NCBI GenBank assembly: GCA_050575255.1
Contig: JBNZDD010013599.1
Location: forward strand, 168,003-232,002
Length of the DNA: 64,000 nucleotides
Direction: 5' to 3'
From: Harriotta raleighana
Taxonomy: Eukaryota
The notes under the pieces were generated by a model. That model was not told the DNA's origin and did no database searches. It was given only the letters and a program-made list of their open reading frames with translations. The position numbers were made by a program, and so were the translations under genes. This document shows positions 1 through 64,000 of this stretch, piece by piece (the first letter of the stretch is position 1; each line of letters starts with the position of its first letter).

Positions 1-29
1 AAATTTAATAGTTTCTTGCTTTTTTCAAG

Positions 30-144
30 ACTATAGGTTGGTGGCTAAAATAGGTGAAGGGACATTTTCAGAGGTATGGAAGGTTCAAAGTTTAAAGGAT
101 GCGAATTATTATGCCTGTAAAAAGATGAAACAGCATGTGGAAAG
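30..144 (+). CDS. MOK: MOK (MAPK/MAK/MRK-overlapping kinase) coding exon 2; exon 1 is upstream of the window
   Basis: tttttcaag|ac...gaaag|gtac; encodes YRLVAKIGEGTFSEVWKVQSLKDANYYACKKMK (Gly-rich loop and catalytic Lys). Joined model 30-144,695-784,1201-1271,2056-2134,2769-2817,2933-3111,3762-3863,5459-5632,6010-6127,7102-7305,10558-10641 stays in frame (1265 nt). Confidence 0.93.
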
Positions 145-694
145 GTACTAAAAATGACAAAAATACAAACATAATACTCATAACTGTTTGGGTGTGCATT
201 TTATTCTTTTTATTTCAATGAAATGCTTTCTAAGTCTTAAATATTTGTTTAGTGCTTGGTCGTAATGTTACGTAATTCTCAATACTAGTCAAAATTGCTA
301 TGTTTATTTATTATAAAGACTGTTGTAAAACTGTTTGAGCTTTCTGATTAACTGCTTAATGTGTGATATCCTGTGTAACCTGCACAAGTGTTTTAAAAAT
401 ATAAATATCCTTAGGTAGAATTGTGAAAAAAGGTCAAGGATAATTTGTGGCTGTAATGTGTTCTTTGAGATTGATTTTTTTAGGTATTTGATATGTCATA
501 TTTAATAGATATTGATTTATTATCCCAATTATTAATGTTAAATGTTTATTATCTGTATATTATGGAGCTTCGCCATTAAACTGCTCTAGATTTATTAATT
601 TAATGTGGATTAAATCTCAGTCTTTATAGCCTTTCACTCTTGCTTAATCATTAGTTAATACTGAAATTTAGCATTTACTTTTTTTTGTAAACAG

Positions 695-784
695 TATAGA
701 GCAAGTGAACAATTTACGAGAAATTCAAGCTATGCGCAGACTGAGTTTACATCCTAATATTCTTCAATTACATGAAGTGGCCTA
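695..784 (+). CDS. MOK: MOK exon 3
   Basis: acag|t...ta|gtaagt; IEQVNNLREIQAMRRLSLHPNILQLHEV. Confidence 0.93.
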
Positions 785-1200
785 GTAAGTATTGGACCTT
801 TACAGATTTGATAACTTTGTTTCCTCTCCCACTTCAATACTAGTGAGTTATCAGCTTCCTAGCGGGTGGGTAACAGTTGAGTGTTGGCCAAGTGCTTCTT
901 CAACTGGGTGAAGGAAAATCCGTTTTGCAATCAGGAATGTCCCAAATCTTTTCCTTGCGTTAATATAAATATCATAGTATTCAACCTCTGGTTTCTCTAT
1001 CGGTTTTTACTTCCCTCGAGTGCAAATCAGACAATGTACATAAGTTACACTAACTGAAGTTACTCATTGCTAGATGATCCAGCCTTCTATAAAATTTAGT
1101 GCACTTCAGGACATGCATGCAAATGTCCGCACAAGTTCGTATAATTTTTTCAAATCTCAAGTGTATGGCTTTCTTTTGCTCTTTGTCTATTGCATTCCAG

Positions 1201-1271
1201 CGACAAGAAGAATGGTTCCATTGCTCTAGTATGTGAACTCATGGACATGAATGTCTACGAGCTAATAAAAG
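1201..1271 (+). CDS. MOK: MOK exon 4
   Basis: ttccag|c...g|gtcagt; DKKNGSIALVCELMDMNVYELIK. Confidence 0.93.
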
Positions 1272-2055
1272 GTCAGTAGATTGGCTTTTTAAGTTAAAGC
1301 ATACAGTTCTCACAGTGTCTCATTTAAAACTACTTTTTGTCAAAAATGGTTTATTGCCTGTAGTTTATTTGATGCCAGAACCCCACCTATGATGGTGTGC
1401 AAAACTGTTATTGTGGAACTCTCCTGTGGAATTTAGAAAGTTCACTATAATTGAGAGAGATATTTGTAATTCATTCATTTTTAGAAATTTCTGGTTTAAT
1501 TCGGAGTGGCTGGCAGTTCAGTTGGTTTTCAATCCTAAAGCATTTCAGTACTGTTTCATAGCTGCTGGCTAAAGCTAACTCGGATTAATTTTTGATTCCA
1601 ACTAGATAAATAGTAGACAGAGAAGTCAGACTTGTATTGATACTTTGCTAGTCAAATGTTAGAAAGAATGGTGAAGAATTGATAGGCCAGACCCTGTTTC
1701 TTCCAGATGAAGATAATTAATAGATTACATTATACTCCGTAGGATGCAAGTAATACATTGGCATTGTTGAGAGATCAGATTCTCCATGTTTAGTTTTGAA
1801 ACTATATTATACATTAAACAAAGATAGGAATGTAGAACCTAAAACATAAAGCTGCTTCCAATAGTATCTGCTTCCACACAAATGGATGAACAGAACAAGT
1901 TAGTTAATTGTGAAAAAAAACTATGTACGGTAACAGCATTAAAAAAGGAGATTCTAGGAGATATTTGAAAGTGTGTTTGAATAACCTCATAAACATGGAA
2001 TTGGAGATAATTGTCTAATATTCTGAGTATTTTCATTGCACTCTTTTCCTCATAG

Positions 2056-2134
2056 GGCGAAGGAACCTTTTACCTGACAATAAAATCAAGAATTTCATGT
2101 ATCAACTATGTAAGTCTCTCGATTACATGCACAG
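2056..2134 (+). CDS. MOK: MOK exon 5
   Basis: catag|gg...ag|gtgagg; RRNLLPDNKIKNFMYQLCKSLDYMH. Confidence 0.92.
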
Positions 2135-2768
2135 GTGAGGAATAAATAATCACCATTAATAGTATTGTTAGAATGAATGCTATAATTATTTTCTGTTTAA
2201 TACATATTTTGAGAAACTGTTAAATAGAATTTAACGATTAACAAAATTCTTGCACTTCCACCAGTTTTGTTTGATAGTTGCAGAGGTGAAATGACATCTT
2301 ATTCTATATTTTGGAGAAATAGTAATCTTGAAGAACAATAATTGGAAGTGAGGCCATTCCATGTGTCAGGGCCTGGGGATTTGAGTACACGTCTACACCT
2401 CTAAATCCTCCTTGGATTTTTGGAAAGCAATTCCTTGTCAGAACCTCAAGGAGATCTATCTGCTTACTGCTGTACCCTCCCTCCTTGGAGAATGTACATA
2501 CTAGTTTTATAGTTTAATCTGTAAAGTGCTTTGAGATGTCTCCCTAAGATGTGATAAAACACTCTATACGTATATCAAATAGAAGGATTATTATTATTAT
2601 CATCTCAAAAGAGCGAGGAAGAATTGAACCCTCCATCCTATTATAATATTCACCCAATTAAGATTGTTGAAAGCTACTAACATATGTAGTACTCTACGAA
2701 TAGCAACATGATCAAAAAATTGATGCTGTAATGTCATTTAAAATTGTCATTTACCATGTTCACTACAG

Positions 2769-2817
2769 AAATGGAATTTTTCACCGGGATGTAAAGCCAG
2801 AAAATATCTTAATTAAG
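2769..2817 (+). CDS. MOK: MOK exon 6 (catalytic loop)
   Basis: tacag|a...aag|gtac; NGIFHRDVKPENILIK. Confidence 0.93.
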
Positions 2818-2932
2818 GTACATAATTTATACTGAGTCATGAATCAATAATTTCGAGCCACTATTTGGTGCCATGGAGTAATTGTAGTACAAATGGCAGG
2901 ACTTTAAATATATTGGGTTTTTTCCTTTGCAG

Positions 2933-3111
2933 CAAAACTTGTTGAAATTGGCAGATTTTGGTTCCTGTAGGAGTATGTTCTCAAAGCATCCATATACAGA
3001 ATACATCTCCACTCGATGGTATCGAGCCCCAGAATGTCTTCTTACAGATGGATACTATGGCTTCAAAATGGACATTTGGAGTGCCGGCTGTGTTTTCTAT
3101 GAAATTACCAG
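2933..3111 (+). CDS. MOK: MOK exon 7 (DFG, TEY activation loop, APE)
   Basis: ttgcag|caa...ag|gtgacg; [37 protein letters not shown]. Confidence 0.95.
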
Positions 3112-3761
3112 GTGACGCTCTGATTTTAAAAATTGTAGAAGAATTCATGTTGAATTGTTGCTGATGGAAATAAAAAAACTTTGGCAATTCTAGCTATTTG
3201 GTACATCAGTACATCTGCTTACCTGTCTGACAGCAATGTCTCAAGAGCAATTCAAAAGACACCAGTGGATCATTAATTCTTAACTGATGCTGAAAACCTT
3301 TAAAACCCACTGGCCTGATTTGGAGAATTGCACCTTGGTGGTGGGCCCCAGCAGATGGAGCAGCTCAAACAGTAAGGACAAGGAGCACTGGGAAAACCGG
3401 AACCCGAGGCAAAACTCATGCTAGTTGCAAAGTACTATTCATTGTTGGCGCTGACATGAAATATCAGAAGTGTGCCTTCTATCAATGTTTCTACTCATTG
3501 CAGTAATTGGCAGCATGACTGGCAATTTGCATGAAATTGTACTGTGGAATCTGTATCTAGAGATGAAGGGTAGTACAATAACTTACAGCACCAACAGTGC
3601 CAGCCATTGTGCATCTCAAGCAAGCTTGAACCCAATGAAATGTATAGAAGTCTTATCCCATCCCTACAAGTTTTTGGGTTCTATCAAAACTCTCATCTTC
3701 AATGTATTAAAACACAGATTTCATCAAAACTGATTTAAAAGTTAATGCTTTATCCTTTCAG

Positions 3762-3863
3762 CTTGCATCCACTTTTTCCTGGTTCTAATGAAGTGGACCA
3801 AATTTCAAAAATCCATGATATTGTTGGAACTCCAAAGGGCGATATCCTCAGAAAGTTTAAGCA
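3762..3863 (+). CDS. MOK: MOK exon 8
   Basis: tttcag|c...ca|gtaagt; LHPLFPGSNEVDQISKIHDIVGTP. Confidence 0.93.
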
Positions 3864-4871
3864 GTAAGTGGAGATTCTGAATTCTAATATGTTTGATAGC
3901 CTGGATGAGTATCTGGATCTTGTCATATGTAGCATTTAAAGTTGTGTTTCACCACTAAAACTCAGTTCAGCTGACTATAAACATTATAGCAGTTTTTATT
4001 TAATTCTGTTGTTTTCCCAATGAGCATGATTATGTCTAGGATGTTTGCTGTGGTTTTACTAAAGCATCTTTTAGTTTCTGCAATAGTTTATGACTCATGA
4101 GAGCTTAGAAATGCATGATAAGATTGATTTTCAGGAAGGACCATCAGATTGGTTCTGATGAGGAAATGTTTATCTACCCCAACGATACTTTACATTTAGT
4201 ATTGATGTACACAGAAGAGATGCAGAGCAAGGTACAGTTAATTCTTTTTAAGGCTTACTTCTATTTTAGTGGAACCTACATAATTTAGCTTTTTGACTGC
4301 ACACTAATTTGAGTTAGAAATTGCAAAATAATAGTGAAGCAGTTCAAATGTTTCAGCCTAAAGTTGCTTGGCTAAGCCATTAAATGAAATTGAATAGAAA
4401 AGAATCCCATGCTTGCTCCTTCCAATGAAAGAATAGTTTATTGTTTGTTAGTTTGTTTCATCTTATTGTTTTTAAATCCCTTCCTTGCCTGAAAGCATTG
4501 ATTTATCTTGAGATTCTTCAGGTGTTTCCTTTCATTCTTCCTCTTCACCTGGAAGCCAGACATTGTCAGCAGGTTATTCAAGCTCAGATTCCTACCAGAA
4601 AACATTATTTACTCAAAACAATACATATCCTTACTTACCTCCCTCAGTCTTCATTCCGATAATCATCCAACTTTGAAAATGCCCTGAACTATTTCATGAT
4701 GTACTCTTTTTAGCCTATATATTATTGTACTGTAAGCGTTGCTCTTTGTATTTTTATTGAGAGCCCAAGAAAGAATTGGTTTAAATTTATTTCTAGAATT
4801 GATAANGTTATCCTGAGTAAGTTATTTTAATGTGGAGAAATTTAAATCTTATGGTCACCATTTGATATATG

Positions 4872-5202
4872 TGGAGCTCCTGTGGCTCAGTGGTTAGAGC
4901 ACTCGCCTTACATGCCTTACAAGCATGAGGCCTGTGTTCGAATCCAGGCAGATCAGGGCGAAACCTTGGGCAAGTTTCCTTACTCCACATGCCTAATAAT
5001 AATCCCTCCAAAAAAACTACAATAATAAAATTGGTCATTTCAATCCATGACTGTTTGTGGGACACTGCTGTGCGCAATTGGCTGCTGCGTTTCGCCCACA
5101 AATATACAGTCAATTCACTTTACAGTATACTCTGTGAAGCGCTTTGGGACGTTGATAAGATGTGAAAATCGCTACATCAAATGCAATTATTATTATTATT
5201 AT
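4872..5202 (+). mobile_element. full-length tRNA-derived SINE (Deu-domain core, L2-like 3' tail)
   Basis: A box TGGCTCAGTGGTTAGAGC, B box GTTCGAATCC, core ctgtttgtgggacactgctgtgcgcaattggctgc, tail gtgaagcgctttgggacg...atcaaatgcaa(TTA)n; many homologous copies in the window. Confidence 0.85.
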
Positions 5203-5458
5203 ATGCAAAATCAAAATGTCTTAAATATAAGATGCCCCTGTGTGATTTTCCCTCTTGGTAAATTTGACTTGAAATTGTTTGAAGTGAAAATGATCCCGCA
5301 AGATAGGTGATGGGATATTCTCCAAATAGTGAGATTCCAAAAATGATAAATGTGATAATATAATTTAAGGCAAGTATTGAAACAGTTGTTGAGCTTTTAA
5401 AATAGTGTTAGCAATTTGAATATTAATTGGATATAATTTTATACAACTTGCTATTTAG

Positions 5459-5632
5459 AACACGCGCTATGAATTTTGACTTTCCACCAAAGAAAGGCAC
5501 AGGAATACCTTGCCTTGTTCCTCACGGCTCCACTGACTGTATTTCCCTGATGCTTGCGATGATGGAGTATGACCCTGATAAGAGAATCACTGCCAAGCAG
5601 GCATTACAGCATCCTTACTTCCGAGATCTGAG
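5459..5632 (+). CDS. MOK: MOK exon 9 (end of kinase domain)
   Basis: atttag|a...ag|gtgagc; RAMNFDFPPKKGTGIP...YDPDKRITAKQALQHPYF. Confidence 0.93.
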
Positions 5633-6009
5633 GTGAGCCAAATCTCCAATTAGTGGAGCACTCACATGATTAAATCCATCCTTAACTGAAATGATTTCTT
5701 ACATTGTTAACATTTTGTACGTCAAATTGAAGTTATAATGTCACGATCTCATTAAGAAATTACTTGTGCTTTTTTTTAAAAACCTATGGTGGTGGGTGAA
5801 GAAGCATTCTGTGAGAAGATTTACAAATTTATTGAGTCGTAAAATTTGTTACTGACGAACAGGAAAGTGGTCCCAGTGACTAACAATATCAGTGATTATG
5901 CATCCTCAGCAAAGAGAAATAGATGAAATTATTTGGAATGGACAATGATGAACACTAGCCTGTGTCGTAACAGACAAAGAAGATTGATTTTGTAATTTCT
6001 CATCTGTAG

Positions 6010-6127
6010 AATGGCAGAGAAGCAGGCTGCCAATTTACAGAGAACAGTTAGAGGCTTTGAAGATGAGAACAATGTAACTCAAGGTGTGATGCATAACCTT
6101 TGGCGAATTCATAAGGGACGAAGACGG
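6010..6127 (+). CDS. MOK: MOK exon 10
   Basis: ctgtag|a...cgg|gtaaga; MAEKQAANLQR...LWRIHKGRRR, phase-consistent with its neighbours. Confidence 0.82.
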
Positions 6128-7101
6128 GTAAGAAGGAAACATTGCAGCTTGATTCCCTCAGTTTGCCAATGCCCAAGTCAAGATTCGTTTAACATTTTTA
6201 AAAGGTTCATTTTGGTTTGGGTTTGCATAGGAAATGAAAACAGGATATTTATGTCTGAACCAAAGATTTTTTTTGGTGGGGTGAGAAAACAACGTGGGTT
6301 AAGATGACAATTAAAGCACTATTATGCCATAGTTATTTTTTTTCAGCTGCAAATTTAGACTTTAAAAAAGGGGAACATTTTAGCTATGTGTGAAACCTGC
6401 GACCAACCATTCCTTTTTGTCTCCAGTTGAAATTTCTAACCAAAAGGAGTGAAATCAGGACCCACTATGAATTAGATGGTGTGTACCTGACCATTTGTAG
6501 GAAAGGCATTCTTGAAGGAAGTACATATTTTAAAATATTAGTAGGATCTCACAAGGAGATACAAAATCATGTTCAGAAAGCTTTACCCTTTTGTAAGTAG
6601 AAAAATGCAGATCCTGAAAATGGGAGAAAAGAACTGAAATAGACAATTGCAAGCACTTCCACAGATTGCACCTATTGGTTCTGGTTGAAAATGTCTTCAT
6701 GTCTTAAAGGGTCAATTGGATTACTGTACTTACTCTTTGGTCCGTGGAAAATAACAGATTTATTAATATAAACAGTAAAATGGAACATTATTTTACTGGA
6801 CATATTGCAATGTTTTGGCAAACAACAGATTAAAGAAAAAAAAGTAAATTCTGTAGAGCCATCATTAAAAATCTAATTCTAACCCCTAAAAAAATACAAA
6901 TTTACATTCACGTTAGGAGTTTATCCAGAAACATTTAAATGTACTGTATTAAGTTATTGTGCAAAACTATATATTTTACTGAAATTGGTGAACAATGGCA
7001 TTGAGTGGGTAAGGAATATATAAGCGCAATTTTTTATATGTATAGTATGTACAGGAATTGAATTTTTAAAAATTGCTATAAAACCCTTTTTAAATTTCCA
7101 G

Positions 7102-7305
7102 CACCACAAATATCCAATGCAACCTGCAAGACACCAGGTTCCTACTTACCCTTTGGAGTTGCCAAAGCTGAATGTGTCTGGTACAGCAAAGATATGCGCT
7201 TACCCAAATCACAACGTAAAAACCGTCTTTCCAACAGTCCCAGTGTCAGAGAATGGAACTCTACCCCAAGTGCAACCAGTACAGTTTATTGGAAAAAATA
7301 GTAAG
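7102..7305 (+). CDS. MOK: MOK exon 11
   Basis: ttccag|cac...aag|gtaaga; contains YPLELPKLNVSG (compare mammalian YVMELPKLKLSG). Confidence 0.85.
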
Positions 7306-7820
7306 GTAAGAATTTCTGGGTATTTTACTTGGATTCTAATCAGAGAAGCACTTTCACAAGAAGAGAACAATAAATTTTCCACATGATGTCTGGGCACTGT
7401 TCAGATTACAGGTCACGTCAGATAATCCAGCATCACCGAATCACAAATACATTGATTCTATTCTCCAATAAGATTGATTATTTGACATTGCCTAACAATA
7501 GTCCTAATTTCTTCAAATAAAAGGATACATACCATGGATAGTTAGCTTACCCCACCTGGAAAATCATAGGAACACATATTCCTTTTAGGTGTTGTAACTG
7601 AAATTAACTGACCCATCTCCGTTAGATCCCTCCAGGCAGTCATTTTCAGTTATTTTGGACTGCACAAGACCGCCATTTTTTAGCACATTTTTTAACAAGG
7701 ATTACTTCTCAAAAATAAGAGGGGGTGTTACATTGTAGCACATAACAAGCCAAGCAAAGGTTTGTTATTCTCCTCTAGTTTATTTACTTCACCTCAAAAT
7801 GGTGACTCTGGAATATGGCT

Positions 7821-7942
7821 CTGGGCTAATGACCCAAATGAGCCTACACAGCAGGTGTTGCCAGGCTATTTGATAGTGGAACTGGGCTAATGACCCAAAT
7901 GAGCCTACACAGCAGGTGTTGCCAGGCTATTTGATAGTGGAA
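7821..7942. repeat. perfect 2 x 61-bp direct tandem duplication
   Basis: ctgggctaatgacccaaatgagcctacacagcaggtgttgccaggctatttgatagtggaa at 7821-7881 and 7882-7942. Confidence 0.95.
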
Positions 7943-10557
7943 ACCATCAGGAGAAGTAAATCAGGGCTAACATCAGACTCCATCCACCTTATAACTCACA
8001 AATAGAAAGCTACCTAGCATGGGCACAGAGTGATATCCAAGAATGCAGCACTTGTTGATGTTTCAGTTATTTTCTTTTAGGTAAGATGATAAACCCACCT
8101 GTATTGTCCCACTGTCGCCTCAGCTGAAATTGCTGAAGTCAGTGCAGAGCAGTGACAGAACCGTAGAATTATTGAACTATCTGCAAAGGTTACAGGGGGG
8201 CCTTTTACAAGGTGATTTAAAAATGTATCTATCAGTAGGTAAAACACAAACAAAAGCATCTCAAAAATGTACAGTCATTCCTAATAAGCTGATGAAACAA
8301 GATTTTGAGAAGGTTGACAGGACCCTTAGTACCATCAGGTGTTCAGGAAGCCAAAGCTTCCCTAGAACCTGTGGGTATATAAACAAAGGGTCATTAGAGT
8401 TGTTTCTATTTTTTTTTATTTCTCTTCCCCCTCCCCCCACCCCCACCCTCAATCCTACACACAGGAAGACTCCATTGAATCTCGCTTCTCTTCAGAACAA
8501 GGCTGTGTCAATCAGGAAGACCACTGATGGCTAAAGATAATTTAGTTTAGGTAAGATGATAGTTTTGAATATTTCACATCAACAATTCAAAATAGATAGG
8601 TCTACAGGGGGCAATTGGGCTACCTTTATCCATCGTAAGAATAAAAGAAATCATACAGCTTTTCACCACATTGACAAGAATGGACTGAGCAGTAGTAATA
8701 TCCCTAATGAGTTCCAGGAGCAAAGATCCAGATTCAAATGATCATTTCCTATGAACTGATGTATACTGCCGAGGCCTGAGGCATTTGCTTGCATAGATGT
8801 TGTGAATTGTGTTGCAAAGCATTGCATTTCTAGACAGAAGGTAAATATTCAAGTAGAACTCTGTACACATCTATTTTATATAATGTATAATAGGCTGAAT
8901 GAAATTGCAAAACATCTTGTTAATTTGAACATCATCAGATACCAGCAATTTAAATAGAGGTGAATAGATCTTTTAAGAATAAACATTTTATTGTTCAGTG
9001 GCACTGCCAAAGGAAAATTGAGGGATTTTTAATTCAGTTTCAATTTTAAGAAACTTTTGGAAGTACAGGTACTTATAAAATTCACCTGAAATTTGGAAAA
9101 TTGATTTTAGCTGTTCCTTATCCACCTAAACAGATCCAATCTCACCGACAGTGAGGTGCAATATTAAGGAATAAAGCCCAGAATATAGCAGGTTCAAACC
9201 CAAATATGCAATGATCTGTGCTTGAGCAGGAATTGGGGGGGGGGGGATCCTGTGCAGTACCCTTATGTAGGGAATTAAAATCAGGCGAGATTTCCATTCC
9301 TAATTAGCGTCTAGATATTTGGTGCTGCATTTTGTATCGATGGATGTTGGATGTGTGCAGTCTTGGGCTTGGCTGCATTATCCTCACAATCAAACACTCA
9401 GTCAAGGAATTGGATGAGTTTCCAAAGATTATGCAGCCCCTGCAGGAAACCACACAGAGGAGAAATAATTGTTTAAAAATGTACACTTTTTATTTAAAAA
9501 ATGGTTAGTTTATGACTTATGACTAGTTTATTTGTGACTTCTACAAGTTGTATAGGATTTCAGAAACAAAGGGATGATTTATAACAGCACATCAAATCTG
9601 TTATAGAATTTCAGTTGATATTTAATTCGGTGGTCTCACAGCTTTCGGGCAAGTCTGGTTTTATAGGGCTTTTTAAAAGATTAGGATGAGAGCAGGAGAA
9701 ATATATAATTTTAGCAACTTAAGAAGCTATATCTTAAATTTTGTTTTACAGGATCCTGCCTGAGTTAAGCTCCCAGTAGGCTCTGTGAAGCACACAGAGA
9801 CATCTTCATGATAATCTATCAATATAGTATTGTTGTAGTGAAACTTCATCAGTGGTAGTGAAAGTAAAAAGATTGGATGGAGCTCAAGTTGCTATTAGAA
9901 AAGTGCCAATGGCTTGTTTCTTTTGTTATCTCGGAATACATTTGAAGTAGAAGGTTGATTATTCACCTTGGTTTTAGTATACCGTTTCAGGCAGAAAGTC
10001 TAAAGTCTAAATCAAGAAATTATATCATAACTTATACCTCTAGTTCCTCCCTTTCTCTTCCACCTAAGACCACAATGGCTACTTAAACCCATTTCCCTTC
10101 ACTTTTAAATATAGTGACATACACGCATCTGATCATAAAACCACGTGTCAGTGTTGTTTCTGGTTGAAATTACTGAATTGAACACCTGGTAAATTGCTCC
10201 TGGAGCAAGACCAAAAACCTAAATAAAAGTTCTTGGAAGGAATAATCATTCTTGCGATTTCCTGAGTTGAATAGCTTTCCTTGTCCATGGTATGTGTCAA
10301 TATTTAACAGCAGCAATGGGACATCCGATATTTCCAGTGTGCACAATGAAAAATGCATAATTTCTTGCAACATTTTGTGCAGTGTTTGCTGAAGTGGAAA
10401 AAACACAGCAAGTTTTAAAACAAAAATTGCTAATCATTTTGTACTTGTAATGCTGCATCGCACAAATGCAGTAGTTTGTTTCAGGTTCCAAATTAGTTTG
10501 TTTCAGTTAATGTTGTTCTTATGGTATTCATTCCTAAATTCTCATTTATATATCCAG

Positions 10558-10641
10558 CAGCCAGGACATTACGGACAACGGGAACCTACTATGAAACATT
10601 ACAGTTTGCCTTCCATAGAAAAAAAGGGCGGTCACTACTGA
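10558..10641 (+). CDS. MOK: MOK last coding exon 12
   Basis: tandem acceptor tatcCAG CAG; (Q)PGHYGQREPTMKHYSLPSIEKKGGHY*, similar to the mammalian C-terminus LPTIVRKGGR. Confidence 0.82.
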   Translation, partial: QPGHYGQREPTMKHYSLPSIEKKGGHY

Positions 10642-11228
10642 GATCGATTATTGTACAAGAGTAATTCAAGAACTATTCTTTTACACTTCAAAGATCTTCT
10701 GTACTGTTACGAAAAGAAGAAACACATTTACAAAGACCTTGCTTAATAGTCTTCCATTCGGCAAAAATCAGGTACCTCTTGTGCCTTATTTTTCACAGCT
10801 TTTAAATCAAGTGACACTAGCACAAACCAACACAGGACTACAATCAAGCATTTGTTCAGTTGATCCTGGGAGATATTTTTTAAAAATTAACAAATTATTT
10901 TACAATCAACAACAGTTTAGATAAACTAAACTGTACAAGTGATTTATGAAAAAAATGGGCATTTCATATCTAAAACTTGGTACATTTTATTAGTTATTGT
11001 ATCAAAAGGGGAGGAGAAAAATCTGTTGAGAATATGGTTTAATGCTGTTGGATTAAATTATTCGGTGATGAAAATAGCTGAAGAAATCAGTTAATATTTG
11101 TGAACAGTTATAAATTTATTTCTTCCCTACCAGTCACCCAAATTATATAAATTGTAGCAGGAATTATTCTGTAAACTATTAGGCTATTGCCTATTGCTAT
11201 TGCCTCAAGGCATTAGTTGTCCCAACAA

Positions 11229-11241
11229 AATAAAAAATAAA
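11229..11241 (+). terminator. candidate MOK polyadenylation signals (two AATAAA)
   Basis: AATAAA at 11229-11234 and 11236-11241, about 600 nt after the MOK stop. Confidence 0.45.
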
Positions 11242-25077: not shown

Positions 25078-27896
25078 CTGACAAAAAAAAGAAACATTAA
25101 TCAATTATTTATTACTCAAGAATGAGAACTTTAAATCCTAAAATCTTGCTCCTTTTTCATTAGTTTCATAGAATTTTATTATTATTTTAGCTGCTATTCA
25201 GTACAACATATTTCAACTACAATCATGCAAGGCCAACTTGAGCATTCACAAAATTCTACCGTAACTACAGTTAGTAACAAGTTATATAAAAAAGATGACA
25301 ACTTCATAACCATCCTCTGCAGGGGCACTCCATGGATGAGTTAATAAAATACAACTAATACACTTTGCTGAGGAGCAAAGTACTGTAGATGGTTCAAGCT
25401 CATATGTATCCTTGCTGTTCTTTCCTTCCTTAAAAGGATAAGAAAGCTAAAATCTTCAGAACAAAACCAAATTGGATTGTAATACAAATTAACAGGATAA
25501 CATTGCTTGTATTCTCAATAAAACAGTTTCATTTACGCTACAATCTCAGAAATGAAGTGAAATTATTGGCTTCATCAAAGGAATAAAACAAAAGTTCATT
25601 GAAGTTACCCAAATAACAAAATATTTACACTGGTGTCATAGTAGCTTGGATATAGAACTATTGCCTTATGGAAAGGTGATAATTTTTTTTTTTTTTTTTT
25701 TTTAAAGGCTTCATTCCCTTGTGCAATCCTATATAAAATAAATTTTCTATCACACCATCAAACTGATAGCTAACCAAAGCTTATTACATGATCAATTTTC
25801 AGCATCATATCCAAATCTCTTAAATGTTTTGGTAGTTGATGGGGAGTGTTCCAATAATACTAATTAAACCTAGACAGTTTCTGATGCCCAAAGTCAGAAC
25901 AGTTCTTCTGTCCTAGCTGTAGTAGAATAAAGTTCTGTACCATGGACCAGTTATGATGGCTGTACTACAACACTTAGGAAAATGCAGATTGCCCAAAATA
26001 TCATACGCAACACATGCAACACTGCACAATGTATTACTAAGTATGCACTCTAAAATCTCATCCTGCAACCAGTCCCAATGCAAATGAGAATAAAGCAGCA
26101 GGGATGCCTTTGTTCTGCTTTTCTGTTCTATTTCAGAGAATAAATTGTAGCAGAAATCAAAGTCATTTCAGTCCACTGACGGAATCTTCCAATTCTGGGA
26201 ATGTCAATGCTGGCACCTGATGTTACGTGGTGTTAAAGTTGACTTTATTTACAAAATGGATGTAGATTCAAATACAGAAATTGAAATTGAATATACAAGA
26301 AATGAATGGGAAGATCAACAACAAATGTAATAATCTAAACTATGATATGCAATGCTTATAAACATTCCTTTCAGACATTAGATATACCGTTCACAAATAA
26401 TTGTCTAAACTGTTTAGTTTTCCTTACATACCCACCAGGTGGCACCATCTCATCAACACCTTTATTTAAAAAAGCCAAAATTTCTCAAACAGTATTTACT
26501 AGTTAAACCAGTTTCAGTTCCTTCCCTCTAATCTTTGATTTGAAGACCATAGTTTCTTCTTTTTGCTAAAAAAAATTACATTTTCTACAAAATATTGTTG
26601 ATTTGTGTAAACACAATTTTCTAGAGAAATTAGGTTAAAATGAATAATTAATAAACTGCAATTCATATTGTGAACTCTACGTAAACATTTGCAGTCCTAC
26701 ACCAATGAACTTTTTAATATTGATGCAGAAATCCCACAGGTATTTTTAAGATTGCTCCTGTAAATTCAAATTTTCTCATTCATAATGCCGCTCTCTTAAA
26801 AAAAATTTGCTCGGGGTGCCTTAAGGAAAATAGGCACATTTTTACAAATTGCCAAAGCTCTTTGACATCAATTATTCATTTAACAACACAAGCCTACTTT
26901 CCAAAGCGGGTGTAGGAGAAAGAGTGGGCAGCGGGGCAAAGTAGGCTATAGCAGTCCAAAAATTCAATGAGAATATCTCTGGACAATATTGACTGTAGCT
27001 CTTCTTGATGTGAGCATACTCAAAGCAGATTACCTGTGGCTCTTCCAGAAGCTTACACAGCAGAAAGCAAGTTGTATCTGTGAGGGGTCCTGCTACCACT
27101 TACTTGGGAGATCATAGAATTTTTAAAAAATGATTAATTCAAATGGTAAATCTGAAACAAGACACTTCAAAGATGGCAATAATAAACAATAGTTGAAGGT
27201 CAACATAATCATTCATTTAACAGGAAAAAAATCATTTAGCCAATAAGTCATCAAATAATGTTTAATGCACACTTCCTGGAAAAGTTAGTAATTTTAAAAA
27301 TATTTTCTATAGATTTATAAAATTTCCTGTAAGCAGAATGTCTAGTCATGGTCACCCAGGAAGCTCAACTGTCATTTAATATAAAGGATTTGAATCTCAC
27401 ATACTGGAAAATTAAATCTACAGTACATGAATTGATATAATCCATCTCCTGTCTTAATCTTTAAATCTTATTCTGAAAGAACAAGCAACTAACATGACAT
27501 TTACCATCTTGGTAGCTCCCCCCCACCACCAACTTTGTCAGACAATATCCTGGAACTAGCATGTGAAAATTAAATGCAAATTATAAATAAATCTTTCAAA
27601 GCAACAAAGTTACCTCAATATAGAACTAAACTGTTCCACTAGATGATGTGTGCTTAGCTTTAGCTACACAATAAGTGCTTAGTACCCATCAGAGTTATCA
27701 TAATGCTTACATTTGGTACTGGTACTTGATCACGTTGAGACATCTCAAAACACTAAGATTTACTATTATCTGTATTTATAAACAAAGATTTAAGCCAATT
27801 TGTGCACAGCAACAAGCAGGAGGTGAATGACTATTTTTATCCAGAAGATTGTTGGCTATGACATCAGTAAAAATTCTCTTCTCTTTTCGAATAGTA

Positions 27897-28396
27897 CAGT
27901 AAAATTTCGATAATCCGGCACATTCGGGACCTAGGCGGTGTCGGATTAGCAAATATGACGGATTATTGGACGATTATTGGATGATTTAAAGATTAAGACA
28001 GGAGATGGATTATATCAATTCATGTACTGTAGATTTAATTTTCCAGTATGTGAGGGTTAGGAGGATTTGAGTGTGCTGTGCTCTTATCGATGTTACATAC
28101 CTGTTTAGCCAAAACCGAAACTCTCCCCAGCCCAGCGGAGCAGGTGGTCTGCCTACAGAGGCATCGCACACACATTTTTTTTTTACAAATTGCGACCGCA
28201 CGCATTTATTAAAGTGCGCATGCGCACTTATTAAACATGGTGTCAGTGACGGGCCCCCCTTGGAAAATGCACCGAGTACTGTGAAGGCTCTCTGGAAAGA
28301 GATGCGCATAGAGATGTGCATATTGGACAAAGACAGGCCATCGCAGACTACAAGGAATTTGGGATTAACAGGTACTGGATTAAAGGAATTTTCCTG
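27897..28396. mobile_element. non-autonomous Tc1/mariner (pogo/Tigger-like) MITE
   Basis: TA|CAGTAAAATTTCGATAATCCGG ... CTGGATTAAAGGAATTTTCCTG|TA; imperfect TIRs, TA target duplication, no transposase ORF. Confidence 0.7.
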
Positions 28397-29689
28397 TACC
28401 ATAGAATCTTTACTGTCCACCTGAACAGGCAGAGAGGAGCTCAACAACTCTACTAAAGGACCTCACCAACCCTACTGAATTATTTCACCTCCAGCAATGC
28501 AGCTCTTTCCCCCCTGCACTCTATTAGAGCATCAGCTCAAAGTCCTGTCATGAAGTTTGAACAATCTTCTGACTCAGAGGTGAGAGAGCTACAAATTGAG
28601 CCAGGCTGACACCGAGTTATATCCGCCAAATCCTGAATGCGTTTGCAAGACTACACTCAAGGTTAATTCCCTCCAGCATTCATTATCCAAGGACTCAATT
28701 TCCTTGTCAAAGCTCATTAAATGTTCTGTTCAATTTTACCGAGATCTTGGCTTTAGGATGTATTAATAATGTACGTCTGACACCGGATGTCAGTGTTGCT
28801 AACCACGGTGCAAGGGAGGAGCTCCTGTTATATGTTATAAACAGTGAGAGCTTAAACTTGCGCTAGTTAGCAGTTTGTTGACCAAGGAATATGATTCTCC
28901 TCCAGAAATGGAATTAAGTAAAGATCAAACTGATTCTGAGGCATCACTGGGTCCTTAATGGAACTGGAGGTTTAAAGAAGTCAGAGAATGGGAATTTTCG
29001 TATTTGGCTACTAAATAAAGTACAAGCCAAACCTGGGTAGAATGGTGCTTTATGGACAAGCTTATTAATGCTTCATCCTGAAACTGCTGTTCCGACAGGT
29101 TACATTTCAACAGTCCCAAAATGGCACATTTTAGATCCCCCTAATATCTTGATTTCTTCCGAGCTAAACTGTATATGGTACTGGTATTCTCTTAGTACAG
29201 TATATGCAAGTGGAACTGTTCAACTCGGAAGGGATAGGTCACTCAAAAACTAGCAAACTGAAGCTCTGTTTCAGTGAGATCCAGGTAGCTGGAACATGAC
29301 AAGGTGTTTCCATCCATTCAACCATCTCAATAAAATTATATTTAACATTAAATGTGTACTTTTATATTCATGATATAAAAAACTTGAGGGATTCACAAAA
29401 TGTGGTCATCAAAAACAATTTGTGATAGAATAGACATCCAAATTTTAGTGCACTGGTTTAAAAAATCTAATAATCAGGATCTATAGGTTTGTCTATGAAA
29501 CTTTCAAAACTTGTGTCCACATTGTTTCTTTAAAATATCGCTAACATCGATGCGATAACAAAACCAACATCTAATATGGAAATATCAAGGCATATTCGCA
29601 GCTTAAGTTAGTTTCATGAAAATCTATAATACGCTAGCCACTGGTCCTTTTTTTTTGTATAAAATCATCTTACAGGATAAAGGAGGCTG

Positions 29690-30105
29690 CCATGCAAGAC
29701 ATTTCATTTTGTAGTCAGTCTGAAAGGCGCTTGCACAGTCATTGCTTCCAACCTGAACTAGGGAGTTTGGAAGGAAAGGGAGAGGGATTTAGAATGACCG
29801 ATGAGACCATCGAAGAGATGGGTCCTAAGGCAGGCAGAGACTGCGGGATGGAGTACCAGAAGTTAGGGGCAGAGTGGCTGAAGGATCGCCCGCCAATGGT
29901 GGGTGGGGCGGGTGACATGGAGCAGGCCAGAGGCCGCTGAGCAGAGGGAGTGGGCAGGTTGGTAGGGGGTTAGGAAGTCGCAGAGATAGAGTGGGGCAAA
30001 GCCATGGAGGGCTTTCTATGTGAGGACCAGAATCTTGAATTGAATCCTCTGTGTGATGGGGAGCCAATGGAATCAGGCGAGGATGGGGCAGATGGGGTCA
30101 CGAAC
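29690..30105 (-). mobile_element. L2 LINE 3' fragment
   Basis: G-rich segment sharing motifs with 34085-34415 and 54715-55000 (gctgaagg..cg.cc....tggtgg; atggggagcc). Confidence 0.65.
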
Positions 30106-30929
30106 CTTGCATAGTAACTTGGAACCATGAAAGGTAACTTTTCACGTCAAAATACCTTCCATGATCCATTTACTGATTGAGAATAGTTTTACTGCCACAA
30201 AAATAGATATTGGTTTAAAACTATGAATCTGAAAAGCCATTAATACAGCATGATTGATATTAATTCTGTAGCATTAGAATCTCCCGGGAGAGGGGAAAAA
30301 ATCTGAAAAGCTTAAGCAACATTTTTGGATGAGGCCTAATATCAGTCAATTCTGCAGGCCAAGAGATCGGATGTATTCATTTCCCTACTTCACATGCTGA
30401 AACAAGAACTAGGAGTATGACTGACTTAACTGAGATCACATTACAACATGGGCTTGAACAAAGAAAACAAGGGCTTTGCAATAGAACAGCAAAATCCAGA
30501 CTGCTATCAAACCACAAACAAAAGGTTTCAGGATCTTCCAAATGCCTCCCATGACCTTCAACATGGCATGCTTTTCCCCAGCAACTCTATAATAACGAGC
30601 ACAATGGCAGGTTAAAATGGCCACCACAAACTCTGAACTAAATTTGTGACATTGCTTCCGAGCCACTGAAGGCTATTCAAATACAAAGTATGAATTACCC
30701 GGGGGATGCAGTACTTAAACAATGAAGGAGCCATTTAGCTTTCATGAAACTACAGCACGTTAAACCCTTCTACAATGATTCTCCAGGGGATGACAAGACA
30801 GACTACTGCCCATTGATTAAGGTATATTTCACATTATTAATAAAACATAAGCTTGGTATCAATCTGCGGTCACAAACATTAGCTTTGACTAGGTCATGGG
30901 ACTATAAACTTGAGTCATAATGTAAACTA

Positions 30930-31452
30930 CAGTAAATATAAACTGCAGTTTATCCGGCACCCATGGGACCTGGCCAATGCTGTTTAAACGGTCGGATCCA
31001 ACGCTAAAAACCCAACACAAAAAAAATTAACTTATTTTAACACATACGATATTAATAATAGACTAAATAATAACAGATAACAGAATATTGTATGAGTACT
31101 TTATTGTAAATGTTGTACACTATACCATATAAATAATAGACTAAATACACGAATAACAGATACTGTAATAACAGAATATTGTATTAGTACTTTATTATTT
31201 ACACTTAACTTCTGCAATGGCGGCCGCCACAGGGGAAAAAAATGGTAGCGCAACTTTAAGGCTTTAATAGCGGCAAGACGAAATACCTGTACAGTACTCA
31301 TGTGTGATAATCAATTCATTAATGTGCCACTGCTATTCTGGATAAATTCTGATTAATCGGATGGGGACTTTTTTTGTGTGCCGATATTTTTGTGTGTACC
31401 AATTATACGGAAGTTCCGGTTCATCGAATCACGGATATACGGGCATTTACTG
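30930..31452. mobile_element. pogo/Tigger-like MITE
   Basis: TA|CAGTAAA...TTATCCGGCACCCATGGGACCTGGCC ... CGGATATACGGGCATTTACTG|TA. Confidence 0.75.
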
Positions 31453-32547
31453 TAGATAAAAACATCCAAACGAAGGATGCAGATTTGCTCTCATGGTAAA
31501 CAGTAGCACTAATCCACTGGACCCTTTGGTGTTCTTACACAGGTGGATGAAACTTTTCCCATCACAATGTACATTCTGCAGTTTTGCACTCTGCAGTGAG
31601 TTCAAGCTATTGGCGTTAGTCACAATGCTATCTCTGCTAAAAGTGCGTTAAAGCTATGCCAATGATGGCACAATCATACCTTTGAATATGCTGACATATT
31701 TGCAATAAGGATATTTCAAGGATTTCAACTTTTCACAGATCTCAACCCATTTCTTTATTGGATATAAAGCTCATAACGTATGAGTCAGGTCAATAGAATG
31801 ATATATCTAACCAGGTAGCATGACCTAAACTGAATAGAGAACTAGAGGACAAGTTCAAAATGAATAAGCCTCAAGCAAGACAAGAGATTAGAAGGATTTG
31901 TTTTAATCAAACGCACATGGGTTTTCCAATCAGATTATTCACAAAATGGAATAATGGCATGATATTTGAGCAAGAAAATCTTGTGAATTCCATAACAACA
32001 ACCTGGATTTATATATTGCCCTTCTAGCCAGATAGCTTAATAAATAAAACATTAAACATTTAAGAAATAAAATGAATCATTGCTTTAATAGGCATATTCT
32101 CTCCATTTTTCCAACATCAATCAAAGCAAAATAAAAATTCTGTGCTGCTTGCACACACCTTCATTGCCTGCTTGGCTAATGTCTATTTTGAAAATAACAT
32201 TCAACTATCCAAACCACACAGATTAATATCTGCCTGAAAAATGTTTGTAGCCTACAGGTCCAATAGATAAATGACACATAATTTGCAAATCCATTTTGAG
32301 TCACAAATTGAAATAATTACTGTGTATTTGAAGTTAAAATCTAAGGAAACATTCTCTGTGGCAGTTCAGTCAATCTTCCTATTAGATTATTATATGAAGA
32401 ATGGGATTTAGTCTGAGCTGGTACATTCTAAGCTTACAGTAAAGCACATAGAAATATCTACAACCTTTATAAACTGCAAATGGCTGGCTGCTGATGAACT
32501 GTAATTCTACCCTATTTGCAAGGTCATACTTTAAACACTCCAATATA

Positions 32548-33327
32548 CAGTAGAACCCCGCTTATCTGTGACTCGAATAATCTGAAAACCTGTTCAACTG
32601 CCATCTCAAAAAAAAAGTCCTGATCCGATTAACCAGAAGTTATCCGGAGACGCGTTTAATGTCGGGTCTAAACTCGTTCCGGGTCCTTTTAAAAGTCCCT
32701 TTTTTTTTTACTTCGTTCAGATGCGCCTGTGATTGGGAAGTTAAGTACTGTATACATAATAAATATTGCTGCAGATCGCGGCCAGAGAGAGAGGGAGGGA
32801 GCGCGGGGAACAGAGAGAGGGGGGATAGGGATGGAGAGACAGAGAAAGAGAGAGTGGGGGGGAATGAGAGAGAGATGGGGGAAAAGCATAATGGAGTGAG
32901 AGAGAGAAAGAAATGGCAGGCAGGTTGATGCAGAGAGAGAGAGAGCGAGGGAGAGAGAGGAAAGGGACGGGGGGGTTGAGGATTGTGGACAGAATTTATA
33001 TGACGGATTCAGATTGAATATCTTTGAGGGTCTGTGTCTGTCTGTTTGGGTGTCTGTCTATTTGGGTGTCTATGTGTGTGTGTGTGTGTGTGCTGGCCGC
33101 TAGGTCTAAACTCGTTGCTTTTTAAAGTCTTGTTTTTTACCTCGCGTCGAATCAGTGCTGCAATTGCGAAGTTAAGTATAAATAATAATGTAGTAAAAAA
33201 AATATTATTCAGCCATTATTAATATGGTATATGTTAAAAAAATAAATTAAAAATCCGTTCAACCGAAAAAACGGTTTAACCCTAACTGGCCAGGTCCCGT
33301 GGGTGCCGGATAAATGGGGTTCTACTG
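32548..33327. mobile_element. pogo/Tigger-like MITE with internal GA-rich and TG tracts
   Basis: TA|CAGTAGAACCCCGCTTATC ... GGATAAATGGGGTTCTACTG|TA; 17/19 TIR match. Confidence 0.85.
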
Positions 33328-34084
33328 TATGAACTATTTCTCATCAATGTAAGTGATAGAGCAACACCTTTCTTGACTGTGCTTACGGTCCCCTTCACAC
33401 CCCCCTGGCTCGGAGTCAGGATCCGCCACTGTTAAGCCCTCTAAGGTTCTGCTGTGCATGGAGGGCACTGTATAAGCACAATCTATCAACAAATGTGTAA
33501 ATACAGAATACTGTATATACACAGAATACATATATACAGAATACTGTATATCTCGGAGCAGCCTAATTTAAGGACTTGGATAGAATCGTAAAATCAGGAC
33601 AAAGTTCAAGTTGTTTATAACAGACAGTGAACCAAGGTTAAACCCACAAGCAAAGAATGCACAAATTATACCTTTACGCAATTTGGATTTGTTCTCAAAA
33701 CTGAATGCATTAACTACTAGCCACATATAAAATGGAGTACTGCTTAGAATTACAGGTGAACAGATACAAAGTGTTCCAATTACATCAATGATAAGTTTAT
33801 ATCACAAAATAAACTAACCCTAAAGCAAAACTTTTCTTTCCCATGACATACAATGTATGGTGTTGCATAAACCTGCATAATATCACTGCAGTTACAGACA
33901 TCAGCTCCATTAGCACCTATAGAAACTTATAGCTAAATTGGAGGAAAGTAAAATAAAGAAAATGCACATCTTAAATACACAATTTGCTGTCATACAATTT
34001 GACATCTAGATGAAATGTACATTTAATACTAAATACTCCACCTGCACCATCAATATGAAACTAATGTGTTATAATTCTAGAAGA

Positions 34085-34415
34085 GTACAATAATCACAAC
34101 AGAGAGGCTAGGGGTGGGAGCCGAAGCTGCAGTCAAATAGTGGGATCTTGAGACATGCCTTGAAGGAGGCAAGGGAGGCTGCAAGATGAAGGGAGTATAG
34201 GGTGGAGTTCCATGGGGTGGAGGCAGAAAGGCTGAAGGTCCGACCATTGGTGGTGCGTGGGCCAGGCTGGGCTGGGCAAGAAACATGGAGCAGGATGCAA
34301 CCTACTGAGTGGAGGAGGCTGACATGGGTAGGGATAGGGAGAAGAAAGGCTGTGGGGGGCTTTAAGACGAGGATTGTGAACTCCATCCTCTGGGGGATGG
34401 GGAGCCTGTGGAATC
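34085..34415 (-). mobile_element. L2 LINE 3' fragment
   Basis: gccgaagctgcagtcaaatagtgggatcttgagacatgccttgaagg...atggggagcctgtgg. Confidence 0.65.
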
Positions 34416-35759
34416 TAGTACATTTCTATAATCACAAAAACACTGGCTTGAATGATGTACATGTTTACATAACCATTTTAATCCCAGCTCTTTCTTAAAC
34501 ACAAGTGAATTCAAGCCATTATTGGATAAACTGGATTCCGAAAGAAAAAAAAATTCAGCTGCAAAATTAAATTTGGAACAAATGCCCATTTAGAAAGATG
34601 AAAATAGCAGAGAAAGACGAGGACTGTGTGAACAGATGGGAAATGCACCGGTCATTCCAGCATTGCCATTTCTTGAAAAGGAATTCTAGATTTATATCTG
34701 AACAGAGTATCAATAATGGCAATGGGCATGCATATTAAAACACTATTCTTAACATTTATGCTGCATATGATGCTTTCAGTGGGCTACTAGATGAAGAACA
34801 TGAAAACAAACAAAAAAATAAGATCTTCCAAAGCCACAGGCAGAGCCGAGACAAATATTGTCAGCTCACTGAGACGAGTTCATCAGCAACCTTGACACGG
34901 GAAATGAAAATTTAAGACCTGTAAACTAGTCACAAAATAAATTTAGCAACAGAATATTTGTAAAACCTCTTGGTATGTTAAAATGTACATATAATAGATA
35001 TACAAAGTATGTTATATGTTATATATCATAAAATGGATGTGGACGACTGTAAGATCAAATTCCAACTTAGCAATTGGTAACCATACTGAAAAGAGAACTT
35101 TTAACGGCATACTTCAAGTGCAGGCCCTTAAAAGGAATTTTCTAACCACTAGCCACTTAACAAAAGAAAATATTTTGGGTATTCTGAACTGCTTTGTACA
35201 AGATCTAAACCATCTAAAGTTTTCATTCCGAATTTTGGAAATTGGGAGGCAAAGTCAAATTGCCAACATATTACTTAAATGTTCTAACACTTTTCCACTT
35301 TATTGATAATAAAAACAATTTCCAACAAGATATTTTCTTTGTAAGGAGTCTCTATTGATGGCAAGATGAGCAGCATTGTTGATTTGTTCCCCTGCAATAG
35401 AGAATGAAGCAAGCAAAGCAACTTAATAGGCAAACCATTTTGTATAAAGAATCAGAAGTTATTTAAGTAAAAGTTTCTTTCTGAAACCATGTCTAGGTGT
35501 AATCTCAGATGCAGCACGGGTGTTTGATCACTGTCCCATGGATCTATTTCTGTGCCACATTCTGAAGTGTCCTTTTTGTTGACAATCCTCTCATACCCCT
35601 ACTATATATAGGGCAAGGACAAGCAGAGTAGCAATAAGCTCCGAGCTGTAGGACTACCCTACCCAAATCTGGCTGACTCATAACTAGTTGTCTAAAGTTT
35701 TAGGCACTTAGTTCTGCAGTTGTTAAATAACAGATTAACATACTGAACATACAGATTAA

Positions 35760-36025
35760 CAGGTGTAGTAGCTCTGTCACCTTACAAATAAGGGATCTGA
35801 ATTAGGGTGAAACCTTGAGCAAGTTTCCTAATACAGTAATAATCAATCAAAACAAAATTGGTCATTTCAGTCCATGACTGTTTGTAGGACACTGCGTAAT
35901 CACCTGCTGTGTTTCTCCCACATACATACAGTCAATTGACTTTGTATATAGTATATTCTGTGAAGCACTTTGAGACATCTAGAAGATGTGAAAAGTACTA
36001 TATAATGCAAGAATTATTATTATTA
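35760..36025 (+). mobile_element. SINE, degraded near-full copy
   Basis: agggtgaaaccttgagcaagtttcct...gtgaagcactttgagac...ttattattatt. Confidence 0.7.
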
Positions 36026-38114
36026 CACTGCTTTATTTTGATCCCCAAGAAACAGGATTGGATATTTCTAGAACAGAATTCTGAATATGTAGACTATTAA
36101 GCATAGGGTCATGTTAACAATTTAACATTTAATATTCGAAGACAACCTACACTTAGGAAATCATCTTTATTTTGTGACTTGCTTTCATTACAAAGATAGC
36201 TTGATTTATAATCCAATCATATCTATATTTTGAAAAATTCTGTAAATGTAATGGGAAAGCCACAGCACAGCAGGGCATAAAATAAATAACTGTTTAAATG
36301 TATCCTTCAGATCCTGAAACCTGTTACGGCCTGACTGACAAAAGTCTAAACCCTGCTTAGTTCACAATGTTTCAGCCCCAGGGACAAACCTAATTTTATT
36401 ATAGAAATATCTAATTACATATCTTCCAATGCCTTGAGCACAGACCAGCAATCCGATTCAACTGACCCACAGATTCATCCCTTTGAGGAGCCCCCCGCCA
36501 CTTCAATACTATGATAAAACAAGGTCGATAATATCAATAGTACAAAGTATACCTCATTAAACACTATTTTCCCCTTCTTTGAGTGACCTGGTCTGATGCA
36601 AGGTTTCTATCAACATTAGGTTTCTACCAGGTAGAATATTAATGTTGGGCATTAATATTAGATTTAAATATTAATAGTGGGCCAGAATAACTTGCCTTTT
36701 AAATTCCTATTCTTTTCAGCACTTCAAAACCACAAATAAAATCAGAAACTGCATGAGGAATCACATCCTTCTATAGCACAACATCCTGACCTTGCCATGA
36801 ACATGATGGCATTCTTAAAAAACCTTAATGGCTTTAAGCAGGCTCCAAACTGTGCAAATCTGGAAAATAAGATTTGAGTTTAGTTATTCAAAAATTATTG
36901 AATACCAATCACTAAAATTAATTTTCAAAGATTTCCTGAACCGCTTTTAAAGTTTATTTTAAATATTTTTAGTTATTTTTGCTGTTTTAGTAACATTTCC
37001 TTTTTTAGGGTCACGGATAAATGGGCTTTTACTGTATTATAATGTTGAGCCACAATCACATTGAAACAACAAAACCCTAAGTCTTTTCTAGATAGTGAGT
37101 GCTCTTAAGACACAAAGGACTTTTAAAAAATGTATTGAAAAGGCACCTATGAAACCTAATTTGGCAATGAACTTATTTTATTAGTGCATTGTTTGGCAAA
37201 CATCCAAGAAAGCAGATTAGTGCTAATAAAATATAAAATTAAATTATTCTCGTACAGGAAGTGATAAAGAACATGTGCACAGGTTATTTTCTGACTGACT
37301 ACCCATCATTTTCAGATTAATCACAAGATTTGCTGTGTAAAGTGTACCGCAATGGCAAACGAGGAAAACATTGATTATATATACCATTCATTAGCAATGT
37401 ATTCAACTTTCCTTTACTGCTAAATGTGCTGAGTTGTTTTTAAAAATGACATTATTGGTAATACTGTAGAGTACATTTGTTTTACACTGCAATTACGGGG
37501 TTGAGAAGATACATTTAAAAAGGAATAATGCAAATATACTTGATGGATGCAACAATGCTATAATCATATAAAACATATTGTTTGTGTTTCATTGGAGTCA
37601 AATATACCATGCAATATAGTGAAATTGTGATAAATACAGGACATAATTCTGGGAAAACTGAGTTATATCAACTTCAAATTGAATAAACACATGTATTCTA
37701 AATAATAACATTGGATATTAATATTGGATGTGAAAATATCCAAGCCAACAACAGTTTATCCATGATGTGTGAACACACCAAGAGGAAATTCCAATGGATC
37801 AGGTTTATCGTTACCACTATTCAGCCTTTCTATCTGGAAACAAATCCACCAAATTCCAAGTGCATTCATGTATTATTATCCTACCTGACTGTTCAGCGTC
37901 TTGGGACGTTCTCCCGATGTGAAAGGCACTATATAAATGTAATTTGGATTGATTGATGTTCCACAAATTCTAACTTAGAAACTAGACAACTACTTATGAC
38001 GAAGGAAATCAAAAAGGAAAGTGATTGCAGAGTTCACTTCTTATTGTTATTCCAGCAACAGATGAAAATCCTCCTTTGAATTTCTAATAATAAATCGTAT
38101 ACTTGTATCACACA

Positions 38115-38410
38115 GGTACAGTCTGACACCGAGCCAGTGGGGAGAGAGTGGGAGGTGACTAGAAACGCACAGGTCTTTAGGTGGTATTTTCAAGTGGGGA
38201 GCGAAGGGGAAAGGTCGAGGGCGAGAGTTTCAGAATTTTGGGGTATAGAGGCTAAAGTCATAGCCACTGATGGTTCAGAGGAGGGTACAAGGCCTGAGCT
38301 GGTCGAGCAAAGGCAGCAGAGGTGACATGAGGGCATAAGCAGATTGGACAGGTATAGAGGTACAAGGACATGACGGGATTTGAAAACGAGTGAGACGATC
38401 TCCAGGGTAA
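38115..38410 (-). mobile_element. L2-like LINE 3' fragment
   Basis: similar composition and motifs to the other L2 fragments. Confidence 0.5.
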
Positions 38411-38593
38411 CATCTAATTTTAGGCATTCCATGAGTGAGCTAATACATTGAAATACACATCCAGCCGTATGTTTTAGCCACAAGTTGTCAATGTACCTTG
38501 AAGGTCTCCAGTCCCACCCAATTGATGCAATAAAGAGCAGCATTCTGGCACATACCTCATCACAGCCCTATTAAGTAGCAAGAAAATGTAATA

Positions 38594-38896
38594 CTTTAAT
38601 ACCTCAATAATCCGGCATGGTTGGGCCCATTTACCTCCCTGATTTCAGAGTTTGCTGGTATTTAGAACCTAAGTGGCTGGGGAAGCACCGCCTCATTCAC
38701 CACGTGAGCTGTAAACACAGCACTGAAGCCAAACTATGCTCAACCGCAGCGCAGGATGACAGAGCGGCCACACCGGGAACTACAAGCAGCTGTTCCAAAC
38801 TCCGGGACATTTGCCGGAATCAGAAAACAATCTTACACTGTATGTATTTTGAAATCTTGCCAGCTTTCAGAATGTCGAATTATCAAGGTATTACTG
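38594..38896. mobile_element. pogo/Tigger-like MITE (about 300 bp)
   Basis: TA|CTTTAATACCTCAATAATCCGGCA ... TGTCGAATTATCAAGGTATTACTG|TA. Confidence 0.65.
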
Positions 38897-41534
38897 TAAC
38901 ATGAGTTTAACAGGCATTTGTTGATTCAAAGATAAATGGAAAGAGTGAAGTAAAAGTTAAAAGAAAATGAGAACAAGTCAATGCTTTAGATTTACCTGAA
39001 GTCACACACTCAAATATTAGTTCAGCAACATTAAATAATACAAAGCAATTTTAAAACAATTATTTTTAAAACCCACCAACTTTGATAATACACCTAGGGG
39101 ATTGAGTCAACTCATCTAAGCCATGACAGCAGTAGGATATTGCCCATGTGTGCCAATATTCAAACAAAAGGACTAAAAATTAGGCATGGTACACCAGAGG
39201 GCAGTTAGAACCCAGTGAACTTTATCACAGCAAAGAGTTAAGGCCTTTAGAATTAGGAAAAATAGATATAATTGCGCCCAAATGTAAATGCACTGCAAAA
39301 AAAATTACAATTTTATTTCAAAAGTTATATATAAATATTCTGCAATCCCAAAAGCACGTTTTAAAGCGTCAGATTCTTTTTTCACTGTTCACCAAATTCT
39401 ATAAACTGATCCTGTAAGACCAACTTCCACCCCATCTTCCTACTAACCTCCTTCGTTGTTTAAAAATATGTTTCCAATATTTTAACCATTTCATAAGGAA
39501 GGAGTCCACAAGCAAATATTGGGTAGTTTCATTAAAACTCTTTAATAAAGCACATCTGCACTCACCTACACAATCTCATTTCACCAAAAGTAAAAACATA
39601 CCTAGGAAGATTTCCTTGCCTGTATGATTTCTTTTAAAAGCACCACAAGTTTATATTAATAAATGCAGCAATATAAGTTGTGAGAATCAATGAGGTTATA
39701 TCCTACAAAAAGTGCTACAAAACAGCTTCAAGTTCACTCTTACCGCTGAATGCAATAAAATCTTCCTTCAATTTTCACTCATAAGCTATTTTCTCACTCA
39801 GTTTCACTTTGTGACCGATATACAGTATAATAAGCTTAGAAAATATAGCTGAGAAAGGAGCTTTCAGTTGAGATTTTTTATAGCAAGCCTACAATTTGAA
39901 TTCCCAATTTCATTTCTACTGGGGAAAACAATATTGAGAAACAAGATACTATGACAGTGCTAGAGGTAAAATCTGTTCACTGCATCAGTCTTGTACACTT
40001 ACTAGTATCTAAATCAATCAACACTGGCAGCAATCTAGAAGGAGGTCAATCTCTCCCAGATTGCAAAGTGAGGGTTTGTGACCCAGGAAGACCTAAAAAC
40101 ATAAACATTCCAAATGGACTGGGGATAAATAAATTATTTTTACATAATTGAAACTTCATTATATAATGTTATTTGATTAAGATAAATCAATCTACAACAT
40201 CATCTGCCAGTTTCTACTGCAAAGTGGTTTAGGCACTGTACCATTCTGAGATCGATAGCATTGTACGTTTTAATAAAACAGATCAATCCAGACATCTTGG
40301 ATACACGGTAAAAAAAAGTAATTGTGCTGCCTCAGCCTATATTATTGTATAGCTGTTTCAATGCTCAGTCACTCAAACAGCAGAAACTGCTGACCATCGA
40401 TGTTTACAGTTGTTTCAGTCATGAAATGACCCTATTGCAAATCAAAACATAATAGGAAATTATACAAACAATTGTAGTACTGCACACTTCAAAAGAATTT
40501 CCAGCAACCAGTTAATTGGTTCTCACCACCAAAACAATTGGTGACATTTTTAATTTCACATTTAGCTTCACTCGGGCGTTCAGATTATCTCTCTTCTTCC
40601 ACCCCCACCCCTTACAAAATTCACTCAGATCAATGAACACAACTATAAAAATGTCAGTAAATCACATCACACATTTAACCAGGTGATGGCTGCCCTCCTT
40701 CTAGACACCTATAAATATCCAAACAGGGTCAAGTTACAGTATTTTTTCTTCACAATTCATTCATAGCAAACATAGTCTATTTTGTTGTACTTGGCCCAAT
40801 TTCTGAGTCACTGATTCAGATCTCTAAAAATGTACCCCAATAGAATTGTTCTTAATTTCTACCTCCACTTTGATTTTAAATTACCCATTTTTAAAAATCC
40901 GTGCAATATTAAATAGCAATTTATTCTCTTCCACTTACCTCTCTATCATAATCTTTGCACTCCAGGAATTTGTAGCTATTCCAAACCTACATACAACAGG
41001 TACCAACCTGATGAAGCTTAAATTAAAGCATTTGACCCCTGCAAGCCAATTCATATACAAGTTACACTGCCACAATTCAGTCTAAATCATATATAACCTT
41101 CATGTTCAAGTAAGAAATCACTAAGTTTAAGGGCATTTTTTAAAAATTGTACATTTTACACAAAGCATATTTATACAGATGACCTCAAATAAAGTAAATG
41201 TTGACACTTTAGTGTCCTGATGATTTCTTAAAGTCAGAATAGTACTTTTAAGAGAAATTGAATTGCCATCACACAAAAAGATAATAAACCTTCATAGCCG
41301 AAAAAAAACTTAATGATCAGTATAGGTATTCATAGGTAAGCATTTTGAGTAAGCAGTTACAAATTCTGCTTATAGTAATCGTTTTTACACACGTTTTTAA
41401 CTCATGAACATTTTGGTAGACGTAGAGAACATTCTAGGCTCAACACTAATGCTGTTTGTGGGCAAATACTGCAATCGTGTGATTTAGTTAAGAAGTATAC
41501 GGAGCGAATGACTCACTGTTTCACGATAATACAG

Positions 41535-41625
41535 TAATAATAATCCTTATATTTGATATAGTGCTTTACATGTCTTCTAGACGTCTCAAAGCGCTTCACA
41601 GAATACACTGTAAAGTGAATTGACT
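41535..41625 (-). mobile_element. SINE 3' tail
   Basis: reverse complement of the family tail. Confidence 0.7.
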
Positions 41626-42100
41626 GAAAACACTGATATCGACATTAATCTAAGATCTATAAGAAACGACTGCACTTAGAGAAAGACGCAATGGATGACT
41701 TCGTAATTAGATTTTTTTTAAATAAAACCAGTCGAAAAAGTCCAATGCAAGGATGTGATCGGAGCGAGTGTCCGGATTACCTCACCCCCAACTGCGCTCA
41801 TCCAACCGGGTTTGTAAACGGAAGAGTGCCGTGGGGATCGAACAGCTGCCAGACAACCCCCGGGCTGAGGGAGGGGGTGGGTGAGCTGCCAACCCTGACC
41901 ACCCGCAATAACAGCCGCCGGCCCGAAGCAGACACTCACTGCACGGTAAGTACACGTATTGCTCAGGCGGCGATGGGAGGGGGAGGAGGGGGAGGGGAGG
42001 GGGGGGGGGGGGGAANAAAATGAGCCTCCTCTCCAGTCTGTCCCCACAAACAAATAGATGAATGAATTCATTATTTTTTAATCACAATTCCCTTGTTTAC

Positions 42101-42349
42101 CTTCCTGACGCCTTTGTAAATGTAGAAGTACAGCTCCCGGCCCACATTAAAACAGATCCTGTCCCCATTGCCGGACTGGTCGTTCACATTCACGAATGAC
42201 ACCTTGACGGGGTTGGAGCCCTGGGAGTTGAAGGGCACCCTGTTGGGCCGGCTGTACTCGGAGTGGGTCAACACTTTATAAACGCCTTCCCTGGTGGTAA
42301 ACTGAGTTTTAATTTCGTTCATCTCCTTCCCTCCTCCCTCCGTCGCCAT
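42101..42349 (-). CDS. WDR20: WDR20 coding exon 1 (USP12/USP46 activator, WD40 protein)
   Basis: MATEGGGKEMNEIKTQFTTREGVYK...YKGVRK|gtaaac; 249 nt, near-identical to the vertebrate WDR20 N-terminus. Confidence 0.96.
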
Positions 42350-42500
42350 GTTGTACTTTAGGATTCATCCTATCCGAGCCCGGATGTTGCTCAGGACGCC
42401 TGCGTCGCCTTTGGCACGTTCACGGGCGGCACGTCGCGTGCGTCGGGTGCGCACGCAGCCCAGCACCCAGCAGCTGACCGGAAGGAAATGTTTGTTGTTG
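42350..42500 (-). promoter_or_regulatory. WDR20 5'UTR / CpG-rich promoter
   Basis: dense CpG cluster directly upstream of the WDR20 ATG, against a CpG-depleted background. Confidence 0.6.
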
Positions 42501-42929
42501 ACTAGACTGAAAGAGAATGAGATTTTCTCATTCTGCTGGAATTTCCACCCAGCCACCCACCCACCCATCCTCAATCAGCCAAACCATTTGTTTGGTGATG
42601 CGTAGATAGATTTAAGGTGGTGCACAATATTGAGGATTTCTTCAATTCAGACCAGAATCTTTTATTTTTCTCTGGAAAGACCACTGGCTTTCCCAATTCA
42701 GACTGGATTGAAAAATTCCCCCCCCCCCCCTCCCCCCCCACAGGCTCATAAGTTTTAAGTCAAGATGGTGTTTATATTGCTAAGATTGTGTTGAATTTCA
42801 GGCCTCTGATGTCAGCTAACAGCCAACGATTGATTGACGGTGTAAAATTCAGACGCATCACTCCTCAAATACTTGTTCAAGGATTAATTTTCTGTGCAAT
42901 ACATGATCCCATTTGAAAATGCTAATTTA

Positions 42930-43563
42930 TTTCGCCCACAAATATACAGTCAATTCACTTTACAGTATATTCTGTGAAGCACTTTGAGAAGTCGATAAGA
43001 TATGAAAAGCGCTATATCAAATGCAAGGATTATTATTATTTTTAATAATCTTTTCTTTTAATATAGCCCGTTTCACATCACTGAGACACTTTAAATCACT
43101 TCACAAGTTATACTGTAAAATGGATTGCCTGTGTATAAAAGCGACAGCAATTGCACATTGAAATATGCCACAAACAACCATGAGATGAGTGACCAATTTT
43201 ATTTTTGTGCTGTTTCATTTGATTTGCAAAGTACATTATAGCAAGGATGAAATGAGAAAAAATGATTAAATGCATCAAGCCCGTCCTTTGGATAAATTGT
43301 ACAAATTAATCTTATGATGGGCTTTATTATTTTATCAATAATCTTCCAAATTCTGCATTTCTCATTGAGCCACACTCCAGATTCAACCCTGGCTAGCAAT
43401 TGGTGTTGACAAAAGGTATTTCCATGTTCTCAATTGTATTCCATATATCTGATTACTTATAAATAATCCTTGATTTGATATAGTGCTTTTCATGTCTTTT
43501 AGATATCTCAAAGTGCTTCACAGAATATACTGTAAAGTGAATTAACTGTATATTTGCAGGCAA
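42930..43563. mobile_element. cluster of three SINE 3' fragments (+ 42930-43040, - 43043-43205, - 43461-43563)
   Basis: family core and tail motifs in alternating orientation. Confidence 0.7.
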
Positions 43564-45493
43564 AATGCTGACTTCTCTCCACATTGTAAGTTACCAATGG
43601 TCCAGTATACAGTATTTGAACTGTTCTTCTTGTGTCCTTGTGTTGATTATTATTTTCCCAAGTATAATTGCATGCAATACAAGATACTGTATTTCGGAAT
43701 TCTGATTTAGTCAAGATTTGTCATATCTGACACATACTTATTTTTAAATAAAATCCAGAAGATGGCTTCAATCTGTACCACGTGGTGTTATTATACTGAC
43801 AAGTATTTGTTCCACATAAATAAATATGAATCATCATATAAAATTAATTTCAGAATGTTCCATTTTTATATCTTAAAAGTGAAAGATTTCAAAAATCAAT
43901 GTTGTTAATTTTTATTTGCTTGTACTACTGATTTAATAATATTTTTCGATCAGGAAAACCTATACATAATGGTTGGAATTCCTAACTTTCATATATAGTA
44001 CTCATATTTTGAAAGAAATTAATGGTGATTATTCTATTGGCACCATGCAATCAGCAAACTGTAATTCTATTATATGTATGGTGGATTCACTATTTTTCTA
44101 TCAAGGCAAGTAAAATATGAAATCATGTTACATTTTCCTCAGATACTTTGTTGCTTTAGAATTTGCACCAATCTGCTGATTTACGCTTTCACCCATTCTG
44201 AGTCAGCTTCTGGAAGATTGCAAGATCAGCCTCAGAACATCTATGTGAGGATGTGTCTGCCTAGAATCTATAAGGGGTGATTCACTGTTTCTGAGTCAGG
44301 CTGTTCAATGGAGCATACCACAGTACTCAAGCGCTCCATCTCAAAAGAAAGAATATCAGTGAGATGACTTAAATTTCTCCCAAGGTAGAAGTTCACAGCC
44401 AAAAAACCACCCATCATTTTGACTGCAGATTGGAAAAAGGTGAAAGTGAATATGAAAATGGAAAATAATACATAAGTGTTAGAAATATACTGAAATAGAC
44501 TTAAAATATTCATGATTTTCTGAATTACAATCTTGTTAAAGCATAAACTGGTTTCTCTCTGCAAGCAGAAACTACCCATGGGGTTAACAATTGTCACAGA
44601 TAAATTGTTCCACTTACTGAATTTTAAATTGTCATGTGCCAGGCTGCTAAACTCTCTTAAAAAGTAAATATTATCACATATACCAAATAATAAACAGGCT
44701 AAAATATGGACCAAATTTATTTAAATCATATATAAACAAATTGCCACCAGCACAATATATTACAATATCAGAAGTATATAACAGGTAATCTACCTATCTG
44801 AACAGCTCAATCCAGTAAAACATGATAAAATTGCTTTGTTTTTCCACTCCTCCTTCCACTTCTTCTTACAGCTTTTTGTCCCAATTTGTCATTCAGTCAT
44901 GTGGTACCTTGCGTGCCATTGTGCTTGCTGATTAAGCTTGGGACACTGAACAATTGGTTCTCTGACAAATACCAAGCAGAAAATTGCTGTTCCTGAAACT
45001 CTTTACACTAAAGACATTAAATAATAATCTTTGGATTTGCTTTAGCACTTTTCATGTCTGGAGGATGTCCGAAAGCGCTCACAGGATTTACCTGAAATGG
45101 AGTGACTGTATTTGTGTGTATATGCCCATATTCATTTTTCATATCCATTTTGTGCAAAATTTCTCATTATAATACATTTTAACTATTCCACATTCAATAC
45201 TACATTGGGATGTCCTCTGGACATGAAAGGTGCTCTATAATTATAAGTTTGTTGTTGTAACATTAGTAGATAAAAATCAAAAAATAATGAAGTTATTATT
45301 CCTTGACAAAACAATTTTAAAGAGGATCTGTTTGTCAGTATCCATACTCACACTATAACCACATAACTGAAGAGCACCATCTGCTGATTGCCTGAAGTAC
45401 AAGCACAGAACTGGGTTAATCAGTGTTGAAAAATACTGTGTTTCTTTGAAGAACTCTATTAAAATGTATCAGTATATGTCATCAGCAAATATT

Positions 45494-45796
45494 TATAATC
45501 CCTGCATTTGAGAGAGCGTTTTTATCGTCTTCTAGATGCCTCAAAAGCGTTTCACAGAATATACTGGAAAGTGAATTGACTGTATATTTGTGCGTGAAAC
45601 GAGGCAGCCAATTGCGCACAGTAGTGTCCCACAAAGTCGTGGGTTGAAATGACCAATTTGTAATTTTTTTTTGAGGGATTATTATTCGACGTGTGGAGTA
45701 AGGAAACTTGCCCAAGGTTTCACCCTGACCTCCTCAAATTCAAACCAGTCTCATGCTTGTAAGGCGAGTGCTCTAACCACAAAGCTACAGGACTCC
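45494..45796 (-). mobile_element. full-length SINE
   Basis: reverse complement of the head (ggagtcctgtagc...gtggttagagcactcgcctt), core and tail. Confidence 0.85.
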
Positions 45797-46008
45797 ACAC
45801 CAAGTGTATAGAGTATACAGGAATGGACAAAGTCTAGTTATCTTTCAAAATTATGTAGCTGTTTACAAATGAATCAGTGTTTTCCTTGCCTTTGAGTGTC
45901 CAACATTAAAATGTCTACCAAGTGCTGCATAGACAATTGCTGAAGTGTCGTTACTTTGTATTTGTCGGCAAATGCAGTATACAGTATTGTTCCACAAATA
46001 GTGCCTCA

Positions 46009-46338
46009 AGGATTGTTAGCCCAGTGGTTAGAGCACTCACCTTGCAAGCGAGAGAACTGGTTTTATACCTAACAGGGTGAAATATTGGCAGGTTTCCTTA
46101 CACTACACTCCTATTTACCTAGCAGTAAGTAGGAACCCAGTTGTTAGTCGTTTGGTGAATCAATTTTCCGCTAATTCCTTAAAAAAAAATTGGTCACTCA
46201 AATCCACGACTGTTTGTGGGACACTGCAGTGCACAATTGGCTGCATGGTTCACCCACAAAATATACAGTCAATTCTCTTTATATTGAGGTGTCTCAAAGA
46301 CATGATAAGGTGCTATATCAAATACAAGAATTATTATT
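46009..46338 (+). mobile_element. full-length SINE
   Basis: cccagtggttagagcactc...ctgtttgtgggacactgc...ttattatt. Confidence 0.8.
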
Positions 46339-47168
46339 AAGAACACTGACACAAGCTATTTAATTTTACTAATAATACTTACAAATCAACATTGTTTACT
46401 GCTTGGAAAACTGAAAAATGAAAGGGTAACTGGACTTGAGGAAGATTAGACATGATCTTAAAAATGGCGCAACAGGCTCAAAGAGCTGAATAGCCTACTC
46501 CTGTTTCCATATCTATGCCTGTAATTCTTGAGTAATGTTGTAGTGTTTATTGTTATAGCAGAGGATATAGTAAACCAAAGTCCCGTCTGCCTGTTGAGGT
46601 CCCAAGCAACCATTCGAAAAGTAAAGAAAATTTACGACAGAATGCTGGTCAACAAATAAAAATGGTCATTCGTTTCACGGCTGTTTGTGGGACATTGCTG
46701 TGCACAATTATGCTGGCGTGTTTTGCCTACAAACCAATCTCTCCATTTGACCATAAATCCTGCAAAGCACTTTGAGACCACCTTCCTAAATACAGGCCTG
46801 ATGATTATTATGTACAAGCTGTACCTGTTGCATCTACACTTGCAACCAGTTCCATTTAAATGACTTTCTCTGTCGTCTGGCATTTTTATTTGTCCTTCAA
46901 AGGTTTGATCTGTGCTTCTTGGGTGTCTTTATGCCTTAAAATTAAGGAAATATATTGAACATGCTGGTATCCCGTGTTCACATATTTGCAAACAGTCTGA
47001 AAGTTAAACCCACATCATGGCTACACATCTGTCGACTCAGATTAATTAAAGCCATCTTACACGAAAGTCAAGCTCTCCACGTTCTCTCTTTTATATCTCG
47101 AATATAACACCAATCAGTAATTGCATTTTTAGTGGACACACATTTTGTCTTTTATTAGTATACATTAG

Positions 47169-47498
47169 TGGAGTCCTGTAACCCAATGATTAGGGCACTC
47201 GTCTTGCAAGTGAGAGACCTAGGTTTGATTCCTGGCAGGAGATTGGGCAAGCTTCCCTGCTCCACACGCCTGTTTACCTAGCAGTCAAATAAAACTAAGC
47301 AAGAACCCTGTTGTTTGTCGAATGAGTAATTCCTTAAAAAAAAATTGGTGACTTCAATCTATGACTAACCTGCTTCTGGCTGCTGTGTTTCACCCACAAA
47401 ATAGTCTATTCACTTTACAGTATATTCTGTGAAGCACTTTTAAGACATCACAGACGTGATAAGGCACTACATCAATTGCAAGGATTGTATTATTATTA
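47169..47498 (+). mobile_element. full-length SINE
   Basis: ggagtcctgtaacccaatgattagggcactc...ggtttgattcct...tail. Confidence 0.8.
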
Positions 47499-47625
47499 GT
47501 TGCCACTCAAAAGGTGTGTTAAAAGCTATTACTATTGTATTGTGTCAGTAAAATGTTTTGAAATGCACGCTCTGGTTTGTACAAACCACAAGTAAGGTAC
47601 TTATTGGGTTGGATTAGGTGACGTT

Positions 47626-47645
47626 CATCTGGAACTTTCTAGAGA
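47626..47645 (+). promoter_or_regulatory. distal HSE-like element
   Basis: cATCtgGAActTTCtaGAGa, about 700 bp upstream of the HSP90AA1 TATA box. Confidence 0.45.
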
Positions 47646-48099
47646 ATCTAAATGTAGATTTAAAAGGATTGGCACGGTATGTTATTACTGCATAACGATC
47701 AGCAACAGTATTTTATAACCGTTCCCAAATTAATCTACATGGTCCAAACAGATTTGTTTAAACGTTTTGTGGGGTGATGGGGGGAATGAAAGAGAAGGAG
47801 GGACAATACTTAAGAGATTTCCATGTTTGTGCTGAATGACAAAGAAAGGATTTGCAGATTATGTGACAAATCTTCCATCTGACAAATAACCGAGAGACAA
47901 TGGCGTTGGATTTAGTTCGCTGGAGCACTTTGGACTTGACGGTTCATTTGAATTGTGGTTTGACGGCGCGATTTGTTGACGTTCGCCCGCAAACTCACGC
48001 GCCAGCTTTCTCTTTTTCATACACACAAGAGGAAAAAAATCGTTAATACTTTCGGTTAACAAGGAGCCGTGTTAACTTCCTCCTCCTCCTTCTCCCGCT

Positions 48100-48335
48100 C
48101 AGAACATTCCAGCAACTTACAGTTGAGACTCAGACCCTCCCCTCCGCACTGCTGGCCTTCGTGCTGTGCGGTGCTGATTGGCTCAGCTAGCCGTCAATGG
48201 GGCGGGATCATCGGTGATAAAGGCTCTGGATTGGTCTAGACGCATGTCAATAACTGCAGCGGTCGGGAGGGGTGGGGGCTGTAGAGTTCGAGACGTTTCT
48301 GGAACAAACTGAAGTCGGGCTGAGGTATAAAAAGC
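48100..48335 (+). promoter_or_regulatory. HSP90AA1 heat-inducible core promoter
   Basis: TATAAAAA 48326-48333; HSE gTTCgaGACgtTTCtgGAAc 48286-48305; inverted CCAAT (ATTGG) at 48177 and 48230; GC box GGGGCGGG at about 48199; partial HSE aGAAcaTTCc 48101-48110. Confidence 0.85.
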
Positions 48336-48355
48336 GAATCGGCGGGTTCGCCTCG

Positions 48356-48456
48356 TGCAGTAGCGCGGAGCTGTTGGATCGTCAAGTGCTGAGAGGGAGC
48401 TCGATAGGCCTCGATCATCTTTCAAATATAATTTTCGATAGAAAATTTACAGTAAG
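48356..48456 (+). other. HSP90AA1: HSP90AA1 non-coding exon 1 (approximate)
   Basis: starts about 30 nt after the TATA box; donor AAG|GTAAAA at 48456/48457 (alternative CA|GTAAGG at 48451/48452); HSP90A genes have an untranslated exon 1 with the ATG opening exon 2. Confidence 0.55.
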
Positions 48457-48724
48457 GTAAAAACAATATATATATTTAAATATATATATATATAAACGTT
48501 GAAAGGATTTGGAGCTGGGCACGGGTGGTGATGAGGTGGTGGGGGGCAAATGTGTTGGCGTGACTTATTTTAAATTTACTAAAAACAAACACGCTGACGT
48601 ACACAATTCGATTGAAATCCTCATTTGTGTGTGTGTTTTTAAATGCAAGCCTAAAAATGTCTTGTCTTCGTTTTGTGTCGGTTATTGTTGGTGGAGGATG
48701 GTGGGCGGGGGGGGGGAGAAGTGA

Positions 48725-48739
48725 AGAATTTTCCAGAAG
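48725..48739 (+). promoter_or_regulatory. intron-1 heat shock element (perfect 3 units)
   Basis: aGAAt tTTCc aGAAg. Confidence 0.7.
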
Positions 48740-48939
48740 GCGGGAGTTGATTTGTGTCAGTCGGTGCTTGAGAAAAATTGTCACGATCGCTTTTATTTGC
48801 AAATGACTTAGTCGAGGAATTTTATAAGGGGTTGGGTTGGGGGTGGGGGGGGTTATTTTCGTCGCTTTGTACTTTAGTATGAACGACAATAACTGGCTGC
48901 CCCTGACCGAATGAAGCCGCCTTTCCTGCGCTGGGGAGG

Positions 48940-48988
48940 AGACGTTTCTAGAAGCTTGTGCCTGGGAAGGTGGGGTTCGCGCATGCGC
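48940..48988 (+). promoter_or_regulatory. intron-1 HSE plus NRF1-type palindrome
   Basis: aGACgtTTCtaGAAg 48940-48954; GCGCATGCGC 48979-48988. Confidence 0.55.
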
Positions 48989-49155
48989 CGGAGCCTCGTG
49001 TGCCCAGGACCTGACTGCAGGTTAATGCACAAGCGAAGATTGAACTGCCATCATTCCCCTCCTCCCCCAAGCCAGTTATGTTGGGAGACTTGCTTTATCG
49101 TGTCTTTAAGCGACTTATTCTTGATTCAAAACCTATAGCCCAATGGACATTCATT

Positions 49156-49266
49156 TAATAATAATAATCCTTGCCTTTAATATAGCGCTTTTCAGGTCTA
49201 TTAGACGTTTCAAAGCACCTCACAGAATGTACTGTAAAGTGAATTGACTGTATATTTGTGGGCGAA
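49156..49266 (-). mobile_element. SINE 3' fragment in HSP90AA1 intron 1
   Basis: reverse complement of the family tail, ending about 37 nt before the exon 2 acceptor. Confidence 0.75.
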
Positions 49267-49303
49267 TTTAACAGGTGTAACATTCTTTTTTGAACACGCA
49301 CAG

Positions 49304-49462
49304 ATGCCTGAGGAAGTTGCTTCTCAAGACATGGCGACGGAGGAAGAAGCCGAGACTTTTGCTTTTCAGGCAGAAATTGCCCAGTTGATGTCCCTGATCA
49401 TCAATACGTTCTACTCCAACAAAGAGATCTTTCTGAGGGAGATTATTTCTAACTCCTCTGAT
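49304..49462 (+). CDS. HSP90AA1: HSP90AA1 first coding exon (exon 2)
   Basis: cacag|ATG; [46 protein letters not shown]. The 10 joined coding exons give 2184 nt and 727 aa ending in MEEVD. Alpha-type signatures ([19 protein letters not shown]) and WDR20/DYNC1H1 synteny indicate AA1 rather than AB1. Confidence 0.95.
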
Positions 49463-49639
49463 GTAAGTCATATTCAGAGACTGAATTGTCATTTAAAATG
49501 AAATTTGTTTGTATAAAGTTTACAGATACTGGGTGGGAGAATGAGCCTTCATTCGGTTAATTCCTCAAGAAAATAAACATTCAGAAATATTTAGTATACT
49601 GTCCAGCATGTTCCAGGAAATGTACACAATGGTGTATGT

Positions 49640-50030
49640 ATTACCTTCAAACAAAATTTACATGGATTACAGCAATGCAATGGGCCACTCAGCCCAACTA
49701 GTCTGTTCTTGTGTTCATAATCCATCTGGTTCTCCACCCACTAACTTCCTCCCATACCTCTTTTTATTCCTTTCCTCCTCAATGTGTATGTCAAATGGAA
49801 ATGATGTGTGAAACAGCTAGATTGGGAGGGGAAAAAACAAGGTCATCTAGTTTGCCTTTCACCTACCTGATGGTCACATGCGCATATATCCCAAACTGCC
49901 TATTTACTACTATTATTTCCATAATGTTATTTCCTAAAAGAATACTAGTCTGTTTAAAAGAATCAACTTCCTATTTCAACCGTCTCCCTAGAGAGCCTGT
50001 TCCACTGATTCACCATTTGGAACAAGCTTG
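49640..50030 (-). mobile_element. CR1-type LINE 3' fragment in HSP90AA1 intron 2
   Basis: gggccactcagcccaactagtctg...tcaaccgtctccctagagagcctgttccactgattcacc, reverse of a CR1 3' region. Confidence 0.5.
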
Positions 50031-50084
50031 TTTCATTGTGTGAAGAGAGCTTTTCTAGATTCTGTTCAAAACTTTTTTTTAAAG

Positions 50085-50451
50085 GCACTTGATAAAATTC
50101 GCTACGAAAGCCTGACTGATCCAAGCAAGTTGGATACTGGCAAAGAATTGAAGATTGACATCACGCCAAACCTGAAGGAACGCACTATAACCATTTTGGA
50201 TACTGGTATTGGGATGACCAAAGCTGATCTCATTAACAACCTGGGTACCATTGCTAAGTCTGGAACAAAGGCCTTTATGGAAGCTTTGCAGGCAGGTGCA
50301 GATATCTCCATGATTGGCCAGTTTGGTGTTGGCTTCTATTCTGCCTATCTTGTTGCGGAAAGGGTTACTGTTATCACCAAACACTGTGATGATGAACAGT
50401 ATATTTGGGAATCATCTGCTGGAGGATCCTTCACAGTGAGACTAGATCAGG
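50085..50451 (+). CDS. HSP90AA1: HSP90AA1 exon 3 (ATP-binding N domain)
   Basis: [17 protein letters not shown]...[21 protein letters not shown]...[13 protein letters not shown]; 367 nt, AG/GT borders. Confidence 0.96.
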
Positions 50452-50749
50452 GTAAGTACAGTTTTAGGAACAAAAAGAACGTGTAATGGGCTTGAATCTG
50501 CTTTTTAAACCGTTTCAAACTAAAGAGTAAACAAAAGGTGCTGGAGTTCTTCAGCTGATTTTTTTTAAAATGCGGTGTGGTAATTCAATAATTTTTGCTT
50601 AAAATATATATTTTTTTAATTTTAAGATGAAGGATAAGTTCTATATAAATCATTTTATGCACTATTTACTCCCTCCACATCAAGAGACTTAAGTACAAAA
50701 CTTTTTTTGAAAATATAATTGCCTTTGCTTTTCATTTTGTTTTTTTAAG

Positions 50750-50883
50750 GTGAGATACTGAGTCGTGGGACTAAAGTAATCTTGTACTTGAAAGAGGATC
50801 AAATGGAATATGTAGAGGAGAAGAGGGTCAAAGAGATTGTGAAGAAACACTCTCAGTTCATTGGCTACCCAATCACACTTTAT
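50750..50883 (+). CDS. HSP90AA1: HSP90AA1 exon 4
   Basis: [13 protein letters not shown]...[14 protein letters not shown]; 134 nt. Confidence 0.95.
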
Positions 50884-51227
50884 GTAAGTGTATTTTCCAG
50901 GGAGATTTTGAAAAGGAGTTTGCAATGTCCCTGCAGTAAAGAGACAACATGCCTTTTATTTCTAATTGCTGTCTTAGAGATGCTGAAAGGTGTGTGTGTA
51001 TATATATATATAATATATATATGATGAGGTCAGAACTACATTTGGCAATGCATCCCACATACAATTGATAACATTCCTCTTGAGTCTGACTGAAGAATAA
51101 CTATGCAGAAAAGAAGTAATTAAACGTCTTCAGGACAGAACTGTTAATGAGATCAAACCAATGTTTGAATGTCAGAAAATGTAGTGGAAATGAAAGGAAT
51201 AAAACATTATTTTGACATTAAATGCAG

Positions 51228-51533
51228 GTGGAGAAAGAACGTGATAAGGAGATCAGTGATGATGAAGCAGAAGAGAAGGAAGAGAAGAAAGAAGATGCAA
51301 GTGAGGAAGACAAACCGAAAATAGAAGATGTTGGATCAGATGAAGAAGAAGATGAAAAGAAAGTGGGTGACAAGAAAAAGAAGAAGAAGATCAAGGAAAA
51401 ATACATCGACCAAGAGGAGCTGAACAAGACCAAACCACTCTGGACGAGGAATCCCGAGGACATTACCAGTGAAGAGTATGGAGAATTTTACAAGAGTTTG
51501 ACAAATGACTGGGAGGAGCACTTGGCTGTAAAG
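51228..51533 (+). CDS. HSP90AA1: HSP90AA1 exon 5 (charged linker)
   Basis: [16 protein letters not shown]...[13 protein letters not shown]...HLAVK; 306 nt. Confidence 0.95.
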
Positions 51534-51775
51534 GTAAGCTGTTATTATCTTTTAATGGTATTCGTAGCATGTTTCGCGCCTTCACAATTCCCATGTGTAA
51601 CAACAACAACTTTGATTTATATAGCGCCCTCCACGCCAGATGGCGTCTCAGAGCGCTTAAAGTAAGTATAATTACGTATAATGTAAGTGTAATTATCTGT
51701 AGAATAAACCATTTTAGGAAGAAATAGCAAATTGTATTTTTACTACTTTTGTAAGAAATTCCCTTCTCTCTACAG

Positions 51776-51941
51776 CATTTCTCTGTTGAGGGCCAGCTGG
51801 AGTTCAGAGCTTTACTCTTTGCACCACGACGGGCACCATTTGACTTGTTTGAAAACCGAAAGAAGAAGAACAATATTAAGCTGTATGTGCGCAGAGTCTT
51901 CATCATGGATAATTGTGATGAGCTCATTCCAGAGTACCTTA
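51776..51941 (+). CDS. HSP90AA1: HSP90AA1 exon 6
   Basis: [15 protein letters not shown]...[16 protein letters not shown]; 166 nt. Confidence 0.95.
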
Positions 51942-52119
51942 GTAAGTGTACAGAAAGCAGCCAACTTAATATTTTGTCTATGGATTCCTCATTAATGTAA
52001 TTAACTTTATTTCCAACCTGTACTCTGTATCCTCATATCATGTCGCCAAACTATGTTAATACTTTTAAATTGTGGATTCAAACTAGGATGGCGTCTTAAT
52101 TTTTTTCCCCTATCTCAAG

Positions 52120-52310
52120 ATTTTATGAAAGGTGTTGTGGATTCCGAGGACCTGCCTTTAAACATTTCGCGTGAAACATTGCAGCAAAGCAAGATTCTCA
52201 AGGTTATTCGGAAGAATCTAGTTAAGAAATGTATGGAGCTCTTCATAGAATTGTCTGAGGACAAGGACAACTTCAAGAAGTTTTATGATCAGTTTTCCAA
52301 AAACCTAAAG
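52120..52310 (+). CDS. HSP90AA1: HSP90AA1 exon 7
   Basis: [15 protein letters not shown]...FSKNLK; 191 nt. Confidence 0.95.
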
Positions 52311-52487
52311 GTACATAAGAAGGTTATTAATGGAATTTGTGAGTTTTTTTTAAAAAAAATGCTACATACTTTGGAAGATCAACACTTAACAATTGTGCAG
52401 GGCCATTAGTGCAAGATCATGATTTCATATTTTCATTGTGTTCGAATAACTTCTATTCTATAAAATTTTGTCCCTGTCTCTCAAAAG

Positions 52488-52635
52488 CTTGGAATCCATG
52501 AGGACTCCCAGAATCGTAAGAAGCTCTCAGAGCTGCTCAGGTACCATACCTCAGTGAGTGGTGATGAAATGGTATCCCTCAAAGACTATGTCTCACGCAT
52601 GAAGGATAAACAAAAGCACATTTATTACATAACTG
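52488..52635 (+). CDS. HSP90AA1: HSP90AA1 exon 8
   Basis: [19 protein letters not shown]...KHIYYIT; 148 nt. Confidence 0.95.
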
Positions 52636-52731
52636 GTGAGTTGAGTTAATTTGATACAGTATCGCAAAGATGATAACTTCTTGTCATTTGGGGAAAAAAC
52701 AAACAAAAACTGTTCTCTTTCGTTTTCAAAG

Positions 52732-53000
52732 GTGAAACCAAGGATCAAGTGGCTAACTCTGCTTTTGTAGAGTGGCTGAGAAAACATGGATTGGAAGTGA
52801 TCTACATGACTGAACCAATTGATGAATACTGTGTACAGCAGTTGAAAGAATTTGATGGCAAGACTTTGGTTTCAGTCACTAAAGAGGGTTTAGAGCTTCC
52901 AGAAGACGAGGAGGAGAAAAAGAAACAAGAGGAGAAAAAGAGCAGTTATGAGAATCTGTGCAAGATCATGAAGGACATATTGGAGAAGAAAATTGAGAAA
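52732..53000 (+). CDS. HSP90AA1: HSP90AA1 exon 9
   Basis: [13 protein letters not shown]...[14 protein letters not shown]...DILEKKIEK; 269 nt. Confidence 0.95.
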
Positions 53001-53593
53001 GTAAGTTGACATTAAATTGTATGTTGTACAATATTGAACAGACCTGCACAACTAAAAGTTACGGGTTACTACCTTTTTTATTTTTATAGATGCGAGTCAA
53101 AACTACTGAGTAAAGCTTAACACCAGATGTATTGTTTTCCCCACTTTATATTGTGTACAAAAAATAAATTCCAATCACTTCAGGTTTGAAAATGACTGCA
53201 TTAGGATAGTATTCAACAACTTGAATTTAATCAGCTACTTTCACACACTCTTATTTCACTATATATATTCACCATTTGTGGTTGACATTTTTAAGGTTTC
53301 TGATCCTTTGTTTGGCGAGCTAGATTAGGGAAGTTATTTGAAGTTCAATTTTGCCTCTTGATGTTTTTACATGCAATATTAAAAGCTATATGCTTCCAAT
53401 TATGTATTGTGAAGGCCCAAATATCTTGGCAGTCCAGATGTGTTGCAATAAAGATGCATTAATCTTGGTGCATTTCCTCTCCCAACAAATTGTTAAATTG
53501 AAGTTTCTTGTCTCGAATGAGGCAGATTAATATCCTCACATTTTCATAAATGAAGCCAGTAAATTATATCATTTAACCAAATTTTTCTTTCAG

Positions 53594-53927
53594 GTAACTG
53601 TCTCCAACCGCTTGGTTTCCTCTCCATGTTGCATTGTGACCAGCACTTATGGGTGGACTGCCAACATGGAAAGAATCATGAAGGCTCAGGCTCTTCGTGA
53701 TAACTCCACAATGGGTTACATGGCAGCCAAGAAACATCTAGAGATCAATCCTGATCATCCAATCATTGTAACACTGAAGCAGAGGGCAGAAAATGACAAA
53801 AATGATAAATCAGTGAAGGATCTCGTCATTCTTCTCTTTGAAACAGCACTTCTATCTTCAGGTTTTTCATTGGAAGATCCACAAACTCATGCTAATCGAA
53901 TCTACAGGATGATCAAACTTGGTCTAG
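53594..53927 (+). CDS. HSP90AA1: HSP90AA1 exon 10
   Basis: [33 protein letters not shown]...RMIKLGL; 334 nt. Confidence 0.95.
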
Positions 53928-54306
53928 GTATGTGTTTTTTAAATTAATAAAAGGTATAAGTTGTATTGAAGATCCCTTTTAGCATTAATTATATCTGAAA
54001 ATTGTTCTTGTGCAATATTTCCAGATAAATTTTCCCTTTCAATAACATGAAGCCACTGAAAGATTAATTATACAGTACTAACATTTTACAAATATGGTAA
54101 TTTGTGAGAAAACTATCCCTTTGCTTGCTTTCCCAAACTATATACTTTAGAATGTTCCTTTACAACAACAACAAAATTACACTTGTATAGAGCCTTTCAC
54201 GTCAGGAGGATGCCCTTATCGATACTCAGTGTTACAAGGATTTTTCATTGTTATGGTTCCTTTTATTCGTCTTCATAGCGTGTCTTTTCCCTCCCTGATT
54301 CCATAG

Positions 54307-54416
54307 GAATTGATGAGGAAGACCCAGTTGCAGAGGATGTTGCTGAGCCGGGTACAGAGCAGATGCCACCATTAGAAGATGATGATGATGCTTCTCGAAT
54401 GGAAGAAGTTGACTGA
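54307..54416 (+). CDS. HSP90AA1: HSP90AA1 last exon (MEEVD)
   Basis: catag|ga; [35 protein letters not shown] with TGA at 54414-54416. Confidence 0.95.
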
Positions 54417-54617
54417 GATAAACCAATACATTCTATTTCAAAGTTAAAATTCTCAAGATCTGTTGTAGTAATTAGATTTAAAAGTTCTGACATCTGTTTT
54501 GTAACAGTGTCCCACTTCTGTGAAGTATGGTTGATACTGAAGTTTCTCTCTTCCCCACCCCGTAACTTGTTCAGGTAGTACTAGTACTACAGGTTGTATG
54601 TGGTTATATCTGTGCAA

Positions 54618-54623
54618 AATAAA
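54618..54623 (+). terminator. HSP90AA1 polyadenylation signal
   Basis: AATAAA 200 nt after the stop, followed by GT/T-rich sequence. Confidence 0.65.
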
Positions 54624-54714
54624 GTTGCAAGCTTGGATCGACCTGGTGTGTATTTTTATATATATATATTGCTGGAGAACCAAATCATCAACTGAATCCC
54701 TGAATGAATGGTTA

Positions 54715-55547
54715 ATGATGATGAAATCAGGGTTGCAAAGTTGAAGAGGAAGGTCTTCAGAAGGATGCACGAGAGGGGGTGAAGTACCAAGATTACGGGA
54801 TAGATTTCCAGAGTGGGGGGAGGGACAGGTGCTGAATGCTCAACCTATTATTGAGGGAAGTGCGGGGGACTGAAGCAGGCTGGTGTCTGCTGAGCAGAGG
54901 GAGCAGACGAGCTGATGAGGGGTCAGGTGGGGGGAGCAAGACTCGATTATCAGGAATGGGGAGCCAGTGAAGCTGGTCTAGAATGGGGATGATTGGTTCC
55001 CAAAGCCTGGTGTGGGAGAAGACACAAACAAGCTGCAGAGATAGAAATAATCTGCAGCTTGTGGGAAGTCCAGTGAGCAGGCAGTTGGTGTAGTCAAGCC
55101 AGCATGTGATGAAAGAATAGATCAGTCTCAGGGTCTGTGGTAAATGGCGGAGGTGGGCAATGTTGCGGAGGTGTGGAAAGGCAGAACAAGTCCAGCACGA
55201 TTGCTGGAAGCATAGCTGAGGGTCGAAAAGAACACTCAGCCACTGACACTCAAAATTCATGGCTGAGGTCTTCAGATCACCAGATTGGTATGACTGCAGC
55301 CATGAATTGTGATAGTGTCAGTGATTGAGGCGAGGAGCCAAACAGGAGGACTTCTGTCTTGCCAACATTGAGATGGAGGAAGTTGGCTCTCGTCCAGAAC
55401 TTGATGTCAGCCAGACAATTAGCCAGGAGATCAACGGACCTGGAGTCAAGGGTGGAGATGGCAAGATAGTTAGATGTCATCAGTGGAAATTGACCCAGGA
55501 CTTGCAGATGACATTGCTGATCGGGAGCACGTGTGAGAAGATGGACC
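54715..55547 (-). mobile_element. L2-clade LINE ORF2 3' fragment (decayed reverse transcriptase and C-terminus)
   Basis: CLADIKFWTRANFLHLNVGKTEVLLF and LRNIAHLR...SFITCWLDYTNCLLTGLP...PILDQLHWLPI are typical L2 ORF2 motifs; frameshifted. Confidence 0.85.
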
Positions 55548-56065
55548 TATAAAACTGGATGGAGGTATTGTGTTGCATTATGTTCAGCTGTTTGCCTGTT
55601 TTCAAAGCTGAATGCTTGTGTATACAGTACAATTATATAGTACAGGCAACAATTCTATATGGAGACAGGTTTAAACAAGTGTTTAACTTTTAGCTGGAAG
55701 ATTTACTAAGGTTTTATTTTCTTGATTTCTTTAATTTACGAAAATAGTAGATTGCTGTTTTATACATTGTGTGGCCTCATATAGGGAGTTTGCTGGACCT
55801 TTTGTTTTTAAAAAAAATAGATTAACTTGGTGAGCAGCTACAATAAAGGTAATGAGCAAATCACTTTACAAGATATTCTGGTTTACAAGCTGCAGTTTAA
55901 AACTGTACATTCGATCTGTCTGACTTTATCCAGTTGATACACTATAAAGAAATATTTCCTTAGCAAACACACTGTCAACAATGAGCTTTCTGAAGGAATT
56001 CCTAATACATTTATCAGTGAATGCAGCTCCAGTAACCACAGCCTCACTGATAGCAGAAATAATGT

Positions 56066-56379
56066 AGAGTCCTGTAGCTCAGTGGTTAGTGCACTTGCCT
56101 TGCAAACGAGAGACGTAGATTTGATTCCTGGCAGGACAAGTTTCTGTGCCTAAAGTTTTAGGCAAAACTGATAATAATCCCTCATAAAAACCAACAATAA
56201 ATTGGTCATTTCAATCCACGGCTGTTTGTGGGGATGCCACTATGTGCAATTGGCTGCCGTGTCTTGCCCACAAATAAACAATTAATTCACTTCACAGTAT
56301 ATTCTGTGAAGCGCTTTGGGAACATCCAGAAGATGTGAAAAGCGCTACATCAAATGCAAGGATTATTATTATTATTATT
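56066..56379 (+). mobile_element. full-length SINE
   Basis: gagtcctgtagctcagtggttagtgcac...core...gtgaagcgctttggg...(TTA)n. Confidence 0.85.
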
Positions 56380-57208
56380 GTTAGAAAGGCAGAGCGGCCA
56401 CTAGAGGTCCTCTTGCTATATTCCATGATGGAATCTCATTGCCTGATAGATATTCAACAGTTACTATAGTTTGGTGAACAACTAGCCAGCGCTTAATGTC
56501 CAGGTATTGGCACTCACCCTGGCAGTTATTGCTAATACTAATAGACTTGTTCTCCTCTTTATTGAATTCCACTGAGGTTAAGACATGGTGGCCCTTAATA
56601 TATGGCGAGGGAGTTAAACCATGTGCATCTTGTTGTTTATTATCCCTCTTCAACATGCTTCATAACTTTTCAAAAGAAGGCAAACTAAACCGATAAACCA
56701 GTAAAGCAGTTTGTATCATGTCTGCTTTGCAGGTCATACGTACACACAAAAAAAGGGGATTCCATTAACTGCGCTGTTTCTTTTTTTAACAAAAGATGAC
56801 AAATGCAACATAGGAGATTGTTATTGCTGAAGCTAATTAAAATGGTGATTAAAGACATGCACTGCATCGAATTACGAGCTCACTACTGGGGACTTTAATA
56901 ATTAATCAATTAATTAATGTTGGATTAATGTCACTTACCTATTAGCTGTAGTGTCTGGTGGGGGGGCTGTGCTCTTCCCTCTTTATTTGCACCTGTGGCT
57001 TCCCCATCAAGGATTCCTTTCTCATTGGCAGATATAACTCTAGCAGTCAGTCATCCTTGAGGAGATGGAAATTCATTTTTTTTTAACTGGGGACTCGTTG
57101 AGAGTAAAACTAGGTGGTGTTTAGCTGAGTGTTTGAGGAGAGAAACTGTGTGTATTGGTTTCTTTCTTTTCTTTAACTATTTATTAGGTAGGGTGGGTGG
57201 TAGGCAGC

Positions 57209-57254
57209 ATGTCAGCCAGAAAGAAAAAGAGACGTATTCGGTGCTCTGCTCAAG
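57209..57254 (+). CDS. uncharacterised gene, first coding exon (MSARKKKRRIRCSAQ)
   Basis: pyrimidine tract and ttattag| acceptor at 57187; AGC ATG with A at -3; donor AAG|GTAAAG, phase 1. Confidence 0.6.
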
Positions 57255-57799
57255 GTAAAGGAGTGGGAGGGGAGAGGTTGTTGGCATTTAAGAAGATGCT
57301 TGTTAGTGTAAAAAATATTTGAATAGTGAGTGGTACAAATCCGATAGTTGAATGAATATGATGCAGTGAATGTACTTGGACTTTTTATACCCCCACCAAA
57401 CTTACATTTCCTTTAAAACTTCTCCTCCATCTCACTCAGACACTGGTACATTTTTGTTCTCCTTTCCTCCCACCAACCTCAATTAGTGAATTGAAATAGT
57501 ATTATTGCAGGTCCTTAATGCAGGAGCTCTCAACCAATTAGGGAAATCCATCTGGAGGTGAGCCACCTGTGTGAACATGATTCAAACCAGGTCATTCAGA
57601 AATCTCCCCATGTCAGCAACTGAATAAACATTTCCTGGTTTGTTGTTTGATATCAGGATCTTATCCTAGATCCTTGCATCCTCTAATTCACAAATTTGCT
57701 GACATAATCATACCAGATAAGGATTAGACAATTTCCGTTCTTCTTGGCAGTTATAAAACCAACTGTCAGTAATATCTTTTAAGTTTAGAACTCCTACCT

Positions 57800-57969
57800 C
57801 AATCCCCTTCGTCTTGCCCCCTCCTTTCCCATCTTCCGGTTGCCCCTTTCTCTTCGACTGCGCTTACGGTCACATTTCACCTTCCCCCTGGCTCGGCCTC
57901 GGCCATTGTGAAGCCTCTGAGACGCAGCCTGGCATGGACCGCTCTATACAAATGAAAGTTGTTGTTGTA
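57800..57969 (+). mobile_element. L2 LINE 3' tail
   Basis: ttcgactgcgcttacggtc...cccctggctcgg...gtgaagcctctgagacg...ctatacaaatgaaa(GTT)n; paralogous copy at about 33370-33480. Confidence 0.65.
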
Positions 57970-58163
57970 TCTTGTTCAAAACTGACTTTTTTAATAACAA
58001 AAATGCTTCTCTCCAGTTTTAATGGTACACCAGATATCTAATGGTTAACATGAGTATTGCTGTGTATACCTAATGCAGTCATTGTTTGCCATCAAGTATA
58101 AATGAAGCCTGAAATAATTTATAATGGAACATCTTTAACAGTGGCAGTTTTTCTTTGTTTCAG

Positions 58164-58228
58164 AACCATTTAGAATAAGCAGAGAGAGAATTCCAGACGG
58201 TATGGAATTATTGGCATGCAAGTACCAG
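58164..58228 (+). CDS. uncharacterised gene, exon (EPFRISRERIPDGMELLACKYQ)
   Basis: tttctttgtttcag| acceptor; only the phase-1 frame is open; donor CAG|GTGATG, phase 0. Confidence 0.55.
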
Positions 58229-58332
58229 GTGATGTGGAACTTATATTGAAACAATTGCCTAATGTACCAAATATATTTAATGTGGGGAAATAAGGAGGAA
58301 TGAATAATGTGTATTTTTTTCTCTTTTTCAAG

Positions 58333-58386
58333 GAAAAATGTAGAGTAGAATCAAGTACGGAATCTGAATCCGATACTTATATTGAG
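58333..58386 (+). CDS. uncharacterised gene, exon (EKCRVESSTESESDTYIE)
   Basis: ttttttctctttttcaag| acceptor, GAG|GTAATT donor, 54 nt, phase 0-0. Confidence 0.6.
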
Positions 58387-58466
58387 GTAATTATTTCCCC
58401 CTTCCCCTTAAATGCCTAAAATCTTGCCTAATGTTTGATTTAAAAGTTTATTTTGCCCACTTACAG

Positions 58467-58517
58467 GTTTTGATGAACCCAATTGTTGGCTCTGCAAAGA
58501 AACTGGATATAACAAAT
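58467..58517 (+). CDS. uncharacterised gene, exon (VLMNPIVGSAKKLDITN)
   Basis: cccacttacag| acceptor, AAT|GTAAGT donor, 51 nt, phase 0-0. Confidence 0.6.
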
Positions 58518-58579
58518 GTAAGTGTATCGCACTGTTTGAAATTGGAAATAATTCTAATCCTTGCATTTGATGTAGCGCT

Positions 58580-58780
58580 AATAATCCTCCCAAACAAAAA
58601 CCACAATAAAATTGGGTGATTTTCAATCCACGGCTGTTTGTGGGACACTGCTGTGTGCAATTGGCTGCCATGTTTCACCCACAAATATAGTCGATTTGCT
58701 TTACAGTACATTCTGTGAAGCGCTTTGATATGCCTAGAAGACATGAAAAGTGCTAAATCAAATGCAAGGATTATTATATT
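58580..58780 (+). mobile_element. 5'-truncated SINE in the last intron of the uncharacterised gene
   Basis: family core and tail. Confidence 0.8.
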
Positions 58781-58921
58781 ATAACTGGAATTCACCGCAT
58801 TACCAGAAGCCAAAATGCTCATCTTTGTTTCCCTTCAATTTTAATCAAATAAAACTATCTGAAGAGAACCTTTTTGAACTGTTGGAAATACTTTGGAACT
58901 ATTTCTTGGTGTTAATCTTAG

Positions 58922-59512
58922 CATTTGGATCCTTACGACGGAGACTCTGAAAACACTTCAAGTCAATCTGACAGCAGTAAAATCCACCCAGAGGATATCT
59001 ACATTGATGAGCCAGGATATCAATCCCATTCTCTTGTAGCAGCTGATGAAGAGAAGTTGTCAAAATTTCAAGAAGCGTCAGTGATGAATTTTGAACCTGC
59101 GTGCACTTCTATACAACTGAACACCACAGTTACAGAACCTTTGCTTGAGTCAATGCAATCCAGCAGTGAGACTGCACTTCAATCAAAACAAGAGCAGGAG
59201 CAGTTGGAAACCGATCGACTTGCGCCAGGTACAAAATGTGGAGATAATGGTCTGTCACCAGATTTTATTTTTTTTGCTGAGCTCCCTCCAGTAAATATAG
59301 GCAAGGGTGAACTTGCAATTGTGAACATGTTCACTCCAGGAAGCCATGGGGATGATGAACACAGGCATCAAGACTTTCACTTTTGCTCGTTACCAGTCTT
59401 ACAGCCTCCGAGTGAAATTGTTAAAGAAAGGTTGTCGTCAAAAAGAAAGCTGGGGAACCCTTTGATGGATGCAGGCAACGGAAAGATGCGCAAAAAGAAG
59501 TGGTGGGATTAA
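58922..59512 (+). CDS. uncharacterised gene, last coding exon (HLDPYDGDSENTSSQSD...KRKLGNPLMDAGNGKMRKKKWWD*)
   Basis: aatcttag| acceptor in phase 0 with a 197-codon open frame, the longest non-repeat ORF outside the recognised genes; AATAAA at 59764-59769. Confidence 0.7.
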   Translation, partial: HLDPYDGDSENTSSQSDSSKIHPEDIYIDEPGYQSHSLVAADEEKLSKFQEASVMNFEPACTSIQLNTTVTEPLLESMQSSSETALQSKQEQEQLETDRLAPGTKCGDNGLSPDFIFFAELPPVNIGKGELAIVNMFTPGSHGDDEHRHQDFHFCSLPVLQPPSEIVKERLSSKRKLGNPLMDAGNGKMRKKKWWD

Positions 59513-59763
59513 AAAGTTTTTTTATTCTTTCACAGTGGCGAATTGATCTGTAAAAATGAAATTGTAGCACGATTACTTGCTATCCAAAGGGTATGTTGAC
59601 TGCTGGGTGGAATGCAGTTTCTGTGTTACTGTGTTTGATTTGGCTGCGTACAATTGGGAAAACTTCACGTTTTGCTCTTGGCCAGAAAGGCCAAGTGAAA
59701 TGTCAACTACTGTGTATATCTTGAGGCCAAGAATGCCAGATTGCAGTCTCTTCACAAGTTTAA

Positions 59764-59769
59764 AATAAA
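59764..59769 (+). terminator. polyadenylation signal of the uncharacterised gene
   Basis: AATAAA 250 nt after the stop, T-rich downstream. Confidence 0.5.
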
Positions 59770-60813
59770 AATGCACTAAGATTTACCCCTTTGATTTGAT
59801 TTATATCTTCATTATTTCACATAAGAGGCAATTGTATCCTGGATTAATTTTGGGTTGTTTAATGAAAGCTCCTGGCTTGATCATGGTTGATCAGTTAATT
59901 TACACTGGTCATGAAATGAGTTGGAATTTTACTAACTGCAGAAAACATCTACAGATTTCATAGCACCAAGGAGCTGGTGAATGACTTAGCCATTTGCAGA
60001 AATTAGATGGAAAGAGATGAAAGAGTTTTACACATTCTAGGTCTCTGCTCATAGTTAATGGGTTAGGGTTGGAGGATCCAACTCCTAATTTAATTGGGAC
60101 TTCCTTAGATCCAGGCATGAGATGCTTATCTGGAAGTTAAACCAACTGCAACACCTTTCAGCATAGACATTGTGACATTCTATGAAGGGGGGGGGGAATA
60201 GAGAAATCTTGCAGGAAGCAACTTCTACAGTGAATCATGTACATGTTTCTTCAGTAATATAATCACCTTTAACATAAATGCACTGTATATTATGAGCTGG
60301 TTTGAGCTTGTGATAATTGGAATGTACACAACCACAAAAGTTGGTAACTTTTGCCTTGCAACAAATCCACAGAAAAGCTGAGATACAGAAGGTATCTTAC
60401 GCACCATGTTTCTTATATACTTCAAATGCCAAAAAAAACTCATGAAATGCCATAATAGGTTAATATTTGCAAGTCCTGTTGGAAATTTAATTCTAGAAAT
60501 GTATTTTCAGACTCCCAAGACTCCACAATCATGATGTATCATTTCATATTTACCATAAAACAAACCATCGACCACAGAACATTTTCCAACTCTTGTCACA
60601 ATCTCCGCCAAATCCATCAACCATCCTTACATAGTGCATTAGCTCCACAAACTATCTCTTCTCATACCATCTAATCACCTGTACAGAATCTTTCTAGAAT
60701 CGTTCATTATGTCGAAAGTGATACAACTACTCAGTTACTTCTACAGATTAGCACATACAACACAATTATCTGCTAAATTTATGACGTGTTTCCAAGCATC
60801 CATAGTTTAAGAT

Positions 60814-60969
<156 letters not shown>

Positions 60970-61317
60970 TTAGTTAGCTCTAAAATGGATTTGTAATCAC
61001 AAATAGACTTGGATAATTCTATATAACAGTTTTCCTAAGTTCATTAAAGGGCCAGGGTTTTCATAGATCAATCTTTGAATGTTTAACCTGGTCAGTTCTT
61101 TGCCCTCCTAACTCTCTCCCACCCCTTTCCCCTACCCTGCCCATTCAGGGCCTTGGAAAGACCTCCCGACGTAAAATGCGCTCTCTAAATGTGTTGTTGT
61201 TGTTTGCAATCAGTATCTTGCCAGCAGCTGGCTGGAATTCTTTAATCCTTTGCTATTCAAACTGCAACAATAGCATTACCAGTACACGTTCAGCAAAATG
61301 TGTTGTCCTTCACTTAC

Positions 61318-61445
61318 CACGTTAGCTTTCTTTTCAGCGTAGGTCTCTTTAACCCATCTTAGCTGTGTCAGAGGCAATTCGGTGGAGATTAAAGTAGACA
61401 AGGACAGTTTATTGTTGTTGCATACAGCACCCTGCAGACCAAGGC
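61318..61445 (-). CDS. DYNC1H1: DYNC1H1 penultimate coding exon
   Basis: [16 protein letters not shown]...LTQLRWVK...KANV|gtaagt. Confidence 0.93.
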
Positions 61446-61976
61446 CTAAAACAGACAAAAGAGGAAGGTATTGGTTTTAAAATAAGCAATTTTCCTCATA
61501 ATATCCCAAACTGAGTTAGAAACCATCTTCCAATTCTCACAATCTGGACCCGGCTGTCAGAGAGTGTGTCCCTGCAGTGAGCAGCGTCACCAACAGCAAC
61601 GAGTCCTGTCCTCCCAACACAGCCCTCAACACTGTCCTCCCAACACAGCGCAGAACACACAACTTCTACACAAAGATTCATATAAAGTTACAAGTAAGCA
61701 TCGCTTTGGGAACTAATTGAAGTTCAAACCCCTTTAATGTTTCCCATTATTGATCAAAGGATAACTTAACTAGCGTGGAAAGTGGTTGGGGTCCCACTTG
61801 CTGAAGTATTTGTTGGACGGGGAGAGGTGATCAGTTGTATTTTAATTGTTCTGAACCTGACCCGAATGCTTGATGCTGACGTTCAGCATTACTAATTTCG
61901 ATGTGCATCAGATTCCACACTCAATACCCCCACAATACACCCACGATACACAACAAGCAGGATTTTGTTCACTAAC

Positions 61977-62145
61977 CAGTTATCCCAAAACTGCAAGCAT
62001 CGAGTAATTGCGTTTGACTGTTTGAAACAGTGACTTCCAGACAAAGTTCCTCCAGTGACCAACTGTTTGCTTGAGCCACATACTGCTGTGTTGCTGTGAT
62101 ATAAGCCTCAGGTGCATACAAGCCGCCAAGCCACACATGGACATT
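61977..62145 (-). CDS. DYNC1H1: DYNC1H1 exon
   Basis: [38 protein letters not shown]...; 169 nt. Confidence 0.93.
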
Positions 62146-62567
62146 CTACAGTAAAAATAAAACAATTAAATCAGTGTGAGACATGGAAACACCTTTACAC
62201 TCTCAACAATTCAACAGTAAATTCAACCTATACCCAGGAAGTAATTTCATTGTGCTGGCTAACCTTCAACTTCCATTAGTACTTATAACTAAACATCAAA
62301 GAGGATAATATTTACCCCTGGAACTGGCAGTTTTTGTTAAAACAGAATCTAAAAAATCCTAGTTGCATTTAACCTTTTTTTTCTACTCTCGATGTTGAGA
62401 TATAAAAAAGTTTAATAAGTAAATTTCATTTCAATGGCTGTATTAGGGACATTGCCCTGTGCAAATTGACAGTATTGTAAAATGGAAAGCAAACTACCAG
62501 ATTAGTAGTAATGTTATAACCCTCCCCGAATTTGGTAAAGTGCATTTCATGTCCAGAGGCTGACATC

Positions 62568-62762
62568 ATAATAATAATCCTTGCATTTGATATAGCGCTT
62601 TTCACATCTTATCAACGACATCTTATCAAAGTCTCAAAGCGCTTCACAGAATGTACTGTAAAGTGAATTGACTGTATATTTGTGGGTGAAACCTGGCAGC
62701 CAATTGTGCACAGCAGCGTCCCCACAAACAGTCGTGGATTGAAATTATCAATTTTTATTGTT
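62568..62762 (-). mobile_element. 5'-truncated SINE in a DYNC1H1 intron
   Basis: reverse complement of the core and tail. Confidence 0.8.
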
Positions 62763-62809
62763 GACATCTGAAAAGGTTGCATTTTGGAAAGAAATGTGAG
62801 ACTGTCGAC

Positions 62810-62952
62810 CTTTAATTCCTTTGCTCCTCCGGTGGTCGCTGCCTGAGAGATGTACTGCAACTGCTTTATACGGTCACTGAAGTCAGTCACCCACTGGATA
62901 ACCGTCATATCAGCAGGAATTGTGTAGCGAGTCCAGCTACAAGGCAGGATTC
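62810..62952 (-). CDS. DYNC1H1: DYNC1H1 exon
   Basis: [32 protein letters not shown]...GGAKELK|gtcgac. Confidence 0.93.
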
Positions 62953-63444
62953 CTTCACAACAAGAAAATGGAAATGTAAAAATTATTATGAATGGTTAAG
63001 GTTAGGACATCACAAGCCTAAATTTTAACAGTCTCGATGAAGAGCATGTCGAAGTAATAAGCCTAATCGTATTATATTAGCAAAACTTGTCAATCAACAA
63101 GCAGAAGTGTCTGCATTTGTTGGTTCTGGGGGTTAGGAGACTGATTTACCTCTAGCTTATATCTGATTGTACAACTTTTAATAAAATTGTGTTAAGCTTG
63201 AAATTTTACAGTGGAAGCATCCAACACAACTTGCTGGTTCCATGCTCATCACCTTGGGACGTCCTCCCGACGTGAAAGGCGCTCTATAAATGTAATTTTG
63301 CTGTTGTTCCTGTACAAACATTTCACATGCTGGCAGCAGTAACAACATAATTATGCTTAACCCAAATCCGAGTGACAACCATTTTTTTGTTTTTAAAAAC
63401 TGAAGAGACATTTTTCTCGAGCTCTGTACAATTCAGTTCTATAC

Positions 63445-63598
63445 CTTTCACCATTTCACTGATGAGTGTCCTGAGATAGTTGGTCTGTTTCTTCTTGCCC
63501 TCACACACTTGGGCAACGTCAACGAGGTCTTGGCGAATATCCTGAAGTAGTTTGGCGCCACTCTTAACCTCTCTCTCAAAGAATCTAAACAGTGGATC
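63445..63598 (-). CDS. DYNC1H1: DYNC1H1 (cytoplasmic dynein 1 heavy chain) fifth-last coding exon; the gene continues beyond the window end
   Basis: ttgtag|GAT; [51 protein letters not shown]. Confidence 0.95.
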
Positions 63599-64000
63599 CT
63601 ACAAGACAACAACATTTGTTACGCTCACATTTTACCACTAAAGTCTACAATATCCATTTCTATCTGTGACTGAAATGCAGATAATAATGAATCTTTGACA
63701 TACATGTGCTGTGTTCTACCCATCATAAAATAGGCGTTTAGAATAACTTAAATGAACTAATATTGGAATTTAATATCTAACCAATATTAGATCAATGTCA
63801 GAACTAATGGATTATAATAATAGCTTACGATAAAATCAAAGAATCTACTTGAATATAGAATACATTCCTTCTAAAAGTTTGAATTTAAACCAACTCAAGT
63901 TTAAAAAAAATGGAAACTTCTTAAAAATTCATTCACTTTCTAAATTGCTGAACAGAGCTGAGATTTGATGCCTTTGGCAGAGTGAAAACGCTGAGGCAAT

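What the first reader, a model, noticed from the sequence alone, without database searches (positions are those of the whole stretch)
57188..59769. Intact unassigned 5-exon gene between HSP90AA1 and DYNC1H1 encoding a ~268-aa protein with NLS-like ends
Seen in sequence: five exons (57209-57254, 58164-58228, 58333-58386, 58467-58517, 58922-59512) with canonical AG/GT ends join into one stop-free frame, with phases 1,0,0,0 all compatible, followed by AATAAA at 59764. The protein is MSARKKKRRIRCSAQ-EPFRISRERIPDGMELLACKYQ-EKCRVESSTESESDTYIE-VLMNPIVGSAKKLDITN-HLDPYDGDSENTSSQSDSS...SSKRKLGNPLMDAGNGKMRKKKWWD*. It has a monopartite NLS-like RKKKRR, an acidic Ser/Glu-rich and probably disordered body with a short DPYDGDSE motif, and a bipartite NLS-like end (KRK-x12-KMRKKK). 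The ORF track shows only the last exon. I recognise no family. Inference from memory, unverified: mouse carries an uncharacterised testis cDNA gene (1700001K19Rik) at this syntenic position and orientation, while human has no annotated protein-coding gene there. This could therefore be an ancient jawed-vertebrate nuclear or germline gene lost in some lineages.
Basis: partly seen in the sequence, partly recalled or inferred. Interest (0 to 1): 0.75.

Follow-up and report, generated by a model that had tools for sequence, protein, structure and literature searches.

The report
Hidden vertebrate cousin of sororin
This five-exon gene encodes a protein, predicted to be mostly unstructured, that has relatives from sharks to marsupials and is likely the counterpart of the unstudied mouse gene 1700001K19Rik; it shares two sequence blocks with lamprey sororin, so it is likely an old duplicate of that chromosome-cohesion gene that lost its cohesin-gripping parts.

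Summary
The gene model is right. All eight splice ends are AG/GT and the joined frame is open for 268 aa. An elephant-shark RefSeq protein matches all five exons (213 of 268 identical). The gene is already annotated as 'uncharacterized' in many genomes. A profile found 109 relatives in cartilaginous and bony fishes, amphibians, sauropsids, monotremes and marsupials. The new result is the single outside hit, lamprey sororin (E about 1e-6). It shares the DPYDGDSE block (18 of 20 identical with coelacanth) and the basic tail, in the same order, and each block beats 4,000 shuffles. The family lacks sororin's YSR motif, KEN box and Sororin box (0 of 114), so it is not a functional sororin. The best reading is a genomic duplicate of ancestral sororin that lost its last exon and now probably acts as a nuclear, motif-based adaptor. 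Not tested: expression, testis bias, loss in human, jawed-vertebrate sororin sequences and any binding partner.

The parts
57188..57208 (+). Probable 5' untranslated part of the first coding exon, after a pyrimidine tract and AG at 57186-57187; the promoter or an upstream exon was not located
   Evidence: sequence; in-frame stop just upstream; inferred
57209..57254 (+). Coding exon 1: 15 aa plus 1 nt, basic NLS-like RKKKRR; phase-1 donor
   Evidence: human sororin coding exon 1 also gives 15 aa (PMC4282572 passage)
58164..58228 (+). Exon 2: first half of block A (LAxKY helix, the only confidently predicted helix)
58333..58386 (+). Exon 3: second half of block A (KCxVESSTESES, CK2-type acidic serine tract); skipped in some lizard and shark isoforms
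   Evidence: 18/18 identical to C. milii; motif in 107 of 114
58467..58517 (+). Exon 4: variable linker; skipped in a skate isoform
58922..59512 (+). Exon 5 coding part, 196 aa plus stop, mostly predicted disordered; holds both blocks shared with lamprey sororin
58925..58972 (+). Block B (LDPYDGDSE core), the most conserved motif; 16 residues in a row identical to lamprey sororin
   Evidence: 113 of 114; D, P, Y, G, E invariant in 81 of 81 rows
59441..59512 (+). Block C: basic tail KRK...RKKK (bipartite NLS-like), aligning without gaps to the basic stretch before the Sororin box of lamprey sororin
59764..59769 (+). AATAAA polyadenylation signal (use not shown)

Best explanation
This is a single-copy jawed-vertebrate gene for a protein predicted to be mostly disordered, which likely arose as a genomic duplicate of ancestral sororin (CDCA5), lacks sororin's cohesin-protecting motifs, and likely works as a nuclear adaptor that docks on partners through two short conserved motifs. 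Shown: the gene structure, the family, the two ordered blocks shared with lamprey sororin, and the absence of YSR, KEN and the Sororin box. Predicted: disorder with one helix at residues 28-39. Inferred origin: duplication of the whole gene, probably in an early vertebrate genome doubling. The last exon (Sororin box) was then lost, so the protein stops just after the basic stretch, and YSR and FGF decayed. Block B was kept here and in lamprey sororin and appears absent from the Pfam model of other sororins. Inferred working: the basic ends import it into the nucleus; the acidic serines of blocks A and B are phosphorylated by a CK2-type kinase; the LAxKY helix and the DPYDGDSE motif bind folded partners, most plausibly chromatin-associated ones inherited from sororin. 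It would not block WAPL as sororin does.
For: (1) In a profile search, 110 of 2,761 candidates scored, and the only one outside the family was Petromyzon sororin (E 1.2e-6). E was 5e-7 with a 104-row profile that left out both elephant-shark rows. (2) Block B scored 37.0 bits and block C 15.0 bits; 0 of 2,000 global and 0 of 2,000 local 12-residue shuffles reached either. The best unrelated decoys among 1,563 window frames scored 3.3 and 7.1 bits. hhalign of block C gave E 2.7e-11 (thin lamprey profile, so inflated). (3) Lamprey block B is 18/20 identical to coelacanth, 16/20 to chicken and 16/20 to the window (family median 13). Block C is up to 11/24 identical without gaps, and the B-to-C spacing is 136 versus a family range of 107-180. 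(4) The block is in 9 of 9 lamprey cluster members from three genera, including a 1.2-kb Logan contig, alongside true Sororin_middle and Sororin_C domains, so it is not a one-off gene-model error. (5) Gene architecture: coding exon 1 gives 15 aa here and in human sororin. Exons 1-4 give 27% of this protein, and loss of mouse Cdca5 exons 5-6 removes 'almost 70%'. Five ray proteins and one lamprey isoform both read V-S at positions 28-29 after the KRK anchor, as expected from read-through of a donor in the same register (inferred from protein only). (6) The family tree keeps five taxon groups intact, the minimum of 4 changes. (7) AlphaFold mean pLDDT was 52 with one helix; sororins are described as largely unstructured.
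Against: Block A and the middle region give no signal against lamprey sororin (-0.3 and 1.1 bits, within shuffles). None of the 21 family proteins scanned (two were in both) matched either sororin Pfam model at E up to 10, and the lamprey Sororin_middle match starts at residue 149, after block B. No jawed-vertebrate, hagfish or invertebrate sororin sequence could be examined. The phmmer search of 1.84 billion representatives listed no sororin-like sequence, and the Atlas search of the lamprey segment found nothing. Block C is a generic basic signal with a modest score. The rays share an ancestor, so the V-S match is one observation; 13 of the 18 long tails show something else. The 11q13/14q32 paralogy that would support genome doubling is recalled, and a paper search did not confirm it. 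Nuclear location, phosphorylation and partners are untested.
Confidence: 0.55

Rival explanations
1. The gene is unrelated to sororin by descent. Lamprey sororin captured block B from it (exon shuffling or conversion), or both evolved the motif to bind the same partner, and the basic tails match only as nuclear signals.
For: Only two short blocks match; block A and the middle do not. There is no sororin Pfam hit in the family, and block B was seen in only one sororin lineage.
Against: An 18/20 identity is too long for convergence. The second block is in the same order, spacing and ungapped register, and the first exon has the same coding length.
Confidence: 0.2
2. It is a sororin duplicate that still acts on cohesin, with block B docking on STAG-RAD21 or PDS5, for example as a germline modulator or decoy.
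For: Block B sits in a bona fide sororin. It resembles the human MCM3 segment that binds STAG2-SCC1, which reads D-P-Y-D-F-S-D in the paper's repair template (read by eye).
Against: The aromatic residue of the YxF motif is an invariant glycine here (81 of 81). YSR 0 of 114, Sororin box 0 of 114, strict FGF 2 of 114; no remnant in the window.
Confidence: 0.13
3. Only exon 5 comes from sororin, as a retrocopy or partial duplicate that recruited new exons 1-4.
For: Both shared blocks lie in one intronless exon, and block A on exons 2-3 has no sororin match. Monotreme and marsupial isoforms put a different N-terminus on the same last exon.
Against: The 15-aa first exon and the apparent donor after the basic stretch fit an intron-keeping duplication. 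A paper places YSR and FGF together in sororin exon 5 (primers, read by eye), so a large fifth exon may be ancestral.
Confidence: 0.1
4. It is a non-functional read-through product of the HSP90 gene.
For: The gene starts 2.6 kb after the HSP90 polyA signal on the same strand. The mouse gene is a read-in gene under heat shock. CpG counts near the start are ordinary.
Against: Protein motifs are conserved from sharks to marsupials, and all five mouse-primer differences are silent.
Confidence: 0.02

Closest known systems
Callorhinchus milii LOC103175343 (XP_007886532.1) and other 'uncharacterized' RefSeq models, e.g. chicken LOC423462, coelacanth LOC106704523
   Same: Same gene: 213 of 268 identical to the elephant-shark protein over all exons; the tree follows species groups.
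   Different: No name, domain or function is attached. A search for five of these LOC ids found 0 papers.
Mouse 1700001K19Rik
   Same: Its primers encode block B and a basic tail. It lies downstream of Hsp90aa1 (PMC7249449 legend) and is treated as protein-coding.
   Different: The full mouse protein was not seen and was not returned by the profile search, so it may be diverged or use another N-terminus. The 7 papers naming it (one or more passages read in each) give no function.
Sororin / CDCA5 (lamprey XP_032818591.1; Pfam PF09666, PF25220)
   Same: Block B, the basic stretch, order and spacing of the two, similar length, disorder, 15-aa first coding exon (human).
   Different: No Sororin box, YSR or KEN, and no conserved FGF. 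It has an extra block A that lamprey sororin lacks.
YxF/YDF cohesin-binding motifs of CTCF and MCM3 (PMC9159944, PMC11790891; passages read)
   Same: D-P-Y-D followed by an acidic serine tract, in a disordered region.
   Different: Invariant glycine where the motif needs the second aromatic residue.

Membership tests
Sororin (CDCA5) | C-terminal Sororin box (essential; common to all members per PMC10656103) | tested here: not met
   0 of 114 by pattern, lamprey positive; no PF25220 hit; no remnant in the window
Sororin (CDCA5) | YSR motif | tested here: not met
   0 of 114; present in lamprey
Sororin (CDCA5) | FGF motif | tested here: not met
   strict FGF in 2 of 114, not in the window protein
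Sororin (CDCA5) | KEN box | tested here: not met
   0 of 114; lamprey P0126 also lacks it
Sororin (CDCA5) | K/R-rich stretch just before the Sororin box | tested here: met
Sororin (CDCA5) | Largely unstructured short protein | tested here: met
   predicted only: mean pLDDT 52, one helix (run on the elephant-shark orthologue)
Sororin (CDCA5) | Binds cohesin/PDS5 and antagonises WAPL | not testable with these tools
Genome-doubling paralogue of CDCA5 | Both loci lie in one paralogon with paired neighbours | not testable with these tools
   recalled pairs near 11q13 and 14q32 (PPP2R5B/C, ATG2A/B, MARK2/3, RCOR2/1); not confirmed
Genome-doubling paralogue of CDCA5 | Shared intron positions | tested here: inconclusive
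   first exon 15 aa in both; apparent shared donor register from protein isoforms; no cdca5 DNA seen
1700001K19Rik / LOC103175343 orthologue group | Blocks A, B and C in order | tested here: met
1700001K19Rik / LOC103175343 orthologue group | Position downstream of the HSP90 gene on the same strand | tested here: met
   window; mouse; not checked for other species
YxF cohesin CES-binding motif | Aromatic residues at positions 1 and 3 | tested here: not met
   Y-D-G, with G invariant in 81 of 81
DUF4694 (protein TNT), DUF4502 (SPIDR), RNF111_N | Pfam match | tested here: not met
   Atlas feature scores 0.79-0.85 only; no Pfam hit

The most novel reading that the evidence does not exclude
Ancestral vertebrate sororin carried an undescribed extra module (DPYDGDSE) that lampreys still have. 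Jawed vertebrates split sororin in two: CDCA5 kept the WAPL-blocking motifs, and this gene kept the extra module and still regulates cohesin or chromosome behaviour, perhaps in the germline. That would make mouse 1700001K19Rik an overlooked cohesin-pathway gene.
Probability: 0.2. Interest if true: 0.85.

Novelty: new variant of a known kind. Interest (0 to 1): 0.55.

Why it matters
Sororin is treated as a single gene in vertebrates, and searches of the held library found no vertebrate paralogue. A duplicate conserved from sharks to marsupials, with a motif that only lamprey sororin is seen to share, points to a lost or delegated sororin function. It gives an unstudied mouse gene a concrete hypothesis that can be tested with a peptide pull-down and a knockout. 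If the cohesin link fails, what remains is a well-defined vertebrate family of short-motif proteins with no Pfam model: useful, but ordinary.

Tried and rejected
RNA support: no RNA holder was listed, so no reads were laid; this is no evidence either way. No whole genome was held, so there was no search for this species' own sororin or for further copies, and no dN/dS. Pfam: nothing meaningful. PDB by sequence profile: 0 matches at E up to 10; lamprey sororin gave one chance match. No fold search or complex job was run, because the model is disordered and no cohesin partner was available. ESM Atlas: unnamed chordate clusters at 0.93-0.94 with a low recognition score; no usable hit for the lamprey segment. 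A degenerate DNA pattern of block B in metagenomes gave 1 match on a GC-rich contig of bacterial look, taken as chance. A beta-TrCP-like DSGxx[ST] degron is in 23 of 114 and absent from the window, so it was rejected as a family feature. PIP 0, D-box 3, RVxF 8, PxVxL 11, SIM 11 and LxxIxE 21 of 114 were also not conserved. Papers: 0 for five LOC ids (33), sororin + lamprey (36), the motif letters (48) and CDCA5 + ohnolog (52). The sororin-like/paralog search gave 3 listed, none on a vertebrate paralogue by title and abstract (85). Supplement searches found nothing; the main supplement of PMC11148194 was too large to read and may hold sororin alignments that bear on block B. Testis origin of the deer-mouse EST was not stated in the paper. 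The place of lamprey sororin in the tree is uninformative (long branch 2.14, support 45/62). Earlier scan notes held nothing on this locus.
Full report
Observation. All introns are GT..AG with phases 1,0,0,0, the 807-nt frame gives 268 aa, and AATAAA is at 59764. The splice sites rank above the 92nd percentile of the window's GT and AG sites under a rough recalled scoring. An HSP90 gene ends about 2.6 kb upstream on the same strand, and dynein-1 heavy chain ends about 1 kb downstream on the other strand. No RNA run was listed and no genome was held.

The gene is real and already modelled elsewhere. Exon 5 found 1 protein among 28 candidates, Callorhinchus milii LOC103175343. Its 273-aa form aligns over all five exons with 213 of 268 identities, so the window is probably from another holocephalan (sister to C. 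milii, 100/99). That protein found 12 of 334 candidates and 22 cluster representatives among 1.84 billion. A 23-row profile found 110 of 2,761 candidates. Sharks, rays, sturgeon, teleosts, coelacanth, all three amphibian orders, squamates, turtles, birds, monotremes and marsupials are represented. Nearly all are named uncharacterized, hypothetical or unnamed; one turtle record is labelled ecto-NOX exchanger, probably wrongly. A 36-row tree (one or a few species per group) keeps five taxon groups whole, as expected for one orthologue group. Isoform gaps fall on the window's exon junctions.

Mouse link. PMC7249449 (figure legend) calls 1700001K19Rik the read-in gene of Hsp90aa1. PMC3308053 (two table passages) lists exome primers for it. 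The reverse primer translates as LDPYDGDS and matches window 58924 at 20 of 25 bases (next best 17), with all five differences at third codon positions. The forward primer, reversed, gives PERIKRKKK, close to the marsupial and monotreme tails. The mouse gene therefore carries both ends of exon 5. Since the protein search missed mouse, it says nothing about loss in human. The other five papers naming the gene (passages) are gene or marker lists.

Anatomy. Over 81 aligned rows and 114 proteins including isoforms and fragments, four parts are conserved: a basic N-terminus; block A (LAxKY helix plus KCxVESSTESES, 107 of 114); block B (DPYDGDSE, 113 of 114); and block C (KRK...RKKK, 95 of 114 by a strict pattern). 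AlphaFold on the elephant-shark protein gives mean pLDDT 52 and one helix, residues 28-39. There is no Pfam or PDB match. CK2-type S/T-x-x-D/E sites cluster at 44-52 and 86. This is the layout of a short-motif adaptor; nuclear import and phosphorylation are inferred.

The unexpected hit. The last of the 110 hits is Petromyzon marinus sororin isoform X1 (E 1.2e-6). It is a true sororin (PF09666 at 149-203, PF25220 at 262-283, YSR and FGF present), and it carries block B at 97-113 in 9 of 9 cluster members from three lamprey genera. A profile of 104 family rows still scores it at E 5e-7; this left out both elephant-shark rows, 7 long, fragmentary or oddly labelled rows, and the extra isoforms. 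Block by block, B gives 37.0 bits and C 15.0 bits, unreached by 2,000 global and 2,000 local shuffles each. A (-0.3) and the middle (1.1) give nothing. Unrelated window frames reach 3.3 and 7.1 bits. Lamprey block B is 18/20 identical to coelacanth and 16/20 to chicken, so the match is to the family consensus and not to one lineage. Block C aligns without gaps at up to 11/24.

Architecture. Family proteins end a median of 24 residues after the KRK anchor (109 of 114 anchored), whereas lamprey sororin runs on for 53 into the Sororin box. A lamprey isoform diverges after position 27 with V-S, and 5 ray proteins read V-S at the same position; 13 other long tails differ. I infer a shared old donor site, from protein alone. 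PMC4282572 (passages) says human sororin's first coding exon gives 15 aa, as here. PMC4801952 (passages) says removing mouse exons 5-6 deletes almost 70% of the protein; here exon 5 is 73%. I did not see any cdca5 gene structure directly. From memory, CDCA5 at 11q13 and this locus at 14q32 lie among paired genes; one paper search did not confirm this.

Membership versus likeness. PMC11148194 (passages) and PMC10656103 (passages and the first part of section 10) define sororins by the Sororin box, a basic stretch, FGF, YSR and KEN. The family meets only the basic stretch and disorder, and the window has no remnant of the rest. It is not a sororin in function and should not block WAPL. Block B resembles the cohesin-binding YDF segment of MCM3 (PMC9159944 passage; PMC11790891 passages), but has an invariant glycine in place of the key aromatic residue. 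PMC12759081 (passages) concerns a different sororin cofactor and did not bear on this locus.

Verdict. My estimates: real gene about 0.97; orthologue of 1700001K19Rik about 0.93; some shared ancestry with sororin about 0.75; still acting on cohesin about 0.15-0.2. The main gap is that only lamprey sororins could be examined. Searches found nothing in the held library on the family or on a vertebrate sororin paralogue; subscription journals and the unread supplement of PMC11148194 could hold more. Interest 0.55.

Noticed in passing
P0126-P0134 (lamprey sororin, residues 97-113): Lamprey sororin has no KEN box and carries the DPYDGDSE block, which lies outside both Pfam sororin matches; I found no description of it.
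   Followed up: partly
P0137, P0140, P0146 (marsupial and monotreme isoforms): A different N-terminus without block A is joined to the last exon. Placental forms may use this, which could explain why the profile missed them.
   Followed up: partly
window 56398-56409 (+): CTCF-like site (1 mismatch) between the HSP90 gene and this gene. The window has 6 such matches against 1.3 expected, all on the + strand.
   Followed up: no
window about 54790-55500 (-): Stretch that looks by eye like a decayed LINE reverse-transcriptase end just after the HSP90 polyA signal; no Pfam hit at E 0.01.
   Followed up: partly
window 59500-59520: The holocephalan WWD ending looks like a lineage-specific frameshift: another frame continues with I-K, as in shark and ray tails.
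   Followed up: partly
family alignment, amphibians, sturgeon and teleosts: A DSGxx[ST] phosphodegron-like motif in 23 of 114 proteins, absent from the window, suggests regulated turnover in some lineages.
   Followed up: partly
P0079: A Platysternon family member is labelled 'ecto-NOX disulfide-thiol exchanger 1', probably a mislabel.
   Followed up: no
P0027: The leopard gecko model has a second basic-tail-like segment before block A, suggesting a local duplication or a fused gene model.
   Followed up: no
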